Positions 1 through 64,000 of a DNA stretch of 64,000 nucleotides are shown one piece after another. The notes beneath the pieces were generated by a model. The model was given only the letters and a program-made list of their open reading frames with translations, ran no database searches and had not been told where the DNA came from. The DNA is taken from assembly GCF_003334385.1 (NCBI RefSeq), contig NZ_QOWN01000011.1. One strand, written 5' to 3'. The position numbers and the translations under genes were made by a program. Source of the stretch: Escherichia coli. GTDB taxonomy: Bacteria > Pseudomonadota > Gammaproteobacteria > Enterobacterales > Enterobacteriaceae. How positions within the stretch are numbered: position 1 is the stretch's first letter; each line of letters begins with the position of its first letter.

Positions 1-536
1 GCGCTGTTGGTCGCCAGGTAAAGATGCGGGCTTAACCGGATATCCGGCGGCAGCGCCCCCCACAGCCGCGCCAGCGTATGGCCGTCCGGCTGTGCTGCCT
101 TACCACCGCGCACCAGCCACATTGACTCACTGCGGCTGTACACCGCCTCCCCCGGCAGCAGCGGCTCAAAGTGAATGCTCCGCCCGCCGTTGTCGTTGAG
201 TATCAGTCCGTCATCACGTAGCTGTAAGCGGATATCAGAAGGCGCTTTCCAGCCGGGGCCGAAAACGCCCACCGGTGCAGGCGTCTTCGTCCGGTAGCTG
301 CTGTAGGTGCGGGAGAGAATGAACGGCAGCGGGCCGGGCAGCGCAAGGTCCGTCTCGCCGGGCAGCACCTTCGCCCCCAGCAGCGGATTTACCGGGTTGC
401 CCGAAGTCATCCCGCCCGGACACACCGAGCACGCCACGCCGGTGGGCGCGCCAATTCTTACACCTGCCGAACCCTGGACAATGGGACCGCCATACTGAGT
501 CATATCTCCCTGACGCGCCGCTGGTTTTCCGCTCAT
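1..536 (-). CDS. rhsD: Rhs-family polymorphic toxin protein, N-terminal fragment; gene continues past window start
   Basis: ATG at 534-536 on minus strand; translation MSGKPAARQGDMTQYGGPIVQGSAGVRIGAPTGVACSVCPGG... is a typical Rhs N-terminus (PAAR-like). Frame stays open to position 1, so it is absent from the complete-ORF track. Symbol assigned by position next to ybbP. Confidence 0.8.
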   Translation of the reverse strand, partial: MSGKPAARQGDMTQYGGPIVQGSAGVRIGAPTGVACSVCPGGMTSGNPVNPLLGAKVLPGETDLALPGPLPFILSRTYSSYRTKTPAPVGVFGPGWKAPSDIRLQLRDDGLILNDNGGRSIHFEPLLPGEAVYSRSESMWLVRGGKAAQPDGHTLARLWGALPPDIRLSPHLYLATNS

Positions 537-965
537 ATAAAGTGCCCTTTTAGTTATTGTTCATATCCCTGTGTTAGCAACAAAAAAAATAAAATGACAC
601 ACAAGACCAGCTAATGTATTTATATATTTTTCACATAAACTTATTTGTTCTCAATCAACAACAACTGTTATTACAGGTCACTTTCAATATTTTATTAAAC
701 TAACATTTTTAGCACAGATGAATTCATCATCAACAAATTCACTATATGGATAATATCCATTCAACGCATATGATTTATGATTTTATTAGTCTGAGTTATT
801 TTTGTAGGGCTATATTTAAAATCAATAAACTCCACCGATTCAGATTAATATCAGCAATAGAAAGATAGGAAATCACCAATTCAATAACATCATCAATGAA
901 ACATATTGTAGAATTAATTTAAACAAGGCGTTCCATTCAACCAGAACGCCCCTTATTTACTCTCA

Positions 966-3380
966 TCACCCCGCAAACTGCCTGAACAGCGCCTTACCCT
1001 TAACCAGTCGCGCACCCAGCCAGCCGCCGAAAAGCGACAGCAGCAGCGCTCCGCTGCACGGCAGAACAATCCACAATCGCCAGTCTGGCTCCCACGGAAA
1101 ATCAAACACTTTCGCCTGCAACACTGCCAGCGCCGTTTCCGCACCAATTGCGGCCACCAGGCCGGAAACAAACCCAAGCATGGCGAACTCACACCACAAC
1201 GTGGTACGCAGCAGTTTTTTCCCCGCACCGAGTGTGCGCCACACCACCAGCTCCTGATGACGCTGACGCATTCCCACCTGCACCTGTGCCAGCAACAGCA
1301 ACATACCGCAGGCGGTGACCAGTACCACCATCACTTCCAGCGCCCGACTTACCTGCTCCAGCACCTGACCGACCTGTTTTAAAATCGCGCCAATATCTAA
1401 CAGGCTAATGGTCGGGAACTGGCGGTTGAGTTGTGTCAACATGCCGTTGCCATTCTCCCAGCGGAAACTGGTAAGCCAGCTCTGCGGTTGCCCGTCTAAT
1501 GCCCCTTCAGGGAAAATAAAATAGAAATTAGGCCGCAGACTTTCCCAGTCCACTTTGCGCAGGCTGGTCACTTTAGCGCGGAACTCCTGGGTATCGCCCA
1601 TAAAAGTCACGGTATCACCGAGGGCAACGTTTAAGCGTTTCGCCAGCCCCTCTTCCATCGACACTTCATCGGCTTTTGGCGGCCAGTTACCGGCGACAAT
1701 CGGATTATGATCGGGCCGCGTATTTTGCCAGGTAAGATTGAGTTCGCGGTTAAGCGCCTCATCTTCATTACCTTCTGTCGGCTTATCGTTAATCGCCGTC
1801 AGCCGCGCCCGCACCACCGGATAAAACGATTCCGGGACTATCTGATGTTCCGCAAGGAACGCTTTTAGCGGTGCTACCTGTTCTGTGGCGATGTTAATTA
1901 AAAAGTAGTTCGGGCTTTCTGGAGGTAGCTGCTGCTGCCAGCGGTCGAGCAGATCGCCACGCAACACCAGCAGCAGTGCCAGCAGCATAAAGGAGAGCGA
2001 AAATGCCGAAAGCTGACTTAACGTTGACCACGGCTGACGTAACAGGCGGCTAACCGCCAGGCGCAGAGGCAGCGATTTCAGCGTCATGCGGCGAAGTACA
2101 TTCAGCAGCATCCAGCCCAGCACACCGCACAGCAAAGCCAGTACTACCGCGCCCGCCAGCACCGCCCAAAGCAGCATGCTGCCACCCATTAATCCGGCGA
2201 GCAGCAGCACAACCACCACACTGACAATCGGCAGATAAAACTTCAGCGGCCAGACGTTCGCTACCACATCATTACGTAATACGCGTAAAGGCTGCGTTGC
2301 CAGCAACAAGCGATATGGTCGTAGCCCCACCAGCAGCGAGATGACCGTCATGGTGCCAAGCGCCCACAGCCACGGCCAGAGGCTGGCTGGCGGTAGTGCA
2401 GCAGGCAGAACGGGCTTGAGCAGCACCATCAACACGTTTTCGAACAACAGGCCTATGGCCCCACCGGTAACGGCTGAAAGCGTCAGCACCATCAACCACT
2501 GACCGACGATTAGCTTACGCAGTTGCGCTCGCCCTGCCCCCAGCGTTTTGAGGATCGCCACCAGATCGTAGCGACTGCGACAGTAATGATTCATCGCTAC
2601 CGCCACCGCTGCCACTGCCAGCAGCAAGGTCAGAAGCGCCGAAAGCAGCAGGAACTGTTGCGAGCGTTCCATCGATCGCCCCAGCGCGCCTTCGTCCTGT
2701 TCCAGACCGTACCAGCGTTGTTCGGGTTTAAGCTGAGGTAACAACCATTTCTCATAGCCGTCGAGCTGGTTCTCGTTGCCGCCGAATTTATAACGCCAGG
2801 TGACCCGACTCCCCGGCTGCACGGCTCCGGTTTTATCGACATCCGCCAGATTCATCATCAGACGCGGAGCCATCTGGAAGGGGTTAAAACCGGAATCCGG
2901 TTCCTGAATCACTTCTCCGGCAATCCGCAAGGTGGCATCGCCCACGTCAATGGTGTCGCCCGTTTTCAGGTTAAGCAGTGCCATCAGGCGTGGGGCCAGC
3001 AATACGCTGCCCGCCTGCGGTTTCAGGCCAGGGGGATTAGTTTGCAGATCGCCATACATCGGGTAGATATCATCCACCGCTTTGACGTTCGCCAGCTGCG
3101 GTGTGTCGCCTGCAAAGGTCATTGTGGCGAAAGTCAGCTGCTTGCCGACTTTCAGGCCGCGCTTTTGCGCTTCCTCCAGCCACGCTTGCGGCACTTCGCG
3201 TGAACTGCGCAACGCCCGATCGCCCGCCATAAACTCACGGCTTTGCTGGCTTAAGCCCTTCTCCATGCGATCGCTGATATTGCCCAGCGCCAGCACGCAG
3301 GCCACCGCCAGGCTTAGCGCCAGCCAGACAATTAATAGCGACGGCGAACGCCATTCGCGCCAGAACCAACGTGCAATCAT
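966..3380 (-). CDS. ybbP: ABC transporter permease with two FtsX-type domains (MacB/LolCE-like), 804 aa
   Basis: 804-aa ORF; multiple hydrophobic segments with large extracytoplasmic loops; start overlaps ybbA stop by 4 bp (operon). Confidence 0.9.
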   Translation of the reverse strand: MIARWFWREWRSPSLLIVWLALSLAVACVLALGNISDRMEKGLSQQSREFMAGDRALRSSREVPQAWLEEAQKRGLKVGKQLTFATMTFAGDTPQLANVKAVDDIYPMYGDLQTNPPGLKPQAGSVLLAPRLMALLNLKTGDTIDVGDATLRIAGEVIQEPDSGFNPFQMAPRLMMNLADVDKTGAVQPGSRVTWRYKFGGNENQLDGYEKWLLPQLKPEQRWYGLEQDEGALGRSMERSQQFLLLSALLTLLLAVAAVAVAMNHYCRSRYDLVAILKTLGAGRAQLRKLIVGQWLMVLTLSAVTGGAIGLLFENVLMVLLKPVLPAALPPASLWPWLWALGTMTVISLLVGLRPYRLLLATQPLRVLRNDVVANVWPLKFYLPIVSVVVVLLLAGLMGGSMLLWAVLAGAVVLALLCGVLGWMLLNVLRRMTLKSLPLRLAVSRLLRQPWSTLSQLSAFSLSFMLLALLLVLRGDLLDRWQQQLPPESPNYFLINIATEQVAPLKAFLAEHQIVPESFYPVVRARLTAINDKPTEGNEDEALNRELNLTWQNTRPDHNPIVAGNWPPKADEVSMEEGLAKRLNVALGDTVTFMGDTQEFRAKVTSLRKVDWESLRPNFYFIFPEGALDGQPQSWLTSFRWENGNGMLTQLNRQFPTISLLDIGAILKQVGQVLEQVSRALEVMVVLVTACGMLLLLAQVQVGMRQRHQELVVWRTLGAGKKLLRTTLWCEFAMLGFVSGLVAAIGAETALAVLQAKVFDFPWEPDWRLWIVLPCSGALLLSLFGGWLGARLVKGKALFRQFAG

Positions 3381-4063
3381 GCTTCCTCCTGCAACTGCCC
3401 GTTCACCAGCCGTAAGCAGCGGTCGCAGCGTGCCGCCAGTTGCAGGTCGTGGGTCACCATAATCAACGTGGTGCCATGTTCACGGTTGAGGGAAAACAGC
3501 AGGTCGGCAATTTTATCGCCCGTCTGGCGGTCAAGGTTGCCGGTGGGTTCGTCGGCAAACAGCACATCAGGTCGACCATTAAAGGCTCGTGCCAGCGCCA
3601 CTCGTTGCTGTTCACCGCCGGAAAGCTGTGCCGGAAGATGATCCAGACGTTTACCCAGCCCTAACTGTTCGAGCAACGCTTTCGCCCCGTTACGACTTTC
3701 CGCGCTACTCTCACCGCGCAGCAGAGCCGGAAGCTCGACGTTTTCCAGCGCGTTAAGGGTAGGAATTAACATAAATGACTGAAAAACAAAGCCGACGTGC
3801 TTCGCGCGCAACTTTGCCCGCGCTTCTTCGTCCATATTATGTAGCGGTTGTCCCACCAGACTCACTTCGCCACTGCTGCCGTCATCAAGCCCGGCGAGGA
3901 TCGCCAGCAAGGTTGACTTACCCGATCCCGACTCGCCCACCAGTGCGATGGTCTCGCCACGTTTGACAACCAGCTCAACTCCGGTGAGGATGGAGAGTTC
4001 ATGCTCCCCCTGACCGACGGACTTCTTAAGATGATGAACTTCAACAATGTTTTCCGCTGGCAT
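3377..4063 (-). CDS. ybbA: ABC transporter ATP-binding protein, 228 aa
   Basis: Walker A GESGSGKST, ABC signature LSGGEQQR, Walker B LFADEPTGNLD; 5' end overlaps tesA 5' end divergently. Confidence 0.92.
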   Translation of the reverse strand: MPAENIVEVHHLKKSVGQGEHELSILTGVELVVKRGETIALVGESGSGKSTLLAILAGLDDGSSGEVSLVGQPLHNMDEEARAKLRAKHVGFVFQSFMLIPTLNALENVELPALLRGESSAESRNGAKALLEQLGLGKRLDHLPAQLSGGEQQRVALARAFNGRPDVLFADEPTGNLDRQTGDKIADLLFSLNREHGTTLIMVTHDLQLAARCDRCLRLVNGQLQEEA

Positions 4064-4657
4064 TTGCCCTTCCTGTTCCTGGTCCTGTTAACCTTCCGTG
4101 CCGCCGCAGCGGACACGTTATTGATTCTGGGTGATAGCCTGAGCGCCGGGTATCGAATGTCTGCCAGCGCGGCCTGGCCTGCCTTGTTGAATGATAAGTG
4201 GCAGAGTAAAACGTCGGTAGTTAATGCCAGCATCAGCGGCGACACCTCGCAACAAGGACTGGCGCGCCTTCCGGCTCTGCTGAAACAGCATCAGCCGCGT
4301 TGGGTGCTGGTTGAACTGGGCGGCAATGACGGTTTGCGTGGTTTTCAGCCACAGCAAACCGAGCAAACGCTGCGCCAGATTTTGCAGGATGTCAAAGCCG
4401 CCAACGCTGAACCATTGTTAATGCAAATACGTCTGCCTGCAAACTATGGTCGCCGTTATAATGAAGCCTTTAGCGCCATTTACCCCAAACTCGCCAAAGA
4501 GTTTGATGTTCCGCTGCTGCCCTTTTTTATGGAAGAGGTCTACCTCAAGCCACAATGGATGCAGGATGACGGTATTCATCCCAACCGCGACGCCCAGCCG
4601 TTTATTGCCGACTGGATGGCGAAGCAGTTGCAGCCTTTAGTAAATCATGACTCATAA
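4031..4657 (+). CDS. tesA: Periplasmic acyl-CoA thioesterase I / lysophospholipase L1 (SGNH hydrolase), 208 aa
   Basis: Start taken at MMNFNNVFRWHLPFLFLVLL (signal peptide) within track ORF 4001..4657; GDSLSAGY SGNH motif. Confidence 0.9.
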   Translation: MMNFNNVFRWHLPFLFLVLLTFRAAAADTLLILGDSLSAGYRMSASAAWPALLNDKWQSKTSVVNASISGDTSQQGLARLPALLKQHQPRWVLVELGGNDGLRGFQPQQTEQTLRQILQDVKAANAEPLLMQIRLPANYGRRYNEAFSAIYPKLAKEFDVPLLPFFMEEVYLKPQWMQDDGIHPNRDAQPFIADWMAKQLQPLVNHDS

Positions 4658-5456
4658 AGCAACGGAGATCCTGACAGGTAAAGTTATGCAAAAATCGGTC
4701 TTAATTACCGGATGTTCCAGTGGAATTGGCCTGGAAAGCGCGCTCGAATTAAAACGCCAGGGTTTTCATGTGCTGGCAGGTTGCCGGAAACCGGATGATG
4801 TTGAGCGCATGAACAGCATGGGATTTACCGGCGTGTTGATCGATCTGGATTCACCAGAAAGTGTTGATCGCGCAGCCGACGAGGTGATCGCCCTGACCGA
4901 TAATTGTCTGTATGGGATCTTTAACAATGCCGGATTCGGCATGTATGGCCCCCTTTCCACCATCAGCCGTGCGCAGATGGAACAGCAGTTTTCCGCCAAC
5001 TTTTTCGGCGCACACCAGCTCACCATGCGCCTGTTACCCGCGATGTTACCGCACGGTGAAGGGCGTATTGTGATGACATCATCGGTGATGGGATTAATCT
5101 CCACGCCGGGTCGTGGCGCTTACGCGGCCAGTAAATATGCGCTGGAGGCGTGGTCAGACGCACTGCGCATGGAGCTGCGCCACAGCGGAATTAAAGTCAG
5201 CCTGATCGAACCCGGTCCCATTCGTACTCGCTTCACCGACAACGTCAACCAGACGCAAAGTGATAAACCAGTCGAAAATCCCGGCATCGCCGCCCGCTTT
5301 ACGTTGGGACCGGAAGCGGTGGTGGACAAAGTACGCCATGCTTTTATTAGCGAGAAGCCGAAGATGCGCTATCCGGTGACGCTGGTGACCTGGGCGGTAA
5401 TGGTGCTTAAGCGCCTGCTGCCGGGGCGCGTGATGGACAAAATATTGCAGGGGTGA
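4647..5456 (+). CDS. ybbO: Short-chain dehydrogenase/reductase (NAD(P)-dependent), 269 aa
   Basis: ORF with TGCSSGIG Rossmann motif and YxxxK catalytic motif (YAASK); overlaps tesA 3' end by 11 bp. Confidence 0.9.
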   Translation: MTHKATEILTGKVMQKSVLITGCSSGIGLESALELKRQGFHVLAGCRKPDDVERMNSMGFTGVLIDLDSPESVDRAADEVIALTDNCLYGIFNNAGFGMYGPLSTISRAQMEQQFSANFFGAHQLTMRLLPAMLPHGEGRIVMTSSVMGLISTPGRGAYAASKYALEAWSDALRMELRHSGIKVSLIEPGPIRTRFTDNVNQTQSDKPVENPGIAARFTLGPEAVVDKVRHAFISEKPKMRYPVTLVTWAVMVLKRLLPGRVMDKILQG

Positions 5457-5474
5457 GTTGAAGCGCGCGCTTAA

Positions 5475-6371
<897 letters not shown>

Positions 6372-6402
6372 TATTCCGTTGATCGGCACATGAACCACAA
6401 CG

Positions 6403-6428
6403 CCGGATGCGATGCTGCGCATCCGGCA
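6403..6428. terminator. REP-like GC-rich hairpin between convergent cnoX and fetB
   Basis: gccggatgcgatgctgcgcatccggc inverted repeat in the 62-bp gap between convergent stop codons. Confidence 0.6.
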
Positions 6429-6433
6429 TCGCA

Positions 6434-7213
6434 TCATTTCTTCTTCAATTGCGTCACCACCAACTGGTGGCGCGAATTATAAAACTTACGATAGGTTAAA
6501 TAGCAGGCAATAATGGTCGACAAGCTGGCGGTTGAGAGCAGCATAAAGGTCACCATAATCTGATATTTAATCGCCTTCACCGGATCAATCCCGGCAAATA
6601 TCAGCCCGGACATCATTCCTGGTAAACTCACTAAGCCAACCGTTTTTGCTGAATCGACCGTCGGAATTAAAGCCGCGCGAATACTGTCGCGAATCAATAT
6701 CGCTGAAGCCTGCTTCGGCGTCGCACCAAGACTCAGTTTCTCCTGAATCTGTTGCTGTTCGCTAATGACCCGTTGCCCTAAATTGTTGTAACACAACCCC
6801 ACCGCTACCATGGCGTTACCGGCAATCATCCCGGCGATAGGGATCACCTGCATCGGGATAAATTCAATCGACCCTGAGAGAATCAGCACCGCCAGGGTAA
6901 TTCCCGCCCCGACCGTAATGGCAATAAACGATGAGATAAAAGCTTTAGCAATATATTTACTGCGTTTTTGCGCGTTCCACGCCGCATTAAAGCAGATAAA
7001 TAACACCATCAATAATGTCAGGCTGGCATCATCCACGCTGAAAATATACTTCAGCACATAGCCGACAATAATCAGCTGAATTATCGCTCGCCCGACGCTC
7101 CAGAGAATATCTTTCTCCAGCGCCAGTTTTTCTTTATGGCTAATTAAGATTGCCACCACCACCAGCATTAATGCCAGTGCTAATGATTCGTTAGTAATAT
7201 TATGCGAGTTCAT
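6434..7213 (-). CDS. fetB: Iron-export ABC transporter permease (UPF0014 family), 259 aa
   Basis: Start taken at MNSHNITNESLALALMLVV within track ORF 6434..7240; hydrophobic throughout; overlaps fetA 3' end by 14 bp. Confidence 0.88.
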   Translation of the reverse strand: MNSHNITNESLALALMLVVVAILISHKEKLALEKDILWSVGRAIIQLIIVGYVLKYIFSVDDASLTLLMVLFICFNAAWNAQKRSKYIAKAFISSFIAITVGAGITLAVLILSGSIEFIPMQVIPIAGMIAGNAMVAVGLCYNNLGQRVISEQQQIQEKLSLGATPKQASAILIRDSIRAALIPTVDSAKTVGLVSLPGMMSGLIFAGIDPVKAIKYQIMVTFMLLSTASLSTIIACYLTYRKFYNSRHQLVVTQLKKK

Positions 7214-7877
7214 AGCGTGCTTCCTGCATTTCTCCGGCATGCGGTTGCAGTGTAATCACTTTATCCGCATGATTAATTTCGTCTTTATCGTGTGTCACCC
7301 ACAGCACGGCAATATTTTGCTCGCGCACATAACGATGGATCATCTCATTGACGTTATGTTTATTACTTTCATCCAGCGCACTGGTTATTTCATCCAGCAA
7401 TAAAACCTTCGGCATAAATTGCAGGTTACGAATCAATGAGATGCGTTGTTTTTCACCACCAGATAGCTCGGCGATATTCTTCGTCAAAATGCTGTCCGGC
7501 AAGGCGAAGCGTTCGAGAAAATCGAGAAAAATGGCTGGGTCAGGCTGCCGGTTACGGATCTGCCAGGGAAAGATCAGATTATCGTATACCGTATCGCCAA
7601 ACAGCGTCGGTGTCTGGGCGCAGTAAGAGACTTGTTGGCGGTAGATTTCTGGCTTTAGTGTGCTGACATCCTCACCTTCAAACAGTAACGTTCCGCTGGT
7701 TGGGCTGATCAATGAAGCAACTATTTTTAGCAGCGTACTTTTGCCACAACCAGAAGGACCGGTAATTAACTTAAATTCGCCAGCACGCAGCGAAAAATTG
7801 ATGTTATTAAGAATCTTCGCATCACCCGCCAGATATCCTACGTTTTGTAGCTGAAGCAAAGGACTATTTTCCTGCAT
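7200..7877 (-). CDS. fetA: Iron-export ABC transporter ATP-binding protein, 225 aa
   Basis: Walker A GPSGCGKST, signature LSGGEKQR, Walker B LLLDEITSALD. Confidence 0.9.
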   Translation of the reverse strand: MQENSPLLQLQNVGYLAGDAKILNNINFSLRAGEFKLITGPSGCGKSTLLKIVASLISPTSGTLLFEGEDVSTLKPEIYRQQVSYCAQTPTLFGDTVYDNLIFPWQIRNRQPDPAIFLDFLERFALPDSILTKNIAELSGGEKQRISLIRNLQFMPKVLLLDEITSALDESNKHNVNEMIHRYVREQNIAVLWVTHDKDEINHADKVITLQPHAGEMQEARYELA

Positions 7878-8022
7878 CGCTGTTCCCTTTTTCTGATTTT
7901 TACTAAAAACAGTTTATCCTTCGCAGGAATAAGGGGGAACTCTCTTTCAGTAATCAGGTATAATTTGTTTAATCAAGCAGCAATTTTGCTGATTATGGAC
8001 GGTACAACAGGAGGTTTTTCCG

Positions 8023-8940
8023 ATGCTTATCTTTATCCCGATTCTCATTTTTGTCGCGCTGGTCATTGTCGGCGCGGGTGTCAAAATCGTACCGCAGGGC
8101 TATCAGTGGACAGTAGAACGCTTTGGTCGCTATACCAAAACGTTACAGCCGGGGCTCAGTCTGGTGGTGCCGTTTATGGATCGCATTGGTCGCAAGATCA
8201 ATATGATGGAGCAAGTGCTCGATATCCCTTCCCAGGAAGTTATCTCGAAAGATAACGCCAACGTTACCATCGACGCCGTGTGCTTTATTCAGGTGATTGA
8301 CGCGCCGCGCGCGGCTTATGAAGTCAGCAATCTGGAGCTGGCGATCATCAACCTGACCATGACTAACATCCGTACCGTGCTGGGTTCAATGGAACTTGAC
8401 GAAATGCTCTCTCAGCGCGACAGCATCAACTCACGCCTGCTGCGTATTGTCGATGAAGCCACCAACCCGTGGGGGATTAAAGTCACCCGTATTGAAATTC
8501 GCGACGTGCGCCCACCGGCAGAGCTTATCTCTTCAATGAACGCGCAGATGAAAGCGGAACGTACCAAACGCGCTTACATTCTTGAAGCGGAAGGGATCCG
8601 TCAGGCGGAAATCCTCAAAGCCGAAGGTGAAAAACAGTCGCAAATCCTGAAAGCGGAAGGCGAACGTCAGTCGGCGTTTTTACAGGCTGAAGCGCGTGAA
8701 CGTTCCGCCGAAGCAGAAGCCCGCGCCACCAAAATGGTGTCTGAAGCTATCGCCTCCGGTGATATTCAGGCGGTGAACTACTTCGTAGCGCAGAAATACA
8801 CCGAAGCGTTACAGCAGATCGGTTCCTCCAGTAACAGCAAAGTAGTGATGATGCCATTAGAGGCCAGCAGCCTGATGGGGTCGATTGCCGGGATTGCCGA
8901 GCTGGTGAAAGACAGCGCCAACAAACGGACTCAGCCATGA
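8023..8940 (+). CDS. qmcA: SPFH/stomatin-family membrane protein, 305 aa
   Basis: N-terminal TM helix followed by stomatin/band-7 domain and coiled-coil EAEG/KAEG repeats. Confidence 0.9.
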
Positions 8941-9395
8941 TGGAGTTAATGGTCGTTCATCCACATATTTTCTGGCTCAGTCTCGGCGGTTTGCTGCTGG
9001 CAGCCGAGATGCTGGGCGGAAATGGTTATTTGTTGTGGAGCGGCGTGGCAGCGGTGATTACCGGCCTGGTGGTCTGGCTGGTGCCGCTGGGTTGGGAGTG
9101 GCAAGGGGTAATGTTTGCCATCCTGACGCTGCTCGCCGCCTGGCTGTGGTGGAAATGGTTGTCGCGGCGGGTGCGCGAACAAAAGCACAGCGATAGTCAT
9201 TTAAACCAGCGCGGGCAGCAGCTGATTGGCCGACGTTTTGTGCTGGAATCTCCGCTGGTCAACGGGCGCGGTCATATGCGCGTCGGTGACAGTTCATGGC
9301 CTGTCAGCGCCAGCGAGGATCTCGGTGCAGGTACGCATGTTGAAGTCATTGCGATAGAAGGGATAACCCTACATATCCGAGCCGTCTCGTCTTAA
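8937..9395 (+). CDS. ybbJ: NfeD-like membrane protein partner of the SPFH protein, 152 aa
   Basis: Overlaps qmcA stop by 4 bp (ATGA); hydrophobic N-terminal two-thirds plus C-terminal beta-rich domain, as expected for NfeD. Confidence 0.85.
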
Positions 9396-9803
9396 TCACC
9401 CTGCCCGATGATGACAGCAGCCGGAGAGATTTTCGATAATCGGGCAGTCGGCGCTGTCATCGCCAGGGCAGGCATTCGCCAGTGCCAGCAGCTGGTCGCG
9501 CATGGATTGCAGCTCCTCAATGTGTCGTTCGATCTCCGCCACCTTCTCCAGCGTGCGCCGTTTGACGTCGGCGCTGTGCCGCTGCGGGTCGTTAAACAGA
9601 TTCACCAGCTCGCCGCTCTCTTCCAGGTTAAAGCCCACCTGCCGTGCCTGGCGCAGTAAGGTCAGTTCGTTGAGATGCTGCTGCGTGTAGGTGCGATAAC
9701 CGTTTTCGCTGCGCATCGGCGGCGTCACCAGCCCCTTCTCTTCATAGAAGCGAATGGCTTTGCTGGTCAGGCCGGTAATTTTTGCTACATCGCTGATGTT
9801 CAT
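9396..9803 (-). CDS. cueR: MerR-family copper-responsive transcriptional activator, 135 aa
   Basis: [28 protein letters not shown]; C-terminal [10 protein letters not shown] metal-binding loop; stop codon directly abuts ybbJ stop. Confidence 0.93.
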
Positions 9804-9927
9804 CGTTCGCGCAACGCCTCCTGTGCTTTGTTAAAGGGTTTCAACAGATATTCAAGCACGTTTTTTTGCCAGTGCGAATATCGACCGCCACCACAATAAT
9901 ACAGGAAGTACTGCGCACAGAGAGATG

Positions 9928-20557: not shown

Positions 20558-22234
20558 ATGCATCACGCCACCCCGCTTATCACCACCATTGTTGGCGGCC
20601 TTGTGCTCGCCTTTATCCTCGGCATGCTGGCCAATAAACTACGTATTTCTCCTCTGGTGGGATATCTGTTAGCGGGTGTGCTGGCAGGACCATTCACTCC
20701 GGGCTTTGTTGCCGATACCAAGCTTGCCCCGGAACTGGCTGAACTGGGCGTCATTCTGTTGATGTTTGGCGTCGGTTTGCACTTTTCGCTGAAGGATTTG
20801 ATGGCGGTAAAGGCCATCGCCATTCCCGGTGCGATCGCCCAGATAGCCGTGGCGACGCTGCTGGGTATGGCGCTCTCTGCCGTGCTGGGCTGGTCGTTAA
20901 TGACCGGTATCGTGTTCGGTTTATGTCTTTCCACCGCCAGTACCGTGGTGTTACTGCGCGCACTTGAAGAACGGCAATTAATTGACAGTCAGCGTGGGCA
21001 AATCGCCATCGGTTGGTTGATTGTGGAAGACCTGGTAATGGTTCTGACGCTGGTGTTGCTGCCCGCAGTGGCAGGAATGATGGAACAGGGCGATGTGGGC
21101 TTTGCCACTCTTGCAGTCGATATGGGGATCACCATCGGCAAAGTGATCGCATTTATCGCCATTATGATGCTGGTAGGTCGCCGTCTGGTGCCGTGGATTA
21201 TGGCACGCAGCGCGGCAACCGGTTCTCGCGAGCTGTTTACCCTGTCGGTGCTGGCGCTGGCGTTAGGGGTTGCCTTTGGTGCGGTAGAGCTGTTTGATGT
21301 CTCCTTTGCACTCGGTGCGTTCTTTGCCGGGATGGTACTGAACGAGTCTGAACTGAGTCACCGTGCCGCCCACGATACGCTGCCATTGCGCGACGCGTTT
21401 GCGGTGCTGTTTTTTGTCTCCGTCGGGATGTTGTTTGATCCGTTAATTCTGATTCAGCAACCGCTGGCAGTGCTGGCGACGCTGGCGATTATTCTGTTTG
21501 GTAAGTCGTTAGCCGCATTTTTCCTGGTGCGACTGTTTGGTCACTCCCAACGTACGGCATTAACCATCGCCGCCAGCCTGGCGCAGATTGGTGAGTTCGC
21601 GTTTATCCTGGCGGGACTGGGAATGGCATTGAATTTACTGCCGCAGGCCGGACAAAACCTGGTACTGGCAGGGGCGATCCTGTCGATTATGCTCAACCCG
21701 GTACTGTTCGCACTACTGGAGAAATATCTGGCGAAGACCGAAACGCTGGAAGAGCAGACGCTGGAAGAGGCAATCGAAGAAGAGAAGCAGATCCCAGTGG
21801 ATATTTGCAACCATGCGCTACTGGTGGGTTACGGTCGTGTAGGCAGCCTGCTGGGGGAGAAATTGCTCGCCTCTGATATTCCGCTGGTGGTGATTGAGAC
21901 GTCACGAACCCGTGTTGATGAGCTGCGAGAGCGCGGGGTCCGCGCAGTATTGGGCAATGCGGCGAACGAAGAAATTATGCAACTGGCGCATCTGGAATGT
22001 GCAAAATGGCTGATCCTGACGATTCCCAACGGTTATGAAGCGGGTGAGATTGTGGCATCTGCCCGCGCGAAAAATCCGGATATTGAGATTATTGCCCGCG
22101 CCCATTATGACGATGAAGTGGCGTATATCACCGAACGTGGTGCGAATCAGGTAGTGATGGGCGAGCGTGAAATCGCCCGTACCATGCTGGAACTGCTGGA
22201 AACGCCACCGGCGGGTGAGGTGGTGACGGGGTAA
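20558..22234 (+). CDS. ybaL: CPA2-family cation/proton antiporter with C-terminal RCK/TrkA-N domain, 558 aa
   Basis: KefB/KefC-like membrane domain plus Rossmann-like RCK domain (LLVGYGRVG). Confidence 0.9.
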   Translation: MHHATPLITTIVGGLVLAFILGMLANKLRISPLVGYLLAGVLAGPFTPGFVADTKLAPELAELGVILLMFGVGLHFSLKDLMAVKAIAIPGAIAQIAVATLLGMALSAVLGWSLMTGIVFGLCLSTASTVVLLRALEERQLIDSQRGQIAIGWLIVEDLVMVLTLVLLPAVAGMMEQGDVGFATLAVDMGITIGKVIAFIAIMMLVGRRLVPWIMARSAATGSRELFTLSVLALALGVAFGAVELFDVSFALGAFFAGMVLNESELSHRAAHDTLPLRDAFAVLFFVSVGMLFDPLILIQQPLAVLATLAIILFGKSLAAFFLVRLFGHSQRTALTIAASLAQIGEFAFILAGLGMALNLLPQAGQNLVLAGAILSIMLNPVLFALLEKYLAKTETLEEQTLEEAIEEEKQIPVDICNHALLVGYGRVGSLLGEKLLASDIPLVVIETSRTRVDELRERGVRAVLGNAANEEIMQLAHLECAKWLILTIPNGYEAGEIVASARAKNPDIEIIARAHYDDEVAYITERGANQVVMGEREIARTMLELLETPPAGEVVTG

Positions 22235-22261
22235 ACGGTGGTTGCCGGATGTAAAATATGA

Positions 22262-22353
22262 AAAATATGTAGGCATGATAAGACGCGCCAGCGTCGCATC
22301 AGGCATCGAGAGCCAAATGCCAGATGCGGCGTGAACGCCTTATCTGGCCTACG
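22262..22353. repeat. REP element pair between convergent ybaL and gsk
   Basis: gcctgatgcgacgctggcgcgtcttatcatgcctaca and gccagatgcggcgtgaacgccttatctggcctacg palindromic units. Confidence 0.85.
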
Positions 22354-22366
22354 AACCGACGATAAC

Positions 22367-23671
22367 TTAACGATCCCAGTAAGACTCTTCCAGGCTGTCT
22401 TCACGCTCCGGCAAGCCGCGCGTTAAACGAGGTGAATGCTGGTTCAGTACCTGATAGCTCACACGGTTAGCATATTTACACACCTGCGCTAACGATGAAT
22501 AAGTTAACCAGGTGAATTTATGTTTGCTGGAGTTTGGTACGTTGCTACGATGGTAGCTGTTGGCGGTAATGTCATGCAGCAACGCTGCCAATGCGCCATC
22601 CCCCGCTCCATTAGTGTTCATGATTTTTTCCGGCCCGCCCATGTACGGCGCAATGTGCGAATATACACGCAGCGGATTCTGGCAATCCTTGTGGCGCATG
22701 GCGCGGCTAAACTCATACTGGTTGAATTCCGCTATAGCGCCCGGCAGCAGCGGATGCTGGGTTTTACGTTTCGCTTCGTCTTCGGTAAAGCCCGCCATAT
22801 ACAAGCCGATTGGCCCGGCGGTGCACAGCACCAGATCTACCCAGTCCAGCGCCTTGTCAGATGCCAACAACGGATCGCTTTCTCCGGTCAACGCTTCGGC
22901 TTCATCTTCGTTCATCGCAAGGATAGAGACGTGATCTTTGAGGAATTGCTGCCACCACTGCGGATTCTCGGCAATGACAAACTTGGTGCCCAGCGTCAGC
23001 ACCACCGGTACGTTATATTTCTTCGCGTACTCAATGGCTTTCATGGTTGCTTCCGGCATGGGTTCACCCGGCTTGCAACGCACCAGATATGAGGTGAGAA
23101 CCAGTGCCGAGGCTCCGGCAATCACATCTTCCGGAATGCTTTCAGCCCGCAGCTGGTTCATGTGGCCTGGACTGATAGCAAAGGTACGTTCCCCGGACTC
23201 GCCAATCAGCGTAAAGCAACGACCAATCGGGCCATCCACGCCTTGTAGATAGTTAAGATCGGTACGGCTGGAAGTGTTACACAGGTAACGATAGGCATAA
23301 CTGCCAATTTCAATATTGCTGCACATGACGCCCAGCAGCACCGAACGGTCGTCCGCGAGCACCGAGTAGTTGTGCATGGTGTTACCAATGGTGCCACCCG
23401 CAAACTGATGGGTAATCAGGTTTTTCTGTTTTAGTTCCTGATAAAGCGCTTCGGCTACATCATCCTCAATCACCAGTGAATGCCCGGCGCTTAATCCATA
23501 ACGCTCAATAAATTCATCATCCACTTTCGCTTCAATATCGACCAGCGTTTGATCGATACCCACTACCCAGGCAGCGCTGGTTTCGTTTTCTGGCTGGAAT
23601 TGCTGAAGCAGCGGATCGCGTGCGTTTACGGGGAAGTAATGTTTGGATTTACGTTTACCGGGAAATTTCAT
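22367..23671 (-). CDS. gsk: Inosine-guanosine kinase, 434 aa
   Basis: PfkB-family sugar-kinase fold; recognised sequence MKFPGKRKSKHYFPVNARDPLLQQ. Confidence 0.92.
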   Translation of the reverse strand: MKFPGKRKSKHYFPVNARDPLLQQFQPENETSAAWVVGIDQTLVDIEAKVDDEFIERYGLSAGHSLVIEDDVAEALYQELKQKNLITHQFAGGTIGNTMHNYSVLADDRSVLLGVMCSNIEIGSYAYRYLCNTSSRTDLNYLQGVDGPIGRCFTLIGESGERTFAISPGHMNQLRAESIPEDVIAGASALVLTSYLVRCKPGEPMPEATMKAIEYAKKYNVPVVLTLGTKFVIAENPQWWQQFLKDHVSILAMNEDEAEALTGESDPLLASDKALDWVDLVLCTAGPIGLYMAGFTEDEAKRKTQHPLLPGAIAEFNQYEFSRAMRHKDCQNPLRVYSHIAPYMGGPEKIMNTNGAGDGALAALLHDITANSYHRSNVPNSSKHKFTWLTYSSLAQVCKYANRVSYQVLNQHSPRLTRGLPEREDSLEESYWDR

Positions 23672-23822
23672 GGTTGTTTTTACGGGTGGTTAACTGAGCG
23701 GCGAATGTTAACACAATCTGACGGGAGCGCGCGAGACGCAGCCAGTTTCAATATCAGCAGGCGGGATCGCATTTTCATGGCAGTGGTTCCTTACAATGAC
23801 GTAATTTGAAAGGAGTTTTTGT

Positions 23823-24782
23823 ATGAAGCCGGAAAACAAACTACCTGTTCTGGACCTTATTTCTGCTGAAATGAAGACCGTTGTGAATACTCTTCAGCCG
23901 GATTTACCGCCCTGGCCCGCAACGGGAACGATTGCTGAGCAACGACAGTATTACACGCTTGAGCGCCGATTCTGGAATGCGGGCGCTCCAGAAATGGCAA
24001 CCAGAGCTTACATGGTTCCAACAAAATATGGGCAGGTGGAAACACGTCTCTTTTGTCCGCAGCCAGATAGCCCAGCGACGCTATTTTATTTGCATGGAGG
24101 CGGTTTTATTCTCGGCAATCTCGATACCCACGATCGCATCATGCGCCTGCTGGCAAGCTACAGCCAATGTACGGTGATTGGTATTGATTACACCCTTTCA
24201 CCTGAAGCGCGTTTTCCGCAAGCGATAGAGGAAATTGTGGCTGCTTGTTGTTATTTCCACCAGCAGGCGGAGGATTATCAAATCAATATGTCCCGCATTG
24301 GCTTTGCCGGTGATTCCGCAGGTGCCATGCTGGCGCTCGCCAGTGCGTTGTGGTTGCGTGATAAACAGATCGATTGCGGTAAAGTTGCGGGCGTTTTGCT
24401 GTGGTATGGGCTTTACGGATTACGGGATTCCGTGACTCGTCGTCTGTTGGGCGGTGTCTGGGATGGCTTAACGCAACAGGATTTGCAGATGTACGAAGAG
24501 GCATATTTAAGCAACGACGCGGACCGCGAGTCGCCGTATTACTGTCTGTTTAATAATGATCTCACTCGCGAAGTTCCGCCCTGTTTTATTGCCGGGGCGG
24601 AGTTCGATCCGCTGCTGGATGACAGCCGTCTGCTTTACCAGACGTTAGCGGCGCATCAGCAGCCCTGTGAGTTCAAACTCTACCCAGGCACGCTGCACGC
24701 CTTTTTGCATTATTCACGGATGATGAAAACCGCCGACGAGGCTCTTCGCGACGGCGCTCAGTTCTTTACCGCTCAGCTTTAG
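23823..24782 (+). CDS. aes: Acetyl esterase (alpha/beta hydrolase, HSL family), 319 aa
   Basis: HGGGF oxyanion-hole motif and GDSAG nucleophile elbow. Confidence 0.93.
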
Positions 24783-25741
24783 CGATACGCGGCAACAAGA
24801 TTAGCCATCATTTCGATATGTTCCGGCGTGGCATTAAGCGCCGGAATATATTCATATTTTTTCCCGCCGGCACCGAGGAAGACCTCACGGTTTTGCTCGG
24901 CAATCTCTTCCAGCGTCTCCAGACAATCCGCAGCAAAGCCCGGGCACATCACCTGAATATGACCTACGCCTTTTTCTCCGAGCATTTTCAGCGTTTCGTC
25001 GGTATAAGGCATCAGCCAGGGTTCCCGACCAAAGCGCGACTGAAAGGTCATCATCACTTTTTCCGGTGCCATCCCCAATGCGGAAGCCAGTTCACGAGTC
25101 GTTGTGCGGCAACGTTGCGGGTAATCATCGCCTTCATCTGCATAACGCTGGGGAATGCCATGATAAGAGAGCAGTAGCAGATCCGGTTCGCCATGTTTGG
25201 CAAAAGAAGCGCGTACGCTGTTCGCCAGTGCATTAATGTAATCGTGGTTATCGGCGTAATCACGTATAAACGATATCCCCGGAATGCTACGTTTGCGCGC
25301 CAGAATGCGTGCCAGTTCATCCCATACCGCACCGACCGTAGAACAGGAGAATTGCGGATAAAGCGGCAGCACCACAATATGATCTACATGCTCTGCCAGG
25401 AGTTCATCTACGGCGCTTTCCAGTGATGGCGAGCCGTAGCTCATTCCCAGCGCTACGGGCATCTCCGGTAAACGTTGTGCCAGCGCCTGCTGTTGCTGGC
25501 GGCTGTAAACCATCAGCGGCGAGCCACCTTCCATCCAGACAGAGGCATACAGCTTCGCCACACGCGGCGAGCGCAGCGGCAAAATCACGCCGCGCAGCAA
25601 TGGCCACCATAACAACCGTGAGGTATCAACCACGCGTCTGTCGCTTAAAAATTGTTTCAGATAGCGTTTTACCGCTTCAGGTGTGGGGGCATCGGGCGTA
25701 CCCAGGTTTGCCAGCAGGATACCGGTTTTAGTCTGACGCAT
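24779..25741 (-). CDS. hemH: Ferrochelatase, 320 aa
   Basis: Ferrochelatase-family sequence; 3' end overlaps aes 3' end by 4 bp. Confidence 0.93.
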
Positions 25742-25906
25742 TACCGCCTCTTATCGATTCAACTTGTTGATAATTGTAGCGGAAAAGTGAGGAAGAAGAA
25801 CTAATTGCTGTGAGAGGTCAAATCAGAAAAAGGAATAGCGCAGATTGAGGTTTTTGTAAAAGGCCGAATGAATATCCGGCCTGAGATTGCTGATAAGTTT
25901 GCTTGT

Positions 25907-25969
25907 GCGGGCCTGTTCCCCTCACCCTAACCCTCTCCCCGAGGGGGCGAGGGGACTGTCCGTGCGCGC
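25907..25969. repeat. GC-rich palindromic intergenic repeat (boxC-like) downstream of adk
   Basis: tcccctcaccctaaccctctccccgagggggcgagggga: imperfect palindrome; shares the 12-mer ctaaccctctcc with the hairpin after atl. Confidence 0.6.
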
Positions 25970-25976
25970 TTTCGAA

Positions 25977-26693
<717 letters not shown>

Positions 26694-26754
26694 TCAAGAA
26701 AGGCACCTGGGGCTGAAACGGTTAATGGCGAGATAATTTGCGGAAAGTGCAGAT

Positions 26755-26797
26755 GATGAAAAGAAAAATGCCGGATGACACGAAGGTCATCCGGCAT
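26755..26797 (-). terminator. Rho-independent terminator of htpG
   Basis: Minus-strand hairpin atgccggatgacc-ttcgtg-tcatccggcat followed by a T-rich tract, immediately after the htpG stop. Confidence 0.75.
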
Positions 26798-26801
26798 TAC
26801 A

Positions 26802-28676
26802 TCAGGAAACCAGCAGCTGGTTCATACGACGAATAAACAGGTTCGGATCTTCCAGCGTGCCGCGTTCTGCCAGCAGCGCCTGATCCAGCAGCAGTTCTAC
26901 CCACTCGCTGAACTTCGCTTCATCTTCAGTATCTGCCGCACGTTTCACCAGTACGTGATCCGGGTTCAGTTCGAAGATGTATTTCACTTCTGGCACTTTC
27001 TGGCCCGCCGCAGCGAACAGTTTCGCCATCTGAGTGCTCATTTCGTCCGCGTCGGTCGAAACGATCGCTGGCGTATCGGTCAGACGGTGAGTCAGACGGA
27101 CATCTTTCACGCGCTCGCCGAGCAGGGCTTTCACACGGTCGATGAACGGAGTCAGTGCTTTCTCCGCTTCTTTCGCGCTCTCATCAACTTCGTCAGCCAG
27201 TTTTTCAAGCGACTCGTCAACTTTAGACACCGACTGGAACGGTTTACCGTCGAACTCAGTCAGATAGTTCATCATCCACTCATCGATGCGGTCGGAAAGC
27301 AGCAGAACTTCGATGCCTTTCTTACGCAGCAGTTCCAGGTGCGGGCTGCTCTTCGCTGCCGCATAGCTGTCTGCGGTGATGTAGTAGATTTTCTCCTGCC
27401 CTTCTTTCATGCGGGAAACGTAGTCTTCCAGAGATACGGTCTGCGCAGAAGAATCGGTATGGGTAGAAGCAAAACGCAGCAGTTTGGCGATCGCTTCCTG
27501 GTTAGCGAAATCTTCCGCCGGACCTTCTTTCAGTACCAGGCCAAACTGTTGCCAGAAGGTCTGGTATTTTTCCGCGTCGTCTTTCGCCAGTTTTTCCAGC
27601 ATTTGCAGCACACGCTTGGTCAGCGCATTGCGCAGGTTACGCGTTACCGTGCTGTCCTGGAGGATTTCACGGGAAACGTTCAGCGGCAGATCGCTGGAGT
27701 CAATCAGACCACGCACGAAGCGCAGATAGTTCGGCATGAACTGTTCTGCGTCGTCCATGATGAACACACGCTGAACATACAGTTTCAGGCCGTGTTTATG
27801 ATCGCGGTTCCACATATCCCACGGAGCCTGGGACGGGATGTACAGCAGGCTGGTGTACTCCTGCTTACCTTCAACACGGTTGTGGCTCCAGGTCAGCGGA
27901 TCATTAAAGTCGTGGGCGATGTGTTTGTAGAACTCTTTGTACTCTTCATCGGTGATTTCCGACTTGTTACGAGTCCACAGCGCCTGCGCTTTGTTGATTT
28001 TCTCCCAGGAGATAACGGTTTCGCCGTCTTTCTCTTCGCGTTTTTCGATCTCTACCGGCAGCGCGATATGGTCGGAGTATTTGCTGATGATGGAACGCAC
28101 GCGCCAGTCATCGAGGAACTCGTCTTCGCCTTCACGCAGATGCAGGGTGATTTCAGTACCACGATCTTCTTTGGTGATGTCGGCAACGGTGTATTCACCT
28201 TCGCCAGCCGATTCCCAGAAGACGCCATTTTCTGGTTTTTCGCCTGCCGCGCGAGTACGCACGGTCACTTTGTCGGCCACGATAAACGCAGAGTAGAAAC
28301 CAACACCAAACTGACCGATCAGCTGGCTGTCTTTCGCCTGGTCAGAACCCAGGGATTCGAGGAATGATTTGGTACCGGATTTAGCGATAGTCCCCAGATG
28401 GTCAATCACTTCGTCGCGGGTCATCCCCACGCCGTTATCGGAGATGGTCAGCGTACGCTTGTCTTTATCGAAAGAGACACGAACGCGTAGTTCGCCATCA
28501 CCTTCGTACAGGTCCGGGTTAGAGAGCGCACGGAAACGCAGCTTGTCCGCCGCATCGGAGGCGTTAGAGATAAGCTCACGCAGGAAGATTTCTTTATTGG
28601 AATAGAGAGAATGGATCATCAGGTGCAGAAGCTGTTTCACTTCTGACTGAAAACCACGAGTTTCTTGTCCTTTCAT
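26802..28676 (-). CDS. htpG: Hsp90-family molecular chaperone, 624 aa
   Basis: GHKL ATPase N-domain (…[16 protein letters not shown]…) and full-length Hsp90 architecture. Confidence 0.96.
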
Positions 28677-28727
28677 GTAGGTCTACCTCAATAATGCCAT
28701 TTTAAGGTTAAAAACAGGATGTGGGAG

Positions 28728-28756
28728 AGATGGGGACAAGGGAGAATAATTTCAAG
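28728..28756 (-). promoter_or_regulatory. sigma-32 heat-shock promoter of htpG
   Basis: Minus strand reads CTTGAAA-(14 nt)-CCCCATCT, a match to the sigma-32 -35/-10 consensus, about 50 nt upstream of the htpG ATG. Confidence 0.75.
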
Positions 28757-28785
28757 CGAGAGCAGGTGATCCTGCTCTCGTTTGC

Positions 28786-29390
28786 TTAAAAACGAATCTT
28801 ATGACGCCCGGCAAGGGAGTGTGACAACGTGGTGCCGTCGACCATTTCCAGCTCGCCGCCAACCGGAACGCCATGAGCGATTCGGCTGGCTTCCACGTCA
28901 TATTGCGCGCAAAGCTCGGCAATGTAGTTAGCGGTAGCTTCACCTTCAACCGTGGGGTTGGTGGCGAGGATCACTTCAGTGATTTTTTCCTCTGCCAGAC
29001 GCTGTTCCAGACGATCAAGCCCGATATCATCCGGACCGATGCCGTCCAGCGGTGACAGATGCCCCATCAACACAAAATAACGACCTGAAAACTGCCCCGT
29101 CTGCTCAATGGCGTAGATGTCCGCCGGACTCTCCACCACGCAGATTTGACCGTTTTCCTGACGACGCGGATTCGAACAGATGTTACAGACTTCCTGTTCG
29201 GTGAAAGTGCGGCAATCGGCGCAGTGGCCGATTTCCGACATCGCCCGGGTGAGCGCCTGCGCCAGACGCATCCCGCCGCTACGATCGCGCTGAAGCAGCG
29301 TGAACGCCATACGCTGCGCCGACTTCGGGCCAACGCCCGGCAGACAGCGCAGTGCTTCCATAAGCTGTGTTAACAGCGGGCTGGTTTGCA

Positions 29391-29391
<1 letters not shown>
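28786..29391 (-). CDS. recR: Recombination protein RecR, 201 aa
   Basis: C4 zinc finger (CxxC…CxxC), Toprim domain; start overlaps ybaB stop (ATGA). Confidence 0.95.
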
Positions 29392-29735
<344 letters not shown>

Positions 29736-29772
29736 TCACGTTAAGGATGACGAACGTAAGCTGTGCTTACGA

Positions 29773-31704
29773 TCAAATGGGGCGGATACTTTCTTCATCC
29801 AGCTCCGCATCGAAGAACCGACGCAGGGTCTGAATATTATTATCCGCAATAATGGACTCGCGCGCCTGCGCAAGTTTTTCTTCGTATATCGCCTGACGCC
29901 ACTCCAGCGGCGTACGCACCGCGGGATTATCATCTTCAACGATAGTCAGTTCAACCGTTGAACCTTTTAACATGCTCAACGCTTCAGCCAGTTTTTGCTG
30001 TGCACCGCGGTTGTTCAAATGCCGCTGAGAGGAGCGCAAATGCAGACATACTGCGTTGTCGCTCTCCTCTTTCCAGGCATTTAACGCCACCTGTTCGACC
30101 AGTTTTGGTAGCGAAAGTTGGCTCACCTGTGCCGCCCACGGGTCGCGCTCAATGGCTTCTGCCGCTAGCTTCGCCGCCAGTTCCGGCGTTTTTTCATGTT
30201 CCAGCGCTTTTTTCAGCGCCTTCGGCGTGGCGACCACTTCTTTTTGCTGCATCACCGGAGTGGTCGCCTTCCAGCGATACGCTTCTTTTTTGGCTGGCGC
30301 TTTTTCCAGCGCCGATGGCACCGGACGCGCCTGAACGCGATCGGTGACCGAAGCCAGTCTTTCCAGCGCAGCGTTATTCACCGGCCGCGCGCGGGTAGCG
30401 GCTGCCGGTTCACTCTTTTTTGCTTTGGTTGCTCCCTGCACGCGCTGCAACTGCTGGCGCGCCGCCAGCACCTGGCTGGTGGTTTCCGGGAGCGGTACAG
30501 TCGGTGCCTGCTGCGGCGCTGATTGCGGTTGCGGCGGCACCTGGGTTGGCGTCATTACTGCCGTTGGCGCGACGGGTGCAAAGGACTGTCGTGGCACTTC
30601 TGGCTCAGGCAGCGGCATACGCGGATGGAATGCCAGCGCGCGCAGCAGCGTCATCTCAACGCCCATGCGACGGTCCGGCGCATACGGTAATTCTTTGCGA
30701 CCAATCAACAGCGTCTGATAGTAAAGCTGAATATCCGTCGGCGGTATGGTGCGCGCCAGTTCACGCATCCGCAGCTCGATGGCGGCCATGTCGTTGCCAA
30801 GTGCAGCAGGCGAAAGTTGTACCATCGCAATACGATGCAACAGGCCGAGCATTTCCACCAGCAACGCTTCCCACTCGATACCACGGGCAGCGGCTTCATT
30901 AATCAGCGCCATTACGCGCTCGCCGTTGGCCTCGACCATCGCTTCAACCAGCGACAGCGCCTGATCGTCGTCAAGCGTACCCAGCATCGCACTGACCGCC
31001 TGGGTTGAAACCTGGCCGTCACCGCTGGCAATCGCCTGGTCGGTCAGACTTAAGGCATCTCGCAGGCTGCCTTCAGCGGCGCGTGCCAGCAATTGCAGCG
31101 CCCGCGGCTCGTGAGCGATATGTTCTTCGTTGAGGATGTGCTCAAGCTGATGGCGAATTTGCTCGACATCCAGCGCCTTGAGATGAAATTGCAGACAGCG
31201 TGACAAAATCGTCACCGGCAATTTCTGTGGATCGGTCGTCGCCAGCAGAAACTTAACGTGCTCCGGCGGCTCTTCAAGGGTTTTTAACAGTGCGTTAAAG
31301 CTGTGGCGCGACAGCATATGCACTTCGTCGATCAGATAAACTTTGAAACGACCACGCGCCGGAGCGTACTGGACGTTATCCAGCAGGTCGCGGGTATCTT
31401 CAACTTTGGTGCGCGAGGCGGCGTCGATTTCAATCAGATCGACAAAGCGCCCCTGCTCGATTTCACGACAGTTATCGCACACGCCGCACGGCGTCGCGGT
31501 AATGCCGGTTTCGCAGTTTAGCCCCTTCGCCAGCAGTCGGGCGATAGAGGTTTTTCCGACGCCACGGGTGCCGGAAAAAAGATAAGCATGATGAATACGC
31601 CCTAACGACAAGCCGTTCGCCAGTGCGGTCAGCACATGTTCCTGGCCGACGACGTCAGCAAAGGTTTGTGGGCGCCATTTTCGGGCTAAGACCTGATAAC
31701 TCAT
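29773..31704 (-). CDS. dnaX: DNA polymerase III tau subunit (gamma produced by frameshift), 643 aa
   Basis: AAA+ clamp-loader motifs (GTRGVGKTS P-loop, SRC motif) plus tau-specific C-terminal domains. Confidence 0.96.
   Translation of the reverse strand: MSYQVLARKWRPQTFADVVGQEHVLTALANGLSLGRIHHAYLFSGTRGVGKTSIARLLAKGLNCETGITATPCGVCDNCREIEQGRFVDLIEIDAASRTKVEDTRDLLDNVQYAPARGRFKVYLIDEVHMLSRHSFNALLKTLEEPPEHVKFLLATTDPQKLPVTILSRCLQFHLKALDVEQIRHQLEHILNEEHIAHEPRALQLLARAAEGSLRDALSLTDQAIASGDGQVSTQAVSAMLGTLDDDQALSLVEAMVEANGERVMALINEAAARGIEWEALLVEMLGLLHRIAMVQLSPAALGNDMAAIELRMRELARTIPPTDIQLYYQTLLIGRKELPYAPDRRMGVEMTLLRALAFHPRMPLPEPEVPRQSFAPVAPTAVMTPTQVPPQPQSAPQQAPTVPLPETTSQVLAARQQLQRVQGATKAKKSEPAAATRARPVNNAALERLASVTDRVQARPVPSALEKAPAKKEAYRWKATTPVMQQKEVVATPKALKKALEHEKTPELAAKLAAEAIERDPWAAQVSQLSLPKLVEQVALNAWKEESDNAVCLHLRSSQRHLNNRGAQQKLAEALSMLKGSTVELTIVEDDNPAVRTPLEWRQAIYEEKLAQARESIIADNNIQTLRRFFDAELDEESIRPI
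30410..30421 (-). other. dnaX: dnaX programmed -1 frameshift site (A AAA AAG, then GAG TGA in -1 frame) producing the gamma subunit
   Basis: Plus strand shows CTTTTTT at 30415-30421, the reverse complement of AAAAAAG; on the mRNA the -1 frame reads AAA AAA GAG TGA; a GC-rich stem-loop (CCGGCAGCCGC…GCGGCCGG) follows. Confidence 0.85.
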
Positions 31705-31832
31705 TGGCAGGCTCTGAAACGCTGGAAGGTGGATTCACGAAGGGGTAATGCTAACACAGCCCCGTCAGAACGGCGAGGCTGAATGCACATCTTGTGCTGT
31801 CCGTAGCGTGGGCAGCACAAGACTGGCGATAA

Positions 31833-32384
31833 TTAATGGCCCGGGAACGGGACAAGGCTGTAGCTGGTAATGCCCTGTTTTTCGAGACGCTGTTCGCCGC
31901 CGAGATCGAACAGGTTGATAATGAACGCAGCGTCAGCCACTTCACCACCCAGACGACGGATCAGTTTAACGGTCGCTTCGATAGTGCCGCCGGTTGCCAG
32001 CAGGTCGTCCACCACCAGAACTTTGTCGCCCGGTTTGATGGCATCAACGTGGATCTCCAGCTGATCGGTGCCGTATTCCAGGTCGTAAGTTTCACTGATG
32101 GTTTCACGCGGCAGTTTGCCCGGTTTACGGACCGGTACAAAGCCAACGCCCAGACCCAGAGCTACCGGAGCGCCAAACAAGAAGCCACGCGCTTCGGTGC
32201 CGACAACTTTGGTAATGCCCGCATTTTTGTAACGCTCAACCAGCAAGTCGATGCTGAGAGCGTAAGCTTTCGGGTCTTCCAGTAAGCTGGTGACATCGCG
32301 GAAAAGAATGCCGGGTTTTGGGTAGTCCTGAATGCTTTTGATGCTATTTTTGAGATACTCAAGCTGCTGTGCAGTCGCGGTCAT
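31833..32384 (-). CDS. apt: Adenine phosphoribosyltransferase, 183 aa
   Basis: Start at [17 protein letters not shown] inside track ORF 31833..32438; PRPP-binding motif [13 protein letters not shown]. Confidence 0.93.
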
Positions 32385-32536
32385 AAGTGTATGCCTGCTT
32401 GTTACGGTGGTACTCACGGCGCGTTTTAAACGTATCAAAAGTAACAGTTGTTTAACCTTTGACCGCCTGCGCCTGTGCTCGAAAACGCCAGAATGTACTG
32501 GCTGTACGCAATAATTGCAACTGCGATTGTTGTGCT

Positions 32537-32914
32537 TCAGTGCTTTTCTTGCTTTTCATCAATCACCGGAATTCGCCACATATAGAAAAGCAAACAGGCG
32601 AGAATTACCAGCAACATGATGCGCACCCATGGCATCTGGACGAACCACAGAGAAATGGCAAACGTGAGCAAAATAAGCAAAATCGCCCGCGGTTTGACGC
32701 CGCGCGGCATCGCATGATGTTTCTGCCAGAAACGTAGATAGCTGCCAAACCATGAGCGGTACAGCAACCAGGCGTGAAAGCGCGGGGAAGAACGGGCAAA
32801 GCACCAGGCCGCCAGCAGGATAAACGGCGTCGTCGGTAATACCGGTAATACCACGCCCAGCGTACCCAGCACTACCGCCAGCCAGCCAATGATGATTAAA
32901 ATGATTCGTTGCAT
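32537..32914 (-). CDS. ybaN: DUF454-family inner-membrane protein, 125 aa
   Basis: Small hydrophobic ORF; recognised sequence. Confidence 0.85.
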
Positions 32915-32983
32915 ATTGAGTGTTGTCAGCTTACAGAGTGGCTACTTTAGCATAACAATTATCATTTTCATTGAGGTCTTATC

Positions 32984-33511
32984 GTGAAAACCGCCCTGCT
33001 GCTGGAAAAACTGGAAGGACAGCTCGCTACGCTGCGTCAGCGTTGTGCCCCGGTGTCACAGTTCGCCACGCTAAGTGCTCGTTTCGACAGGCATCTTTTT
33101 CAGACTCGTGCGACAACACTACAGGCTTGTCTCGACGAGGCGGGCGATAATCTGGCTGCGCTTCGTCATGCAGTTGAGCAGCAACAGCTGCCGCAAGTGG
33201 CCTGGCTGGCGGAACATCTGGCGGCACAACTGGAAGCCATCGCGCGTGAAGCCTCCGCCTGGTCATTGCGCGAGTGGGACAGTGCACCACCGAAAATTGC
33301 CCGCTGGCAGCGTAAACGTATTCAGCATCAGGATTTTGAGCGGCGGCTACGTGAGATGGTTGCCGAACGCAGAGCCCGTCTGGCGCGGGTGACCGATCTC
33401 GTGGAACAGCAAACGCTGCATCGTGAAGTGGAAGCCTATGAAGCGCGCCTGGCACGCTGCCGCCATGCGCTGGAAAAAATCGAAAACAGGTTAGCGCGTT
33501 TAACCCGCTAG
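32984..33511 (+). CDS. priC: Primosomal replication protein N'' (PriC), 175 aa
   Basis: Basic helical protein; recognised sequence [20 protein letters not shown]. Confidence 0.88.
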
Positions 33512-33524
33512 CAATGGAGAGAAT

Positions 33525-33686
33525 ATGTCACTGGAAAATGCCCCTGACGATGTCAAACTGGCTGTCGATTTGATTGTGCTGCTGGAGGAAAATCAGATCC
33601 CTGCCAGTACCGTGCTGCGCGCGCTGGATATTGTAAAGCGTGATTATGAAAAGAAATTAACGCGCGATGATGAGGCGGAAAAGTGA
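33525..33686 (+). CDS. ybaM: Small DUF2496-family protein, 53 aa (below the ORF-track size cut-off)
   Basis: ATG at 33525 preceded by GGAGAG; translation [53 protein letters not shown]; stop TGA at 33684-33686; 14 bp after priC. Confidence 0.8.
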
Positions 33687-33739
33687 GAAATAAATGGGGT
33701 CGCTAAATGTCCCCTAAGGTTGCGGGCAAACGCAAAACT

Positions 33740-33837
33740 GCCTGATGCGCTACGCTTATCAGGCCTACACCGCTCCTGCAATATATTGAATTCTTGCGGT
33801 TTCGTAGGCCGGATAAGGCGGTCACGCCGCATCCGGC
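33740..33837. repeat. REP element pair between ybaM and mscK
   Basis: gcctgatgcgctacgcttatcaggcctac and cgtaggccggataaggcggtcacgccgcatccggc palindromic units. Confidence 0.85.
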
Positions 33838-33897
33838 ATGAACAACGCGCACTTTGTTAGCAATCTCGGGGCAACTAAATGTTGCCCCCTTTCGTTT

Positions 33898-36800
33898 TTA
33901 CCCTACCGCTGGCGTCGGGTCATCGCCTTTGTAGTCGCGTTTTACTTCCGTCACCTCATCGCCCTTCTCGTTGTGCAGATGCACTTCAAGCTGGTTAAAG
34001 GCAATGTTGATGTCGTTTTCACGGCACAGCTGATCGATAGTACGGTTCAGCTCATCGACAGTACGACTACGGTCACGCAGTTCACGCACATACAGACGCA
34101 GCTCATGATCCAACGTGCTGGCACCAAATGCCGTAAAGAAGACTTCCGGCATTGGTTCGTGCATCACCCTTGGGTGCTCAGTCGCCGCCTTCAGTAACAC
34201 TTTACGCACTTTTTCCAGATCGGAGCCATAGGCCACGCCGAGACGGATCACCAGACGCGTAGTAGTGTCAGTCAACGACCAGTTGATCAGACGCTCGGTA
34301 ACAAACGCTTTGTTCGGGATGATCACTTCTTTGCGATCGAAATCGGTAATCGTTGTCGCACGAATACGGATCTTACTTACCGTCCCCGAGAAGCTACCAA
34401 TGGTTACCGTATCGCCAATACGCACCGGACGTTCGAATAGAATGATCAAACCGGAGACGAAGTTACCGAAAATTTCTTGTAAACCAAAACCAAGACCTAC
34501 GGATAATGCTGCGGCCAGCCACTGGAGTTTATCCCAAGAGACGCCCAGCGATCCGAACACCGTCATCGCACCAACAGCAATAATGATGTAGTTAAGGATG
34601 GTAGTAATGGCATACGACGCGCCCTGGCGCATATTCAGTCGCGAGAGCACCAGCACTTCCAGTAAACCAGGCAGGTTGCGAATCAACGCCCAGGCCACCA
34701 TTGAGGCGATAATCGCAAACAACAGACTGCCCATGGTGACGTTTTTCACCACCGCAGCGCCAGCTTCAGTGCCGTTGTAATGCCAGAGCGTGATGCTGTC
34801 GAGATAGCTGAACACGGTGATCAAATCGGACCAAATTGCCCAGAACATGACACCGAACAGCGCAAACATCAGCAACATGGTAATACGCAGCGTCTGCTGG
34901 TTAACTTGCTCCAGTGCAATGGTGGGTTCTTCCGGCGGTTCAGCACCTTCTGCGCCCTCTTTCACCAGATTCTGCCGACGCGCCAGCGCACGACGCCAGG
35001 CGATACGCCGCGCCGCTACGCTTAAGCCACGCAGTACCGTCTGGTACAGCAGGTTCCAGATGATCACCAGATAAACGGTTTCAATCCAGCGTCCTGCCAG
35101 ACGCAGCGTAGTGTAGAAGTAGCCTGTAGCAGTCAGCACCATCAGCGCAATCGGGATTATCGACAGCACGGTAATGGTGACCAGTCGCATGGTGTGCGAC
35201 TCTTTATCACGCCAGCTTTCGCGGCACATCGGCCATACCAGGAAGGCAATCAGCAGCAGGTTGAAGAAAATCATCGCTTGCCCCAGCACATCATCCATCA
35301 GATGCAGCGGGGAAAGTTCTGCCACCACAGACCAGAAATGGATAGGCAGCAATGCGAGACTGATGCGGACAATTTGCCGACGCCAGTGGCTGGTCTGCTG
35401 TTCCGGCATGCCGAAGTGACGTACGGCAACGCCGTTTTTCTCCAGTACCTTCCAGCACAGGCCAAACACCAGCCAGAATATCGCCAGTTTTTTGCTGAAC
35501 GACCATAGCAGTTCGCTGATGTTGAGCTGCATGGTCAACAGAATCAGGCCAACCGCGAGAATAATCAGGCACACCGGCAGCGCACGGATCAGGTCGATAA
35601 GGATCGCTTTTGGTGTGTTGAGCTGGCTGTCGTTACGCAGGGAACCCACAGCGGAAGCCAGTTTTTGTTGATACGCTTTCAGCCAGCCCAGACGCCAGTG
35701 GATCAGCCCGGCAATCAACAGCAGCGGCAAACCAGCGAGGAAAGCGATAAAAACGGCGGGCCAGGCTTTTTGCCAGTTCACCGTGATTTTCATCGACTTA
35801 AATTCATCTTTCAGGCTTTGCGGGAACGCTTTGATCCAGTCCCAGTCCATTGGACGGTTACTGTTCACCCAAAAGATTTGCTGAGTCAGGATGGATTTCA
35901 GGTTTTTCGACACACTCATTAACTGCTGCTGGTTGATTTGCAGGTTAATGGCCATCATCAGCTGGTTACCCAACTGTTTGTTGAGTTGATCCAGCAATTC
36001 GCGACGCATATCAACCACTTGCAATAACGCATCGTGAACTTCGCTGTTGACTTCGTTGGTGTGACCTTCTTCCAGTTTGTTGACGAACGCATCGCTCTGG
36101 AAGAGTGCATCACGCTGCTGGTTAACTTCAAACTGTTCGAGACGCAAATCCGCGATGCGGTTGGTCATGTTTTCCAGTTCATCCGCCGAGGGCAGCGTTT
36201 GTTGTTGCTGGTAAAGGATACGAGACAACAGCAGGCTGCCCTTCAGGACGGCAATCTGCTCTTTAATATTGCGTTCCGATTGCAGCGCCCGCTCCAGCCA
36301 GTTTTTGACTTTAATGTTTTGCTGCATCAACTGATTACCGTTTTCAGTCGCGGTAATCAGACGCTGACTTAACTGCTGGTTAATTTCCAGTTCCTGCTTC
36401 ACCAGCGGATTAGCCTGAATACGCGCGGCTTCATCCGGGGAGACGGCTTCCTGCGCCGTTTTTTCGGTTAAAGTCAGGCGCTTGCTGTTTACCGCTTCTT
36501 GCAACAGTTGTAACTGGTGCTCCAGACGAGCGCTGTTCGCCGTCACGTAATCACGTTGCTTTTGCAAGGTATCCTGCAAGACGGTGTTCCCTTCCAGGCT
36601 TTTACGCTGCTGGTCAATCTCCGCATTCAGCAACGCCTGCTGGGCCTGCATTAACACTTTCTGGCTGGGACGTAAGGCTGTCTCGCCGACATCAGTCCCA
36701 TCCAGACGACTGCGAATTTGTTGCAGCTGCTGCGAAGCGTTATACATCGCATTTTGCACGCGTTCGGGCTGCGTCTGTAACGAAACCAGCTGGCTGTTAT

Positions 36801-37260
36801 AAGACGCCAGATCGTTTTGTGCGTTTTGCAAATCGTCCAGCGCCTGGGCAACGCGAGTTTCCAGCTGGCGCAACGACAGCGTGCTCAGAATTTTGCGCGT
36901 TTCTTCGTCGTTATCGACATCGCTAAGTGCTGTTAACGCCGCGGTCGCCTGGCGCATTTTTTCCGGCGCTTCAGCGACTTTTTGCCGTAGCTGAACTGTC
37001 TCTTCTTTTATGCGATCGATTTTATCGAGGGTGGCTAATGTATCTGTCAGATCCTGCTGCACCAGTTTGTCCTGAGCAGAAAGATCTTTTTGTTTATTTA
37101 GTGAGTCAAGTTGCGCCTGCAGGTCCGCTTTTGTCGGCAGATCACCATTCGATGACGCCCGCGCAAACGCCGTGTTCTGGCATAACAAGACAAAAACAAA
37201 AGCAATAAATGCTGAAAAAACAAAATGCCGTGATCGTTTGTAATACTGGAACATAGTCAT
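33898..37260 (-). CDS. mscK: Potassium-dependent mechanosensitive channel (MscS family with large periplasmic coiled-coil domain), 1120 aa
   Basis: Signal peptide, long Q/L-rich coiled-coil region, multiple TM helices, C-terminal MscS-type channel domain. Confidence 0.95.
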   Translation of the reverse strand: MTMFQYYKRSRHFVFSAFIAFVFVLLCQNTAFARASSNGDLPTKADLQAQLDSLNKQKDLSAQDKLVQQDLTDTLATLDKIDRIKEETVQLRQKVAEAPEKMRQATAALTALSDVDNDEETRKILSTLSLRQLETRVAQALDDLQNAQNDLASYNSQLVSLQTQPERVQNAMYNASQQLQQIRSRLDGTDVGETALRPSQKVLMQAQQALLNAEIDQQRKSLEGNTVLQDTLQKQRDYVTANSARLEHQLQLLQEAVNSKRLTLTEKTAQEAVSPDEAARIQANPLVKQELEINQQLSQRLITATENGNQLMQQNIKVKNWLERALQSERNIKEQIAVLKGSLLLSRILYQQQQTLPSADELENMTNRIADLRLEQFEVNQQRDALFQSDAFVNKLEEGHTNEVNSEVHDALLQVVDMRRELLDQLNKQLGNQLMMAINLQINQQQLMSVSKNLKSILTQQIFWVNSNRPMDWDWIKAFPQSLKDEFKSMKITVNWQKAWPAVFIAFLAGLPLLLIAGLIHWRLGWLKAYQQKLASAVGSLRNDSQLNTPKAILIDLIRALPVCLIILAVGLILLTMQLNISELLWSFSKKLAIFWLVFGLCWKVLEKNGVAVRHFGMPEQQTSHWRRQIVRISLALLPIHFWSVVAELSPLHLMDDVLGQAMIFFNLLLIAFLVWPMCRESWRDKESHTMRLVTITVLSIIPIALMVLTATGYFYTTLRLAGRWIETVYLVIIWNLLYQTVLRGLSVAARRIAWRRALARRQNLVKEGAEGAEPPEEPTIALEQVNQQTLRITMLLMFALFGVMFWAIWSDLITVFSYLDSITLWHYNGTEAGAAVVKNVTMGSLLFAIIASMVAWALIRNLPGLLEVLVLSRLNMRQGASYAITTILNYIIIAVGAMTVFGSLGVSWDKLQWLAAALSVGLGFGLQEIFGNFVSGLIILFERPVRIGDTVTIGSFSGTVSKIRIRATTITDFDRKEVIIPNKAFVTERLINWSLTDTTTRLVIRLGVAYGSDLEKVRKVLLKAATEHPRVMHEPMPEVFFTAFGASTLDHELRLYVRELRDRSRTVDELNRTIDQLCRENDINIAFNQLEVHLHNEKGDEVTEVKRDYKGDDPTPAVG

Positions 37261-37387
37261 GATGAATGAAGGTTTCTGAACCTGAAGAACGACCTGAAAA
37301 AGTCAAACCGCAAGAATATCACGACGCAGTGAACCAGAATAGCAACGACGAAAATGTCCAGGAAAAATCCTGGAGTCAGATTCAGGG

Positions 37388-38035
37388 TTATTCGTTAGTG
37401 GCAGGATTACGAAGCGTGGGGCACAGGAGATACATCTCCAGTAAGATGGCAACGTAATCGCGGGCTTCTTTTTTAAGATCAAAAGATTGCGGGGCAAAGA
37501 GCCAGTTTTCCATCAGGCCGGAAATATAGCCGCGCATAATAATTGCTGCGCGACGCGTCATTAAATCCGCAGGCAACATTTTCGCTTCAATACAATGTTT
37601 TAACGTTTGTTCTATACGGTCATAACTTTCCAGACAGAGATTACGTTGTGCCTGTTGCACAACAGCCATTTCTCCGACAAATTCGCATTTGTGGAATATA
37701 ATCTCCATCAATAATCGACGCCGTTCTTCTGTCACCGTGGATTCAAGAACATGAATTAATATCTCTCTTAATACTGAGAGTGGATCGCCAGGGAATTTTG
37801 CCTGATACTCAAGCTCTAGTTCACCAATATTGGATTCTGACAGTTCCCAGATCTCACTGAACAAATCCGACTTGTCTTTAAAATGCCAGTAGATTGCACC
37901 GCGCGTAACGCCAGCTGCTTTTGCAATCTCGCCCAGCGAGGTGGATGATACCCCCTGCTGTGAGAAAAGACGTAGAGCCACATCGAGGATGTGTTGGCGC
38001 GTTTCTTGCGCTTCTTGTTTGGTTTTTCGTGCCAT
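37388..38035 (-). CDS. acrR: TetR-family repressor of acrAB, 215 aa
   Basis: TetR HTH (…[22 protein letters not shown]…); divergent from acrA. Confidence 0.95.
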
Positions 38036-38063
38036 ATGTTCGTGAATTTACAGGCGTTAGATT

Positions 38064-38087
38064 TACATACATTTGTGAATGTATGTA
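38064..38087. promoter_or_regulatory. 24-bp palindromic operator in the acrR-acrA divergent promoter region (AcrR site)
   Basis: TACATACATTTGTGAATGTATGTA: near-perfect 10-bp inverted arms around a 4-bp centre, between the two divergent start codons. Confidence 0.8.
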
Positions 38088-38176
38088 CCATAGCACGACG
38101 ATAATATAAACGCAGCAATGGGTTTATTAACTTTTGACCATTGACCAATTTGAAATCGGACACTCGAGGTTTACAT

Positions 38177-39370
38177 ATGAACAAAAACAGAGGGTTTACG
38201 CCTCTGGCGGTCGTTCTGATGCTCTCAGGCAGCTTAGCCCTAACAGGATGTGACGACAAACAGGCCCAACAAGGTGGCCAGCAGATGCCCGCCGTTGGCG
38301 TAGTAACAGTCAAAACTGAACCTCTGCAGATCACAACCGAGCTTCCGGGTCGCACCAGTGCCTACCGGATCGCAGAAGTTCGTCCTCAAGTTAGCGGGAT
38401 TATCCTGAAGCGTAATTTCAAAGAAGGTAGCGACATCGAAGCAGGTGTCTCTCTCTATCAGATTGATCCTGCGACCTATCAGGCGACATACGACAGTGCG
38501 AAAGGTGATCTGGCGAAAGCCCAGGCTGCAGCCAATATCGCGCAATTGACGGTGAATCGTTATCAGAAACTGCTCGGTACTCAGTACATCAGTAAGCAAG
38601 AGTACGATCAGGCTCTGGCTGATGCGCAACAGGCGAATGCTGCGGTAACTGCGGCGAAAGCTGCCGTTGAAACTGCGCGGATCAATCTGGCTTACACCAA
38701 AGTCACCTCTCCGATTAGCGGTCGCATTGGTAAGTCGAACGTGACGGAAGGCGCATTGGTACAGAACGGTCAGGCGACTGCGCTGGCAACCGTGCAGCAA
38801 CTTGATCCGATCTACGTTGATGTGACCCAGTCCAGCAACGACTTCCTGCGCCTGAAACAGGAACTGGCGAATGGCACGCTGAAACAAGAGAACGGCAAAG
38901 CCAAAGTGTCACTGATCACCAGTGACGGCATTAAGTTCCCGCAGGACGGTACGCTGGAATTCTCTGACGTTACCGTTGATCAGACCACTGGGTCTATCAC
39001 CCTACGCGCTATCTTCCCGAACCCGGATCACACTCTGCTGCCGGGTATGTTCGTGCGCGCACGTCTGGAAGAAGGGCTTAATCCAAACGCTATTTTAGTC
39101 CCGCAACAGGGCGTAACCCGTACGCCGCGTGGCGATGCCACCGTACTGGTAGTTGGCGCGGATGACAAAGTGGAAACCCGTCCGATCGTTGCAAGCCAGG
39201 CTATTGGCGATAAGTGGCTGGTGACAGAAGGTCTGAAAGCAGGCGATCGCGTAGTAATAAGTGGGCTGCAGAAAGTGCGTCCTGGTGTCCAGGTAAAAGC
39301 ACAAGAAGTTACCGCTGATAATAACCAGCAAGCCGCAAGCGGTGCTCAGCCTGAACAGTCCAAGTCTTAA
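38177..39370 (+). CDS. acrA: RND multidrug efflux periplasmic adaptor lipoprotein, 397 aa
   Basis: Start at MNKNRGFTPLAVVLMLSGSLALTGC (lipobox) inside track ORF 38141..39370. Confidence 0.96.
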   Translation: MNKNRGFTPLAVVLMLSGSLALTGCDDKQAQQGGQQMPAVGVVTVKTEPLQITTELPGRTSAYRIAEVRPQVSGIILKRNFKEGSDIEAGVSLYQIDPATYQATYDSAKGDLAKAQAAANIAQLTVNRYQKLLGTQYISKQEYDQALADAQQANAAVTAAKAAVETARINLAYTKVTSPISGRIGKSNVTEGALVQNGQATALATVQQLDPIYVDVTQSSNDFLRLKQELANGTLKQENGKAKVSLITSDGIKFPQDGTLEFSDVTVDQTTGSITLRAIFPNPDHTLLPGMFVRARLEEGLNPNAILVPQQGVTRTPRGDATVLVVGADDKVETRPIVASQAIGDKWLVTEGLKAGDRVVISGLQKVRPGVQVKAQEVTADNNQQAASGAQPEQSKS

Positions 39371-39389
39371 CTTAAACAGGAGCCGTTAA

Positions 39390-42542
<3,153 letters not shown>

Positions 42543-42559
42543 TACAACGTGTAATCACT

Positions 42560-42585
42560 AAGGCCGCGTAAGCGGCCTTTTTTAT
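42560..42585 (+). terminator. Rho-independent terminator of acrAB
   Basis: aaggccgc-gtaa-gcggcctt hairpin followed by TTTTTT, 18 bp after the acrB stop. Confidence 0.85.
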
Positions 42586-43087
42586 GCATAACCTACGAAC
42601 ATTAAGGAGTAATTGAACCACCAACTCAGGATCTCATACGAAAACCAGTATTAACCACGGATAAAATTCATAAAAAATACTGATTGTTAGTTAATTTATA
42701 TTAAGTAGCGCTAATAGATTTAATAATCCATAATCATTTAGAGGCTATTCTTAATTATTTGCGGTAATTCTTTATTCATTCCTCGGTTATTACGTCATAT
42801 TCAGAGCAATCCTGGTATTAGTGTCACCAATTTCATCTGGCGATAATCCTGAAATGTTATGAATAGTTCGAGCAAACTGCTTTTACCTGCTGCGGGTTAG
42901 TGCTAGTATGAAAAAGTGAGTCCTGTCCCGCTTCCTTCCTAATTGTAATTTTTCGTAATAATGCGATGAAAACCTGCAAAGAGTGGCTTATAGTTAAGCT
43001 AACAAACGAGAGGGCAAGTCCAGGTCAGTAAGTTTTTTCCATCCCGAAAGGTGTCCGTTAGTTCAACCGCTAAGAAGGGGACGCGTT

Positions 43088-43462
43088 ATGGATGAATACT
43101 CACCCAAAAGACATGATATCGCACAGCTTAAGTTTCTCTGTGAAACCCTGTATCATGACTGCCTTGCAAACCTTGAAGAAAGCAATCATGGCTGGGTAAA
43201 CGACCCAACCTCGGCGATCAACCTCCAGTTGAATGAACTGATTGAGCATATTGCGACCTTCGCACTTAATTACAAAATTAAGTATAATGAAGACAATAAG
43301 CTCATTGAGCAGATCGACGAATATCTGGATGACACCTTTATGTTGTTCAGTAGTTATGGTATTAATATGCAGGATCTTCAGAAATGGCGGAAGTCAGGTA
43401 ATCGACTATTCCGTTGTTTTGTCAATGCGACGAAAGAGAATCCTGCGAGTTTATCTTGTTAG
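43088..43462 (+). CDS. tomB: Hha toxicity modulator TomB (YmoB family), 124 aa
   Basis: Recognised sequence [31 protein letters not shown]; immediately upstream of hha. Confidence 0.92.
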
Positions 43463-43487
43463 AATTATTACAACCATAGGTAGAAGT

Positions 43488-43706
43488 ATGTCCGAAAAAC
43501 CTTTAACGAAAACCGATTATTTAATGCGTTTACGTCGTTGCCAGACAATTGACACGCTGGAGCGTGTTATCGAGAAAAATAAATACGAATTATCAGATAA
43601 TGAACTGGCGGTATTTTACTCAGCCGCAGATCACCGCCTCGCCGAATTGACCATGAATAAACTGTACGACAAGATCCCTTCCTCAGTATGGAAATTTATT
43701 CGCTAA
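43488..43706 (+). CDS. hha: Haemolysin expression modulator Hha (H-NS co-regulator), 72 aa
   Basis: ATG at 43488; [72 protein letters not shown]; embedded in a longer, spurious track ORF 43242..43706. Confidence 0.93.
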
Positions 43707-43877
43707 TAAATAATTCGCTTTCGGAGCTATAACCGGCTGTTTATTAAGAATTTTATACTTTTTCGCCATGAAGACATACCCTATGTGATCTTTATCACAC
43801 AGATGTAATGGGAACGTTCTCTTCACTGACTTTTCGTCTTACTGTGTTGCCGCATTTTCAGCAACCGGAGGTCAGTA

Positions 43878-44429
43878 ATGAGCACAGAAAAAGAAAAGAT
43901 GATTGCTGGTGAGTTGTATCGCTCGGCAGATGAGACGTTATCTCGCGATCGCCTGCGCGCTCGTCAGCTTATTCACCGATACAATCATTCCCTGGCGGAA
44001 GAGCACACATTACGCCAGCAAATTCTCGCTGATCTATTCGGTCAGGTGACAGAGGCTTATATTGAGCCAACGTTTCGCTGTGACTATGGCTATAACATTT
44101 TTCTCGGTAATAATTTTTTCGCCAACTTCGATTGCGTGATGCTTGATGTCTGCCCTATTCGCATCGGTGATAACTGTATGTTGGCACCAGGCGTTCATAT
44201 CTACACGGCAACACATCCCATCGACCCTGTAGCACGTAATAGCGGTGCTGAACTGGGGAAACCCGTCACCATCGGTAATAACGTCTGGATTGGCGGACGC
44301 GCGGTCATTAACCCTGGTGTGACCATTGGTGATAACGTCGTGGTAGCCTCAGGTGCAGTTGTCACAAAAGATGTCCCGGACAACGTTGTCGTGGGCGGTA
44401 ATCCAGCCAGAATAATTAAAAAATTGTAA
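43878..44429 (+). CDS. maa: Maltose O-acetyltransferase (left-handed beta-helix hexapeptide acyltransferase), 183 aa
   Basis: Hexapeptide-repeat region ([14 protein letters not shown]…[31 protein letters not shown]). Confidence 0.93.
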
Positions 44430-44544
44430 TCGGTTTTTCGCAACTGTTATGCAAAATTGTGGTAGATCTGTTACTTCCCCTCTACTATTCCCACGTTAAA
44501 ATAGGGTGTTCCCTGGAAAGTTGCAGATACCACGAAGGCAAACG

Positions 44545-45015
44545 ATGACCGAAATACAACGCCTGCTGACCGAAACGATTGAGTCTCTGAATACCCGCGA
44601 AAAACGCGACAACAAACCCCGCTTTAGTATCAGTTTTATCCGTAAACATCCGGGGCTGTTTATCGGTATGTACGTTGCTTTTTTTGCCACCCTGGCGGTG
44701 ATGTTGCAGTCCGAAACGCTGTCAGGCTCTGTCTGGCTACTGGTTGTATTATTTATCCTGCTTAATGGTTTCTTCTTTTTCGATGTCTACCCACGCTACC
44801 GCTATGAAGATATCGACGTGCTGGATTTCCGCGTTTGCTATAACGGCGAATGGTACAACACGCGCTTTGTACCTGCCGCGCTGGTTGAAGCCATCTTGAA
44901 CTCTCCGCGTGTCGCGGATGTTCATAAGGAACAACTGCAAAAAATGATCGTCCGTAAAGGTGAACTGTCTTTTTACGATATTTTTACCCTCGCTCGCGCC
45001 GAATCAACATCTTAA
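44545..45015 (+). CDS. ylaC: Inner-membrane protein of unknown function, 156 aa
   Basis: Start at [16 protein letters not shown] inside track ORF 44506..45015; two predicted TM helices. Confidence 0.8.
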
Positions 45016-45172
45016 GTTAGGGTTACATACCAGGCGTAAAGCTCTGCGCCTGGTCAAATGACAATGATCGTTTCCACCCATCACTTCATGAAATACCAGC
45101 TCTACCTCCTTATCTCCAGCCAGCCTTTTTCCACAATCAGATATACTTTCCCTACACTGTGTTAATAAGGAT

Positions 45173-46729
45173 ATGCTGGTGAGAACACGACATCTGGTCG
45201 GCCTTATTTCGGGAGTACTGATTCTTTCAGTATTGCTGCCTGTCGGCTTAAGCATCTGGCTGGCCCATCAGCAGGTAGAAACATCGTTTATTGAAGAGCT
45301 GGATACCTATTCCTCCCGCGTCGCTATTCGAGCCAATAAGGTGGCGACACAAGGGAAAGATGCGCTGCAGGAGCTGGAAAGATGGCAAGGCGCTGCCTGT
45401 AGCGAAGCCCATCTCATGGAAATGCGTCGGGTATCTTACAGTTATCGCTATATTCAGGAAGTGGCTTATATCGATAACAACGTTCCCCAGTGTTCGTCTC
45501 TGGAGCATGAAAGTCCGCCCGATACCTTCCCCGAGCCAGGTAAAATTTCGAAAGATGGTTATCGTGTCTGGTTAACATCGCATAACGATTTAGGCATTAT
45601 CCGTTACATGGTCGCCATGGGAACGGCACATTATGTCGTCATGATCGACCCCGCTTCCTTTATTGATGTCATTCCCTATAGCTCATGGCAAATTGATGCC
45701 GCCATTATTGGCAATGCCCATAACGTTGTCATAACCAGCAGCGATGAAATTGCTCAGGGAATTATTACCAGGCTACAAAAAACACCCGGTGAGCATATCG
45801 AAAATAATGGAATCATTTACGATATCCTGCCCTTACCGGAGATGAATATTTCGATCATCACATGGGCTTCAACGAAAATGTTGCAGAAAGGCTGGCATCG
45901 GCAAGTCTTTATTTGGTTACCGCTCGGGTTGGTGATTGGCCTGCTGGCAGCGATGTTTGTGCTGCGTATTTTGCGCCGTATTCAGTCACCGCATCATCGG
46001 CTGCAGGATGCTATCGAAAATCGTGATATTTGCGTGCACTATCAGCCGATTGTCTCCTTAGCCAATGGCAAAATTGTCGGTGCTGAGGCACTGGCGCGCT
46101 GGCCGCAGACAGACGGTAGTTGGTTGTCACCAGATAGTTTTATTCCGCTGGCACAGCAAACGGGCCTTTCTGAGCCATTGACGCTACTGATTATAAGAAG
46201 CGTCTTTGAAGATATGGGCGACTGGCTGCGTCAGCATCCACAGCAGCATATTTCGATCAATCTTGAATCCCCCGTGCTCACCTCGGAAAAAATCCCGCAA
46301 TTGCTGCGTGACATGATCAATCACTATCAGGTTAATCCCAGACAGATCGCGCTTGAACTCACTGAACGCGAGTTTGCCGATCCGAAAACCAGCGCCCCGA
46401 TAATTTCTCGCTACCGGGAGGCGGGCCATGAAATTTATCTTGATGATTTTGGTACGGGGTATTCAAGTTTAAGTTATTTACAGGATCTGGATGTCGACAT
46501 TCTGAAGCTCGATAAATCTTTCGTTGATGCGCTGGAATATAAAAATGTCACGCCGCATATCATCGAAATGGCAAAAACACTGAAACTGAAAATGGTAGCG
46601 GAGGGAATCGAAACCAGTAAACAAGAAGAGTGGTTACGCCAGCATGGCGTGCACTACGGTCAGGGCTGGCTCTACAGCAAGGCATTACCGAAAGAAGATT
46701 TCTTACGCTGGGCCGAGCAACATTTGTGA
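45173..46729 (+). CDS. pdeB: c-di-GMP phosphodiesterase (N-terminal TM/periplasmic sensor region + EAL domain)
   Basis: EAL-domain C-terminus (…QPIVSL…EALARW…DDFGTGYSSLSYL…); true start may be the GTG at 45179 rather than ATG 45173. Confidence 0.88.
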   Translation: MLVRTRHLVGLISGVLILSVLLPVGLSIWLAHQQVETSFIEELDTYSSRVAIRANKVATQGKDALQELERWQGAACSEAHLMEMRRVSYSYRYIQEVAYIDNNVPQCSSLEHESPPDTFPEPGKISKDGYRVWLTSHNDLGIIRYMVAMGTAHYVVMIDPASFIDVIPYSSWQIDAAIIGNAHNVVITSSDEIAQGIITRLQKTPGEHIENNGIIYDILPLPEMNISIITWASTKMLQKGWHRQVFIWLPLGLVIGLLAAMFVLRILRRIQSPHHRLQDAIENRDICVHYQPIVSLANGKIVGAEALARWPQTDGSWLSPDSFIPLAQQTGLSEPLTLLIIRSVFEDMGDWLRQHPQQHISINLESPVLTSEKIPQLLRDMINHYQVNPRQIALELTEREFADPKTSAPIISRYREAGHEIYLDDFGTGYSSLSYLQDLDVDILKLDKSFVDALEYKNVTPHIIEMAKTLKLKMVAEGIETSKQEEWLRQHGVHYGQGWLYSKALPKEDFLRWAEQHL

Positions 46730-46770
46730 ATTTTTGGGCTGACGGCACGCCGCACAGCCCGTCACGCTAC

Positions 46771-47124
46771 CTATTCGTCGATGATTGACTCGAATCCGCC
46801 ATAGATCATTCGCTTGCCGTCAAACGGCATGGACTCGCCGAACTCTTTCATCCGTGGGTCCGACATCATCTTTTGATTAGCAGCGTCGCGGACCTCTTTT
46901 GAAGGGTATTCAATCCAGCTAAAGACAACCTCTTCATTCTCTTCCGCTTTCACCGCCATACGAAAATCGGTCACTTTGCCATCCGGTACATCGCTGGCCC
47001 AGCATTCGACAATACGAAGCGCGCCAAACTCTTTAAACAATGGCGCAGCCTTAGCGGCCATTTCCCGATAGGCATCCTTTTTATCGGCAGGAACGGCAAC
47101 CACAAAACCATCAACATACTTCAT
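46771..47124 (-). CDS. ybaA: DUF1428-family protein, 117 aa
   Basis: Recognised sequence MKYVDGFVVAVPADKKDAYREMAAKAAPLFKEFGA. Confidence 0.88.
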   Translation of the reverse strand: MKYVDGFVVAVPADKKDAYREMAAKAAPLFKEFGALRIVECWASDVPDGKVTDFRMAVKAEENEEVVFSWIEYPSKEVRDAANQKMMSDPRMKEFGESMPFDGKRMIYGGFESIIDE

Positions 47125-47234
47125 CAGACATACCTCCGAAGCGTACTGCGCAGCCAGACAATTCTTGCGACGTCAGTTGTGGTTAAAGTTTAGCCATGTT
47201 GGGATTTTTTGACGAAACGGTGGGAGGCAGAAAT

Positions 47235-47348
47235 GGGTGGGGGCCCTGCCAGCTACATCCCGGCACACGCGTCATCTGCCTTGGCTGCTTCCTTCCGGAC
47301 CTGACCTGGTAAACAGAGTAGCGTTGCGGGAGAACCAACAGAGCCCCC
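47235..47348 (-). ncRNA. ffs: 4.5S RNA (signal recognition particle RNA), 114 nt
   Basis: Minus strand reads GGGGGCTCTGTTGGTTCTCCCGCAACGCTACTCTGTTTACCAGGTCAGGTCCGGAAGGAAGCAGCCAAGGCAGATGACGCGTGTGCCGGGATGTAGCTGGCAGGGCCCCCACCC, the 4.5S RNA sequence including the conserved SRP domain IV GGAA tetraloop region. Confidence 0.93.
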
Positions 47349-47424
47349 ATTGAGAGCGTTGAGAACCAACGCGCAGGCGCATTATCACTGCTGCCCCGGC
47401 TAATTGCAACCCATCGCGTGCCAG

Positions 47425-47814
47425 ATGCTGGTTTCTTGCGCAATGCGACTTCACTCGGGCGTTTTTCCAGATTATGCTGAAAAATTACCTCAGGAAGAAA
47501 AGATGGAAAAAGAAGATTCATTTCCCCAACGCGTCTGGCAAATCGTCGCCGCTATTCCCGAAGGCTATGTCACCACTTACGGTGATGTGGCGAAACTGGC
47601 GGGATCGCCCCGCGCCGCGCGCCAGGTGGGCGGTGTGTTAAAGCGTCTCCCTGAAGGCAGCACCTTACCCTGGCACCGGGTGGTTAATCGCCACGGCACA
47701 ATTTCGCTAACCGGACCGGATTTACAGCGTCAGCGACAGGCATTACTGGCAGAAGGTGTGATGGTATCGGGAAGCGGGCAAATCGACTTGCAGCGTTATC
47801 GCTGGAACTACTAA
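47425..47814 (+). CDS. atl: Alkyltransferase-like protein (DNA alkylation damage sensor), 129 aa
   Basis: Start at MLVSCAMRLHSG… inside track ORF 47404..47814; MGMT-like DNA-binding fold lacking the catalytic cysteine context. Confidence 0.85.
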   Translation: MLVSCAMRLHSGVFPDYAEKLPQEEKMEKEDSFPQRVWQIVAAIPEGYVTTYGDVAKLAGSPRAARQVGGVLKRLPEGSTLPWHRVVNRHGTISLTGPDLQRQRQALLAEGVMVSGSGQIDLQRYRWNY

Positions 47815-47836
47815 CCCTCTCCGGGCGGAGAGGGTT
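47813..47836. terminator. Bidirectional hairpin between convergent atl and ybaY
   Basis: aaccctctcc-gggc-ggagagggtt perfect 10-bp stem overlapping the atl stop codon. Confidence 0.65.
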
Positions 47837-47844
47837 AACGTCGC

Positions 47845-48417
47845 TTAATATTGCGTAGGAGCTGGAACTGCCGAAGACGGATTCACCTGAGTTGGTGAAG
47901 TCGAAGGTACGGTAGTCGTTGCGCCACCGCTGGCCTGAACCGGCACGGCGGTTTGCTGTACCGGCACCAATGTCAGGTCGGCTTTAGTTCCGCCCTGGTT
48001 GATCACCGGCTGAACGGTATCGGTGATAAATACCAGTTTGTCATTCACGGTAATCGCCGCACTCAACAGAATACGCGCGTTCGGCTGAACATCTGCCGGG
48101 TTAAATGGCAGAACAAAGCTGAATGGTGACTGTTTACCTTCAGTACGCACCGCTTTCTGCGCCAGCACTTTTGACGGTGCATCGGCTAACGACGCGTCAG
48201 AAAGTGTCACGGTCAGCACAGCATCAGGCGGCAGTGCGACTTTCTGACGGATCCAGACGGTACCGGAGACATTCGGTTGCTGGATAGCTGGTTGTTGTGT
48301 TGCTGAAATAGACGTATTTGCAGCCGGTGCTGGCGTCTGAATATCCGCGCTTTTATCTGCGCAAGCCGCCAACGCAATCGCAACCGCTAAACCACTGGCC
48401 ATGTGCACGAGTTTCAT
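47845..48417 (-). CDS. ybaY: Outer-membrane lipoprotein of unknown function, 190 aa
   Basis: Lipoprotein signal MKLVHMASGLAVAIALAAC (lipobox LAAC). Confidence 0.9.
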   Translation of the reverse strand: MKLVHMASGLAVAIALAACADKSADIQTPAPAANTSISATQQPAIQQPNVSGTVWIRQKVALPPDAVLTVTLSDASLADAPSKVLAQKAVRTEGKQSPFSFVLPFNPADVQPNARILLSAAITVNDKLVFITDTVQPVINQGGTKADLTLVPVQQTAVPVQASGGATTTVPSTSPTQVNPSSAVPAPTQY

Positions 48418-48634
48418 TCATTTCTCCTTATTATCAATGCACCAGCGGGCTAACTTTCCTCGCCGGAAGAGTGGTTAACAAAATAGTAACGTCAACAAGT
48501 GTGGCACACATCACGCATTTCTGCCTGTAATTAGCCCGTAATTCAGACCATTGCACCCATCGGACCAGTAGCAAATTTGCGTTATACTCAACTCACTTTG
48601 GCTTGCTGCGGCAGCTTTGTTACTGGAGAGTTAT

Positions 48635-49495
48635 ATGAGTCAGGCGCTAAAAAATTTACTGACATTGTTAAATCTGGAAAAAATTGAGGAAGGACTCTTT
48701 CGCGGCCAGAGTGAAGATTTAGGTTTACGCCAGGTGTTTGGCGGCCAGGTCGTGGGTCAGGCCTTGTATGCTGCAAAAGAGACCGTCCCTGAAGAGCGGC
48801 TGGTACATTCGTTTCACAGCTACTTTCTTCGCCCTGGCGATAGTAAGAAGCCGATTATTTATGATGTCGAAACGCTGCGTGACGGTAACAGCTTCAGCGC
48901 CCGCCGGGTTGCTGCTATTCAAAACGGCAAACCGATTTTTTATATGACTGCCTCTTTCCAGGCACCAGAAGCGGGTTTCGAACATCAAAAAACAATGCCG
49001 TCCGCGCCAGCGCCTGATGGCCTACCTTCGGAAACGCAAATCGCCCAATCGCTGGCGCACCTGCTGCCGCCAGTGCTGAAAGATAAATTCATCTGCGATC
49101 GTCCGCTGGAAGTCCGTCCGGTGGAGTTTCATAACCCACTGAAAGGTCACGTCGCAGAACCACATCGTCAGGTGTGGATCCGCGCAAATGGTAGCGTGCC
49201 GGATGACCTGCGCGTTCATCAGTATCTGCTCGGTTACGCTTCTGATCTTAACTTCCTGCCGGTAGCTCTACAGCCGCACGGCATCGGTTTTCTCGAACCG
49301 GGGATTCAGATTGCCACCATTGACCATTCCATGTGGTTCCATCGCCCGTTTAATTTGAATGAATGGCTGCTGTATAGCGTGGAGAGCACCTCGGCGTCCA
49401 GCGCACGTGGCTTTGTGCGCGGTGAGTTTTATACCCAAGACGGCGTACTGGTTGCCTCGACCGTTCAGGAAGGGGTGATGCGTAATCACAATTAA
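48635..49495 (+). CDS. tesB: Acyl-CoA thioesterase II, 286 aa
   Basis: Start at [20 protein letters not shown] inside track ORF 48617..49495; double hot-dog fold protein. Confidence 0.93.
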
Positions 49496-49543
49496 AAAAA
49501 TAGCCGGAGGTGAAAACCGTCCGGCTGTTTTTTGCAGTGCTTG

Positions 49544-50830
49544 TTACGCGTTATAGGCATTCTCGCCGTGGCTGTTGACATCCAGCCCTTCTCGCTCCTG
49601 CTCTTCCGGTACACGCAGACCAACCGTCAGATCCGCCAATTTGTAGCCGATAAATGCCACAACACCGGACCAGACGATCGTAATGGCGATGCTTTCCAGC
49701 TGTACCAGCAACTGATGGCCCATCGTCACACCTTCAGCGAAGCCCACGCCGCCCAGCGAGCTGGCGGCAAAAATCCCGGTCATGATACAGCCGACAATGC
49801 CACAAACGCCGTGCACACCGAAGACATCGCAGGGATCATCCACCCGCAGCAAGCGTTTGAGCATGGTAACGCCCCACAAGCCCGCCAGACCAGCTACCAC
49901 GCCGATAATCAACGCGCCGCCAACCCCAATGTAGCCGCAGGCTGGCGTCACGCCGACCAGACCGGCAATCGCGCCAGAACACGCCCCCAGCAGTGAAGGC
50001 TTACCACGCAGCGCCCATTCACCGAAGATCCAGCCAAGAATTGCCGCCGCCGTTGCGACCACAGTATTCACAAATGCCAGTGCCGCGATTTCATTCGCCG
50101 TGCCCGCTGACCCGGCGTTAAAGCCAAACCAACCGATATAGAGAATGGCAGTCCCGGTGAAGACCATCGGCAGGTTGTGCGGTTTAAACGCCTCTTTACC
50201 GAAGCCCACGCGTTTTCCTATCAGATACGCGCCCACCAGACCGGCGATTGCGGCGTTAATGTGCACCACGGTGCCACCCGCGAAATCCAGCGCACCGTGA
50301 GAAGCCAGCAAACCACCGCCCCACACCATATGCGCAATCGGAATGTAAGAGAGCGTCAGCCATACCACCACGAAAATCAACACAGCTGAGAAGCGGATTC
50401 GTTCCGCCAGCGCCCCAACTATCAAGCCGACGGTAATGCAGGCAAACGATCCCTGAAACGCCACGTGGATATACTGATAAATGCTGCCCATCACCGCCGT
50501 CAGTTCGATGTTTTTCAGCATCAACCAGTTAATGTTGCCGAAGAAGTTGTTGCCCTCACCAAACGCCAGCGAGTAACCGTAAACCACCCAGAGAATACAG
50601 ACCAGTGCAAATGTCACCGTCACCTGCGTCAGCATCGACAGCACGTTTTTGCCGCGAATCAACCCACCGTAAAACAGGGCAATCCCCGGAATAGTCATAA
50701 ACAGCACCAGCGCAGTACAAATCATCATAAACGCATTGTCGGCTTTATCGGCCACCGCAGGTGCAGCCATTACCAGTCCCGGAAGCATCGCCAGTGAAGC
50801 AAGCCCAGTTTTTATCGTCGCTATCTTCAT
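49544..50830 (-). CDS. amtB: Ammonium transporter (Amt/Rh family), 428 aa
   Basis: Signal peptide plus 11-TM Amt channel; 29 bp downstream of glnK. Confidence 0.96.
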   Translation of the reverse strand: MKIATIKTGLASLAMLPGLVMAAPAVADKADNAFMMICTALVLFMTIPGIALFYGGLIRGKNVLSMLTQVTVTFALVCILWVVYGYSLAFGEGNNFFGNINWLMLKNIELTAVMGSIYQYIHVAFQGSFACITVGLIVGALAERIRFSAVLIFVVVWLTLSYIPIAHMVWGGGLLASHGALDFAGGTVVHINAAIAGLVGAYLIGKRVGFGKEAFKPHNLPMVFTGTAILYIGWFGFNAGSAGTANEIAALAFVNTVVATAAAILGWIFGEWALRGKPSLLGACSGAIAGLVGVTPACGYIGVGGALIIGVVAGLAGLWGVTMLKRLLRVDDPCDVFGVHGVCGIVGCIMTGIFAASSLGGVGFAEGVTMGHQLLVQLESIAITIVWSGVVAFIGYKLADLTVGLRVPEEQEREGLDVNSHGENAYNA

Positions 50831-50859
50831 TTTTCGTTCCTGTTGCTGTGTGCCAGAGA

Positions 50860-51198
50860 TTACAGCGCCGCTTCGTCGGCTTCGCCGGTACGAATACGAA
50901 TGACGCGTTGCAATTCAGCGACGAAGATTTTGCCGTCGCCAATTTTTCCGGTGTAAGCCGCCTTACTGACGATATCGATCACTTCATCGAGTTGGTCATC
51001 AGCAATCGCCACATCAATTTTTACTTTTGGCAGGAAATTGACGCTGTATTCCGCCCCCCGGTACAGCTCGGCATGCCCTTTCTGACGCCCGAAACCTTTC
51101 ACTTCGGTGACGGTCAGGCCCTGAATACCAATGGAAGATAACGCTTCACGAACGTCTTCCAGCTTGAATGGTTTGATTATCACGGTCACCAGCTTCAT
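50860..51198 (-). CDS. glnK: PII-family nitrogen regulatory protein GlnK, 112 aa
   Basis: Start at MKLVTVIIKPFKLEDVREAL inside track ORF 50860..51336; T-loop RGAEY with the uridylylation tyrosine. Confidence 0.96.
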   Translation of the reverse strand: MKLVTVIIKPFKLEDVREALSSIGIQGLTVTEVKGFGRQKGHAELYRGAEYSVNFLPKVKIDVAIADDQLDEVIDIVSKAAYTGKIGDGKIFVAELQRVIRIRTGEADEAAL

Positions 51199-51250
51199 AG
51201 ATCCCCTCCGGTCAGAATTCGGTAATGGTTCTGCTACACGAAGAAGGTAT

Positions 51251-51266
51251 TGCAAGCGGTGTGCCA
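51251..51266 (-). promoter_or_regulatory. sigma-54 (-24/-12) promoter of glnK-amtB, with upstream NtrC-type dyad(s)
   Basis: Minus strand reads TGGCAC-ACCGC-TTGCA; further upstream (plus-strand 51322-51336) GCAC-TATGACA-GTGC resembles an NtrC site. Confidence 0.75.
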
Positions 51267-51378
51267 GAAATGAAAAACGAGAAAGAGAGCAGGAAGTTAA
51301 GAAGTTTGAAAATGAAAACGCACTATGACAGTGCACAGTGCGTTACATTTTTGCACCAACGATGAAATATTGCGCTAT

Positions 51379-54925
<3,547 letters not shown>

Positions 54926-54954
54926 GCGTTGTGTCCTGACCTGATTCTGGATAT

Positions 54955-55413
54955 TTATTCGATGGGTAAAGAAGTGGTGTATTTAATCTGTTCCATCGCG
55001 AAGCTGGAAGTGACGTCCGACAGCCCCGGCACGCTGTTTACCAGACGCTTATAAAACTCGTCGTAGCGTTTCATGTCGGCAACCTGGACGCGCATCAGAT
55101 AATCGTATTCACCAGCCATGCGCCAGAACCCCAGCACTTCTGGCATTTCGGTAACCACCGTGACAAAGCGGCAATACCATTCGCTGCTGTGATGTTGCGT
55201 TTTTATCAGCACAAAAGCGGTCAGGCCGAGGCCTATTTTTTCCGGATCCAGCAGGGCGACTTTGCCGATAAGGATACCGTCGTCCTCCAGCCGTTTCAGG
55301 CGCTTCCAGCAAGGGGTGGTTGTCAGATTAACGGCTTCAGCCAGTGCCTGCAAAGAGAGGGTGCAATCCTGCTGCAGTAAGGCCAGCAGCTTACGGTCAA
55401 TTTTATCTAACAT
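54955..55413 (-). CDS. decR: Lrp/AsnC-family transcriptional regulator, 152 aa
   Basis: Start at [17 protein letters not shown] inside the longer track ORF 54955..55641; HTH plus RAM domain. Confidence 0.88.
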
Positions 55414-55565
55414 AGCCCTTCCACAGAGAATTTTTTTCTCTTTTAATTTTATTTTAAAGGTGAAATCACGACAATTTATTCTGTGCGGTTTAAACACCAC
55501 GGCACAAAATGACAAATTCAACGCAAAAAAAACCGGGCAATTGCCCGGTGCTGGAAGGGATCTCG

Positions 55566-56384
55566 TTATTCGGGGGAATAAGGTAGATGTGGATAGTCCA
55601 GCCAGTGCGTCAAATAGTGAGAGACAGCCTGATTTCGGCAATGTCCAATCACCGGTAAATGCGGGAGCTCCGCGCGCAGTTGCGGCATCGCATTGCCCAT
55701 AATAAATCCGCTACCGACGCTGACTAACATTTCGCGATCGTTCATCGCATCACCAAAGGCCATGCAATCGCGCAACGATAAACCTAAATGTTGGGTCAGC
55801 ACCGTCAATGCAGCGCCTTTATTGCAGCCCACCGGCAGCACTTCGAGGCAATCCGTGGCGGAAAAACACAAATGTGCACGCTCGCCTAATGCTTCGTATA
55901 GCTGGATCTGCAAGCGTGTAAGATCGTCGTGATCGCCACAGAAGCAGATCTTGGTGACGCTGCCGAGTGGCATTTTTTTGACATCGATTATCTGATAACG
56001 AAAACCGCTATAGACAAATGCCTGCAACAACGCAGGGATCTCTTTCCCGGTAAACCAACCGTCGTCATTGAAGATATGCATGCTGGCTCGGGTATCCCAT
56101 TGCTGATACAGCACCAGCTCCGCGACATCCGCAGGTAAATCATCACGATGTAAAAGTTCACCTTCCAGAGAATGCACGCGCGTTCCGTTGCCGGTAATCA
56201 AATACGCATCCAGCGATAGCGCCCCGAGAATATGCTGCATCTCCAGCGCATGACGCCCCGTGGCAAAAGTGAGGGTAATGTCGCGTTCACGCAGTCGCGC
56301 CAAAGTAGAGAGGGTTTTCTCACCTAAATGATGGTCAGGCATCAATAAAGTGCCATCCATATCAAATGCTGCCAGACGAGCCAT
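55566..56384 (-). CDS. cof: HAD-superfamily phosphatase (Cof-type), 272 aa
   Basis: Start at [14 protein letters not shown] (HAD motif I DxDGT) inside track ORF 55566..56396. Confidence 0.92.
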
Positions 56385-56483
56385 TTCTTTCTCCACTCTG
56401 TGACACGGTTAATGGTGATTGAGTATCACCTGATATATACGGAAGTAATAGTGAATAGTTAAATAATATTGTTCCGGGTTTAT

Positions 56484-58184
56484 ATGCGATTGCTCAACCG
56501 TCTTAACCAGTATCAACGTCTGTGGCAACCTTCCGCCGGAAAGCCGCAAACCGTCACCGTCAGCGAACTGGCCGAACGCTGTTTTTGCAGCGAACGCCAT
56601 GTTCGTACGCTGTTGCGTCAGGCACAGGAGGCGGGATGGCTGGAGTGGCAGGCGCAGTCAGGACGCGGAAAGCGCGGACAATTACGCTTTCTGGTCACGC
56701 CGGAATCGCTACGCAATGCGATGATGGAACAGGCACTGGAAACCGGAAAGCAGCAAGATGTGCTGGAGCTGGCGCAACTGGCCCCAGGTGAGCTGCGCAC
56801 TCTGTTACAGCCGTTTATGGGCGGACAATGGCAAAACGATACACCCACGTTGCGTATTCCCTACTATCGCCCGCTCGAACCGCTACAACCAGGCTTTTTG
56901 CCCGGCCGTGCCGAGCAGCATCTCGCCGGGCAGATATTTTCCGGCCTGACCCGCTTCGATAATAATACTCAGCGCCCGATTGGCGATTTAGCGCATCACT
57001 GGGAAACCTCTACTGACGGGTTACGCTGGGACTTTTATCTTCGTTCAACCCTACACTGGCATAACGGCGATGCAGTAAAAGCCTCACACTTACACCAGCG
57101 ATTATTGATGCTGTTACAACTGCCAGCACTGGATCAATTATTTATTAGCGTGAAGCGTATTGAAGTCACCCATCCGCAGTGTCTGACCTTCTTTTTACAT
57201 CGCCCTGATTACTGGCTTGCGCACCGGCTGGCGAGCTATTGCAGCCATCTGGCGCATCCGCAATTCCCACTGATCGGCACGGGTCCTTTTCGCTTAACAC
57301 AATTCACAGCAGAGCTGGTGCGCCTGGAAAGCCATGATTATTACCATTTACGTCATCCGCTGCTTAAAGCGGTTGAGTACTGGATAACTCCGCCGCTTTT
57401 CGAAAAAGATTTGGGAACCAGTTGTCGGCATCCCGTGCAAATCACCATCGGCAAACCGGAGGAGCTGCAACGGGTCAGCCAGGTCAGTAGCGGCATCAGT
57501 TTAGGTTTTTGCTATTTGACGTTGCGCAAAAGTCCCCGACTCTCCCTCTGGCAGGCGCGAAAAGTGATCTCCATTATTCATCAATCCGGTTTATTACAAA
57601 CGTTAGAAGTCGGAGAAAACCTGATCACCGCCAGTCATGCATTACTGCCAGGCTGGACTATTCCGCATTGGCAGGTACCGGATGAAGTCAAACTACCGAA
57701 AACCTTGACGCTGGTTTATCACCTACCGATAGAACTTCATACCATGGCAGAACGCCTACAGGCGACACTGGCAGCGGAAGGCTGTGAACTCACAATTATT
57801 TTTCATAACGCAAAAAACTGGGACGACACGACCCTACAGGCACACGCAGACCTCATGATGGGCGACAGATTAATTGGCGAAGCACCGGAATATACTCTGG
57901 AGCAATGGCTGCGCTGCGATCCGCTGTGGCCACATGTTTTCGACGCTCCAGCATACGCACATCTACAATCGACACTGGATGCCGTGCAAATAATGCCTGA
58001 TGAAGAAAACCGATTTAATGCCCTGAAAGCGGTTTTTAGCCAGTTAATGACAGATGCGACGCTGACGCCGCTGTTCAACTATCACTATCGCATTAGTGCC
58101 CCTCCCGGCGTGAACGGTGTGCGACTGACACCGCGCGGCTGGTTTGAATTTACCGAAGCCTGGCTTCCCGCGCCATCGCAATGA
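56484..58184 (+). CDS. ybaE: SgrR-like protein: N-terminal winged-helix DNA-binding region fused to a family-5 solute-binding domain, 566 aa
   Basis: Start at MRLLNRLNQYQRLWQ inside track ORF 56469..58184; no signal peptide; N-terminal region resembles the SgrR N-domain as I recall it. Confidence 0.8.
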   Translation: MRLLNRLNQYQRLWQPSAGKPQTVTVSELAERCFCSERHVRTLLRQAQEAGWLEWQAQSGRGKRGQLRFLVTPESLRNAMMEQALETGKQQDVLELAQLAPGELRTLLQPFMGGQWQNDTPTLRIPYYRPLEPLQPGFLPGRAEQHLAGQIFSGLTRFDNNTQRPIGDLAHHWETSTDGLRWDFYLRSTLHWHNGDAVKASHLHQRLLMLLQLPALDQLFISVKRIEVTHPQCLTFFLHRPDYWLAHRLASYCSHLAHPQFPLIGTGPFRLTQFTAELVRLESHDYYHLRHPLLKAVEYWITPPLFEKDLGTSCRHPVQITIGKPEELQRVSQVSSGISLGFCYLTLRKSPRLSLWQARKVISIIHQSGLLQTLEVGENLITASHALLPGWTIPHWQVPDEVKLPKTLTLVYHLPIELHTMAERLQATLAAEGCELTIIFHNAKNWDDTTLQAHADLMMGDRLIGEAPEYTLEQWLRCDPLWPHVFDAPAYAHLQSTLDAVQIMPDEENRFNALKAVFSQLMTDATLTPLFNYHYRISAPPGVNGVRLTPRGWFEFTEAWLPAPSQ

Positions 58185-58248
58185 ATAGCTGGTCCGGGTT
58201 AATCGCAGGCGTTACCATAACGCTTTTATTGTTCAAGCAGGATTATCT

Positions 58249-58944
58249 ATGAAACGTGCTGTCGTTGTGTTCAGTGGAGGTCAGGATTCCACCACCTGTC
58301 TGGTGCAGGCATTACAACAATATGATGAAGTCCATTGCGTGACGTTCGATTACGGTCAGCGGCATCGCGCAGAAATCGACGTGGCACGCGAACTGGCGCT
58401 GAAACTGGGGGCACGCGCGCATAAGGTGCTGGATGTCACCCTGCTCAACGAGCTGGCGGTCAGTAGCCTGACGCGTGACAGCATTCCGGTGCCTGATTAT
58501 GAACCTGAAGCCGATGGTATCCCGAATACGTTTGTCCCAGGGCGTAATATTTTGTTCCTGACGCTGGCGGCAATATATGCGTATCAGGTAAAAGCAGAAG
58601 CCGTAATTACTGGCGTCTGCGAAACGGATTTCTCCGGCTACCCGGATTGCCGCGATGAGTTTGTGAAAGCACTAAACCATGCCGTCAGTTTGGGCATGGC
58701 GAAAGATATTCGTTTTGAAACGCCGCTGATGTGGATTGATAAAGCGGAAACCTGGGCGCTGGCAGATTATTACGGCAAACTGGATTTAGTCCGTAACGAA
58801 ACGTTGACCTGCTATAACGGCTTTAAAGGCGACGGTTGCGGTCATTGTGCGGCATGTAATTTACGCGCCAACGGTTTGAATCATTATCTGGCCGATAAAC
58901 CGACGGTGATGGCAGCGATGAAGCAGAAAACCGGGTTGAGGTAA
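58249..58944 (+). CDS. queC: 7-cyano-7-deazaguanine synthase, 231 aa
   Basis: PP-loop SGGQDS at the N-terminus; C-terminal Cys cluster CGHCAAC. Confidence 0.95.
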
Positions 58945-58995
58945 TTATTCCGGGTGTCGCCGGATGCGGCTTGAGCATCCGGCACCACAAAACGT

Positions 58996-59394
58996 TTACT
59001 TAACCATCTGCTCCAGCTTTTCGCGCAATTCCCCTTCCAGAGCTAATGCTTTCTGCGTTTTAAGATCAATACAAACAAACGTAATAAGCGCATCCGCTAC
59101 CACCTGCCCTTCCGGCTCCAGTGTAATGACCTGGCTTAAGATGCCGCTTTTACCGTTTAATTGCTGCAACTGACTGGTAATAGTTAACAGGTCACTTAAT
59201 ACCGCTGGGCGACGATAGTTAATATTGATATTGACCACGACGAAGGCGATGTTATGGGCCGTCATCCACTGAAAACTGTCGCTATTTTCCAACCCATCCC
59301 AGCGGGCTTCTTCGAGAAATTCAAGGTAGCGGGCGTTGTTGACGTGCTGGTAAACGTCGAGATGATATCCACGAACTTTGATTTGTGTTTGCAT
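58996..59394 (-). CDS. fadM: Long-chain acyl-CoA thioesterase (hot-dog fold), 132 aa
   Basis: Recognised sequence MQTQIKVRGYHLDVYQHVNNARYLEFLEEARW. Confidence 0.92.
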   Translation of the reverse strand: MQTQIKVRGYHLDVYQHVNNARYLEFLEEARWDGLENSDSFQWMTAHNIAFVVVNININYRRPAVLSDLLTITSQLQQLNGKSGILSQVITLEPEGQVVADALITFVCIDLKTQKALALEGELREKLEQMVK

Positions 59395-59435
59395 AGCGCA
59401 ATAACCTTACGTTGTTGTTATAAGTACAGAGGTCA

Positions 59436-61881
<2,446 letters not shown>

Positions 61882-62072
61882 GGTGTAACAACACTCCGCT
61901 GTAGATGACTGTGTACCTCACGCAACGTATCGATGCGCGCAAAGGCCTATTGTGACAAGAAACGGGGGCAATTGTCAGCCCACAAGACGCAGAAAGTCAC
62001 CGAATACAAATAAAAAAGGCACATCAGTAGATGCGCCCTTGAACTTCGTCACATCCCCACTGGGGACAACGC

Positions 62073-62345
62073 TTAGTTTACCGCGTCTTTCAGTGCTTTA
62101 CCTGCACGGAAGCTCGGTACTTTAGCAGCAGCGATGGTGATCTCTTTACCGGTCTGCGGGTTGCGGCCAGTACGGGCAGCACGCTCTTTAACGGCAAAAG
62201 TACCAAAACCTACCAGTGCTACATCATCCCCTTCTTTCAGAGATTCAGTTACGGAAGCAATAATAGCATCTAACGCACGGCCAGCCGCAGCTTTAGAGAT
62301 ATCAGCCCCTGCAGCAATCTTGTCGATCAATTGAGATTTATTCAC
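62073..62345 (-). CDS. hupB: Nucleoid protein HU beta subunit, 90 aa
   Basis: [90 protein letters not shown]. Confidence 0.97.
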
Positions 62346-62483
62346 TCTTCTCTTCCTCTTTATAATTTATATCGCACTTGAATCCTTCAAGGTACGAACG
62401 CGCAGCAGTTATATCAGGCCAGCCATCCCCTTACAACACCCCTTAATAAGGGCAAGCCCGATCCGCCATCTAACTTAGCGAGA

Positions 62484-62521
62484 CAAAAAAAGGCTGGCAA
62501 GCCCGAATTAGCCTGCCAGCC
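62484..62521 (-). terminator. Rho-independent terminator of lon
   Basis: Stem GGCTGGCA…TGCCAGCC flanked by an A-run and a T-run, about 35 bp after the lon stop. Confidence 0.8.
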
Positions 62522-62553
62522 CTGTTTTTATTAGTGCATTTTGCGCGAGGTCA

Positions 62554-64000: not shown

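Follow-up and report, generated by a model that had tools for sequence, protein, structure and literature searches.

The rhsD gene is one of the five Rhs elements of Escherichia coli K-12, a set that was described decades ago. In K-12 it (rhsD/b0497, product WP_000014739.1) is accompanied by ybbC, ylbH and ybbD and adjoins ybbP, the same locus as the one considered here. The definition of Rhs elements in E. coli K-12 began in 1984 (PMC2935791). The O157:H7 counterpart of this gene, a ybbP-linked Rhs (z0651-type, WP_000014801.1), lies in an island with the same flanks as in the K-12 type, and it is identical to RhsD at 1183 of 1261 core positions and at 174 of the first 178 residues. The two differ at the C-terminus: the main tip of the O157:H7 protein is a 142-aa SAA-like tip, which the K-12-type locus holds only as an orphan, and the O157:H7 locus is without the 1.2-kb cassette composed of a DUF4329 tip and ybbC.

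Among the homologues with solved structures, the best match to RhsD is Tse5 of the Pseudomonas aeruginosa H1-T6SS (PA2684; 8cp6), with E 7e-122 for full RhsD and E 2e-17 for the fragment of it analysed below. Processing of Tse5 yields three parts, namely an N-terminal fragment of 47 residues, the shell (P48-L1168) and the toxin, with the K47/P48 site determined by N-terminal sequencing (PMC10684867). Its leader is PAAR-like and required for secretion, and residues 48-124 form a DUF6531 plug that anchors the leader inside the shell (PMC10684867, PMC9637101); C-terminal cleavage is essential for killing. RhsD and Tse5 are alike in the 47-residue leader, the PVNP junction, the DUF6531 plug, the YD shell and the DPxG...DPxG protease motif, but the tip of Tse5 is a pore-former whereas that of RhsD is of the DUF4329/Tox-JAB-2 type. 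They also differ in gene context, a VgrG of its own being encoded with Tse5 but not with rhsD; in the literal PAAR tetrapeptide, which is present in the RhsD leader and absent from that of Tse5; and in the residue preceding the cleavage position, K for Tse5 and N for RhsD. RhsA of P. protegens (7q97, E 6e-86) and Rhs1/Tre23 of Photorhabdus (7pq5, E 2e-41) resemble RhsD in shell, plugs and autoproteolysis at the C-terminus; however, they possess a long N-terminus with a full PAAR domain, prePAAR, transmembrane segments and Eag chaperones, and RhsD has none of these four. The BC components of Tc toxins (YenC2, TccC) and the teneurins have a YD-repeat shell and an Rhs-associated core like those of RhsD (E 1e-6 to 1e-27), but belong to other delivery machinery and another context, and are without a PAAR-like leader.

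Here we analyse a stretch of E. coli DNA of 64,000 nucleotides (the window), which opens inside such an element: positions 1-536 are the start of rhsD, a classical Rhs (rearrangement hot spot) gene of E. coli. A sequence-only reading had placed the conserved 5' end of an Rhs gene on the minus strand from position 536, and the analysis bears this out. From 536 to the window edge the minus strand runs through 178 codons from an ATG without a stop, translated as MSGKPAARQGDMTQYGG...; the reverse-complement translation of window 1-536 reads MSGKPAARQGDMTQYGGPIVQGSAGV..., its open frame leaving the window at position 1, and the protein encoded on the minus strand of 1-536 opens with MSGKPAARQGDMTQYGGPIVQGSAGVRIGAPTGVACSVCPGG.... 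The start ATG at 536-534 is the first start codon past an in-frame TGA (563-561), and a Shine-Dalgarno-like AAGGG lies 8 nt 5' of it, at 549-545. Only one of the six frames in window 1-536 is free of stops, the remaining five having 2-7 each. The fragment has 65% GC (GC3 73%), compared with 52% for the window as a whole and 28% for the spacer upstream. Searched on its own, the fragment aligns to the NCBIfam profile RHS_core (NF041261) with residues 1-178 on profile positions 1-178 of 1261 (E 1.1e-115), and residues 46-123 match the Pfam family DUF6531 (PF20148) over its full length (model 1-74 of 74, E 2.5e-19); the Rhs match is far above chance. Plus-strand open reading frames of 40-63 aa within 1-536 were considered as well and were taken to be chance frames in GC-rich DNA antisense to a well-supported gene. 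The fragment thus represents the 5' 12.5% of rhsD (codons 1-178 of 1426, plus 2 bases), annotated as WP_000014739.1 in identical genomes. The gene is rhsD itself, already known, and there is nothing new in it.

The neighbours of the fragment on the same strand are ybbP and ybbA, then tesA, ybbO, cnoX, fetB and fetA. The first of these, encoding an ABC-transporter permease of 804 aa (966-3380, minus strand), is the core-genome flank that marks the locus as rhsD and lies outside the Rhs element. A 1500-base query covering the 3' end of ybbP, the spacer and the fragment is 100% identical to the ybbP/rhsD loci of many complete E. coli genomes, and strain MARGA_4 and K-12 strains are near-identical to the window over a 25-kb query. 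Over all 64 kb, MARGA_4 differs from the window by 10 substitutions and one 1-bp indel, with no differences in 1-959. The differences lie at 1854, 14055, 18115, 26489, 29529, 42700, 46508, 51527, 53871, 56191 and 61198 (10 substitutions and one 1-bp deletion), and at the first five of them the window has A where MARGA_4 has G or C. A run of eight T at window 582-589, 46-53 bp upstream of the rhsD ATG, is a run of nine in K-12 MG1655; this is the sole difference from K-12 MG1655 found in window 1-1500 and the only one at rhsD, and window 1-536 is identical to K-12. The T9 run is also present in C600 and J53, judged by span length. From the rhsD start codon to the right end of the island described below, MARGA_4 and K-12 MG1655 are identical to each other. 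By these alignments, we take the window to be part of a K-12-like E. coli chromosome. Between ybaT and cueR, at window 9800-9897, the annotation of the matching genomes has a short pseudogene that is frameshifted and truncated at its N-terminus.

Of 5426 complete E. coli genomes, 3762 contain the 536-bp 5' end, in up to 8 copies and at a median of 3, and the conservation of the Rhs N-terminus that had been claimed from the sequence alone is evident from this distribution. Paralogues are up to 100% identical to rhsD over these 536 bp, and the fragment could on that account be assigned to rhsA, rhsB, rhsC or a vgrG-linked copy instead of rhsD. However, the homology of the Rhs paralogues to the window begins exactly at the rhsD ATG, and the fragment is joined without a break to the upstream spacer and ybbP, just as in annotated rhsD loci. 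Synteny with ybbP rules out the identity with another paralogue, to which we attach next to no probability, and establishes the identity of the gene as rhsD.

By homology with Tse5, the window would contain the whole leader, the whole plug, the predicted processing site and about 55 residues of the shell. The leader, residues 1-47 (window 396-536, minus strand), has the length of the Tse5 N-terminal fragment and includes the literal P5-A6-A7-R8. Against the canonical PAAR proteins 4JIV and 9RCE, its residues 2-29 align with the third repeat alone (E 0.008), and the Pfam family PAAR_motif (PF05488) scores below threshold (E 0.05 over 19 residues). With one repeat matched, a sub-threshold Pfam score and 47 residues before the plug, a canonical three-repeat PAAR domain was rejected, and PAAR-like, of the Tse5-NT type, is the accurate label for the RhsD leader. 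The alignment with Tse5 starts at P48, where RhsD reads PVNPLLGAK and Tse5 reads PVNPMLGSK at the start of 8cp6 chain B, and cleavage of RhsD at N47/P48 (GN/PVNPLLGAK; window 393-398, minus strand) is predicted from homology to the K47/P48 site of Tse5. The N-terminal DUF6531 plug that would close the Rhs shell spans residues 46-123 (window 168-401, minus strand; PF20148; phmmer against 8cp6_B, E 2e-17). It is followed by what are probably the first beta-shell strands, residues 124-178 (window 3-167, minus strand), where the alignment with the Tse5 shell extends to residue 168 and matches to RHS_repeat begin only at residue 209. The class of effectors that depend on prePAAR and Eag chaperones was also considered. 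Where the prePAAR motif is AARxxDxxxH, RhsD reads AARQGDMTQY, with Y in place of H; no hydrophobic or transmembrane segment is visible on inspection of residues 1-178, and there is no DUF1795/Eag chaperone gene upstream of rhsD at the locus. On the motif, the transmembrane segments and the chaperone gene, membership in this class was rejected.

We inferred the sequence past window position 1 from near-identical relatives, namely MARGA_4 (locus L002) and K-12 MG1655 (locus L003). Extension upstream, as the sequence-only reading had proposed, carries the frame to 1426 aa (WP_000014739.1) in both genomes without an early stop, through the core with its YD repeats to the boundary motif. The frame is intact also in strain 720632. 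Full RhsD scores 2788 bits on RHS_core, for which the cut-off is 2000. YD repeats are absent from the part inside the window, and RhsD of MARGA_4 has about 14 Pfam RHS_repeat matches between residues 209 and 961 and 7 TIGR01643 YD_repeat stretches; a motif scan for YDxxGRL gave 8 strict and 14 loose matches. Further along, the Pfam family RHS is matched at residues 1155-1190 and the Rhs-associated core (TIGR03696) at 1181-1258, and in the near-identical genomes, beyond the window, an aspartyl-protease motif of the form DPMG-x18-DPMG occupies residues 1232-1257. The boundary motif PLQQIDPMGL, at residues 1249-1258, leaves a tip of 168 residues. The GC content falls from 60-70% in the Rhs core to 32-39% in the tip and ybbC, a combination of GC-rich core and AT-rich tip that is the pattern described for Rhs elements (PMC2935791). 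All testable defining features of the Rhs family are present in rhsD, and the architecture of the gene at this locus is established by these matches. If identity, architecture and proposed mechanism are taken together, full RhsD as found in the nearest genomes is very probably a polymorphic toxin.

The 178 codons could also be the head of a pseudogene, if rhsD were broken just past the window edge in the source genome by an insertion sequence, a frameshift or a deletion. Copies of IS1 do occur at this locus in some E. coli genomes, in the stretch between ybbP and rhsD or in the region of the tip and ybbC, and even the closest genome is still 10 substitutions and 1 indel away over 64 kb. Against this, the frame is itself uninterrupted in the window, the 1426-aa frame is intact in all of the nearest genomes looked at (MARGA_4, K-12 MG1655 and strain 720632), and the tip together with ybbC is at least 99% identical, with at least 80% covered, in 1854 genomes. 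We regard a broken rhsD as very unlikely.

That the toxin tip and its immunity gene lie beyond the window edge had also been anticipated, and in MARGA_4 and K-12 MG1655 the 168-aa tip and then ybbC are found there. The RhsD tip is a DUF4329 domain (PF14220, E 3e-37). Zhang et al. named this family Tox-JAB-2 and described it as having a JAB/deaminase-like fold, as a proposed nuclease and as paired with Imm-NTF2-2 (PMC3482391); in later papers Tox-JAB-2 is an RNase by prediction, its activity and substrate not being established there. In RhsD an HTH at residue 1356, followed by SSSD, fits the H[ST]H...S..D signature of Tox-JAB-2, and the tip is predicted to be a metal-dependent nuclease or RNase. 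The next gene, ybbC, encodes 122 aa that match Imm-NTF2-2 (PF15631, E 7e-26), and judged by this family assignment it is the putative NTF2-fold immunity gene for the RhsD tip. With respect to experiments on the RhsD tip, YbbC or Tox-JAB-2, we found only bioinformatic mentions in the literature. The tip and ybbC occur, as a single copy with at least 99% identity, in 1896 genomes. Because the ybbP-rhs junction is present in 2853 genomes and this tip with ybbC in 1896, about one third of the ybbP-linked rhs genes would carry another tip. From the near-identical genomes, the tip and the immunity gene that go with the fragment in the window can be identified with good confidence.

Alignment with the empty site of Nissle 1917 defines the element that contains rhsD. 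In Nissle 1917, ybbP is followed by a REP-like spacer of about 140 bp and then by convergent mnmH. Relative to this arrangement the MARGA_4 locus contains an island at L002 36042-43328, that is, 7,287 bp corresponding to window 959-1 plus 6.3 kb past the edge, and the boundary at L002 36041/36042 is window 960/959. In genomes without the ybbP-rhs junction the match to the window likewise breaks off near 956-960, shortly beyond the stop codon of ybbP. These boundaries define an accessory island of 7.3 kb between ybbP and mnmH, with rhsD at its left end; it replaces the REP-like spacer of roughly 127 bp seen in rhs-less strains. Since the island boundary falls at window 960/959, the spacer at 537-959 (minus strand) is part of the accessory element, as its AT-rich (28% GC) upstream part. 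Features of this spacer include the ribosome-binding site at 549-545, the T8 run at 582-589, a weak sigma-70-like site at 654-626 and a hairpin with a T run at 952-925. The hairpin and T run (925-952), which come after the stop codon of ybbP, look like a terminator of ybbP and lie inside the island; rhs-less strains have REP-like sequence there. In a scan of window 1-1200, promoter-like sites numbered 2 and terminator-like sites 3, which does not exceed the expectation from shuffled sequences; we claim no promoter. In several E. coli genomes IS1 is inserted in the stretch between ybbP and rhsD (the region of window 537-965) or in the rhsD tip and ybbC, and the locus is a recurrent IS1 target. 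A search of the whole window against Rfam at gathering thresholds returned nothing in 1-1500. Elsewhere in the window there are three matches to naRNA4 (REP/BIME-derived) in 15033-15211 and 22272-22349, two of them scoring on both strands, and matches to sroB/ChiX (16509-16592), SRP RNA (ffs, 47244-47340) and the dnaX frameshift element (30376-30440).

Past ybbC, the island in the relatives continues with an orphan core-end that carries a 142-aa tip (ylbH type), and with ybbD, the remnant of a second Rhs 5' end and a fragment of a transposase. The remnant, at L002 42701-42796 near the right end of the island, matches window codons 2-33 over about 32 codons, inside an alignment whose mean column identity is 78%; it has ATT in place of ATG, and is followed by the transposase fragment (ylbG). 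The island therefore finishes with the start of a further rhs gene that was lost. As for ybbD, the putative orphan immunity gene, it seems to be divided in two, at L002 41844-42104 and 42137-42334: in an NCBIfam model of 163 positions (PRK14710.1-3), positions 1-85 are matched by an 86-aa open reading frame and 99-163 by a separate one of 65 aa.

The O157:H7 locus accounts for the orphan tip. In O157:H7 F8798 the ybbP-linked Rhs has 1398 aa, and its 142-aa tip is identical at 141 of 142 residues to the orphan tip of the K-12-type locus; YbbD comes next, with 85 of 86 residues identical, and the whole island has 1.2 kb less than that of the K-12 type. The comparison establishes that the tip has been replaced at this locus: because the orphan tip of the K-12 type is the main tip of O157:H7, with the same YbbD and a shorter island, the K-12-type locus is the O157-type one with a DUF4329-tip/ybbC cassette added, by which the older tip was displaced. 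This is what Jackson et al. (PMC2935791) proposed in their model of C-terminal displacement.

By analogy with Tse5, the 47-residue PAAR-like leader would mount RhsD on the VgrG spike of a type VI secretion system. The DUF6531 plug and the YD-repeat beta-shell would enclose the toxin, the aspartyl-protease motif (DPxG-x18-DPxG, ending in PLQQIDPMGL) would cut off the 168-residue DUF4329/Tox-JAB-2 tip, and NTF2-fold YbbC would confer immunity to it. In the O111:H11 strain 8D, an rhs gene with 100% identity to the window over its first 536 bp lies 68 bp after vgrG, and this position of an identical 5' end supports the view of the rhsD leader as a VgrG/T6SS module. At rhsD itself there is no adjoining vgrG, hcp or Eag chaperone gene, the upstream neighbour being ybbP, and the 64-kb window contains no T6SS genes. 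E. coli K-12 is devoid of T6SS genes (PMC4604203), and RhsD may therefore be undeliverable in a K-12-type host. We infer VgrG binding, N47/P48 cleavage, toxin activity and delivery through a T6SS; the source strain itself may or may not be capable of delivery.

One may ask whether rhsD is, in a K-12-like lineage, a silent passenger without a delivery route, retained for the immunity conferred by YbbC and as one of the dispersed repeats available for recA-dependent rearrangement of the chromosome, from which the family takes its name. In addition to the missing T6SS and vgrG genes, this would be in keeping with the 420 bp upstream at 28% GC, which may be typical of silenced foreign DNA, with promoter-like sites that are no commoner than in shuffles, with the several copies of the rhs 5' end per genome, and with the discovery of Rhs elements through unequal crossing-over between rhsA and rhsB (PMC2935791). 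However, a 4.3-kb frame that is intact and a tip that is near-invariant in about 1900 genomes argue against long-term decay, and the identical leader is vgrG-linked in other strains. We consider a silent passenger possible but doubtful, and it would in any case concern the host context and leave the encoded product unchanged. Because a leader of 47 residues with a single PAAR repeat is too little for a three-repeat cone, it is also conceivable that the one-repeat leader caps VgrG unconventionally, for example with three Rhs leaders forming one cone. Alternatively, a T6SS-independent role might explain why rhsD and ybbC stay intact and near-invariant in K-12-like lineages that lack a T6SS; both suggestions strike us as highly improbable. 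The reading that we favor remains that of a T6SS-delivered polymorphic toxin, in which mounting and processing would proceed as outlined above.

In practical terms, the edge of the window cuts an annotated gene at codon 178, and window 1-959 lies within a 7.3-kb accessory island. The architecture of rhsD matches the current model of Rhs toxins and carries little weight as a discovery. As for what it offers to the study of the family, the locus is a clean worked example of C-terminal displacement.

Follow-up and report, generated by a model that had tools for sequence, protein, structure and literature searches.

Promoter islands are defined as stretches of 300 bp or more in which PlatProm predicts 8 or more start points per 100-bp running window (PMC3661553). 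Passages of that source describe them as regions that bind RNA polymerase and H-NS and yield near-zero full-length RNA, and as producers of short abortive oligonucleotides. Among the 78 islands of that compilation is "522099_304 ybbP(+)/rhsD(+)", which is flagged as associated with foreign genes and coded 'A', that is, H-NS-bound according to the ChIP studies of Grainger, Oshima and Kahramanoglou, with all four growth-phase lists pooled (Panyukov & Ozoline 2013, PMC3661553). The RpoD-holoenzyme SELEX peaks 522060 and 522472 were placed in the same ybbP-rhsD spacer, where the signal overlaps an H-NS genomic SELEX site (Shimada et al. 2014, PMC3946193). In Salmonella, SPI-6 is silenced by H-NS and the full-length rhs within it is silent, the toxin and immunity genes being expressed from internal promoters (PMC7043789). 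The ybbP-rhsD locus is therefore already known, being named in the promoter-island and SELEX papers, with its behavior in a Δhns mutant contained in published supplementary tables. New here are the boundary of the cassette, the terminator of ybbP, the placement of the Δhns transcription start site (TSS) and its -10 hexamer, the negative results on small RNAs and micro-ORFs, and the compositional nature of the hexamer density.

The DNA analyzed is a 64,000-nucleotide stretch of E. coli, hereafter the window. A megablast search with positions 400-1100 matched 5420 of the 5426 complete genomes, and the features beneath the matches were annotated as ybbP and as rhsD or "RHS element core protein". 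Positions 537-965 are the exact spacer between the rhsD start codon (ATG at 536..534, minus strand) and the ybbP stop codon (966-968, minus strand). Translation from this ATG gives MSGKPAARQGDMTQYGG..., and rhsD extends past the left edge of the window. The counterpart in K-12 MG1655 is 522831-523260, the sole difference being a T8 run in the window against T9 in K-12, and the current RefSeq annotation of K-12 holds zero features of any type between ybbP and rhsD. We take the offset between the K-12 coordinate versions U00096.2 and U00096.3 to be 776, a value that agrees with SELEX peaks 522060/522472 lying in the spacer and with the U00096.3 coordinates. We conclude that this tract is probably the ybbP terminator followed by the H-NS-silenced promoter and leader of an RhsD cassette, a case of the generic xenogeneic silencing of AT-rich DNA. 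The features of the tract and its flanks are collected in Table 1.

Table 1. Features of the ybbP-rhsD spacer and its flanks (window coordinates; a dot marks features given without a strand).
Feature	Position	Strand	Basis and remarks
rhsD, 5' part	1..536	-	First 178 codons, PAAR-type N-terminus MSGKPAARQGD...; translation and RefSeq annotation of identical DNA
rhsD leader (5' UTR, ~198 nt)	537..734	-	Implied by the Δhns-specific TSS; unstructured
Weak Shine-Dalgarno-like AAGGG	545..549	-	8 nt upstream of the rhsD ATG; unchanged across 7 aligned alleles; function inferred
Homopolymer T8 (rhsD sense)	582..589	-	46 nt upstream of the ATG; T9 in K-12, T7 in EC974; alignments
IS1 insertion, strain ETEC1739 (L007)	607..616	.	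Target duplication inside the rhsD leader; 10-bp overlap of BLAST pieces flanking an annotated IS1
Promoter island 522099_304 (U00096.2)	619..922	.	PMC3661553 Table 1; mapping to the window approximate
Predicted promoter TTAATA (698..693)-17 nt-TGTAAT (675..670)	670..698	-	Shimada et al. 2014, PMC3946193; under an RpoD-holoenzyme SELEX peak
A5 run, sense strand	706-710 (feature 706..712)	.	Site of the 1-bp deletion at K-12 523086; overlapped by TTAG at 709-712
Δhns-only TSS	734	-	K-12 U00096.3 523062 (+ there); PMC8894471 Supplementary Data 1, 'Dhns TSS' and 'Dhns pRok', absent from 'WT TSS'
-10 hexamer TATAGT	741..746	-	-12..-7 relative to the Δhns TSS; from sequence; one of the -10-like hexamers counted in the tract; invariant in 7 alleles
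ybbP/ybbAP intrinsic terminator (predicted)	915..952	-	11-pair hairpin 952..925, then T-rich tail; terminator scan
RhsD cassette boundary	956..965	.	Homology to other-cassette genomes ends 6-10 nt past the ybbP stop codon; BLAST end points and four-allele alignment
ybbP	966..3380	-	804 aa, ABC-transporter permease; conserved core gene flanking the tract; ORF list and RefSeq annotations

The spacer has a GC content of 28.4% (71.6% A+T over 429 bp), compared to 65.1% in rhsD (1-536), 57.6% in ybbP and 52.3% in the whole window. It is the GC minimum among all 429-bp stretches of the window; equally low values are reached by 0.013% of such stretches, every one of which overlaps it. The initial annotation, made from sequence alone, had described the tract as far more AT-rich than roughly balanced flanking genes and had proposed a windowed GC scan; the scan bears out the AT-richness, but the flanks are GC-rich rather than balanced. 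Many A/T runs had also been remarked upon. Nine homopolymer runs of at least 4 nt are indeed present, a count no higher than in dinucleotide shuffles (9.7 ± 2.2), and AA/TT helical phasing (9-12 bp) is non-significant, with 10% of shuffles reaching the value of the tract. Since both the runs and the phasing match shuffled sequence, the anomaly is one of composition, with no special A-tract architecture. Apart from the tract, the window falls to 34% GC or lower only at 42578-43006, which is also an AT-rich regulatory spacer; it separates a 1049-aa ORF (39393..42542, +), which we take from its translation to be AcrB, from genes at 43088..43706 (+), on the same grounds presumably tomB-hha.

The tract is carried by 2907 of the 5426 complete E. 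coli genomes as a single copy (median 1 place per genome), and in every case among the matches listed its neighbors are ybbP and rhsD or an RHS core gene. It lies outside the repeated, GC-rich homology of the Rhs core: the adjacent 5' end of the core occurs in several copies (median 3 places per genome), whereas no paralogous copies of the tract were found upstream of other rhs genes. In genomes that do not carry it, homology breaks off at window 956-960. The tract is the upstream edge of a swappable, accessory RhsD cassette. The GC profile of the K-12 island is that of a classical Rhs composite, with a leader of 27-32%, a core of 62-70%, and a toxin tip, immunity gene and orphan fragments of ~30-38%. 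A first exact-pattern scan of 100,044 species-representative genomes, with probes that detect only near-identical DNA, gave no match to the tract; a second scan of the same 100,044 genomes returned one 20-mer in a 29%-GC Clostridia MAG, which we discarded as a chance match as it had no extended homology.

Two other alleles occupy the interval between ybbP and mnmH. Strain WCHEC020031 (L002, 7296-8006) has in place of RhsD a 711-bp ybbP-mnmH spacer in which PGAP annotates a gene as 'damage-inducible type I toxin DinQ'. This spacer also contains a REP-like palindrome, two copies of the terminator-like hairpin ccgactgtcatgtcggttttttt and two copies of the motif gctagatgaggactg, and it resembles a type I toxin-antitoxin locus of the dinQ/agrAB type, here at a second place on the chromosome. 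It shares nothing with the K-12 island, which argues for alternative cassettes rather than insertion into an empty site. The third cassette, in strains C9 and JKHS006 (L003 and L004, 3080-7841), carries an Hcp-toxin gene annotated tssD, which encodes a 667-aa extended Hcp and is followed by four DUF2931 genes, presumably the immunity genes. The presence of an Hcp-toxin cassette at this site makes ybbP-mnmH a hot spot for interchangeable type VI secretion system (T6SS) toxin cassettes.

The initial annotation regarded the tract as an H-NS-type silencing target in front of an acquired toxin gene, and proposed that start sites and H-NS occupancy be mapped onto it. This reading is supported by the accessory nature of the cassette and by published functional data, all of which come from K-12, a strain other than that of the window. 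Published Cappable-seq data give the start site TSS_523062_+ for Δhns and Δhns+pRok cells but not for wild type (Forrest et al. 2022, PMC8894471); by alignment of the window to K-12, this site falls at window 734. The same Cappable-seq list holds no wild-type sense TSS in K-12 522800-523399, and none of its TSSs lies downstream of the promoter TTAATA-17-TGTAAT predicted under the SELEX peak. TATAGT is positioned to act as the -10 element of the Δhns start, with no convincing -35 hexamer ahead of it. In RNA-seq of Δhns relative to wild type, rhsD has a log2 fold change of +1.72 (P 1e-7), or ~3.3-fold, and ybbP one of +0.37 (P 0.33, not significant) (PMC8894471). The start site seen only in Δhns cells and the derepression of rhsD but not of ybbP make direct silencing the best reading, and we expect the DNA of the window to behave in the same way in its own strain. 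In A+T content and in its derepression upon loss of hns, the tract resembles an H-NS-silenced region, and like a promoter island it shows little or no productive transcription in wild-type cells despite RNA-polymerase binding.

Evidence on occupancy is divided. The compiled ChIP data and the in vitro SELEX place H-NS on the tract (PMC3661553, PMC3946193), as had been anticipated, but the H-NS interval list derived by thresholding the Kahramanoglou ChIP-seq data has nothing between 516915 and 527138 (PMC8894471 Supplementary Data 3); as no interval covers K-12 522831-523260, the rhsD leader is not bound by that threshold. The pooling of four growth-phase lists in the promoter-island study may explain this disagreement. 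The main text of Grainger 2006 does not mention the ybbP-rhsD locus. The thresholded list does include 527138-529428, which corresponds to the AT-rich rhsD tip, ybbC and the orphan fragments (PMC8894471). In the Δhns mutant the downstream immunity gene ybbC has a log2 fold change of +3.21, or ~9-fold, and further Δhns start sites lie inside rhsD at K-12 524411 and 526933 (PMC8894471). The bound interval, the ~9-fold rise of ybbC against ~3.3-fold for rhsD and the two internal start sites together point to internal rhsD promoters.

The strongest competing explanation is an ordinary weak promoter with its 5' UTR, on which H-NS would not act directly: the base composition would be that with which the cassette arrived, and the effects seen in Δhns cells would be indirect, through derepressed regulators or supercoiling. 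The gap in the thresholded H-NS list is in keeping with this explanation, as is the modest derepression of rhsD, just ~3.3-fold, which could be an indirect effect. All five K-12 rhs genes, moreover, have AT-rich upstream spacers that are mutually non-homologous, and the signals within the present spacer are those that its composition predicts. It contains 13 -10-like hexamers (at least 5/6 match to TATAAT), or 3.0 per 100 bp, which is 7 times the window mean (0.43 per 100 bp) and the window maximum; dinucleotide shuffles of the tract contain 13.3 ± 3.4, and the density of promoter-like hexamers is purely compositional. Likewise, a sigma-70 two-hexamer scan returns 2 sites, equal to the shuffle expectation, and the mapped Δhns promoter is not among them. 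The high-affinity H-NS nucleation motif, TCGATAAATT, reportedly described by Lang and colleagues in 2007, has 2 matches in the tract with 2 mismatches each, compared to 1.4 ± 1.2 in shuffles; neither this motif nor phased A-tracts are obligatory for H-NS binding. Against a simple weak promoter stand the H-NS binding recorded in three compiled ChIP studies (PMC3661553) and in the in vitro H-NS SELEX (PMC3946193), the absence of the start site from wild type and its presence in two independent Δhns libraries, and the indifference of the neighboring ybbP to the loss of hns. We therefore regard this explanation as unlikely.

The 40 nt of the tract closest to ybbP, overlooked in the initial annotation, fold into a hairpin (952..925) with an energy of -16.1 kcal/mol (z -2.64; 0 of 200 shuffles as stable). 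The hairpin begins 14 nt past the ybbP stop codon, on the cassette side of the boundary, and the tail that follows, GTTTAAATTA, is only moderately U-rich. Its stem and tail are those of a Rho-independent terminator, and we read it as the predicted intrinsic terminator of ybbAP. The scan finds no terminator elsewhere in the tract, its hits being ybbP's own or ones inside ybbP.

Under the preferred reading of a terminator followed by a silenced promoter and leader, the tract would operate in three parts. The intrinsic terminator would end the ybbAP operon and thereby insulate rhsD from read-through. Beyond it, RNA polymerase would bind ~200 bp of 72% A+T DNA rich in -10-like hexamers, which H-NS would silence. 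With H-NS present no productive start is detected, and in its absence a single sense promoter (TATAGT at 746..741, start at 734) fires. The resulting transcript would begin with an unstructured leader of ~198 nt, in which a T-run prone to slippage lies at -46 and a weak ribosome-binding site precedes the rhsD ATG. A consensus scan also finds an antisense promoter-like TGGATA-16-TATGAT at 747-774 (+), back to back with the sense TATAGT, and initiation from this AT-rich core may possibly be divergent.

A tract of 430 bp with no annotated feature and a leader as long as ~198 nt could instead conceal a functional RNA, be it a small RNA or a cis-regulatory element, or else a translated micro-ORF; the initial annotation had suggested a small RNA and a micro-ORF. 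The short abortive oligonucleotides that passages of PMC3661553 attribute to promoter islands, and six ORFs of 20-40 codons, would fit such a role. An Rfam scan of positions 300-1300 at E<=1, however, returned no family. The fold of the leader (537..734) does not stand out from shuffles (z -0.45), and ahead of the T-run there is no hairpin (z +1.04) that could serve as a terminator or attenuator. The tract contains 12 ORFs of at least 10 codons (shuffles 12.0 ± 2.3) and 6 of at least 20 codons (shuffles 5.2 ± 1.8); the longest has 40 codons, in agreement with the earlier statement that none reaches 60. None of these ORFs is preceded by a Shine-Dalgarno sequence, and an NCBIfam scan gave no match. 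A 1-bp deletion at ~853, present in three natural strains, shifts the frame of the two longest ORFs, 746..868 (+) and 879..796 (-), and the ORFs at 764 and 760 have their starts upstream of the sole mapped sense TSS. Conservation tests carry little weight here because divergence of the tract within E. coli is merely 0-1.7%. The annotation of K-12, which is heavily curated, is empty here. Nothing supports either a small RNA or a micro-ORF in the tract, and we give very little credence to such a hidden element.

The leader and its surroundings have received repeated insertions. IS1 has entered the tract at least twice at differing positions, once in the rhsD leader of ETEC1739 and once at window 924 in strain AL.H8 (L006), directly after the ybbP terminator. 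AL.H8 lacks rhsD, ybbC and the orphan fragments, its toxin cassette having been lost in a deletion associated with IS1. In strain 24AR0357 (L008, 1677-1785), a ~110-bp MITE whose terminal inverted repeats (GGAAGGTGCGAATAAGT...) are of IS5 type is inserted at window 709-712 with a TTAG target duplication. This MITE is found in just 34 of the 5426 genomes, in up to 31 copies per genome and on plasmids too, which suggests a recently active element. IS1 prefers AT-rich targets, and YTAR/TTAG is the target of the IS5 family. That the tract serves mainly as a junction for recombination or integration, at which toxin cassettes are swapped between ybbP and mnmH, is extremely improbable. In its favor, allele-specific DNA starts 6-10 nt past the ybbP stop codon, three unrelated cassettes (RhsD, Hcp-toxin and the dinQ-like spacer) occupy the site, and IS1 and MITE landings recur, with IS1 deleting rhsD in one strain. 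Against it, an unsystematic look saw no integrase or att-like repeat at the junction, the break point is the end of a conserved gene, as under homologous recombination in flanking core genes, and AT-rich target preference explains the transposon landings.

Both homopolymer runs of the leader (582-589 and 706-710) are mutational hot spots. A phage-resistance lab-evolved clone carries '(T)9->10 intergenic (+385/-46) ybbP/rhsD' (PMC11541549). A 1-bp deletion at K-12 523086, in the A5 run that forms +25..+29 of the Δhns transcript, went to fixation in 4 of 4 replicate K-12 lines that had evolved under selection for migration, and a mutant rebuilt with this deletion was neutral, its growth and migration being unchanged (PMC5441876). 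All four migration-selected lines had likewise fixed clpX E185* (PMC5441876), and this sharing suggests a pre-existing subclone in the founder. That the two slippage-prone runs form a contingency (phase-variable) switch tuning rhsD expression or H-NS silencing, instead of being neutral hot spots, is, in our view, very unlikely.

We see in this locus a textbook-style case of E. coli quieting an acquired toxin gene, with little import beyond annotation. Three features can be annotated in the window: the ybbP terminator, the Δhns-only promoter and the cassette boundary (~956-960). K-12 has, to our knowledge, no T6SS; in T6SS-positive strains, such as SE11 with its 100% identical tract, this is the place where rhsD would need unsilencing. 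It is also a recurrent landing site of IS1 and IS5-type elements.

Compared to described systems, the tract is closest to promoter island 522099_304 of K-12 (Shavkunov et al. 2009; PMC3661553), which is the same DNA one T-run base apart; the published account of the island gives it a high A+T content, many predicted start points, binding of both RNA polymerase and H-NS, poor transcription and a link to foreign genes, and nothing substantive differs. Like H-NS-silenced regions (PMC8894471), it is an AT-rich segment beside acquired toxin genes, in which start sites and mRNA appear or rise in Δhns cells; unlike them, its occupancy in the leader is uncalled in one thresholded list. The rhsD core, at 62-70% GC, also departs from typical H-NS-silenced genes, which leaves the short leader and the 3' tip as the only DNA of H-NS type. 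The likeness to rhs of Salmonella SPI-6 lies in internal rhs promoters and an immunity gene that are derepressed more than the full-length gene. Within K-12, the yibF-rhsA, nikR-rhsB, ybfA-rhsC and yncH-rhsE spacers are also AT-rich relative to the genome (35-37% GC, falling to 21-26% in the lowest 100 bp), and each of the five rhs spacers directly adjoins the same ATGAGCGGAAAACC start of the Rhs core. The rhsD spacer, without sequence homology to the others, is more extreme at 28% GC and, at 429 bp, about twice as long as those of rhsA, rhsB and rhsC (202-242 bp), and it alone of them is among the 78 promoter islands (PMC3661553).

Follow-up and report, generated by a model that had tools for sequence, protein, structure and literature searches.

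Why should the gene for a periplasmic lipid-acting hydrolase begin on the strand opposite the first codons of an ABC transporter ATPase, are the two products functionally coupled, and does the shared start region do anything of its own? We considered these questions for the E. coli chromosomal ybbP-ybbA / tesA-ybbO locus, as represented in a window of 64,000 nucleotides (contig NZ_QOWN01000011.1). Of 5426 complete E. coli genomes, 5416 carry the central part of the locus, positions 3300–4800, at 95–100% identity. The genes of the locus are as follows:

966..3380, minus strand: ybbP, ORF for an 804-aa permease of a Type VII (MacB/FtsX-type) ABC transporter, two FtsX domains in one chain
3377..4063, minus strand: ybbA, ORF for a 228-aa ABC ATPase
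4031..4657, plus strand: tesA, 208-aa precursor of the periplasmic thioesterase I / protease I / lysophospholipase L1, an SGNH hydrolase
4031..4108, plus strand: TesA signal peptide, 26 aa, MMNFNNVFRWHLPFLFLVLLTFRAAA, with the mature start at A27 (4109), from the translation and the starts of the solved chains
4647..5456, plus strand: ybbO (RefSeq name), ORF for an NADP-dependent aldehyde reductase (SDR), following tesA and codirectional with it

Gene products and the YbbAP-TesA complex

YbbP scores 1458 bits against the NCBIfam equivalog NF041854 ABC_perm_YbbP (cut-off 999) and matches chain A of PDB 9GE6, 9GE7 and 9GE8 over its full length (residues 1–804, E = 0). Two copies of the Pfam FtsX domain (PF02687), at residues 247–363 and 683–793 of a single chain, confirm together with the ORF what an earlier note on this DNA had described as an 804-aa permease with two FtsX-type domains. 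The Pfam MacB_PCD domain is absent from the matches of E. coli YbbP and is found in one homologue (L084, PF12704). YbbA reaches 479 bits against its own equivalog NF007879 (cut-off 336), with LolD, MacB, DevA and FtsE as the runner-up models, and these NCBIfam scores place its ATPase in the LolD/MacB/FtsE clade; the ybbA stop and the ybbP start share 4 nt (ATGA, 3377–3380). On the other strand, the ybbO product matches NF005950 (537 bits, alignment from residue 14), which like the models of the other three genes is exceeded beyond its cut-off, and its annotated start overlaps the end of tesA by 11 nt.

TesA (413 bits against NF007819, cut-off 270) displays the SGNH block I GDS with the nucleophile Ser, the block III GxND and the block V DxxH dyad, and G34, D35, S36, G97, N99, D100, D180 and H183 are unvarying in an alignment of 41 sequences, whose homologues are 35–69% identical to the E. 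coli protein. Its N-terminus has the features of a Sec signal peptide, namely a charged n-region (R9), a hydrophobic core and an AAA-A junction, and every solved TesA chain begins at precursor residue 26–28: PDB 1IVN and 9GE8_T align from residue 27, with 9GE8 chain T covering 27–208 (E = 3e-121).

The earlier note had suggested that so tight a pairing of an extractor-type ABC transporter with the SGNH hydrolase TesA reflects a coupled lipid-handling module, and had proposed co-purification of TesA with YbbAP as a check. This transporter-lipase coupling is real and has already been published (McAndrew et al., PLoS Biol 2025, PMC12646458), co-purification of YbbAP-TesA included. According to that paper, TesA ranked first among 534 periplasmic proteins in AlphaFold co-folding with YbbP, and residues of YbbP and TesA coevolve. 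CryoEM showed a YbbA:YbbP:TesA complex of 2:1:1, in which both YbbP periplasmic domains are present and the active site of TesA is turned toward the transporter. The paper also describes assays of esterase and thioesterase activity, together with TesA active-site mutants, and reports that TesA alone, without added YbbAP, restores in vivo esterase activity; the transporter is therefore not needed for catalysis on soluble substrates. It reports no distinctive deletion phenotype, proposes a lysophospholipid or acyl-CoA as the substrate, derives extraction from the membrane from structures and simulations and mechanotransmission from apo and AMP-PNP cryoEM states, and notes that the tesA-ybbO operon partly overlaps ybbA-ybbP, with a similar arrangement in P. 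aeruginosa.

Taken as a whole, the locus is, we are confident, best explained as the YbbAP-TesA system, encoded by divergent operons with a start region that is dual-coded in enterobacteria. Among the Type VII (MacB-like) ABC transporters of E. coli, YbbAP-TesA is the fourth; two YbbA ATPases supply the energy for YbbP, whose single chain forms a pseudo-symmetric permease of 10 helices and two periplasmic domains. TesA, in the periplasm, docks between these domains with its Ser36/Asp180/His183 active site toward the transporter, and ATP binding and hydrolysis would be converted into the long-range movements of mechanotransmission. We infer extraction from the membrane as a step of this cycle, and likewise the natural substrate. 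The operons ybbA-ybbP and tesA-ybbO diverge, and in Enterobacterales the first 10–11 codons of both are read, one set per strand, from a common stretch of 30–33 nt; each operon's ribosome-binding site and promoter would therefore lie in the coding sequence of the other, and the transcripts would overlap at their 5' ends.

The system constitutes a new functional type of ABC machine, which would feed membrane lipids to a docked hydrolase, and it accounts for the periplasmic location of a 'thioesterase' long used in fatty-acid engineering. That system-level insight was published in 2025, and the present analysis adds nothing to it at that level. What we add concerns the start region: the dual-coding constraint on its 30–33 nt, the classes into which start-codon spacing falls among 80 genomes, and the evidence that the enterobacterial overlap is derived, none of which is found in the available text of McAndrew et al. 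(PMC12646458).

The shared start region of ybbA and tesA

The annotated K-12 start of tesA (MMNFNN..) is the ATG at 4031, in an ORF that is itself open from 4001 to 4657 (+), and with this start the coding overlap with ybbA spans 4031–4063. The 33 bp that the earlier note gave for the overlap of the ybbA start (4063, minus strand) and the tesA start (4031, plus strand) are thus borne out by the ORFs, the sequence and the MG1655 coordinates, in which the same overlap appears (tesA 519139–519765, ybbA 519733–520419). An alternative start at the second ATG, 4034 (207 aa), which RefSeq/PGAP uses in another strain, shortens the overlap to 30 nt. The reading frames run antisense to each other with their codons in register: CAT-CAT, coding for YbbA His10-His11, reads ATG-ATG on the tesA strand, and the ybbA ATG is likewise the antisense of the TesA His11 codon. 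Two elements define the region:

4031..4063, both strands: dual-coding segment, TesA residues 1–11 (plus) and YbbA residues 1–11 (minus), antisense and in codon register
4071..4074, minus strand: ybbA Shine-Dalgarno AGGA, within tesA codons 14–15 (Phe-Leu), 7 nt before the ATG

The ybbA start is the sole in-frame ATG near the conserved N-terminus, with the AGGA ahead of it. Of the 19 Enterobacterales loci with a 30–33-nt overlap, 17 keep this AGGA, at a distance of 7 nt or, in L009, 3 nt (L017 is without it), and its counterpart on the tesA strand, TTCCT, is seen in most aligned sequences. The tesA starts at 4031/4034 are preceded by a weak Shine-Dalgarno only (GGA at 9–12 nt). A further in-frame ATG at 4001, with a good GGAG Shine-Dalgarno and a 218-aa TesA, was rejected: in L002, L013 and L014 the frame is blocked upstream, and the third-position variability of ybbA codons 12–21 is ordinary (0.97 bit), which also disfavours it.

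We compared the third-codon-position entropy inside and outside the overlap in an alignment of 17 Enterobacterales, across which 4031–4063 is near-unvarying. In ybbA, the entropy is 0.27 bit over codons 2–11 versus 1.27 bit over codons 12–200 (Mann-Whitney p = 6e-7), and none of the 179 other ten-codon windows is as low; in tesA, it is 0.33 bit over codons 1–11 versus 1.51 bit in the mature part (p = 1e-7). Synonymous-site variability is thus lowered 4–5-fold in both genes, with sharp edges at the start codons 4031 and 4063. As judged from this pattern of constraint, the overlap is truly dual-coding and more than an accident of annotation.

The contrary reading, that the overlap is an annotation artefact and tesA really starts downstream (e.g., at the TTG at 4064, just after the ybbA start codon, so that the genes merely abut), draws on the weak Shine-Dalgarno ahead of 4031/4034, on the cleavage of the signal peptide, which makes the mature N-terminus (residue 27) uninformative on the tesA start, and on the presence of TTG 4064 in several Enterobacteriaceae and of abutting starts as the common state outside Enterobacterales. 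However, it leaves the 4–5-fold stronger constraint on synonymous sites in ybbA codons 2–11 than in the rest of the gene unexplained, and this constraint stops exactly at the tesA ATG, with the would-be 5'UTR unaffected. All 17 aligned Enterobacterales retain an ATG at 4034 or next to it at 4031; TTG 4064, by contrast, is missing in L003, L010, L013–L017 and L037, and a start there would leave the signal peptide without its positively charged n-region. We accordingly regard an artefact as highly improbable.

To see how far the arrangement extends, we surveyed the neighborhoods of 80 genomes from several orders that hold a TesA relative, with ybbP sought downstream by tblastn. One distant homologue (P0247) lies on a 2.5-kb contig, which is too short to reveal its upstream neighbours. 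ybbA is head-to-head with tesA in every one of the 80 loci, and ybbP was detected downstream in 78; in Massilia (L072), the ybbA-tesA pair is present and no recognisable YbbP was found downstream by tblastn and NCBIfam. The start codons overlap by at least 30 nt in 19 loci, all of them from Enterobacterales; they abut (−3 to +8 nt) in 31, are separated by a 10–16-nt spacer in 13 and by longer spacers in 17. The earlier note had made much depend on conservation of the overlap outside E. coli, and it is indeed kept at 30–33 nt across Enterobacterales. This length is a trait of that order: in other Gammaproteobacteria, the usual state is abutment of the two start codons, for the most part in a shared CATG, or a gap of 10–16 nt, and the starts are within 16 nt of each other in 44 of the 61 non-enterobacterial loci. 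Among the lineages that keep the pair, the extremes are a 78-nt overlap and a 535-nt spacer (+78 to −535 nt); since the spacing varies in this way, the overlap as such is not essential to the YbbAP-TesA system.

On these comparisons of spacing, the enterobacterial overlap looks derived. Relative to other Gammaproteobacteria, the Enterobacterales would have undergone a 1-nt phase change in which the CATG-type ATG was lost, with tesA now starting at the ATGs antisense to YbbA His10/His11. The residual value of the analysis lies here, in an overlap that is dual-coding and kept across Enterobacterales and in an abutment of start codons that is widespread in Gammaproteobacteria.

Promoters, transcripts and possible roles of the overlap

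Because of the gene geometry, the transcription start of tesA would fall in ybbA or ybbP coding sequence and that of ybbA in tesA or ybbO; the earlier claim that each promoter must sit within the other gene's coding sequence holds in this form, i.e., with ybbA/ybbP as host for the tesA promoter and tesA/ybbO for that of ybbA. The promoter positions themselves, like any regulatory role of the overlap, are inferred; the candidate sites are as follows:

3963..3991, plus strand: candidate sigma-70 promoter of tesA, TTGACA-17 nt-GAGGAT, in ybbA codons 25–34, predicted start ~3998
4405, minus (ybbA) strand: weak Cappable-seq TSS, 342 nt inside tesA, the nearest upstream of ybbA

A strict promoter/terminator scan of 3600–4500 recovered no promoter-like site. 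In a laxer PWM scan, the candidate tesA promoter scores 9.49, against 9.11 for the 90th percentile of the best site per 350 nt of the window, and in the ybbA direction nothing in 4050–4400 rises above the background median; neither scan found a strong consensus promoter for either direction. The TTGACA of the candidate is kept in 14 of 17 Enterobacterales (TCGACA in the remaining 3), and the synonymous third positions of YbbA V32 and V33, which lie within it, are unvarying in all 17. A text search of the literature for a named tesA promoter gave nothing relevant.

The Cappable-seq site was placed at 4405 by the offset of +776 from U00096.2 to U00096.3 together with the MG1655 coordinates. Among the plus-strand sites up to 1.09 Mb in the Cappable-seq supplement (PMC4782308), it is listed at U00096.2 518615(+) with a score of 2.45, and the next plus-strand TSS does not come before 523635. 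The position fits a TTGCAG-17-AACAAT in E. coli. We do not accept it as an established ybbA promoter: it is weak, and that -10 is not conserved in other genera.

What the overlap does, if anything, can be read in several ways. The two functionally linked operons may simply have undergone neutral compaction, with the periplasmic protein-protein contact as their sole functional coupling and no regulatory role for the overlap, a reading that we find quite plausible while leaning slightly against it. The range from a 78-nt overlap to a 535-nt spacer in lineages that all keep the pair is consistent with it, as are the weakness of the ybbA-strand TSS, the divergence of its -10 between genera and the failure of both scans to find a strong shared promoter element. 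On the other hand, neutrality sits uneasily with adjacency and divergent orientation in 80 of 80 genomes from several orders, with starts no more than 16 nt apart in 44 of 61 non-enterobacterial loci, closer together than a pair of independent promoter regions would call for, and with the overlapping transcripts seen in RNA-seq: the ExcludonFinder study (NAR 2025, PMC12288877) lists tesA-ybbA among 16 divergent excludons of MG1655, detected in at least 50% of 58 RNA-seq samples.

That listing speaks for an excludon, in which RNA polymerases running toward each other and the cutting of the paired 5' regions by RNase III would render tesA-ybbO and ybbAP mutually antagonistic, and thereby set or switch the ratio of free to transporter-bound TesA; by geometry, any RNA made from one operon is necessarily antisense to the beginning of the opposite operon's coding sequence. 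However, the products form a stoichiometric complex, for which co-expression rather than exclusion is expected, and the validation in PMC12288877 is of excludons as a class and not of the tesA-ybbA pair. We hold such antagonism to be unlikely.

A more speculative proposal, to which we give distinctly little credence, is that selection, and not compaction alone, has made the abutting or overlapping starts (the shared CATG in many Gammaproteobacteria and the 30–33 dual-coded nt in Enterobacterales) into a means of coupling. In this view the two 5' ends necessarily pair as antisense, the ribosome-binding site of either gene being buried in the first codons of its partner, and this pairing might set the ratio of free to docked TesA, possibly in response to, for example, envelope or lysophospholipid stress.

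Relation to known systems

The proteins and locus in the window are the same as those of the YbbAP-TesA complex of E. coli K-12 (PDB 9GE6, 9GE7, 9GE8). A closely related system is LolCDE-LolA, a Type VII ABC lipoprotein extractor, which shares the MacB/FtsX-type fold and a LolD-like ATPase and, as proposed for YbbAP-TesA, works by mechanotransmission and delivers an acylated substrate out of the inner membrane to a partner in the periplasm (PMC12646458). In our searches, YbbA scores 254 bits against the LolD model, short of the LolD equivalog cut-offs. Unlike the LolC/LolE heterodimer, YbbP is one fused, pseudo-dimeric chain of 10 helices. The partners also differ (PMC12646458): LolA is a chaperone that carries the substrate, whereas TesA is a hydrolase that destroys it, and their folds and binding modes are unrelated. 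BceAB-BceS resembles YbbAP in its 10-helix, single-chain FtsX-type permease with a similarly placed lipid-binding pocket; in contrast to YbbP, BceB has no counterpart of the first periplasmic domain, and its partner is a histidine kinase in the membrane, not a periplasmic esterase (PMC12646458). In genomic terms, the locus resembles the divergent excludons, in which head-to-head genes have overlapping 5' transcription and among which ExcludonFinder lists tesA-ybbA. It departs from the usual members of that class in that both genes have coding sequence within the overlap and in that the products, rather than being functionally opposed, are partners in one complex.

Gene layout and geometry of the ybbA/tesA overlap

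The window is chromosomal E. coli DNA. Its positions 3300–4800 are carried at 95–100% identity by 5416 of 5426 complete E. coli genomes, where they are annotated as ybbP, ybbA, tesA and ybbO, and all four genes pass the curated cut-offs of their NCBIfam equivalog models. As the earlier note had it, YbbP is an 804-aa protein with two FtsX-type domains: the ORF has this length, Pfam recovers two FtsX domains, and PDB chains 9GE6, 9GE7 and 9GE8 cover all 804 residues (E = 0). The mature part of TesA (residues 27–208) aligns with PDB 1IVN and 9GE8_T (E about 1e-121).

Genes of the locus (window coordinates)
966..3380, minus strand: ybbP, ORF of 804 aa
3377..4063, minus strand: ybbA, ORF of 228 aa
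4001..4657, plus strand: tesA ORF, with the K-12 start at ATG 4031
4647..5456, plus strand: ybbO, ORF

The ybbA stop and ybbP start share ATGA at 3377-3380 (minus strand), an arrangement typical of translationally coupled genes. On the other side, the annotated ybbO start (ATG 4647) runs over the final 11 nt of tesA; since the NCBIfam SDR model aligns with ybbO only from residue 14, a Met codon at ~4686, this later ATG may be the real start.

With the K-12 start of tesA (MMNFNN.., ATG 4031), tesA and ybbA have 33 nt in common (4031–4063), as in MG1655 and as noted earlier, and with the PGAP start one codon later (4034) they share 30 nt. Read from the sequence, the two frames run antisense to each other in codon register: the tesA ATG-ATG is complementary to the YbbA His10-His11 codons, and the ybbA ATG to the TesA His11 codon. 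The ybbA Shine-Dalgarno (AGGA, 7 nt upstream) falls within tesA codons 14–15. By this geometry, any transcription start of either operon lies in the coding sequence of the other, in agreement with the proposal that each promoter sits inside the opposite gene.

Dual-coding constraint and the tesA start

The TesA protein is uninformative on its own start codon because the signal peptide is removed and the solved chains start at residue 27; therefore, we turned to the dual-coding constraint, measured as third-codon-position entropy in 17 Enterobacterales that range from Citrobacter to Providencia and Photorhabdus. In ybbA this entropy is 0.27 bit for codons 2–11 versus 1.27 bit for codons 12–200 (Mann-Whitney p = 6e-7), and all 179 other ten-codon windows have higher values; in tesA it is 0.33 bit for codons 1–11 versus 1.51 bit for the mature part (p = 1e-7). 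The edges of the constrained stretch are the two start codons themselves.

A tesA start at the in-frame ATG 4001, 30 nt upstream of the annotated one, was considered and rejected. This ATG, the antisense of YbbA His21, is found in many Enterobacteriaceae and has a better Shine-Dalgarno than the annotated start (GGAG with 5-nt spacing, window 3991-4003); the ORF from it is closed at three of the loci with TesA relatives (L002, L013 and L014), and 4001–4030 is unconstrained. As the constraint is bounded by both start codons and the upstream start is not conserved as an ORF, the comparison supports the annotated overlap, of 30 or 33 nt, as real. Three loci (L007, L009 and L010) have only the second tesA ATG, and Photorhabdus only the first. 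At the level of sequence comparison, we regard selection on the overlap as confirmed.

Start-codon spacing across genomes and the likely origin of the overlap

From an exhaustive representative search, 41 TesA homologues were aligned and the alignment used to scan one genome per species; 584 of 600 pattern matches were confirmed, and the best 80 of these 584 loci, from Gammaproteobacteria of many orders and one Massilia, were examined. All 80 have a ybbA homologue as the immediate upstream neighbour of tesA, on the other strand, which, along with overlaps of at least 30 nt in 19 Enterobacterales loci, answers the co-conservation check that the earlier note had proposed. By tblastn, ybbP lies downstream of ybbA in 78 of the 80, the exceptions being L041 (at a contig edge) and L072.

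Spacing of the ybbA and tesA starts in the best 80 of 584 loci (start codons were assigned by heuristics, so single values are less certain than classes)
Overlap of at least 30 nt: 19/80, all Enterobacterales, mostly 30 or 33 nt
Abutting starts, −3 to +8 nt: 31/80
Spacers of 10–16 nt: 13/80, with the Pseudomonas sequence CATGGAGAATCCGATG
Spacers of 23–109 nt: 14/80
Spacers >200 nt: 3/80

Abutting starts, which share the palindrome CATG in 20 of the 31 loci, include those of Vibrionaceae, Psychromonas, Rheinheimera, Dokdonella, Cycloclasticus, Marinobacterium, Nitrincola and several MAGs. An anchor distance that does not depend on start calls, taken between the YbbA residue-7 codon and the codon for the Gly of the GDS motif in TesA, is 85–88 nt (≡1 mod 3) in Enterobacterales and 86–89 nt (≡2 mod 3) in Vibrionaceae. 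Because the distance is similar and the phase is different, the enterobacterial overlap looks derived. Where CATG has G, Enterobacterales have T, A or C after CAT. We posit that their lineage lost the abutting tesA ATG and that the start would have moved 30–33 nt further upstream, to the complement of the YbbA His-His codons.

Several loci depart from these layouts. The conserved Pseudomonas sequence (e.g., L043 and L048, ~4985-5005) offers two in-frame tesA ATGs as possible starts, the first sharing CATG with the ybbA start and the second preceded by a GGAG belonging to the first codons. Pectobacterium zantedeschiae (L012, about 4950-5100) has a 45–48-nt insertion within the overlap, which extends the predicted YbbA N-terminus by 15 aa, lengthens that of TesA too, and gives an overlap of 51–78 nt according to the tesA start chosen. 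In Vibrio mexicanus (L024, ~4990-5010), the ATG in the ybbA-start CATG is not in the reading frame of the GDS motif (anchor distance 90), and an in-frame tesA ATG is absent, which may reflect a frameshift or an assembly error. Massilia glaciei (L072, 1000-4300) keeps the ybbA-tesA pair with no YbbP recognisable downstream by tblastn or NCBIfam; its permease may have diverged strongly, or the operon may be disrupted. A ybbO-like SDR follows tesA in Enterobacterales and some Vibrionaceae (41–42% identity in L019, L022 and L023, from Photobacterium and Salinivibrio, about 5600-6460), most other loci being without it. In a public read assembly (L084, 5001-6344), a more distant relative, a 447-aa protein with two GDSL/SGNH domains in tandem, is placed head-to-head with an ABC ATPase (35 nt apart by gene calls) and a MacB_PCD/FtsX permease of 839 aa; this is a fused-hydrolase variant of the module.

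Candidate embedded promoters and the published YbbAP-TesA system

A strict scan of 3600–4500 returned no consensus promoter. A PWM scan gave one above-background candidate for tesA (score 9.49 versus a 90th percentile of 9.11):

3963–3968 and 3986–3991, plus strand: TTGACA, 17-nt spacer, GAGGAT, candidate tesA promoter

Its perfect −35 lies inside ybbA codons 32–34 and its −10 is weak (form xAxxAT). Of the 17 Enterobacterales, 14 have TTGACA here and three have TCGACA; the two Val codons inside the hexamer (YbbA Val32 and Val33) show no variation at their synonymous third positions. The stretch 3963-3991 is a candidate embedded tesA promoter. For the ybbA strand, we take the U00096 version offset to be +776. 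The nearest Cappable-seq site then converts to window ~4405, 342 nt inside tesA, with a −10 that lacks conservation between genera; in the available part of that published table the ybbA-strand sites are all weak. Of the 16 divergent excludons that ExcludonFinder reports for MG1655 (PMC12288877), tesA-ybbA is one, seen in half or more of 58 RNA-seq samples. The overlap could possibly reflect antagonistic 'excludon' control of the two partners' expression, a setting of the ratio between them, or neutral compaction.

The coupled lipid-handling module proposed in the earlier note is supported, yet it is already in the literature, mention of the overlap included. According to McAndrew et al. (PLoS Biol 2025, PMC12646458; preprint May 2025), AlphaFold co-folding of YbbP with 534 periplasmic proteins made TesA stand out, YbbP and TesA coevolve, and tesA-ybbO 'partially overlaps' ybbA-ybbP, with a similar layout in P. 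aeruginosa. The complex was co-purified, as the earlier note had suggested doing, and cryoEM gave structures of apo YbbAP, AMP-PNP YbbAP and YbbAP-TesA (2:1:1), in which YbbP shows 10 helices and a pair of Porter/Sabre periplasmic domains, with TesA between these, its active site facing the transporter. Esterase and thioesterase activity was measured and Ser36, Asp35, Asn99, Asp180 and His183 confirmed; the same paper reports no distinctive phenotype on deletion. Its authors propose that lysophospholipids or other hydrophobic esters are extracted from the inner membrane by ATP power and then hydrolysed, with the extraction step and natural substrate still to be demonstrated. Essentially all that the earlier note had proposed was already done there; added here, as details of a known system, are the evidence for dual coding, the way start-codon spacing is distributed across 80 genomes, and the candidate embedded tesA promoter.

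Follow-up and report, generated by a model that had tools for sequence, protein, structure and literature searches.

The qmcA-ybbJ operon of Escherichia coli: a stomatin-type SPFH gene overlapping the gene of its short NfeD partner

Positions 8023-9395 of the stretch of DNA analyzed here (64,000 nucleotides of Escherichia coli, hereafter the window) hold the E. coli operon qmcA-ybbJ, two plus-strand genes recovered alike from the ORF list, the raw sequence, and RefSeq (Table 1). An SPFH (stomatin-like) protein gene overlapping by 4 bp (ATGA) the gene of an NfeD-like partner had been predicted here from the sequence alone, and both the coordinates and the overlap proved exact; the names qmcA and ybbJ stood as well, with 100% DNA identity and the same RefSeq annotation. 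In a strain without ungapped mismatch to window positions 7878-9395, the RefSeq CDS coordinates of both genes were those of the ORF list (qmcA named SPFH domain-containing protein and ybbJ NfeD family protein). The 1701-base region around the pair was 100% identical to many E. coli chromosomes and was found in 5421 of 5426 complete E. coli genomes, presence being defined as coverage of at least 80% of the 1701-base query. This distribution and the Band_7 and NfeD profile matches in Table 1 identify qmcA and ybbJ as real genes and not chance ORFs.

Table 1. Features of the qmcA-ybbJ operon (window coordinates) and distances from SPFH stop to NfeD start in orthologous pairs
Feature	Position	Strand	Details
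Candidate -10 hexamer of the qmcA-ybbJ promoter, TATAAT	7959..7964	+	Located by eye; 58 nt upstream of the qmcA ATG; no good -35
Shine-Dalgarno (SD) sequence of qmcA, AGGAGG, strong	8009..8014	+	Duplex with 16S 3' end, -11.0 kcal/mol
qmcA (ybbK) CDS	8023..8940	+	305 aa; ATG start; ORF; stomatin-type SPFH protein; RefSeq CDS qmcA
N-terminal hydrophobic membrane anchor, QmcA residues 1-27	8023..8103	+	Kyte-Doolittle 19-residue window peak 3.03
SPFH / Band 7 domain, QmcA residues 21-191	8083..8595	+	Pfam PF01145, E = 1.9e-39
QmcA C-terminal region, residues 238-296	8734..8910	+	Pfam Band_7_C PF16200, borderline, E = 0.001
ATGA overlap	8937..8940	+	ybbJ ATG 8937-8939; qmcA TGA 8938-8940
ybbJ CDS	8937..9395	+	152 aa; ATG start; ORF; short-form NfeD protein; RefSeq 'NfeD family protein'
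Hydrophobic membrane-embedded N-terminal half, YbbJ residues ~4-75	8946..9161	+	Two to three hydrophobic segments (hydropathy profile)
NfeD C-terminal partner-binding (OB-fold type) domain, YbbJ residues 94-148	9216..9380	+	Pfam PF01957, E = 5.1e-12
Enterobacterales, SPFH stop to NfeD start			-4 (ATGA) in 19/24 pairs, -1 in 2, +2 in 3
Xanthomonadales, SPFH stop to NfeD start			+1 to +4 in 24/24 pairs; GGAG-like motif inside SPFH gene end
Pasteurellales, SPFH stop to NfeD start			19-208 nt spacers; SD-like motif visible in short ones
Alphaproteobacteria and others, SPFH stop to NfeD start			Mostly -4 to +30; few larger gaps

The pair is flanked on one side by fetA and fetB, which are divergent from it, and on the other by cueR, which is convergent with zero gap, with copA 3 kb off (RefSeq). 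Some irregularities of annotation were found in these surroundings. The annotated overlap of fetA and fetB is 14 bp (window 7200-7213, minus strand), whereas the longest fetB ORF (6434..7240) would extend the overlap to 41 bp; the sequence alone thus leaves the start of fetB ambiguous. Directly upstream of cueR, and overlapping its start by 4 bp, RefSeq places a 98-bp frameshifted and N-terminally truncated pseudogene remnant annotated as hypothetical protein (9800-9897, minus strand). Farther along the window, the convergent genes aes (plus strand) and hemH (minus strand) share 4 bp where their 3' ends meet (24779-24782, RefSeq coordinates). An insertion sequence breaks qmcA itself in three of the complete E. 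coli genomes (NZ_CP101666.1, NZ_CM128582.1, and NZ_CP154406.1), two having an element of the IS1 family and one ISVsa5, and the annotation there gives two SPFH fragments; thus, the gene is dispensable in some natural strains.

The SPFH assignment was borne out by the Band_7 profile, which QmcA covers nearly whole (model positions 1-174 of 176). Between this domain and the C-terminal region, the translation contains an Ala/Glu-rich helical repeat region (approximately residues 190-237). In a search of the PDB, the nearest solved relatives of QmcA besides itself were stomatins, Pyrococcus horikoshii PH1511 (3bk6, E = 2.8e-35) and human stomatin (4e-29), with HflK (E = 4e-14) and the flotillins (approximately 1e-4 to 2e-4) as more distant matches. 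QmcA also scored under the NCBIfam cut-offs of HflK (TIGR01933, 78.9 versus 159.4 bits), HflC (TIGR01932, 43.8 versus 134.4 bits), and FloT (NF058507, 35.8 versus 700 bits), and the Pfam Flot model matched only with E = 0.0058. The ranking of the PDB matches and the scores below these cut-offs therefore indicate a stomatin-type SPFH protein and not an HflK/C or flotillin equivalog. With stomatins nearest, and not HflK/C, prohibitins, or flotillins, QmcA fits the prokaryotic stomatin subgroup SPFH1a of Hinderhofer et al. 2009 (PMC2636767), who assigned YbbK to the SPFH1 group. We conclude from these comparisons that QmcA is a stomatin-type SPFH protein with one N-terminal membrane anchor; the rest of the protein has been placed in the cytoplasm, and inner-membrane fractionation has been reported (bioRxiv 10.1101/2022.07.25.501378). 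The same 2023 paper put forward, as a suggestion, the term "bona fide flotillin" for QmcA, a label at odds with the stomatin-type character that its sequence indicates.

The prediction of an NfeD-like partner depended on YbbJ having similarity to the family in a profile search, and YbbJ does match PF01957 over nearly the entire model (positions 2-56 of 57). NfeD was the sole significant domain in the Pfam search, which detected no ClpP-like protease domain. No NCBIfam model matched YbbJ (its PGAP name is still NfeD family protein), and the NMR structure 2k5h gave a weak match. Hinderhofer et al. 2009 (PMC2636767) characterized short NfeD proteins by a length of 140-150 aa, by three hydrophobic stretches, and by a beta domain that is soluble. 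With its 152 aa, hydrophobic N-terminal half, and lack of a protease domain, YbbJ is identified by its predicted features as a short-form NfeD (NfeD1a). YbbJ was called a "long NfeD protein" in a 2026 paper (PMC13086221), but the length of the protein and the absent protease domain contradict that label as far as can be judged from its sequence.

The partnership of both proteins was to be checked by co-immunoprecipitation, a proposal that is superseded by the cryo-EM structure of the complex. PDB entry 8z5g contains 26 chains named Protein QmcA and 26 named Inner membrane protein YbbJ; QmcA of the window is identical to chain A over 305 of 305 residues and YbbJ to chain B over 152 of 152. Papers citing the work behind this entry (Tan et al. 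2024, Structure 32:1603) depict 26 heterodimers arranged as a cage, which projects into the cytoplasm around an enclosed patch of inner membrane. Through the identity to the solved entry, QmcA of the window can be credited with the large ring or cage oligomer of the SPFH superfamily and, since both sequences are found in one entry, the pair with forming a physical complex.

The two genes differ markedly in their initiation signals. Upstream of qmcA, a 9-mer (CAGGAGGUU, starting at 8008) pairs with the 16S 3' end, while the best SD pairing upstream of ybbJ reached only -3.2 kcal/mol (weak) against the -11.0 kcal/mol of qmcA. E. coli ybbJ has a second ATG (8940-8942) directly after the first; however, codon 2 is ATT, ATC, ATA, or ACA in the orthologues of E. 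albertii, Enterobacter, Salmonella, Pluralibacter, and others, and this variation among enterobacterial orthologues marks the overlapping first ATG as the conserved start of ybbJ. As for transcription, the consensus scan called no promoter upstream of qmcA, the TATAAT hexamer seen by eye having been missed for its poor -35. The qmcA/ybbL spacer appears among the constitutive-promoter sites of the RpoD holoenzyme in a genomic SELEX study (PMC3946193). Both genes would be co-transcribed from a promoter in the fetA-qmcA spacer.

A weak downstream SD combined with an ATGA junction is the classic arrangement for coupling by termination and reinitiation. Since ybbJ has almost no SD and its ATG overlaps the stop of qmcA, most of its translation probably comes from ribosomes that finish qmcA and then reinitiate. 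Such coupling would tie the synthesis of YbbJ to that of QmcA in both place and amount, as would suit a 1:1 complex, and we regard putative translational coupling from qmcA to ybbJ as likely. Initiation of ybbJ gated by RNA structure was also considered and was rejected, as the mRNA at the junction folded no better than shuffled sequences (z = +0.6).

To compare the arrangement across species, we searched a single genome of each species for the QmcA motif NPWGIKVT by means of a degenerate DNA pattern, which yielded 120 loci, 111 of them with a complete SPFH ORF; selection by this motif biases the sample toward the QmcA-like subfamily. The start codons of the NfeD genes were refined by alignment to YbbJ before the junctions were measured. 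In this QmcA-biased sample, a YbbJ-like gene followed on the same strand in 93 of the 111 loci with a complete SPFH ORF, nearly always directly adjacent, most gaps lying between -4 and +20 nt, so that the two genes are adjacent, co-directional, and paired across taxa, as expected of an SPFH-NfeD module. The claim that SPFH/NfeD pairs are a conserved module was thus upheld, in agreement with Hinderhofer et al. 2009 (PMC2636767). In three of the 111 loci, from Actinomycetota and Chloroflexi, NfeD lay upstream of the SPFH gene; one of these, in Chloroflexi locus L109, was a 443-aa long form (long by its size, with a putative protease domain). The remaining 15 loci were truncated or archaeal. No adjacent NfeD was detectable in the archaeal loci sampled, and the one inspected had unrelated neighbors. 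In seven Pasteurellaceae loci (L039, L040, L070, L082, L086, L097, and L108), an ABC-transporter ATPase gene was found 0-46 bp from the SPFH gene on the same strand, and both may belong to one operon; the similarity of these ATPases to FetA is generic (E 1e-13 to 1e-20).

The order of SPFH gene followed by short NfeD gene with a tight junction is, on this comparison of predicted genes, widespread in Proteobacteria. The junctions (Table 1) show the ATGA overlap to be mainly enterobacterial and point to tight linkage, not overlap, as the conserved feature. This separation of a conserved linkage from an enterobacterial overlap is a small but checkable addition of the present analysis.

The distances bear directly on whether the overlap has a role of its own. 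A 4-base overlap is a common bacterial way of linking two genes. The first 50 kb of the window contain 24 co-directional pairs of neighboring CDS, of which two, ybbA-ybbP and qmcA-ybbJ, have an exact ATGA overlap, while three further pairs overlap by 1, 11, or 14 bp. The overlap of qmcA and ybbJ is therefore not unusual in itself. It could be without any functional role, ATGA being simply the most compact and commonest way for operon genes to abut, with ybbJ translated independently; we consider this possible but on balance unlikely. The recurrence of ATGA in ybbA-ybbP speaks for it, as do the orthologous pairs of Xanthomonadales, Pasteurellales, and Alphaproteobacteria, which function with small or large gaps. 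That related lineages such as Xanthomonadales and Pasteurellales keep the pair without overlap also means that the overlap is not required for the SPFH-NfeD module to work. However, an independently translated ybbJ would have to do so with no usable SD of its own, whereas the lineages with real spacers have an SD-like GAGG or GGAG motif before the NfeD start in their junction sequences. Moreover, the overlap has been retained across many enterobacterial genera while the last codons of QmcA vary. These points favor coupled translation of ybbJ in the enterobacterial arrangement.

At its other end, ybbJ converges on cueR with zero intergenic bases, its TAA stop (9393-9395, plus strand) abutting the cueR stop (9396-9398, minus strand). 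No intrinsic terminator was found by the terminator scan between both genes. The 3' end of cueR contains, immediately past ybbJ, a very stable palindromic hairpin (9400-9472, plus strand; -41.2 kcal/mol; z = -4.73, with 0 of 200 shuffles folding as well), followed by no U-run on either strand. The distance between ybbJ and cueR varies in relatives: the 3' ends overlap by 4 bp in many other Enterobacteriaceae but are 112 bp apart in the GTDB representative of E. coli (L066) and 1326 bp apart in E. albertii (L012). The abutting stops, the absence of a detectable terminator, and the stable hairpin at the shared 3' end make it conceivable that the transcripts of qmcA-ybbJ and of cueR overlap in antisense and that each affects the expression of the other, which would tie production of the SPFH cage to copper sensing. 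Nevertheless, we judge this very improbable. Conservation of the hairpin is uneven among other enterobacteria, the equivalent 91-nt regions of 24 enterobacterial loci giving z values from +0.8 to -5.3, and this variable folding led us to reject the hairpin as a conserved element.

What the cage does has to be approached from published work. Multicopy qmcA (ybbK) is reported to rescue an ftsH htpX double mutant and QmcA to interact with FtsH (PMC2636767). YbbJ is described as a helper in other published work. QmcA forms punctate foci in the inner membrane that are altered in a cardiolipin-synthesis mutant; neither single SPFH mutants nor the quadruple mutant had a growth defect, and the sensitivities seen in phenotype arrays were put down to the loss of HflKC and not of QmcA (bioRxiv 10.1101/2022.07.25.501378). 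In Salmonella, SdiA regulates the orthologous srgKJ, but the fusions identified as SdiA regulated did not include the E. coli reporter. The original prediction had noted that the client of the module in E. coli remained unclear, and this is still so in the literature, with no growth defects and array sensitivities assigned elsewhere.

Suppression of the ftsH htpX defect by overproduced QmcA, the QmcA-FtsH interaction, and the helper role of YbbJ suggest that the QmcA-YbbJ cage most likely acts as a cytoplasm-facing scaffold in membrane-protein quality control, the best-supported mechanism given the published genetics. Instead of a scaffold linked to proteolysis, the cage could be an ATP-independent holdase that confines and stabilizes unfolded membrane proteins. 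S. aureus FloA with its operon partner NfeD is reported to stabilize unfolded proteins in membrane microdomains (Ukleja et al. 2024, PMC11222466), and the operon architecture of an SPFH gene with a short NfeD gene is common to FloA-NfeD and qmcA-ybbJ. However, the analogy would have to bridge two types of SPFH protein, since QmcA is stomatin-type and not flotillin-type, falling far short of the FloT cut-off and matching the PDB flotillins at approximately 1e-4 versus 1e-29 to 1e-35 for stomatins, and no stress phenotype has been attributed to QmcA in E. coli (bioRxiv 10.1101/2022.07.25.501378). We therefore see the holdase as a rather unlikely, though live, alternative.

A functional tie to the metal-related neighbors appears extremely improbable. 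Under this reading, qmcA-ybbJ would work with fetAB (iron export), the copper regulator gene cueR, and copA, and the client would be a metal transporter. In its favor, the E. coli pair sits between fetAB and cueR with copA close by, and the adjacency of cueR is retained in 19 of 27 Enterobacterales loci. On the other hand, a CueR homologue within 3 kb was found in none of the 84 loci outside Enterobacterales. FetB was adjacent only in one unclassified MAG, enterobacterial-looking, the other FetA matches being generic ABC ATPases (E 1e-13 to 1e-20). Such lineage-specific synteny is what vertical inheritance of gene order would produce, and the metal-gene neighborhood was rejected as evidence for a client, cueR adjacency being confined to Enterobacterales. 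A link to phage defense, considered because srgK is mentioned from Tn-seq in connection with phage resistance, was rejected too, since PADLOC-DB 2.0 gave no match for QmcA or YbbJ at E ≤ 0.01; among the PHROGs, QmcA had generic SPFH-like matches only and YbbJ none.

Taken together, we are highly confident that window positions 8023-9395 are a two-gene qmcA-ybbJ operon encoding a stomatin-type SPFH protein and a short NfeD protein, which correspond to a solved complex of 26 + 26 chains, with probable translational coupling and a likely role as a quality-control scaffold. Publications already cover both genes and the families they belong to, as well as their pairing and the atomic structure of the complex. 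As a discovery the locus is thus of small weight, and what the cage encloses or regulates is not brought closer by the window sequence.

Among known systems, the E. coli QmcA-YbbJ complex (PDB 8z5g) derives from the same locus as the window and presents no difference, the proteins being identical and the gene order and overlap as in RefSeq. The P. horikoshii pair PH1511/PH1510 is likewise an SPFH/NfeD operon pair (PMC2636767), and PH1511 is the closest solved relative of QmcA from another organism; however, PH1510 is a long NfeD whose serine protease domain, of ClpP type, cuts the stomatin at its C-terminus, whereas YbbJ has 152 aa and no protease domain. Like QmcA, HflK/HflC with FtsH form an SPFH cage in the inner membrane, and QmcA shares with them a reported FtsH interaction and the similarity to HflK noted above. 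HflKC is a hetero-24-mer that faces the periplasm and has no NfeD partner, while QmcA forms a cytoplasm-facing 26-mer with YbbJ. The flotillin-NfeD pairs (E. coli YqiK-YqiJ, B. subtilis FloT/YuaG-YuaF, and S. aureus FloA-NfeD) resemble qmcA-ybbJ in combining an SPFH gene with a short NfeD gene in one operon and in forming punctate foci. They differ in the type of SPFH protein, flotillin-type in these pairs and stomatin-like in QmcA, and in gene order, as nfeD precedes the SPFH gene in the flotillin operons (yqiJ lies upstream of yqiK), whereas in qmcA-ybbJ the SPFH gene comes first.

Follow-up and report, generated by a model that had tools for sequence, protein, structure and literature searches.

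The abutting stop codons of ybbJ and cueR in Escherichia coli: a compact convergent junction with a possible conserved stem-loop in the cueR coding tail

Convergent neighbouring genes with overlapping transcripts are known in Escherichia coli as convergent excludons. The ExcludonFinder survey (NAR 2025, PMC12288877) reports 165 of them in strain MG1655. A pair is included there when its transcripts, as defined by RNA-seq, overlap in 50% or more of 58 data sets; Nanopore direct RNA data also showed 141 of the 165. Excludon pairs in general were reported to show higher synteny. The pair cueR-ybbJ is one of the 165. It features the same tail-to-tail neighbours, the overlapping transcripts and the short intergenic distance typical of the class; its membership rests on this arrangement and on the published overlap. 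The pair is distinguished by an overlap that is forced by a gap of 0 nt and ended by Rho, instead of by a terminator in the 3' UTR of the neighbour.

A second related system is provided by Rho-dependent transcripts. The study of Dar and Sorek 2018 (PMC6061677) describes transcripts of this type whose steady-state 3' ends are precise and lie a short way past stable stem-loops without U-tracts. These stem-loops shield the RNA against PNPase and RNase II, and rut sites follow directly downstream. A stem-loop at positions 9400-9472 of the DNA analysed here (a stretch of 64,000 nt of E. coli sequence, called the window below) resembles these structures: it is stable, has no U-tract, lies right after the ybbJ stop codon and is followed by moderately C-rich sequence, and a Rho stop is documented for the opposite strand of the same junction. 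It differs from the stem-loops presented there in that the opposing gene contains all of it within its coding sequence, and it is known from sequence instead of from a mapped 3' end.

Bidirectional intrinsic terminators are likewise comparable, as they and the 9400-9472 element each consist of one G+C-rich palindrome that sits at the meeting point of two genes and folds on both strands. The element described here, however, has no U-tract, lies in coding sequence and has an excess stability that is conserved on one strand only. Compact architecture of the same kind is found where convergent stop codons overlap by four bases, as in the hemH-aes, zapC-ycbX and yccX-tusE pairs of MG1655. The four-base form is also the one found at cueR-ybbJ in most Enterobacteriaceae, whereas in the window the stops touch (gap 0) and have no bases in common.

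The window codes for the SPFH/Band 7 protein QmcA (8023-8940, + strand; ORF and RefSeq annotation), whose gene is the first of the qmcA-ybbJ operon and shares 4 nt of its 3' end with the start of ybbJ. Gene ybbJ (8937-9395, + strand; RefSeq and MG1655 annotation) codes an NfeD-family membrane protein of 152 amino acids and ends with a TAA at 9393-9395. On the opposite strand, cueR (9396-9803, - strand) codes the Cu(I)-responsive MerR-family regulator of 135 amino acids, its TGA being the complement of 9396-9398. The hexanucleotide TAA/TCA at 9393-9398 is read as the two abutting stops, with a gap of 0 nt and without overlap. That the two stop codons touch, as the first-pass annotation had reported from the letters, is borne out by the sequence, the ORFs, RefSeq and MG1655: RefSeq ends of ybbJ and cueR agree with the window ORFs in matching E. 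coli genomes, and the MG1655 annotation also has a 0-nt gap, with cueR at 513993..514400 (+) and ybbJ at 514401..514859 (-). The window shows the opposite strand to the MG1655 reference (subtracting a window coordinate from 523796 gives the MG coordinate), and the order of the locus in E. coli is fetB-fetA / qmcA-ybbJ / cueR-ybaT-glsA / copA. A 1-kb probe has 100% identity to many E. coli chromosomes.

All of CueR (residues 1-135 of 135) is covered by its match to the NCBIfam equivalog NF007590 (308.6 bits, cut-off 244), and the protein also matches TIGR02044 (207.5 bits, cut-off 147.4). The end-to-end match to the equivalog implies that the cueR stop is no annotation slip. The NCBIfam search of YbbJ gave no match; the Pfam NfeD domain (PF01957) was found in a ybbJ homologue.

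How common such an arrangement is was estimated from three stretches of the MG1655 annotation that total 115 kb and hold 19 CDS-CDS convergent pairs. The gap is 0 or less in 5 of the 19, about a quarter: hemH-aes (-4), cueR-ybbJ (0), zapC-ycbX (-4), sxy-yccS (-38) and yccX-tusE (-4). Since five of the sampled convergent pairs have no intergenic DNA, the cueR-ybbJ arrangement is a common one and does not exceed what is expected by chance. All five appear among the 165 published convergent excludons (PMC12288877). The abutment of cueR and ybbJ is already known, being present in the reference annotation and having its transcript overlap catalogued, and the touching stops by themselves add little to these two sources.

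A consensus scan of both strands found no hairpin-plus-T-run (intrinsic) terminator at the ybbJ/cueR junction. The earlier claim that the junction leaves no room for terminators holds to this extent. It fails in its wider sense, because termination signals can sit inside the opposing gene, and Rho stops cueR-sense RNA in qmcA. A weak terminator-like site on the + strand at 9755-9788, in the amino-terminal coding region of cueR, was not relied on; its T-run corresponds to the Lys codons of the conserved motif AK(K/I)TGLTSKA and its stem has only 4-8 weak pairs.

The evidence for Rho comes from Adams et al. (eLife 2021, PMC7815308), whose supplementary file 2 contains a Rho termination region at MG1655 514988 (+), labelled 'antisense qmcA'. 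The region is sensitive to the Rho inhibitor bicyclomycin (BCM): reads there number 61 upstream and 5 downstream in the -BCM sample, and 68 upstream and 86 downstream in the +BCM sample (Rho score 15.4, p = 2.7e-12). The region converts to window position 8808 (- strand), a coordinate that is approximate given the published resolution of 800-nt windows. As the MG1655 + strand is cueR-sense and 514988 corresponds to 8808, cueR-sense transcription is stopped by Rho within qmcA. According to the converted coordinate, the RNA reaches ~590 nt beyond the cueR stop, across the whole of ybbJ and then the last 130 nt of qmcA. This region is the sole qmcA entry in the supplements of PMC7815308, the four of which hold no 3' end or Rho region for cueR, ybbJ, ybaT or glsA. 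The TERMITe and SMRT-Cappable-seq supplements have no entry for cueR, ybbJ or qmcA, and for the ybbJ-sense strand neither a mapped 3' end nor a Rho region was found in these supplements or in those of PMC7815308. It had been proposed from the touching stops that each transcript reads into the opposing gene; the published data agree, the Rho region for the cueR-sense RNA (PMC7815308) and the excludome for the pair (PMC12288877).

Base composition points to where Rho might load. The cueR read-through RNA has a C-rich, G-poor stretch at 8996-9155 (- strand; C 41-42%, G 19-23%, C/G 1.8-2.3), located 240-400 nt past the cueR stop and antisense to the membrane segment of ybbJ. It is a plausible candidate Rho-loading (rut) region, positioned upstream of the published termination region. 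In ybbJ-sense RNA a moderately C-rich segment is found directly 3' of the stem-loop, at 9473-9552 (+ strand; C 36%, G 24%, C/G 1.53). Its C enrichment is modest and it is a possible rut site for ybbJ read-through.

Inverted repeats and RNA folding define the long imperfect stem-loop at 9400-9472, which is present on both strands and contained in the last 25 codons of cueR. Its outer stem has 7 bp, the next one has 15 bp and a single bulge, and the apical stem has 4 bp. On the + strand it begins 4 nt past the ybbJ stop, and on the - strand 1 nt separates its end from the cueR stop. The minimum free energy is -41.2 kcal/mol on the + strand (z -4.22 against dinucleotide shuffles) and -39.1 kcal/mol on the - strand (z -3.16, same comparison). 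A U-tract 3' of the stem is absent on both strands, where the tails read CAUUCGCC (+) and GUGAUUAAGA (-), and the element is therefore not an intrinsic terminator. It lies wholly within cueR codons 111-135, which specify the metal-binding loop and the CCHH tail. Synonymous recoding of the cueR tail (3000 resamples) gave a mean of -24.4 ± 4.7 kcal/mol, and resamples as stable as the real tail made up 0.13% on the + strand and 0.5% on the - strand. A search of 8800-10000 against Rfam at E <= 1 returned no match.

Conservation of the stem-loop was followed in 81 species by aligning cueR codons 109-133, which align without gaps in the 81 sequences. Tails on the + strand fold with -29.0 kcal/mol, compared to -21.4 kcal/mol after synonymous recoding (median percentile 0.025), and 54 of the 81 species have a percentile of 0.05 or lower. 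The cueR-sense strand of the same tails shows no excess stability (-24.2 versus -23.0 kcal/mol, median percentile 0.465). A comparison of seven 25-codon windows of cueR across 27 species showed a deviation for codons 109-133 of the + strand alone, with a mean z of -1.73. The other windows have z values between -0.5 and +0.4, except for the first 25 codons on the sense strand (z +1.04), where avoidance of structure at the start codon is expected and serves as a positive control.

A 19-pair core of the stem is paired in 94.4% of the alignment cells on the + strand and in 81.9% on the cueR-sense strand (81 species). The higher pairing on the + strand arises because the synonymous T/C changes that are frequent in cueR read as A/G on that strand, where they face U and G-U pairs are retained. 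Compensatory double changes were found at zero pairs of the stem among the 81 sequences, the variation being one-sided G-U wobble only; column shuffles of the alignment pair as well as the real alignment, and classical covariation evidence is absent. Nearly invariant synonymous sites occur in 9 of 107 conserved degenerate cueR codons. Three of the nine are in the stem, namely D116 GAC, S117 AGC and G128 GGC (hypergeometric p 0.037), and changes at their synonymous sites would break pairing on the + strand. The 81 species are related and the recoding tests are not independent; owing to this kinship, the signal of constraint on the + strand structure is only suggestive. The stem could also owe its conservation to constraints on the amino acids and codons of the metal-binding tail. 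A conserved excess of stability confined to the + strand fits the role of a protective 3' hairpin, and the sequences are suggestive of a strand-specific conserved hairpin in the cueR coding tail, a feature that is new here.

The tight junction is found well beyond E. coli. Scanning one genome per species with CueR yielded 80 Enterobacteriaceae loci, in nearly all of which ybbJ is the convergent neighbour of cueR. When convergent ORFs of 100 codons or more are considered, whatever their identity, 70 of the 80 species have one that ends between -14 and +5 nt relative to the stop of cueR. Five loci have an ORF that overlaps the cueR stop by 44-50 nt, two have a spacer (84 and 112 nt), and three were left without an assigned gap. 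The commonest gaps are -4 (45 loci), 0 (9 loci) and +3 (9 loci). The -4 form, with CTAG, TTAA or CTAA as the common bases, is that of Enterobacter, Klebsiella, Lelliottia, Leclercia, Pluralibacter, Yokenella and others; the gap is +3 in Kluyvera and some Kosakonia, 0 in Trabulsiella, -9 in Salmonella arizonae, -14 in Pseudenterobacter and +5 in Citrobacter sedlakii. A second class, made of most Citrobacter, Phytobacter, Siccibacter and some Kosakonia, has ~2.85 kb between ybbJ and cueR. In this class the ORF converging on cueR is one of 251 aa, with a 4-nt overlap at the cueR stop, and a PA5441-family gene comes after it. The CueR tail beyond residue 132 varies in length and sequence between genera. 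The 70 tight loci imply that cueR almost never has 3' intergenic DNA, whichever gene converges on it, and this family-wide absence of a 3' spacer after cueR is a new observation.

Within E. coli the junction is polymorphic. A 90-nt probe for the junction finds it uninterrupted in 3204 of 5426 complete genomes (59%), and the 1-kb probe breaks exactly at the ybbJ/cueR junction in many genomes. About 41% of the genomes carry an insert of 1.3 kb or 2.6 kb exactly at this point, and two alleles account for almost all of them. One allele, present in 966 genomes (~18%), has a 1.34-kb insert made of a REP element and a 407-aa ORF (orf408) on the ybbJ strand whose TAA abuts the cueR stop. The insert is full length in 311 genomes and has internal deletions or frameshifts in the other carriers. 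The product of orf408 has no Pfam, NCBIfam or PADLOC match. The gene abuts cueR also in E. albertii, E. whittamii and two further Escherichia species; Superficieibacter has a homologue (48% identity) at the same place, with a 4-nt overlap with the cueR stop, and the Salmonella enterica homologue (55% identity) is at a different locus. The other allele is an adhesin islet of 2.56 kb found in ~1237 genomes (~23%), including O157:H7. It codes a YadA-family adhesin and three small ORFs and ends 3 nt from the cueR stop. That the junction acts as an insertion point, or hot spot, is new here. On its other flank cueR has a deletion scar, a remnant of an HlyD gene.

The end of YbbJ differs between the alleles. 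In both insert alleles it reads ..IIRAVIA, with the TGA inside the REP sequence gcctgatgcgacgctgacgcgtcttatca, and in the zero-gap allele it reads ..HIRAVSS, resembling ..RVRAVSST of Salmonella and ..HVRAITRS of C. sedlakii. The last 33 nt of zero-gap ybbJ are closer to Salmonella than the ybbJ end of the insert alleles is. The likeness of the YbbJ carboxyl terminus, taken together with the outgroup junctions, leads to the view that the zero-gap allele is probably ancestral and the inserts derived, although the other Escherichia species with orf408 and the Superficieibacter homologue make the polarity within Escherichia less certain.

These data bear on how the junction is to be understood. 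Precise loss of an islet, either orf408 or the YadA-type one, could have produced the zero gap recently, and this origin was considered first, in view of the inserts that 41% of E. coli genomes carry exactly at the junction and of the short similarity CTTA(A)TCAC at both insert borders. The presence of orf408 next to cueR in E. albertii, E. whittamii and two further Escherichia species, its 48%-identical homologue at the same place in Superficieibacter, and the scar left by the HlyD gene on the other side of cueR are also in its favour. It was downgraded by the outgroup comparison: the junction is tight in 70 of 80 species from many genera, the zero-gap YbbJ end resembles those of Salmonella and C. 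sedlakii, the insert alleles have their YbbJ stop supplied by the REP element, and no remnant of insert DNA is found at the junction. A recent deletion is accordingly held to be improbable. That one of the stops is not a real protein end, which would make the abutment unreal, might be argued from the variable CueR tail after residue 132 and from the lack of an NCBIfam match for YbbJ. This view is effectively refuted, with a negligible probability left to it, by the match of CueR to its equivalog from end to end, by the conservation of both ORFs with homologous carboxyl termini across 80 species and by the agreement of the RefSeq and MG1655 annotations.

A more consequential alternative is a true regulatory excludon in which each of cueR and qmcA-ybbJ represses the other, through colliding polymerases or through RNase III cleavage of the RNA duplex, coupling copper sensing to the SPFH/NfeD membrane system. 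The presence of the pair in the MG1655 excludome (PMC12288877), the coverage of the whole of ybbJ by cueR-sense antisense RNA (PMC7815308) and the conservation of the cueR-ybbJ neighbourhood and its tight junction across many genera, joined to the higher synteny of excludon pairs in general (PMC12288877), speak for it. The partner, however, is replaceable, as orf408 (~18%) or the adhesin islet (~23%) takes its place at cueR in E. coli genomes and other genes abut cueR in most Citrobacter, Phytobacter, Siccibacter and some Kosakonia. Reads from the cueR strand are low, 61 per 800 nt (PMC7815308). No anticorrelated expression of cueR and qmcA-ybbJ was found in the literature naming cueR with ybbJ, and the SdiA regulons paper (PMC11619404), which discusses both loci functionally, reports no link between them. 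Mutual repression of this kind is considered unlikely. Taken as a specific functional coupling, the interference between copper regulator and SPFH operon that the first-pass annotation had raised is left without support, the gene abutting cueR being interchangeable and the read counts low.

The explanation judged probable is that ybbJ/cueR is an ordinary, very compact convergent junction without a special device, where Rho would end transcription and the overlap is incidental. Ribosomes would leave at the cueR stop and expose naked RNA that is C-rich 240-400 nt downstream, where Rho would load and terminate transcription. Transcripts of qmcA-ybbJ that enter cueR are probably stopped by Rho too, with 3' exonucleases then shortening them as far as the stem-loop at 9400-9472. 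The stem-loop would encode the carboxyl terminus of CueR and at the same time protect the 3' end of the opposing mRNA. Some antisense overlap would be unavoidable in this arrangement, and mutual interference is probably weak and incidental instead of a copper-specific control.

Beyond this ordinary junction, the final 25 cueR codons may have a second role as a conserved, strand-specific RNA stem-loop of use to the opposing mRNA, whose 3' end it would protect in association with a Rho terminator; the stem-loop would be lent to any gene converging on cueR. The proposal is a tentative one, thought somewhat doubtful at present. It would explain why nearly all Enterobacteriaceae species sampled lack a spacer 3' of cueR, why the stop codons of three unrelated genes (ybbJ, orf408 and the 251-aa ORF) all lie only a few bases from that of cueR, and why new islets insert exactly at the junction. 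The natural alleles of E. coli (zero gap 59%, orf408 18%, adhesin islet 23%) offer a ready-made test of the effect of read-through on CueR levels. If the proposal is true, the cueR tail would be a dual-use coding sequence, in which the antisense of the tail of a regulator forms the 3' end of the mRNA of its neighbour, and it would help to explain how bacteria dispense with intergenic terminators.

In E. coli, the point at which the ybbJ and cueR stop codons abut (window 9395/9396) is occupied by one of two inserts in almost all genomes that depart from the zero-gap type of the window. The first is a 407-aa ORF, WP_033548309.1 (L002:6782-8005 in strain 19AR1724), that 966 of the 5426 E. coli genomes carry between the two genes, frequently in a decayed form. 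The second is a 2.56-kb islet (L004:9497-12054 in strain GPEC1446) with an autotransporter adhesin of the YadA family plus three small hypothetical ORFs, which is found between ybbJ and cueR in ~1237 E. coli genomes, O157:H7 among them. The insert alleles have a repetitive extragenic palindrome (REP) element fused to the end of ybbJ (L004:9485-9580 and L002:6653-6740). It provides the last two codons and a TGA stop, changing the YbbJ carboxyl terminus from ..AVSS to ..AVIA.

WP_033548309.1 gave zero matches to Pfam, NCBIfam and PADLOC. Its homologue in E. albertii is 89% identical and that of Superficieibacter, found at the same locus as in E. coli, 48% identical. The Salmonella enterica homologue (55% identity) is localized elsewhere, flanked by genes for a nucleoside hydrolase and an Hsp70-family protein. 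Distant homologues are present in Paenibacillus and Clostridium.

The spacing between cueR and ybbJ also varies among genera. In most Citrobacter, Phytobacter, Siccibacter and some Kosakonia the two genes are separated by ~2.85 kb (L013:4408-7238 in Citrobacter sp. MGH106), a segment that contains a gene for a 714-aa PA5441-family protein and a 251-aa ORF that matched no family, with a 4-nt overlap between the stop of this ORF and that of cueR. Enterobacter sp. Bisph1 is one of two species with a real spacer in the comparison of 80 species loci. In its 84 nt (L076:4409-4492) a clean palindrome (cagggagtgtacgcactccctg) is accompanied by a T-run, and the spacer therefore looks like an acquired terminator.

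Within the window, a sigma-70 promoter-like match (9411-9440, + strand; ATGACA and GATAAT separated by 18 nt, 10/12) lies inside the hairpin at the cueR 3' end and is directed antisense into cueR, its -10 hexamer being the complement of conserved Ile-Ile codons. A weak terminator-like hairpin followed by a T-run is found at 9755-9788 (+ strand), antisense to the cueR amino terminus coding region. The T-run is longer in other genera (TTTTTTT), out of Lys-Lys AAA codons, and two of the nine most constrained cueR synonymous codons, K8 AAA and T13 ACC, fall within the element. This element may be a coincidence arising from the helix-turn-helix motif.

The cueR 3' end is truncated by an IS1 insertion in E. 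coli E25 (L005:5240-6277). The sequence past IS1 jumps to the allantoin region, with a truncated cytosine-permease-family gene adjoining allB, which means that ybbJ and qmcA are deleted along with many genes around them. Strain E25 is a natural cueR carboxyl-terminal truncation mutant.

The "intergenic" DNA 5' of cueR is what is left, in frameshifted form, of the final ~32 codons of a gene for a type I secretion adaptor of the HlyD family (window 9800-9898, - strand), 93% identical to the intact L004 gene and carrying a 1-nt deletion. In L004-type strains there is a 4-nt overlap between the intact gene and the cueR start, and a giant SiiEA/BapA-like adhesin is encoded upstream of the gene together with the ABC exporter of that adhesin. 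The remnant, set beside this complete arrangement, indicates that the strain type of the window has lost the island. Where the island is present, cueR may be co-transcribed with it.

Follow-up and report, generated by a model that had tools for sequence, protein, structure and literature searches.

The interlocked stop codons of Escherichia coli aes and hemH, and a candidate aes terminator within the hemH coding sequence

The convergent genes aes and hemH of Escherichia coli meet tail to tail with no spacer between their coding sequences, so that the 3′-end signals of each gene must lie inside the other, and the locus thereby raises the question of where the two transcripts end and how such an arrangement came about. 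The stretch of E. coli DNA that was analysed, 64,000 nucleotides in length and referred to here as the window, contains the two genes in the arrangement listed below. The overlap consists of the tetranucleotide TTAG, within which the stop codons have two nucleotides in common (24780–24781; the local sequence is CAG CTT TAG CGA TAC GCG).

23823..24782, + strand: aes coding sequence, acetyl esterase, 319 aa, with stop TAG at 24780–24782 (open reading frame list; RefSeq b0476)
24779..25741, − strand: hemH coding sequence, ferrochelatase, 320 aa, with stop TAA, the reverse complement of TTA at 24779–24781 (open reading frame list; RefSeq b0475)
24779..24782, both strands: TTAG tail-to-tail overlap of the coding sequences, read directly from the sequence

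The original prediction, a 4-bp overlap of the 3′ ends of aes and hemH with stop codons that share nucleotides, is borne out to the base. In the K-12 MG1655 reference NC_000913.3, relative to which the window runs in reverse (genome position = 523796 − window position), RefSeq places hemH at 498055..499017 (+) and aes at 499014..499973 (−), i.e., with the identical 4-bp overlap. A 1-kb query around the junction is 100% identical to MG1655 and is matched in 5425 of the 5426 complete E. coli genomes, and the same count is obtained for a 106-nt junction segment. In the poultry isolate E. coli MB50 (NZ_CP073949.1, 3428171–3429948) the aes/hemH region carries an IS1A insertion; the match to the 1-kb query is split in two, and the annotation of this genome gives aes as a pair of alpha/beta-hydrolase fragments.

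Both stops are genuine, and aes and hemH are two real convergent genes. Aes matches the NCBIfam equivalog NF007547 with 631 bits (residues 1–319 of the 321-position profile), the crystal structure of E. coli Aes (PDB code 4KRX) covers residues 1–319, and the alignment of Aes homologues extends through residue 319. HemH matches TIGR00109 with 448 bits over residues 1–319, and its C-terminus has the same aligned end position in most of ~50 Enterobacterales species, those without aes included; the protein ends in YR in most Enterobacteriaceae and in RR in Pantoea and relatives. A miscalled start or stop, for instance a hemH stop located elsewhere, had been named as the finding that would undo the predicted overlap. 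It does not hold, and a miscalled stop of either gene is ruled out by the end-to-end agreement with the family models, by the 4KRX structure and by the conserved HemH C-terminus.

The overlap is already known: the annotations of all E. coli genomes contain it, and its class is common and well described. The tetranucleotides CTAA, TTAA, CTAG and TTAG produce a jump at length 4 in the length distribution of convergent overlaps, and the 4-nt stop–stop overlap is the modal class (Lillo & Krakauer 2007, PMC2174442), so chance is hardly the question here. The aes/hemH pair falls within this class, with coding sequences on opposite strands, tail to tail, and with genuine stops interlocked on TTAG at the modal length, and there is no essential difference between this pair and the class as described (PMC2174442); for aes/hemH the evolutionary route can also be reconstructed. 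The count for E. coli K-12 is about 58 convergent overlaps. Genes that overlap in this way must have their terminators in the coding sequence of the partner, and a rho-independent terminator was reported for one gene in 19 of the E. coli overlaps and for both genes in 2 (PMC2174442). Among the 11 convergent pairs of coding sequences that RefSeq annotates in the window, the intergenic distance is −4 for hemH/aes, 0 for cueR/ybbJ, 30–62 nt in six pairs and 132–315 nt in three. The analogy that had been drawn with cueR/ybbJ is thus correct in that there is no space for a terminator in that pair either, but not with respect to overlap, as the two genes abut with a 0-nt gap in RefSeq (window 9395–9396, genome 514400/514401). 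Elsewhere in the window, the 3′ end of the ChiX sRNA (genome 507204–507287, +) overlaps the 3′ end of the convergent ybaP (507286–508080, −) by 2 nt in RefSeq (window 16509–16510).

The history of the junction was traced in one genome per species scanned with HemH, which gave 72 loci. Among these, aes lies tail to tail with hemH only in Escherichia, Salmonella and Citrobacter, and decaying copies of aes are found in Trabulsiella, E. albertii and Escherichia sp. E1V33. In Pluralibacter, Superficieibacter, Pantoea, Mixta and Rosenbergiella, all of which lack aes, hemH is followed by a spacer of 55–84 nt and then by gsk on the same strand, and this spacer holds a hairpin followed by a T-run, e.g., GGCGGAGAATGTGCTATCATCCTCCGCCTGTTTTTC. 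Read parsimoniously, these gene orders point to an insertion of aes between hemH and gsk and to a loss of the ancestral spacer together with its hairpin; the insertion would be placed in the ancestor of Escherichia, Salmonella and Citrobacter, with loss of the spacer afterwards. In seven of the loci from Enterobacteriaceae without aes, the loop ATATGCTACTAT of the hemH–gsk hairpin is conserved and resembles a −10 box, and the spacer hairpin of these species may serve hemH as a terminator and gsk as a promoter at once.

The decaying copies differ in how much of aes is left. Two Trabulsiella loci have a 107-nt hemH–gsk spacer (L019 and L022, 3464–3570) with remnants of the aes 3′ end (GACGCCGTCGC) as well as the hairpin embedded in hemH that is described below, which points to a recent loss of aes, and another T. 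odontotermitis strain (L031) has retained a degraded aes with 53% identity. In Escherichia sp. E1V33 aes is mostly deleted (L007, 1400–1990), with a match to residues 1–83 only; there the hemH stop TAA has changed to CAA, and HemH is longer by two codons (QS before the new stop). In E. albertii NBRC 107761, by comparison with E. coli, ~12 nt are missing immediately after the hemH stop, and only residues 1–211 of Aes align.

Of the 26 species that have an intact aes, 19 show a −4 junction, all with a TTAG or TTAA overlap; −10 occurs in 3 species, +2 in 2 and 0 in 1, and T. odontotermitis, with degraded aes, has −11. The C-terminal tails of Aes differ between species (QL, QLR, QLK, ARIKMLR, QQINAAR and QQLDGAQR, each followed by the stop). 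Of the 20 species in which the hemH stop is TAA, 19 end aes in the −4 overlap; in the five species with TGA, whose complement TCA supplies no stop, the junction is +2 or −10. In the aes frame, TTA, the complement of the hemH stop, is read as T TAG or T TAA and thereby provides a backstop whatever the length of the Aes tail, which explains the recurrence of the −4 junction without recourse to selection on the overlap. We have seen no evidence for a dedicated function of the 4-bp overlap or for selection on the overlap itself. Among Citrobacter the junction is labile, and loss or decay of aes has occurred several times.

With no room downstream of the aes stop, the end of the aes transcript has to be sought within hemH. 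A consensus terminator scan identified a hairpin on the + strand, located 33 nt past the aes stop and within hemH codons 296–309, as follows.

24815..24852, + strand: candidate aes intrinsic terminator or 3′ stabiliser, a 15-bp hairpin (terminator scan, folding and synonymous constraint)
24853..24862, + strand: U-rich tail CAUAUUUUUU with 7 U in 10 nt, the complement of hemH codons G293-K294-K295-Y296

The stem of 15 pairs includes 6 GC pairs, closes an 8-nt loop and is followed by CATATTTTTT. The aes-sense RNA folds with −23.3 kcal/mol and the hemH-sense RNA with only −14.5 kcal/mol. When the same hemH codons were recoded synonymously 3000 times (mean −14.1, s.d. 3.3 kcal/mol), only 0.7% of the variants were as stable as the native sequence. 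Every species with intact (26) or decaying aes (5; the combined set is also counted as 29) has the hairpin in an unchanged register, at −18 to −24 kcal/mol, and it is absent or different in 22 species that lack aes. The aes-sense strand is the more stable one in 29 of 29 species, with a mean of −20.9 kcal/mol compared with −14.2 kcal/mol for the hemH-sense strand, and in the same species G·U cells, which are paired in the aes-sense RNA only, number 86 against 18 C·A cells. In the alignment of the 29 hairpin sequences 94.7% of cells are paired; covariation analysis of this alignment gave no two-sided compensatory changes, and shuffled sequences equal the observed pairing, so that the hairpin has no support from covariation. 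The U-tract is offset from the full stem by CAUA, and the corresponding T-run is kept in Escherichia and Salmonella and degraded in several Citrobacter (AUUGCUU or AUUUCUG; codons KQ or QQ). Beyond the hairpin, the aes strand has a C-rich, G-poor stretch (C/G up to 2.15) that could act as a Rho back-up. An Rfam search of window positions 23500–26100 gave no match at E ≤ 1.

The codons that encode the hairpin carry a synonymous constraint. Across 25 species with aes, the codons of hemH have a mean entropy of 1.0 bit, only 7% of those scored are invariant, and the least variable 12-codon windows of the gene are at codons 1–12 and 294–310. In the latter region I299 (ATT), P300 (CCG) and A301 (GCG) are invariant in the 25 species, and the loop codon L302 is free (1.5 bits). 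The synonymous entropy of the stem codons is 0.40 compared with the gene mean of 1.0, and degeneracy-matched resampling of the nine stem codons gives P ~1e-5. K-12 and Citrobacter or Salmonella have a third-position identity of only 0.51–0.58. The same hemH codons are unconstrained in 13 Enterobacteriaceae without aes (mean 0.98, at similar divergence) and in 20 Erwiniaceae; window entropy at the hairpin codons is 1.15–1.25 in these groups, ranking 231 of 278 and 179 of 254, respectively, with 1.9 and 1.7 bits at P300 and 1.6 and 1.8 bits at A301, and the contrast rests on one evolutionary event, as the species that carry aes form a single clade. From these sequence comparisons we conclude that hemH codons 296–309 carry a nucleic-acid element which is linked to the presence of aes and is read in the aes direction; most likely the element is an intrinsic terminator or a 3′-end stabiliser for the aes mRNA. 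The restriction of this hemH constraint to aes carriers was measured here, and we did not find an earlier description of it. On the aes side, codons 277–297 (window 24651–24714) show a mild entropy dip (0.69–0.76, mean 1.09), which on the hemH strand falls ~65–130 nt downstream of that gene's stop.

The hairpin at 24815–24852 is probably the aes terminator. In the proposed mechanism, aes transcripts would end at the hairpin and U-rich tract at 24815–24862, encoded by hemH codons 293–309 through constrained synonymous choice, and the aes mRNA would have a 3′ UTR of ~80 nt antisense to the end of hemH. Curated Term-seq data from three growth conditions (PMC7815308) contain no 3′ end on either strand between genome positions 498800 and 499399, and aes is weakly expressed; the same dataset detects the adk terminator at genome position 497939, 1 kb away. 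Expression levels are 12 RPM for aes and 200 RPM for adk (PMC7373196), and the weak expression of aes may be the reason why no Term-seq end is reported in the junction region. The supplementary tables of TERMITe and SMRT-Cappable-seq have no entry for aes or hemH.

For adk, the hairpin of the intrinsic terminator (AGGCCGGATATTCATTCGGCCTTTT, window 25857–25885, −) ends exactly at the Term-seq position 497939, which confirms the coordinate conversion. It lies 116 nt upstream of hemH, which implies that hemH has a promoter of its own (TTGACC...TACAAT, ~25820–25775). Between adk and its terminator is a G/C-rich palindromic repeat, CCCCTCGCCCCCTCGGGGAGAGGGTTAGGGTGAGGGG (window ~25915–25955, −), which resembles the boxC repeat family of E. 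coli.

The evidence considered in the following on transcript overlap by RNA-seq, on the effect of bicyclomycin and on antisense reads is taken from the literature. For hemH, a bicyclomycin-sensitive Rho termination region has been reported on the hemH strand at genome position 499332 (+) with a score of 4.07 and p = 6e-10 (Adams et al. 2021, PMC7815308), where regions were defined with 800-nt windows and positions are approximate. This peak corresponds to window position 24464, which lies antisense to aes at 315 nt beyond the hemH stop, and it is contained in the following feature.

24349..24505, − strand: C-rich, G-poor (rut-like) stretch in the hemH-sense RNA (C 33–41%, G 13–19%, C/G up to 2.9)

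The rut-like stretch extends from 274 to 430 nt past the hemH stop and is the most C-rich, G-poor part of the hemH-sense RNA; since it is antisense to aes, it is not translated as part of an annotated gene. The published bicyclomycin data and the C-rich stretch agree in position, and it appears that Rho stops the read-through from hemH once this has advanced ~315 nt in antisense to aes. The proposed sequence of events is that hemH lost its ancestral hairpin terminator, whereupon its transcripts would read into antisense aes until stopped by Rho ~300 nt downstream. A second Rho termination region lies 5 nt into the hemH open reading frame (window ~25736, −; genome 498060; score 4.02, p = 1e-17; Adams et al. 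2021, PMC7815308), and in the 25 species synonymous constraint on hemH is strongest at codons 1–12; these features may reflect premature termination or translational control of hemH.

The lack of intergenic room for a terminator had been taken to imply that the two mRNAs overlap in antisense at their 3′ ends, and this expectation is supported by the anatomy of the junction, by an excludon listing, by antisense reads and by the Rho region. Both hemH–aes and cueR–ybbJ are among the 165 convergent excludons of MG1655 that ExcludonFinder called from RNA-seq coverage in at least 50% of samples (PMC12288877, Table 1). In the wild type, the antisense signal on aes is unusually high, with 8.0 antisense and 12.3 sense RPM, and hemH has 2.5 and 34.3 RPM, respectively (PMC7373196, Table S1c); the antisense/sense ratio calculated from these data is 0.31–0.65 for aes, and for hemH it is 0.07–0.09 in the wild type and rnc-14 and 0.38 in rnc-38. 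The antisense reads on aes are consistent with read-through from hemH. No p19 dsRNA hot spot at the 3′ overlap is found among the entries listed, in which a hemH hot spot is given only near the 5′ end. We infer that the RNA overlap is far longer than 4 nt, with ~84 nt of aes RNA reaching into hemH and ~300 nt or more of hemH RNA reaching into aes. Combined from these separate datasets, the overlap of the mRNAs is probably ~0.4 kb, at about window 24464–24862, which would make aes/hemH a convergent excludon, with a possible regulatory effect.

Classic excludons, e.g., those of Listeria, have long antisense UTRs and a demonstrated regulatory outcome, whereas the hemH–aes excludon is known from transcript coverage. 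Bidirectional intrinsic terminators between convergent genes, reportedly seen with SEnd-seq by Ju and colleagues in 2019, solve the same problem of ending two converging transcripts in a small space; aes/hemH, however, has no common intergenic hairpin flanked by A- and U-tracts, the hairpin is inside a coding sequence, and hemH appears to depend on Rho. A bidirectional intrinsic terminator was rejected for this locus: only one side of the hairpin has a U-tract, and the hemH-strand version is on average 6.7 kcal/mol weaker, is followed by CGAAAUGAUGG, and lies inside the translated hemH coding sequence. The aes element also resembles rho-independent terminators inside the coding sequence of a convergent neighbour, with which it shares a GC-rich stem-loop and, in the E. 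coli sequence, a U-rich tract past the aes stop and within hemH, and from which it differs in the offset of the U-tract by CAUA and in its incomplete conservation in Citrobacter. In the convergent excludons of ExcludonFinder, where hemH–aes is named, terminators likewise lie inside the transcription unit of the neighbour, and the transcripts overlap when both genes are transcribed (PMC12288877).

Other readings of these data have to be weighed. Everything at the junction could be neutral, with the hairpin a by-product of the HemH peptide YIPA...TPEHI and of preferred codons (CCG, GCG, GAA), and with aes transcripts stopped by Rho or by head-on RNA polymerase collisions. The synonymous recodings, with their average of −14 kcal/mol, indicate that the peptide does predispose to a hairpin, and this reading would also agree with the lack of compensatory double changes, with the lack of a reported Term-seq 3′ end at the hairpin, and with the C-rich, G-poor stretch beyond it (C/G up to 2.15), which could serve Rho. 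A mere by-product would hardly explain, however, why the entropy of the stem codons is 0.40 rather than 1.0 (P ~1e-5), why P300 and A301 are invariant in 25 diverged species with aes and vary by 1.9 and 1.6 bits in relatives that lack aes and have the same amino acids, why the arms of the hairpin are fixed while the loop codon is free, or why stability is favoured in the aes sense in 29 of 29 species, and we consider it unlikely. Rather improbable, in our view, is the possibility that the pair is an excludon selected for regulation, in which hemH, induced by OxyR under peroxide, would lower aes through antisense read-through and collisions, perhaps also vice versa, and in which the zero spacer would have been kept for this reason. 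The pair is listed as a convergent excludon (PMC12288877), hemH is induced by OxyR (PMC8115020), the antisense signal on aes is high, and the tail-to-tail layout without a spacer is conserved across Escherichia, Salmonella and Citrobacter, all of which would fit such selection. The lability of the junction (+2, 0, −4 and −10) and the repeated loss or decay of aes argue against it, as does the fact that a p19 dsRNA hot spot at the 3′ overlap is not among the entries listed. We know of no functional link between heme synthesis and an acetyl esterase.

There is also the question of whether hemH has an intrinsic terminator of its own, for which a hairpin at 24755–24729 (−), followed by UUUUCAUCAU and located in aes codons 303–311, would be the candidate. 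The hemH-sense RNA does fold there into a 10-bp, GC-rich, bulged stem with four U, ~25 nt after the stop, but the terminator scan made no call at this position, the regional fold z-score is −0.88, and the overlying aes codons are highly variable (entropy 1.85 at codon 307 and 2.25 at codon 308). No Term-seq 3′ end is reported at this site, and the bicyclomycin-sensitive read-through is located further downstream. The hairpin was therefore rejected as the hemH terminator, and we regard a role of this kind as very improbable.

The account that we favour, and hold to be probable on balance, is that two genuine genes became interlocked through the insertion of aes, that aes would be terminated by the hairpin embedded in hemH and hemH read-through by Rho, and that the pair thereby forms a convergent excludon. 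A more far-reaching version is offered tentatively and seems to us doubtful as a whole. In this version hemH would have been recoded synonymously, in codons 296–309 and the AAAAAA run of the Lys-Lys pair, to carry the aes terminator, a constraint that would have arisen with the insertion of aes and that relatives without aes lack; together with the Rho-dependent read-through, the locus would then be a stress-responsive excludon in which OxyR-induced hemH dampens aes.

The 4-bp overlap itself is of little importance, as it represents the commonest convergent class and the pair has already been catalogued as an excludon. The addition made here is a hairpin embedded in hemH, read in the aes sense and under synonymous constraint; elements of this kind are known, and the present example is new and can be tested. 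On the favoured account, the locus would be a natural example in which the insertion of a gene removed a spacer and forced the coding sequence of the neighbour to carry a terminator-like RNA structure, with a measurable footprint in the form of synonymous constraint at hemH codons 296–309, seen only in species that carry aes. This is relevant when hemH is recoded or aes is deleted, it bears on models of synonymous-site selection, and it suggests a cheap comparative test for embedded terminators in other convergent overlaps.

Follow-up and report, generated by a model that had tools for sequence, protein, structure and literature searches.

A 12-mer shared by a BoxC copy downstream of adk and a conserved hairpin between atl and ybaY in Escherichia coli, probably two separate elements

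The two sites

The 12-mer CTAACCCTCTCC lies within G+C-rich inverted repeats at two places in a 64,000-nucleotide stretch of Escherichia coli DNA (the window), one downstream of adk (site 1) and one at the end of atl (site 2), which raises the question whether both belong to one dispersed repeat family and what such a family would do. The initial annotation took them for a short family distinct from the REP units, likely acting as terminators or protein-binding hairpins. Our reading, to which we give a probability of about 0.85, is that site 1 is a published copy of the BoxC repeat and that site 2 is a separate conserved hairpin, not a demonstrable BoxC member.

The DNA of the window resembles that of E. 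coli K-12 and runs in the opposite orientation to MG1655. Site 1 is intergenic, 3' of adk, in an adk-hemH spacer of 235 nt with 100% identity to MG1655, and site 2 overlaps the atl stop codon. A search of positions 25000–49000 with Rfam at gathering thresholds gave only the DnaX ribosomal frameshift element (30376–30440, minus strand) and the SRP RNA, that is the 4.5S RNA gene ffs, located directly upstream of atl (47244–47340, minus strand), with none at site 1 or site 2. A promoter consensus scan likewise gave nothing at either site.

Site 1, a BoxC copy between adk and hemH

BoxC was first described in 1992 (Bergler) and re-described as the PIT element in 2000 (Hoyne and Maher) (PMC4666352); the same family has been named TMECO type A (Holder 2015, PMC4666352) and HPG1 (Kaplan 2016, PMC5100583), and has also been recovered by a systematic search for stem-loop families. 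Our search of the literature on TMECO/PIT after 2015 found nothing beyond Holder 2015 and Kaplan 2016. MG1655 has 23 copies, which are always intergenic and are unbiased in strand, gene distance and gene class (PMC4666352). BoxC is a dispersed intergenic repeat of about 50–60 bp with three blocks of 9–10 nt, two of them C-rich and one complementary and G-rich, a single strand of which can fold as a hairpin and in vitro also forms an intrastrand triplex or a G-quadruplex. The features of the adk-hemH region are the following.

25741, minus strand: start of hemH
25820–25972, no strand: dimorphic adk-hemH segment, K-12-type allele of 153 nt, includes the BoxC copy
25861–25882, minus strand: separate hairpin GGCCGGAUAUUCAUUCGGCC, then UUUUAC on the adk-sense strand (from an inverted repeat and the RNA fold of 25850–25975)
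25907–25965, minus strand: complete BoxC/PIT/TMECO unit, type A with one mismatched triplet (nhmmer envelope)
25918–25953, minus strand: 36-nt three-block core CCCTCGCCCC-CTCG-GGGAGAGGG-TTA-GGGTGAGGGG (TMECO no. 6, HPG1 no. 15)
25927–25938, plus strand: shared 12-mer, made up of the final C of block 1, the TAA loop and the initial 8 nt of the middle block
25977, minus strand: 3' end of adk

The assignment of site 1 rests on agreement of sequence, architecture and map position. A BoxC profile made from 15 other copies (nine further MG1655 loci at published coordinates and one locus of another strain) matches site 1 with an nhmmer E-value of 1.7e-15 and 52.5 bits, and its envelope is almost exactly the interval marked in the initial annotation. 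The published G-rich orientation corresponds to the minus strand of the window. The TMECO consensus is CCCTCNCCC-N3-6-GGGNGAGGG-N3-GGGNGAGGG (Holder et al. 2015, PMC4666352), and its reverse complement is fitted exactly by plus-strand positions 25919–25953, the only match in the window, where shuffled sequences give an expectation of 0. The reverse complement of the core, CCCTCGCCCCCTCGGGGAGAGGGTTAGGGTGAGGGG, appears in Table 1 of PMC4666352 as entry no. 6, a type A mm element at MG1655 497,843–497,878, and HPG1 no. 15 is placed between adk and hemH, with 38 nt separating it from adk and 177 nt from hemH (Kaplan et al. 2016, PMC5100583). Positions 25902–25965 also have a 64-nt megablast match to the BoxC copy between fimH and gntP of another strain, and the element is multicopy and dispersed, E. 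coli genomes having a median of 4 megablast places each. The proposal of a dispersed family distinct from REP thus holds for site 1, which belongs to BoxC with its 23 MG1655 copies, but does not extend to site 2.

A consensus structure calculated from 11 type A copies has base pairs only between blocks 1 and 3 and leaves the 12-mer region unpaired as a loop. There is no covariation among these 11 copies, and the pairs between blocks 1 and 3 never vary. An outer stem formed by the BoxC flanks was considered and ruled out, as pairing of the flanks is not conserved in the 11 copies.

No terminator-like site was detected on either strand between 25700 and 26050, and no T-tract is present at site 1. 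The hairpin at 25861–25882, downstream of BoxC, is likely the adk terminator, judging from its stem and the short U-run after it; with only 4 T it is not called by a strict terminator scan. The BoxC copy would then sit between the adk stop codon and this terminator-like hairpin, and is therefore probably transcribed inside the adk 3' UTR.

The spacer itself is dimorphic in E. coli. The K-12-type segment is found in 2917 of 5426 complete E. coli genomes (~54%, at a query coverage of at least 80%), and the alternative allele, carried by ~46% of the genomes including O145 and ST131 strains, has in its place about 52 nt of unrelated sequence with a hairpin. When the K-12-type allele was aligned with the O145 and ST131 alleles, a clean insertion of BoxC into the spacer was ruled out, the alleles differing by replacement of the whole segment. 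As a by-product, the E. coli spacer beside an MLST typing gene is recognized as dimorphic. Site 1 is most likely a structured repeat, selfish or neutral, that would mark a variable, rearrangement-prone spacer.

A more active role for BoxC might follow from non-B DNA, if an intrastrand triplex, or a structure that switches among G-quadruplex, hairpin and duplex, stalled polymerases and so led to local rearrangement or to a change in adk and hemH expression. Oligonucleotides form an intrastrand triplex or a G-quadruplex/hairpin in vitro (PMC4666352, PMC5100583), circular dichroism supports a structural switch (PMC5100583), TMECO-bearing loci vary more among strains than others (PMC4666352), and the adk-hemH spacer is one of two alternative forms. 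Against this, the triplex was not detected by DMS footprinting in vivo, and earlier in vivo tests were without effect (PMC4666352); the two adk-hemH alleles do not represent a clean gain or loss of BoxC, and the repeat need not be the cause of the replacement. We regard such a role as doubtful, though the least improbable of the alternatives considered here.

Distribution of the BoxC core

When representative genomes were scanned for TAACCCTCTCC-N2-7-GGAGAGGG, at least 120 loci were listed, E. coli not among them, and the listed matches span Pseudomonas, Boseaceae, Verrucomicrobia, Bacteroidota, Planctomycetota and candidate phyla. Among the matches listed, the upstream block that gives the three-block architecture is present in about 115 of 127 and absent in about 9 of 127; one of the latter, from Pseudomonas, retains the 3' flank of the family, and truncated copies therefore exist. 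The core (C)CCTC(A/T)CCC-TAA-CCCTCTCC-loop-GGAGAGGG is near-identical between distant phyla while loops and flanks are lineage-specific, and it can occur in many copies per genome, with more than 30 in one Pseudomonas MAG. The wide distribution of the core has already been published.

The core is also found in mobile elements, namely in more than 120 IMG/VR viral contigs (all three blocks in 73 of the 127 prefix matches listed), in 549 PLSDB plasmid records from Rhizobium, Klebsiella, Sinorhizobium, Azospirillum, Aeromonas and others, and in two Campylobacter phage records, counts in which some of the "plasmids" are megabase-sized and the prophage predictions may contain host DNA. The occurrence in plasmid and viral sequences contradicts a published statement that the element is absent from phages and plasmids.

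The shared 12-mer

Exactly two plus-strand copies of CTAACCCTCTCC, the 12-mer with which CCTAACCCTCTCC-type matching was tested, are present in the window, at 25927–25938 and 47811–47822, and the observation of one motif 3' of adk and again at the atl stop is to this extent confirmed. A minus-strand copy with one mismatch, at 47827–47838, is the opposite arm of the site 2 palindrome. Allowing up to two mismatches, the motif shows no enrichment: 5 matches are found where 2.5 are expected, a number reached in 9 of 100 shuffles. Sharing of an exact 12-mer is commonplace within the window and unremarkable. There are 555 direct and 463 inverted pairs, about 1,000 in all, where third-order Markov simulations give about 270 of either kind. 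This specific 12-mer is nevertheless rare, its chance expectation outside BoxC being 0.05–0.6 copies per genome, and the coincidence is for this reason mild but real. Taken alone, the 12-mer match does not exceed chance.

All 11 type A BoxC copies examined contain the 12-mer. Both sites do lie within G+C-rich inverted repeats, as had been noted, but in different arrangements. The inverted repeat of site 1, 25917–25927/25945–25955, encloses the 12-mer, and at site 2 the 12-mer itself forms the left arm of a palindrome that is perfect over 12/12 positions, TAACCCTCTCCG/CGGAGAGGGTTA. The latter copy consists of 8 nt of stem, CCCTCTCC, preceded by the atl stop codon and the final base of the Tyr codon before it ("CTAA"). 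Four of the 12 bases thus belong to the atl reading frame, stop codon included. The match of site 2 to BoxC is best read as a coincidence, the most likely explanation.

Site 2, the hairpin between atl and ybaY

The features at site 2 are the following.

47812–47837, no strand: perfect palindrome TAACCCTCTCC-GGGC-GGAGAGGGTTA, 12/12 complementary arms
47812–47814, plus strand: atl (ybaZ) stop codon TAA, the end of the ORF, within the shared 12-mer
47814, plus strand: end of atl (ybaZ), which converges on ybaY
47845–47847, minus strand: ybaY stop codon, 7 nt past the hairpin
47845–48417, minus strand: ybaY ORF, in RefSeq a YbaY family lipoprotein

The palindrome fills the 30-nt gap between the converging stop codons of atl and ybaY; in MG1655 it would lie, by collinearity with the window, at about 475,959–475,984. 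As RNA, either strand of it has a folding energy of -23.2 kcal/mol, and the z-score is -4.2 for the ybaY-sense strand. Of 5426 E. coli genomes, 5394 have it at a coverage of at least 80%. With a 44-nt query one locus per genome was found in 5117 E. coli genomes, and a dispersed repeat was rejected for site 2, the apparent "2 places per genome" being one palindrome matched on both strands. Site 2 does not match the three-block TMECO consensus and has no third block. It is the best non-self match of the BoxC profile in the window, with 6 bits over the middle block and the G block only and an E-value of 0.57, which is not significant even in 64 kb. In sequence the arms equal two blocks, the middle one and the G block, of "perfect" copies of type A BoxC.

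Neither strand has a terminator-like site between 47700 and 47950, and no U-tract follows the hairpin. In O157:H7 the locus has diverged by about 9%, with an extra C in the left arm, an extra G in the right arm, another loop and a longer stem, so that the 12-mer is broken and the hairpin retained. In E. coli O127:H6 EPEC1 and E. coli DCE7 an ISEc13 element (IS4/IS50-like) is found in the loop at CCGGGCGG (window 47820–47828), where it parts the two arms.

Orthologous atl/ybaY junctions were retrieved by way of Atl homologues, and six taxa were compared: E. coli K-12, E. coli O157, S. enterica, S. bongori, Citrobacter and Enterobacter. The junctions outside E. coli read as follows.

S. enterica: TAA-CCCTCTCC-ATTAT-GGAGAGGG
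S. bongori: TAA-CCCTCTCC-GGTGT-GGAGAGGG
Citrobacter: TGA-CCCTCTCC-GGGC-GGAGAGGG-TC
Enterobacter: TGA-CCCCTCTCC-CGAA-GGAGAGGGG

The 8-bp core stem CCCTCTCC/GGAGAGGG is invariant and the loops are variable, in what is a small sample of six taxa. Pairing is retained by compensatory change: two pairs are altered on both sides, one of them tied to the TAA or TGA stop codon of atl, which is TGA in Citrobacter and Enterobacter, the pairing partner being also changed in Citrobacter. An inserted C is matched by an inserted G in the opposite arm both in O157 and in Enterobacter. The counterpart of "CTAA" in Salmonella is TAT TAA. No third block was seen in any ortholog, and in none of six orthologous junctions were there flanks of the BoxC type, which have TGTTC upstream and GACYGT downstream. 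In Klebsiella and Kluyvera this position is occupied by other hairpins, with a T-run behind each on the ybaY strand, and these are canonical terminators.

Most likely, site 2 is an RNA hairpin under selection, placed where both converging transcripts have their 3' ends. It would act at the RNA level, where the two transcripts end or get trimmed, and its role may be to terminate the atl and ybaY transcripts or to protect their 3' ends. Against this reading, the stem is more invariant across genera than structure alone requires. Classical intrinsic termination is weakened for site 2 by the lack of a U-tract on either strand.

Alternative readings

The identity of the site 2 arms to two BoxC blocks suggests a relation by descent, in which site 2 would be a truncated and domesticated two-block "half BoxC" that became fixed at atl/ybaY, the two sites being one family. 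Site 2 is, after site 1, the second-best match of the BoxC profile in the window, the 12-mer is expected only 0.05–0.6 times per genome outside BoxC, and truncated copies exist, about 9 of the 127 TAACCCTCTCC...GGAGAGGG matches listed having no upstream block. This reading is at odds with the E-value of 0.57 and with six orthologous junctions, from which third block and BoxC flanks are missing alike. "CTAA" is coding sequence plus stop and varies with the taxon, as TGA or as TAT TAA in Salmonella, and the O157 allele keeps the hairpin while it breaks the 12-mer. The hairpin is moreover single-copy, old and orthologous between genera. Common descent is for these reasons unlikely, and the membership of site 2 in the site 1 family, as first proposed, is not sustained. 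Rather less probable is that some unknown factor recognizing the two-block core CCCTCTCC/GGAGAGGG keeps it in Escherichia, Salmonella, Citrobacter and Enterobacter; if it were true, such recognition might explain the near-identical BoxC core in phyla, plasmids and viral contigs, and site 2, as a functional "mini-BoxC" that has become fixed, would offer a way into what BoxC does.

The least probable of these readings, to which we attach very little weight, is that the two sites represent a single family located at the 3' ends of genes, as intrinsic terminators or as hairpins that bind protein. Both do lie directly 3' of genes and give stable RNA folds (z-scores from -2.3 to -4.2), and the hairpins of Klebsiella and Kluyvera at the site 2 position are terminators. 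A T-tract, however, follows neither hairpin; earlier tests, cited by Holder et al., found BoxC to be without promoter or terminator activity, and its copies have no strand or position bias relative to genes (PMC4666352). After adk a separate hairpin followed by UUUU is located downstream of BoxC, and site 2 falls outside the BoxC family. The terminator role proposed in the initial annotation is accordingly not supported for BoxC. A role at the 3' end of transcripts is plausible for site 2 only.

The reading of site 1 as a published BoxC copy and of site 2 as a separate hairpin brings nothing new as to the elements themselves: site 1 belongs to a repeat that has been known since 1992 and is itself a catalogued copy, and site 2 is an ordinary conserved hairpin. 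The lesson is that the sharing of a 12-mer beside a palindrome is insufficient to define a repeat family.

Comparison with known systems

REP or BIME (PU) elements are often located in 3' UTRs, sometimes as inverted pairs. BoxC is likewise short, G+C-rich, palindromic, dispersed and intergenic, but sequence and architecture differ, BoxC having three blocks and REP a single imperfect palindrome, and site 2 is not repeated at all. No RAYT-type mobilising enzyme is known for BoxC.

Compared with bidirectional intrinsic terminators, site 2 has in common that a stable G+C-rich stem-loop fills the gap between converging stop codons, but in E. coli it has no flanking A-tract and T-tract and so lacks the U-tract that defines the class. 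Compared with BoxC, site 2 has in common only TAA and CCCTCTCC...GGAGAGGG, is without the third block and the flanks, and is single-copy, whereas site 1 has the identical 36-nt core, TTA loop and flanks, is intergenic, multicopy and conserved across phyla, and differs from BoxC in nothing.

Follow-up and report, generated by a model that had tools for sequence, protein, structure and literature searches.

The programmed −1 frameshift signal of dnaX in a K-12-like stretch of the Escherichia coli chromosome

The shift site of dnaX is the paradigm of programmed −1 frameshifting in bacteria and determines the proportion of tau to gamma in the DNA polymerase III clamp loader. According to PMC5009743, 50% of the ribosomes shift on E. 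coli dnaX and "terminate one codon later," and AAG is slippery because the sole tRNA-Lys of E. coli (mnm5s2UUU), which decodes both AAA and AAG, pairs weakly with AAG. Detection of the gamma C-terminal peptide ...KKE is reported in primary literature to which the same article refers. Frameshifting in vitro amounted to 84% and was reduced to 2% with G_AAG_AAG, to 20% by deletion of the hairpin, and to 50% by changing AGGGAG to AUAUCA (PMC5389563). The hairpin hampers translocation as well as the binding of tRNA to the A site, and AGUGA is the linker of wild-type dnaX (PMC7282821).

We analyzed a 64-kb stretch of E. coli DNA, hereafter called the window, in which a first-pass annotation had proposed the presence of this site. 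It is almost certainly the dnaX programmed −1 ribosomal frameshift signal of E. coli, identical to that of K-12 and already fully known. Our computations cover the assignment of the gene, all four signals with their phase and spacing, the match of the predicted product to gamma, and both conservation and covariation of the hairpin, while the efficiency and the kinetic mechanism are taken from the literature on the identical sequence. Finding the site confirms that the window represents a K-12-like E. coli chromosome and brings no new biology. The features of the locus are as follows.

29773-31704, minus strand: dnaX ORF in frame 0, with an ATG start, encoding tau (643 aa), from the ORF list and its translation.
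30410-31704, minus strand: coding region of gamma, read in frame 0 from 31704 to 30415, followed by a −1 slip, GAG at 30415-30413, and UGA at 30412-30410.
30376-30440, minus strand: whole cis-acting element, with the same coordinates from Rfam RF00382 and from the RefSeq "DnaX frameshifting element" of the K-12 record.
30432-30437, minus strand: Shine-Dalgarno (SD)-like stimulator AGGGAG, 10 nt 5′ of the heptamer.
30415-30421, minus strand: slippery heptamer A_AAA_AAG (Lys-Lys, in the P and A sites), supported by its sequence, its phase, the Rfam alignment, and the published shift site (PMC5009743).
30410-30412, minus strand: UGA stop in the −1 frame, the second codon past the slip, seen as TCA on the plus strand.
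30380-30409, minus strand: stimulatory stem-loop of 11 bp, at −19.1 kcal/mol by RNAfold, with the same structure as the Rfam consensus.

The dnaX gene and its two products

The sole long ORF that spans the site, 29773-31704 on the minus strand, matched the NCBIfam equivalog model NF005942, "DNA polymerase III subunit gamma/tau," over its full length (981.9 bits; cut-off, 613; E = 2.2e-295). The ORF is dnaX, and its sequence shows 100% identity with the gene of E. coli K-12 as well as with that of other strains. The gene is present in exactly one copy in 5425 of 5426 complete E. coli genomes, and its neighborhood in the K-12 record comprises apt, dnaX, ybaB, recR, and htpG. The 7.9 kb between positions 26773 and 34704 of the window are colinear with the chromosome of the E. 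coli K-12 isolate FW1541 (NZ_CM149693.1), from which they differ by 1 base, located outside dnaX.

Conceptual translation with the frameshift yielded a 431-aa gamma ending in ...KAKKE. Residue for residue, this predicted product is YP_009518751.1, "DNA polymerase III subunit gamma [E. coli K-12 MG1655]," and it is also the UniProt "Isoform gamma." The final Glu is encoded in the −1 frame only. Together with the full-length match to RF00382, the identity with the deposited K-12 protein bears out the initial claim that the site makes the gamma subunit. Among PDB chains, tau is represented by 8gj0_B (643 aa), a 431-residue chain is found in 8giy, and residues 1-373 of gamma are found in 1jr3.

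The slippery heptamer and its stimulators

On the plus strand, positions 30410-30421 read TCACTCTTTTTT, and the minus-strand mRNA reads A AAA AAG AGU GA. The A AAA AAG site, which the first-pass annotation had recognized from CTTTTTT at plus-strand positions 30415-30421, is indeed located there, and re-derivation of the reading frame placed it in phase within an ORF that is dnaX. The heptamer starts at base 1284 of the ORF, in codon position 3, which corresponds to the X_XXY_YYZ phase, and it covers codons 428-430 of 643, approximately two-thirds of the way into the ORF. Frame 0 reads GCA AAA AAG AGU GAA (A-K-K-S-E) at the site, and the −1 frame reads AAA AAA GAG UGA, with GAG (Glu) as the single sense codon before the stop. 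The −1-frame TGA had been described as immediate; it does occupy positions 30410-30412, but as the second −1 codon, after GAG.

The whole element matched Rfam RF00382 (DnaX ribosomal frameshifting element) in a cmscan search, with 96.8 bits (gathering threshold, 35; E = 2.3e-21) over model positions 1-65 of 65. The upstream SD-like AGGGAG, whose confirmation had been suggested, was found at 30432-30437, 10 nt 5′ of the heptamer. Six base pairs are possible between AGGGAG and the 3′ tail of 16S rRNA, at −7.4 kcal/mol, which places the motif in the top 23 of 1925 dnaX positions. Within dnaX, this anti-SD pairing is strong and not unique.

The strong hairpin expected just 3′ on the mRNA was recovered by folding. 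RNAfold predicted the structure .....((((((.(((((.....))).)).)))))).... for the 39 nt past the heptamer, at −19.1 kcal/mol, i.e., an 11-bp stem-loop that starts 5 nt past the heptamer, after the spacer AGUGA (30414-30410). The lower stem has 6 bp (30409-30404 paired with 30385-30380); it is followed by an internal A/G loop (1x1), by an upper stem of 5 bp in which one C is bulged, and by an apical loop of 5 nt (30397-30393). Compared with dinucleotide shuffles, the hairpin had a z score of −2.33, with 3 of 200 shuffles folding as well, a modest value that is due to the GC-rich nature of the region. Across the dnaX mRNA, the hairpin belongs to the most stable 0.6% of the 35-nt windows, which correspond to three loci. 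The hairpin region also codes for protein (SEPAAATRARPV), and some of its conservation is a consequence of this coding.

AAAAAAG by itself is not rare in the window, with 20 copies against 13.2 ± 3.5 expected; 20 copies were reached in 2 of 100 shuffles. What is unique in the window is the combination of signals. An SD-like motif within 25 nt upstream was present at 1 of the 20 heptamers, namely, the dnaX site (AGGGAG, spacing of 10), and the same site was the only one of the 20 with a −1 stop one codon away. It also had the most stable 45-nt downstream fold of the 20, at −19.7 kcal/mol. The 19 other copies were rejected as frameshift sites, being devoid of an upstream SD-like motif and having their nearest −1-type stop at least 5 codons off. 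Two of them are internal to dnaX, at 30285-30291 and 30207-30213 on the minus strand. They are in the AAA AAA G phase, with no SD-like motif and no near stop, and the frame starting at the heptamer is open for 170 and 144 codons, respectively. Both lie downstream of the real site and probably code for a Lys-Lys-rich linker.

The heptamer, the SD-like motif, and the hairpin might be regarded as a coincidence of protein coding, with any shorter product arising from proteolysis of tau, as in Caulobacter crescentus. AAAAAAG is common, two of its 20 copies in 64 kb being additional ones inside dnaX, anti-SD pairing about as strong is also found elsewhere in dnaX, at several positions, and PMC5009743 documents a proteolytic gamma in Caulobacter. 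Against this stand the uniqueness of the signal combination in the window, the 96.8-bit match to a curated covariance model, and the fact that the product ending with the −1-frame Glu is the curated isoform. With the comparative data presented below, in which hairpin pairs have undergone compensatory substitutions, some of them non-synonymous, and the structure upstream of the element is not conserved, we regard such a coincidence as extremely improbable and retain the frameshift signal as the explanation.

Other Rfam matches in the window were also inspected. A match to STnc460, a Salmonella sRNA, within the 3′-terminal part of dnaX (minus strand, 29833-29922) was discarded; its 25.3 bits (E = 0.078) fall short of the gathering score of 70, and it is most likely due to chance. 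On the minus strand, matches above the gathering score were obtained at 15033-15211, 22272-22349, 16509-16592, and 47244-47340. They represent three copies of the naRNA4/CssrE repeat (two of which also match on the plus strand), the sroB sRNA, and the small SRP RNA (ffs), which are ordinary for an E. coli region. No tRNA genes were found in the 64-kb window.

Conservation of the element in Enterobacterales

Within E. coli, 5402 of 5425 genomes show at least 99% identity over the 101-nt region that surrounds the site. For a cross-species comparison, species-representative genomes were scanned with the pattern AGGGAG-N10-AAAAAAGAGTGA, in which the hairpin is left unconstrained, and at least 120 loci were retrieved. 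The pattern fixes the SD-like motif, the spacing, the heptamer, and GAGTGA, so that the hairpin alone is tested independently, on loci that are phylogenetically related. Among the matches listed, 77 are dnaX of Enterobacterales, including Citrobacter, Enterobacter, Kosakonia, Pluralibacter, Buttiauxella, Serratia, Pantoea, Erwinia, Mixta, and others. Their tau proteins are 65 to 99% identical to that of the window, and the heptamer is in the same phase.

A hairpin was predicted for 75 of the 75 listed dnaX loci whose flanking sequence was long enough, which represent 56 distinct downstream sequences, with energies of −18 to −30 kcal/mol and one partial exception (L052, described below). It starts 5 nt past the heptamer, or 6 nt past it in Serratia. 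We then placed the E. coli structure on a MAFFT alignment, A1, of 52 distinct Enterobacterales sequences, in which AGGGAG is invariant by construction of the search pattern. Pairing was possible in 87.6% of the cells, compared with 29 to 53% (maximum, 52.6%) when the 3′ partners were slid by 1 to 3 columns. Double changes affected 5 of the 11 hairpin pairs, and the covariation score was 0.126, compared with 0.058 ± 0.007 in shuffles, none of which reached 0.126 (0 of 500). Of the 52 sequences, 32 close the hairpin with A-U and 18 with G-C, and the change on the 3′ side of this pair alters the encoded amino acid (GUG Val to GCC Ala). Similarly, a G-C pair of the lower stem is replaced by A-U in Mixta (L022), and the same replacement is found in the upper stem of L053. 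The alignment thus indicates that the hairpin is kept by compensatory substitutions across genera whose tau proteins are only 65 to 75% identical.

The covarying hairpin also bears on a second origin for gamma, slippage of RNA polymerase on the A run instead of ribosomal frameshifting, as in dnaX of Thermus thermophilus. The site does contain a homopolymeric A run, and this route to gamma is documented in T. thermophilus (PMC5009743). However, the run consists of 6 A's only (GCAAAAAAG), whereas the same article describes efficient bacterial slippage for 9 A/T. Moreover, an SD-like motif at a fixed 10-nt spacing and a covarying hairpin are ribosome-directed signals with no role in polymerase slippage, and mutations in the SD-like motif and the hairpin alter the efficiency in purified translation systems (PMC5389563). 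Transcriptional slippage therefore has next to no chance of being the source of gamma here, and ribosomal frameshifting is the reading that we follow.

The comparison yielded a small picture of the element in Enterobacterales, which is the sole new by-product of this work. The lower stem, the spacer, the heptamer, and the SD-like motif are fixed, in a set that was selected on the SD-like motif, spacer, and heptamer, and the upper stem and loop have at least two architectures. In the E. coli type, the upper stem is GCCGC/GCG(C)GC, one C being bulged, and the loop has 5 nt. The second type has GCGC/GCGC (GCGCG/CGCGC in some Pantoea) and a loop of 3, 5, or 8 nt. The contrast is visible in columns 39-54 of A1, between L041, L078, and L023 on the one hand and L004 and L007 on the other. 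RNAalifold on the MAFFT alignment returned the lower stem and one upper pair only, because the upper stem has two registers among genera. When counted with the E. coli structure, pairs 41-51 and 42-50 score as unpaired in the GCGC-type sequences. Loss of the hairpin in the latter was rejected as an explanation, since their individual folds show a hairpin, and the low score is a matter of alignment and architecture.

The partial exception, L052, comes from "Candidatus Pantoea persica." By eye, it has an apparent 12-nt deletion relative to other Pantoea, through which the upper stem and some of the 3′ arm are lost. A short hairpin, GCCGG-CAGCG-UCGGC, could form from the remainder; the fold favored by RNAfold is another one, of longer range. 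The efficiency of frameshifting may be altered in this symbiont. Another record, L065, is titled Chryseobacterium sp. 18061 (Bacteroidota) and carries an enterobacterial dnaX. Its product shares 85.7% identity with E. coli tau, a value also obtained for Citrobacter sp. 18056 (L062). The frameshift elements of the two records differ by two loop bases. This suggests that the Chryseobacterium record is contaminated or mislabelled.

Among the matches listed, approximately 34 Collinsella loci (L002, L003, L012, L013, and others) were set aside as they are not dnaX. They correspond to the ribosome-binding site and first codons of a gene for an RpoD/SigA-like sigma factor. In these loci, as at positions 2457-2484 of the plus strand in L003, the full pattern AGGGAG-N10-A_AAA_AAG-AG-UGA is located at the very beginning of the gene. 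AGGGAG serves there as the genuine ribosome-binding site, a GUG start codon follows 5 nt later, and codons 2 to 4 are CCA AAA AAG, which puts the heptamer in slip phase with GAG UGA in the −1 frame. No obvious hairpin was found after the Collinsella heptamer. The pattern is probably a single coincidence that recurs because Collinsella is represented by many species; if functional, it would predict early abortive frameshifting. Approximately nine further matches among those listed are singletons and fit the chance expectation.

Two additional hairpins flank the element on the minus strand, one upstream at approximately 30452-30470 and one downstream, starting near 30339. Their folds, at −19.1 and −20.0 kcal/mol, tie with or slightly exceed the stimulatory hairpin, and the three are the strongest 35-nt folds of dnaX. 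The upstream hairpin has the sequence UGCUGGCG-GCG-CGCCAGCA. No conserved structure was detected in the 48 nt upstream of the SD-like motif among 76 distinct upstream sequences, despite the equally stable hairpin of K-12, and this hairpin is not kept even in Escherichia albertii or another E. coli. It was therefore ruled out as an additional stimulator. That the flanking hairpins tune the efficiency of frameshifting in a strain-specific manner, for example, with the upstream hairpin as an attenuator, appears very unlikely, as the lack of conservation within Escherichia argues against a function of the upstream one. We also observed that the codon just before the Gln-Gly codons that contain AGGGAG is GUG (Val) in K-12 and GCU (Ala) in E. 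albertii and another E. coli.

Proposed mechanism and comparison with known systems

None of the data contradicted the frameshift-signal explanation. Ribosomes that translate the dnaX mRNA would meet A_AAA_AAG with tRNA-Lys on AAA in the P site and on AAG in the A site. At that point, the 11-bp hairpin, 5 to 6 nt downstream, would sit in the mRNA entry channel and slow translocation, with AGGGAG, 10 nt upstream, presumably not yet released from its pairing with the 3′ end of 16S rRNA. A large share of the ribosomes (about 50% in vivo) would then slip back by one base, both tRNAs pairing anew on AAA_AAA. The shifted ribosomes are predicted to read GAG (Glu) and then UGA, releasing the 431-aa gamma, and the unshifted ones to stay in frame 0 and produce the 643-aa tau.

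The element of the window is the same as the described E. coli dnaX element (RF00382) in its gene, its position, the phase of the heptamer, AGGGAG 10 nt upstream, AGUGA, the bulged 11-bp hairpin, GAG-UGA, and the 431-aa gamma, and nothing differs between them. The orfA-orfB sites of IS911 and the IS3 family resemble it by their A_AAA_AAG-type heptamer, often with an upstream SD-like stimulator, and by a downstream structure (PMC5009743). In those elements, however, the shift extends translation into a second ORF and yields a fusion transposase, whereas in dnaX of the window it leads to truncation after one codon. Their 3′ structure can be a three-way junction or a pseudoknot, in contrast to the simple hairpin of dnaX. 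The dnaX gene of T. thermophilus shares both the gene and the outcome, with a tau:gamma ratio of about 1:1 (PMC5009743). The route is different: polymerase slippage on A9 with stops in both alternative frames in T. thermophilus, and an A6 run accompanied by ribosomal stimulators in the window.

What the first reader, a model, noticed from the sequence alone, without database searches (positions are those of the whole stretch)
38036..38176. Perfectly placed 24-bp palindrome in the acrR-acrA divergent control region
TACATACATTTGTGAATGTATGTA (38064-38087) lies between the divergent start codons and has the length and symmetry expected for a TetR-family dimer-of-dimers operator. The region should also carry a mar/sox/rob box for acrAB activation, which I did not pin down.
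Basis: partly seen in the sequence, partly recalled or inferred. Interest (0 to 1): 0.2.

Follow-up and report, generated by a model that had tools for sequence, protein, structure and literature searches.

The report
Known AcrR operator of acrAB

Summary
TACATACATTTGTGAATGTATGTA, a perfect 10+4+10 inverted repeat, sits at 38064-38087 in the 141-bp gap between acrR (ATG complement at 38035) and acrA (ATG 38177). The window is E. coli. AcrR, AcrA and AcrB all pass their NCBIfam equivalog cut-offs.

[quoted passage not shown] 2007, quoted in PMC9769551 and PMC10597343). The paralogous repressor EnvR/AcrS uses the same palindrome (PMC9780535). The site overlaps a conserved sigma-70-like promoter: TTTACA at 38062, an 18-bp spacer, then TACCAT ending at 38091. 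In 79 Enterobacterales loci the arms are 98-100% conserved and only the centre varies.

No marbox lies in 38090-38176. The only exact consensus match in the 64 kb is ATGGCACGAAAAACCAAACA at 38016-38035 on the minus strand. It overlaps acrR codons 1-7 and is identical to the oligonucleotide used for MarA gel shifts and to the Salmonella RamA site. Synonymous change in codons 2-6 is almost absent (3 of 385).

Binding as a dimer of dimers is suggested in the literature but has no structural proof. Verdict: already known, low interest.

The parts
38064..38087 (.). 24-bp perfect inverted repeat TACATACATT-TGTG-AATGTATGTA. It is the AcrR operator and is shared with EnvR/AcrS. The core conserved across genera is TACATACAT-N6-ATGTATGTA.
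   Evidence: sequence, unique in the window. (verbatim published AcrR site). (mutating the palindrome abolishes EnvR binding in Salmonella). (conservation in 79 loci).
38016..38035 (-). mar/sox/rob box (marbox) ATGGCACGAAAAACCAAACA, in backward orientation relative to acrA, overlapping acrR codons 1-7.
   Evidence: only exact consensus match in 64 kb; 0.05 expected. (the MarA EMSA oligonucleotide of PMC11633057 equals window 38011-38041). (the same 20-mer at -161..-142 is the RamA site in Salmonella). (0.99 conserved). (synonymous change 3 of 385 in codons 2-6).
38062..38067 (+). Candidate -35 hexamer TTTACA of the acrAB promoter. It overlaps the left arm of the operator.
   Evidence: consensus scan, 9 of 12 matches, 18-bp spacer. 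(conserved). The transcription start was not verified here.
38086..38091 (+). Candidate -10 hexamer TACCAT of the acrAB promoter. It overlaps the last 2 bp of the right arm and implies a transcription start near 38098.
   Evidence: (38088-38099 is 0.93 conserved). The start site is inferred from spacing only.
38101..38130 (-). Candidate acrR promoter: TTAATA at 38130-38125, then TATATT or TATTAT ending at 38103 or 38101. Low confidence. An alternative is the extended -10 TGCTATGGT at 38095-38087.
   Evidence: (scan) and direct reading. The -35 is not conserved in other genera. Either choice puts the operator at or just downstream of the acrR start, which fits autorepression.
37388..38035 (-). 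acrR, the TetR-family repressor, 215 aa.
   Evidence: NF007949 equivalog, 419 bits against a cut-off of 271. (full-length match to PDB 2qop, E=1.6e-141). (RefSeq annotation).
38177..39370 (+). acrA, the periplasmic adaptor of the AcrAB-TolC pump, 397 aa.
   Evidence: NF011604, 885 bits against a cut-off of 765..
39393..42542 (+). acrB, the RND permease, 1049 aa.
   Evidence: NF011706, 2422 bits against a cut-off of 2150.
38141..38176 (+). Highly conserved part of the acrA leader. It holds a GGA motif (38158-38160) and the Shine-Dalgarno GAGG (38166-38169).
   Evidence: 0.95 conserved. (CsrA binds GGA sites in the acrAB leader in Salmonella, PMC5727465).

Best explanation
The palindrome is the operator through which the local TetR-family repressor AcrR, and its paralogue EnvR/AcrS, repress the acrAB multidrug-efflux operon of E. 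coli. It spans roughly -34 to -11 of the acrAB promoter, from the -35 TTTACA to the -10 TACCAT. Bound repressor therefore excludes RNA polymerase. Because the site also lies at or just downstream of the divergent acrR start, it autoregulates acrR. Ligand binding to AcrR releases it from DNA. Activation by MarA, SoxS or Rob (RamA in other genera) works through a separate 20-bp marbox. That box is centred about 72 bp upstream of the inferred start, in backward (class I-like) orientation, and is embedded in acrR codons 1-7. What is shown here: the sequence, its uniqueness, its identity to published sites, its conservation and the gene identities. What comes from the literature: protein binding by gel shift. 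What is inferred: the exact transcription starts, promoter occlusion as the mechanism, and two dimers per site.
For: The repeat is perfect and unique. The flanking genes are AcrR, AcrA and AcrB by NCBIfam equivalogs, and AcrR matches PDB 2qop over its full length. The 24-mer is quoted verbatim as the known AcrR site of the acrAB promoter, and AcrR shifts that promoter in EMSA (PMC9769551 and PMC10597343). Mutating 10 palindrome positions abolishes EnvR binding in Salmonella (PMC9780535). A sigma-70-like promoter overlaps the repeat (3 promoter-like hits in the region against 0.5 expected). In 79 loci from Escherichia to Serratia, Erwinia and Pantoea (AcrR 60-98% identical), the arms are invariant or nearly so, the centre varies, and the distance to the acrR ATG is 28 bp in 70 of 79 loci and 27-29 bp in all 79. 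The 51-nt core is 100% identical in 5283 of 5401 matching E. coli genomes.
Against: I could not read the primary footprint and affinity paper (Su et al. 2007) or the AcrR structure papers, so the site definition is taken second-hand. I found no experimentally mapped acrA or acrR transcription start in the searchable library, and the Salmonella paper gives only a 'predicted TSS'. No AcrR-DNA complex is in the PDB. In Salmonella, deleting acrR barely changes MICs, so AcrR is a modulator rather than a strong switch.
Confidence: 0.95

Rival explanations
1. The same operator is bound by a single AcrR dimer in the TetR/tetO style, one helix-turn-helix per 10-bp arm, rather than by two dimers on opposite faces in the QacR style.
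For: No structure of AcrR on DNA exists. The dimer-of-dimers model is described only as 'suggested'. The invariant core is a simple 9+6+9 palindrome.
Against: 24 bp is much longer than the typical single-dimer TetR-family site of about 13-15 bp, and it resembles the 28-bp QacR site with its multi-bp non-palindromic centre (PMC6018408). Each arm is itself a tandem TACA-TACA, giving four repeated elements (read directly). Multiple shifted EMSA bands were interpreted as one versus two dimers.
Confidence: 0.3
2. The physiologically dominant repressor at this palindrome is EnvR/AcrS, not AcrR.
For: EnvR is reported to bind the acrAB promoter with higher affinity than AcrR and to repress more strongly when overexpressed. 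Palindrome mutations abolish its binding (PMC9780535).
Against: envR expression is negligible under laboratory conditions. The palindrome and its 27-29 bp distance from the acrR start are conserved together with acrR in all 79 loci. The two readings do not exclude each other.
Confidence: 0.1
3. The repeat functions as an RNA hairpin in the acrR leader or in a read-through transcript, not as a protein-binding DNA site.
For: Either strand would fold into a 10-bp hairpin of -9.1 or -9.2 kcal/mol, z about -3.1.
Against: There is no T-run after the stem. If the acrA start is near 38098 the repeat is not in the acrA mRNA. Ten of 79 loci carry an uncompensated arm change (A to T at 38083, giving AATGTTTGTA) with the other arm unchanged, and there is no covariation anywhere in the arms. 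Direct protein binding is documented.
Confidence: 0.02
4. It is a chance palindrome in A+T-rich intergenic DNA with no function.
For: About 0.76 perfect 10-nt-arm repeats per 64 kb are expected by chance.
Against: The expectation for this 141-bp region is about 0.002. The arms are invariant across genera whose AcrR proteins are only 60% identical, while flanking spacer DNA drifts. It is identical to an experimentally used binding site.
Confidence: 0.01

Closest known systems
[quoted passage not shown]
   Same: The sequence is identical, 24 of 24 bases. The position is the same (intergenic positions 29-52, as in the Salmonella numbering of PMC9780535), and so are the flanking genes.
   Different: Nothing. 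This is that site.
QacR-IR1 operator of Staphylococcus aureus (TetR family, PDB 1JT0)
   Same: Both are long palindromes (24 bp here, 28 bp there) with a multi-bp non-palindromic centre that overlap the promoter of a multidrug-efflux gene. For QacR, binding by two dimers is shown by structure.
   Different: The sequence and organism differ, and the regulated pump is an RND type rather than MFS. Two-dimer binding is only suggested for AcrR and has no structure.
TetR-tetO
   Same: Both involve a TetR-family repressor encoded divergently from the efflux gene it controls, a palindromic operator in the shared control region, and release by ligand.
   Different: A typical single-dimer TetR-family operator has about 6 bp on each side of a central base pair (PMC6018408). 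Here there is one 24-bp site, and activation by AraC-family proteins is added through a separate marbox.
Class I mar/sox/rob promoters (marbox upstream of the -35 in backward orientation; Martin et al. 1999, from my own knowledge of that paper, not read here)
   Same: There is a 20-bp exact consensus match upstream of the -35 on the strand opposite to transcription.
   Different: The box lies inside the coding sequence of the divergent repressor gene (acrR codons 1-7). Its distance from the start (centre about -72.5) rests on an inferred transcription start.

Membership tests
AcrR/TetR-family operator | Inverted repeat of operator length in the control region next to a divergently transcribed TetR-family repressor gene | tested here: met
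   perfect 10+4+10 repeat, 28 bp from the acrR ATG and 89 bp from the acrA ATG.
AcrR/TetR-family operator | The neighbouring regulator is AcrR itself | tested here: met
   (NF007949 equivalog, 419 bits against a cut-off of 271). (full-length match to PDB 2qop, E=1.6e-141).
AcrR/TetR-family operator | Sequence identity to the experimentally defined AcrR site | tested here: met
   the 24-mer is printed verbatim as the known AcrR-binding site in three papers.
AcrR/TetR-family operator | Direct binding by the repressor, and loss of binding or repression when the repeat is mutated | not testable with these tools
   Literature only. AcrR shifts the acrAB promoter (PMC9769551). Palindrome mutations abolish EnvR binding in Salmonella (PMC9780535). 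The primary AcrR paper was not readable.
AcrR/TetR-family operator | Overlap with the core promoter of the repressed operon | tested here: inconclusive
   One search finds TTTACA-18-TACCAT spanning the repeat, and one search shows it is conserved. No mapped transcription start was found.
AcrR/TetR-family operator | Conservation with the regulator across species | tested here: met
   arms 0.98-1.00 conserved in 77 distinct sequences, at a fixed distance from acrR.
QacR-type dimer-of-dimers operator | Four repressor subunits (two dimers) per operator | not testable with these tools
   Suggested in the literature. No AcrR-DNA structure is in the PDB.
QacR-type dimer-of-dimers operator | Extended palindrome (about 24-28 bp) with a several-bp non-palindromic centre | tested here: met
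   (10+4+10). Across genera the pattern is 9+6+9. Compare the QacR description.
mar/sox/rob box | Match to AYNGCACNNWNNRYYAAAYN | tested here: met
   one exact match in 64 kb, at 38016-38035 on the minus strand (0.05 expected); none with fewer than 4 mismatches inside 38036-38176.
   the best candidate there has 4 of 14 mismatches, and 606 sites that good occur in the window.
mar/sox/rob box | Bound by MarA, SoxS, Rob or RamA | not testable with these tools
   Literature. The MarA EMSA oligonucleotide for the 'acrAB marbox' equals window 38011-38041. RamA deletion-EMSA maps the same 20-mer in Salmonella.
mar/sox/rob box | Selective constraint beyond the overlapping coding sequence | tested here: met
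   synonymous change is 3 of 385 in acrR codons 2-6. For most codons 9-45 it is 30-90% of the instances that keep the amino acid. The invariant codons include the rare Arg codon CGA.

The most novel reading that the evidence does not exclude
Apart from the known operator and marbox, the acrA leader holds two nearly invariant blocks, GCAGCAATGGG (38112-38122) and CCATTGA (38137-38143). They can pair as a 6-bp stem (CAATGG/CCATTG) around a loop that varies in sequence and length across Enterobacterales. This could be an undescribed cis-regulatory RNA stem or a protein-binding inverted repeat, distinct from the CsrA sites already reported.
Probability: 0.12. Interest if true: 0.3.

Novelty: already known. 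Interest (0 to 1): 0.05.

Why it matters
AcrAB-TolC is the main multidrug efflux pump of E. coli and its relatives, and this control region decides how much of it is made. The operator and the marbox are both long established, so nothing new follows from finding them again. The useful corrections for anyone annotating this locus are two. First, the activator box sits inside the acrR coding sequence, which explains the frozen synonymous sites in codons 2-6. Second, the palindrome serves two repressors, AcrR and EnvR.

Tried and rejected
1. I tried to read the primary papers (Su 2007 PMC2104644, Routh 2009 PMC2729549, Li 2007 PMC2254304). None is held, so footprint limits, Kd and stoichiometry could not be checked at source.

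2. A literature search for an experimentally mapped acrAB or acrR transcription start returned nothing. The promoter assignment therefore rests on the consensus scan plus conservation.

3. I scanned for a marbox in 38090-38176 and found only background-level matches. The GCAC at 38093-38096 looks like a marbox start, but the A-rich element is 3 bp out of register, so I rejected it.

4. The Rfam gathering-threshold scan found no family in the acr region.

5. Folding of the inferred acrA leader (38098-38195) is not more stable than shuffles, z = -0.49.

6. The covariation test of the leader (33 sequences) gave a covariation term of -0.05. The stems are invariant, so this says nothing for or against an RNA structure.

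7. The RNA-hairpin reading of the palindrome was rejected because of uncompensated arm changes in 10 loci.

8. No AcrR-DNA complex exists in the PDB to settle the binding mode.

Full report
**Observation**

The sequence at 38064-38087 is TACATACATTTGTGAATGTATGTA. The repeat finder reports two 10-nt arms, 100% complementary, separated by 4 nt (I2). The 24-mer occurs once in the 64-kb window even with three mismatches allowed, and none is expected by chance.

The acrR-like ORF is 37388-38035 on the minus strand. The acrA ATG is at 38177. The palindrome lies 28 bp from the acrR ATG and 89 bp from the acrA ATG.

A perfect 10-nt-arm repeat with a short loop is not astronomically rare. A first-order Markov model gives 0.76 per 64 kb, and the window holds nine such loci, the other eight more G+C-rich. 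For one particular 141-bp region the expectation is about 0.002.

**Identity of the locus**

NCBIfam equivalog models identify the flanking proteins, all above their curated cut-offs:
- AcrR: 419 bits against a cut-off of 271.
- AcrA: 885 bits against 765.
- AcrB: 2422 bits against 2150.
- MscK: on the far side of acrR.

AcrR matches PDB 2qop (E. coli AcrR) over its full length, E = 1.6e-141. The 2-kb acrR-acrA segment is present in 5424 of 5426 complete E. coli genomes. The 201-bp control region is at least 99% identical in 5422 of them. The 51-nt core around the palindrome is 100% identical in 5283 of 5401 matching genomes.

**What the palindrome is**

A full-text search for the exact 24-mer returns three papers. 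[quoted passage not shown] They describe it as two 10-bp inverted repeats with a 4-bp spacer. The same papers use the acrAB promoter as the positive control for AcrR gel shifts.

The paralogue EnvR/AcrS binds the same palindrome. In Salmonella, ten substitutions in it (positions 29-52 of the 141-bp region, the same offset as here) abolish EnvR binding (PMC9780535). I could not open the primary 2007 papers, so the definition of the site is second-hand.

**How it most likely works**

A consensus scan finds a plus-strand sigma-70-like promoter. It consists of TTTACA (38062-38067), an 18-bp spacer and TACCAT (38086-38091). The region has three promoter-like hits against 0.5 expected.

The operator fills the space from the -35 to the -10. 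Bound repressor would therefore exclude RNA polymerase. This is an inference from position. With the -10 ending at 38091, the start would be near 38098. I found no mapped start in the library, and the Salmonella paper shows only a predicted one.

On the minus strand there are two candidates for the acrR promoter:
- TTAATA followed by TATATT or TATTAT (38130-38101). Its -35 is not conserved in other genera.
- An extended -10, TGCTATGGT (38095-38087), read directly.

Either choice places the operator at or just after the acrR start. That fits the reported autorepression (review PMC7355843).

**Conservation**

A scan of one genome per species with AcrR returned 80 loci, from Escherichia to Serratia, Erwinia, Pantoea and Rouxiella, with AcrR 60-98% identical. 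The main findings are:
- In 79 usable loci the gap between acrR and acrA is 139-144 bp in 77.
- The palindrome sits 28 bp from the acrR ATG in 70 of 79 loci and 27-29 bp in all 79.
- Differences from the E. coli sequence lie almost entirely in the central 4-6 bp (TGTG, TATG, GCGA, TGCG and others).
- The invariant core is therefore TACATACAT-N6-ATGTATGTA.

Column conservation over 77 distinct sequences:

| Segment | Conservation |
|---|---|
| Left arm | 1.00 |
| Right arm | 0.98 |
| Centre of the palindrome | 0.83 |
| 38036-38063 | 0.79 |
| 38126-38140 | 0.74 |

Ten loci (Kosakonia, Trabulsiella, Phytobacter and others) carry A to T at 38083 in one arm, with no compensating change in the other. 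Together with the lack of any covariation, this argues against an RNA-hairpin function. That holds even though either strand could fold into a hairpin of about -9 kcal/mol.

**Binding mode**

It fits three things:
- The 24-bp length resembles the 28-bp QacR site, which is shown by structure to be bound by two dimers, and is longer than the typical single-dimer site with about 6 bp on each side of a central base pair.
- Each arm has an internal TACA-TACA duplication.
- EMSA shows multiple shifted bands.

No AcrR-DNA structure is in the PDB. I give this part about 0.6-0.7.

**The marbox**

The consensus AYNGCACNNWNNRYYAAAYN has exactly one perfect match in the whole window (0.05 expected). It is ATGGCACGAAAAACCAAACA at 38016-38035 on the minus strand. 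These are the first 20 nucleotides of acrR (ATG GCA CGA AAA ACC AAA CA).

Within 38036-38176 the best candidates have 4 of 14 mismatches. There are 606 such sites in the window, so this is background.

Two published experiments use this same sequence:
- The 31-nt oligonucleotide used as the "acrAB marbox" in MarA gel shifts (PMC11633057, Table S1) equals window 38011-38041.
- The identical 20-mer at -161 to -142 of Salmonella acrA was mapped as the RamA site by nested-deletion EMSA (PMC2527123). The offset here is the same.

The box is 0.99 conserved. The acrR codons it covers are frozen at synonymous sites. Codons 2-6 show 3 synonymous differences in 385 codon instances. For most later codons the figure is 30-90% of the instances that keep the amino acid. 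The invariant codons include the rare Arg codon CGA.

Relative to the inferred start, the box spans about -82 to -63, in backward orientation. As I recall from Martin et al. 1999, this is the class I arrangement. I have not verified that here.

**Comparison with what is known, and novelty**

This is the textbook acrR-acrAB control region, so the finding is already known. The operator belongs to the AcrR/TetR-family operator class by every feature that could be tested here. Binding itself rests on published experiments.

**Other things seen**

The acrA leader is unusually conserved: 38112-38125 at 0.97 and 38141-38176 at 0.95. The second block holds a GGA motif and the Shine-Dalgarno sequence, matching the CsrA-bound leader described in Salmonella.

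RNAalifold pairs CAATGG (38115-38120) with CCATTG (38137-38142) around a variable loop. Both sides are invariant, so there is no covariation evidence.

Several E. coli genomes carry IS elements in acrR. One genome has an IS481-family element inserted at about 38057, between the marbox and the -35.

Noticed in passing
window 38016-38035 (minus strand): The acrAB marbox is embedded in acrR codons 1-7. Synonymous variation in codons 2-6 is almost absent across 77 distinct Enterobacterales sequences (3 of 385), including the rare Arg codon CGA. This shows a DNA-level constraint on top of coding.
   Followed up: yes
window 38112-38143: Two nearly invariant blocks, GCAGCAATGGG and CCATTGA, flank a stretch that varies in sequence and length. 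They can form a 6-bp stem (CAATGG/CCATTG) in the inferred acrA leader. Both sides are invariant, so there is no covariation and the function is unknown.
   Followed up: partly
window 38141-38176: This part of the acrA leader is near-invariant (0.95). It holds ATCGGACAC (GGA at 38158-38160) and the Shine-Dalgarno GAGG (38166-38169), consistent with the CsrA-binding leader reported for Salmonella acrAB (PMC5727465).
   Followed up: partly
window 38086-38095: Overlapping -10-like hexamers face each other: TACCAT on the plus strand (38086-38091) and TATGGT on the minus strand (38092-38087). The minus-strand one is preceded by TG (TGCTATGGT, extended -10-like). This may be the real acrR promoter, in which case the acrR start would lie inside the operator.
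   Followed up: no
L081 (NZ_CP148461.1), insertion at about window 38057; also hits H1-H8: One chicken E. coli isolate has an IS481-family element inserted between the marbox and the -35 of acrAB. Several other genomes carry IS1, IS1A or IS421 insertions inside acrR. Their effect on acrAB expression was not examined.
   Followed up: partly
window 6402-6435, 17199-17222, 26768-26797, 47812-47837, 20327-20353, 28757-28780, 36331-36360, 59428-59452: These are the other perfect 10-nt-arm inverted repeats in the window. Several have GCCGGATG-type arms, which look like REP elements or terminator hairpins. The one at 36331-36360 lies inside mscK.
   Followed up: no
window 30376-30440 (-), 47244-47340 (-), 16509-16592 (-), 15033-15211 and 22272-22349: Rfam hits elsewhere in the window: the DnaX frameshift element, the small SRP (4.5S) RNA, sroB, and three naRNA4 copies.
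   Followed up: no
L001 (labelled E. coli strain SCPM-O-B-8794): This species-representative genome labelled E. coli has the operator centre TATG instead of TGTG, plus several other intergenic differences. Its AcrR is 98% identical.
   Followed up: no
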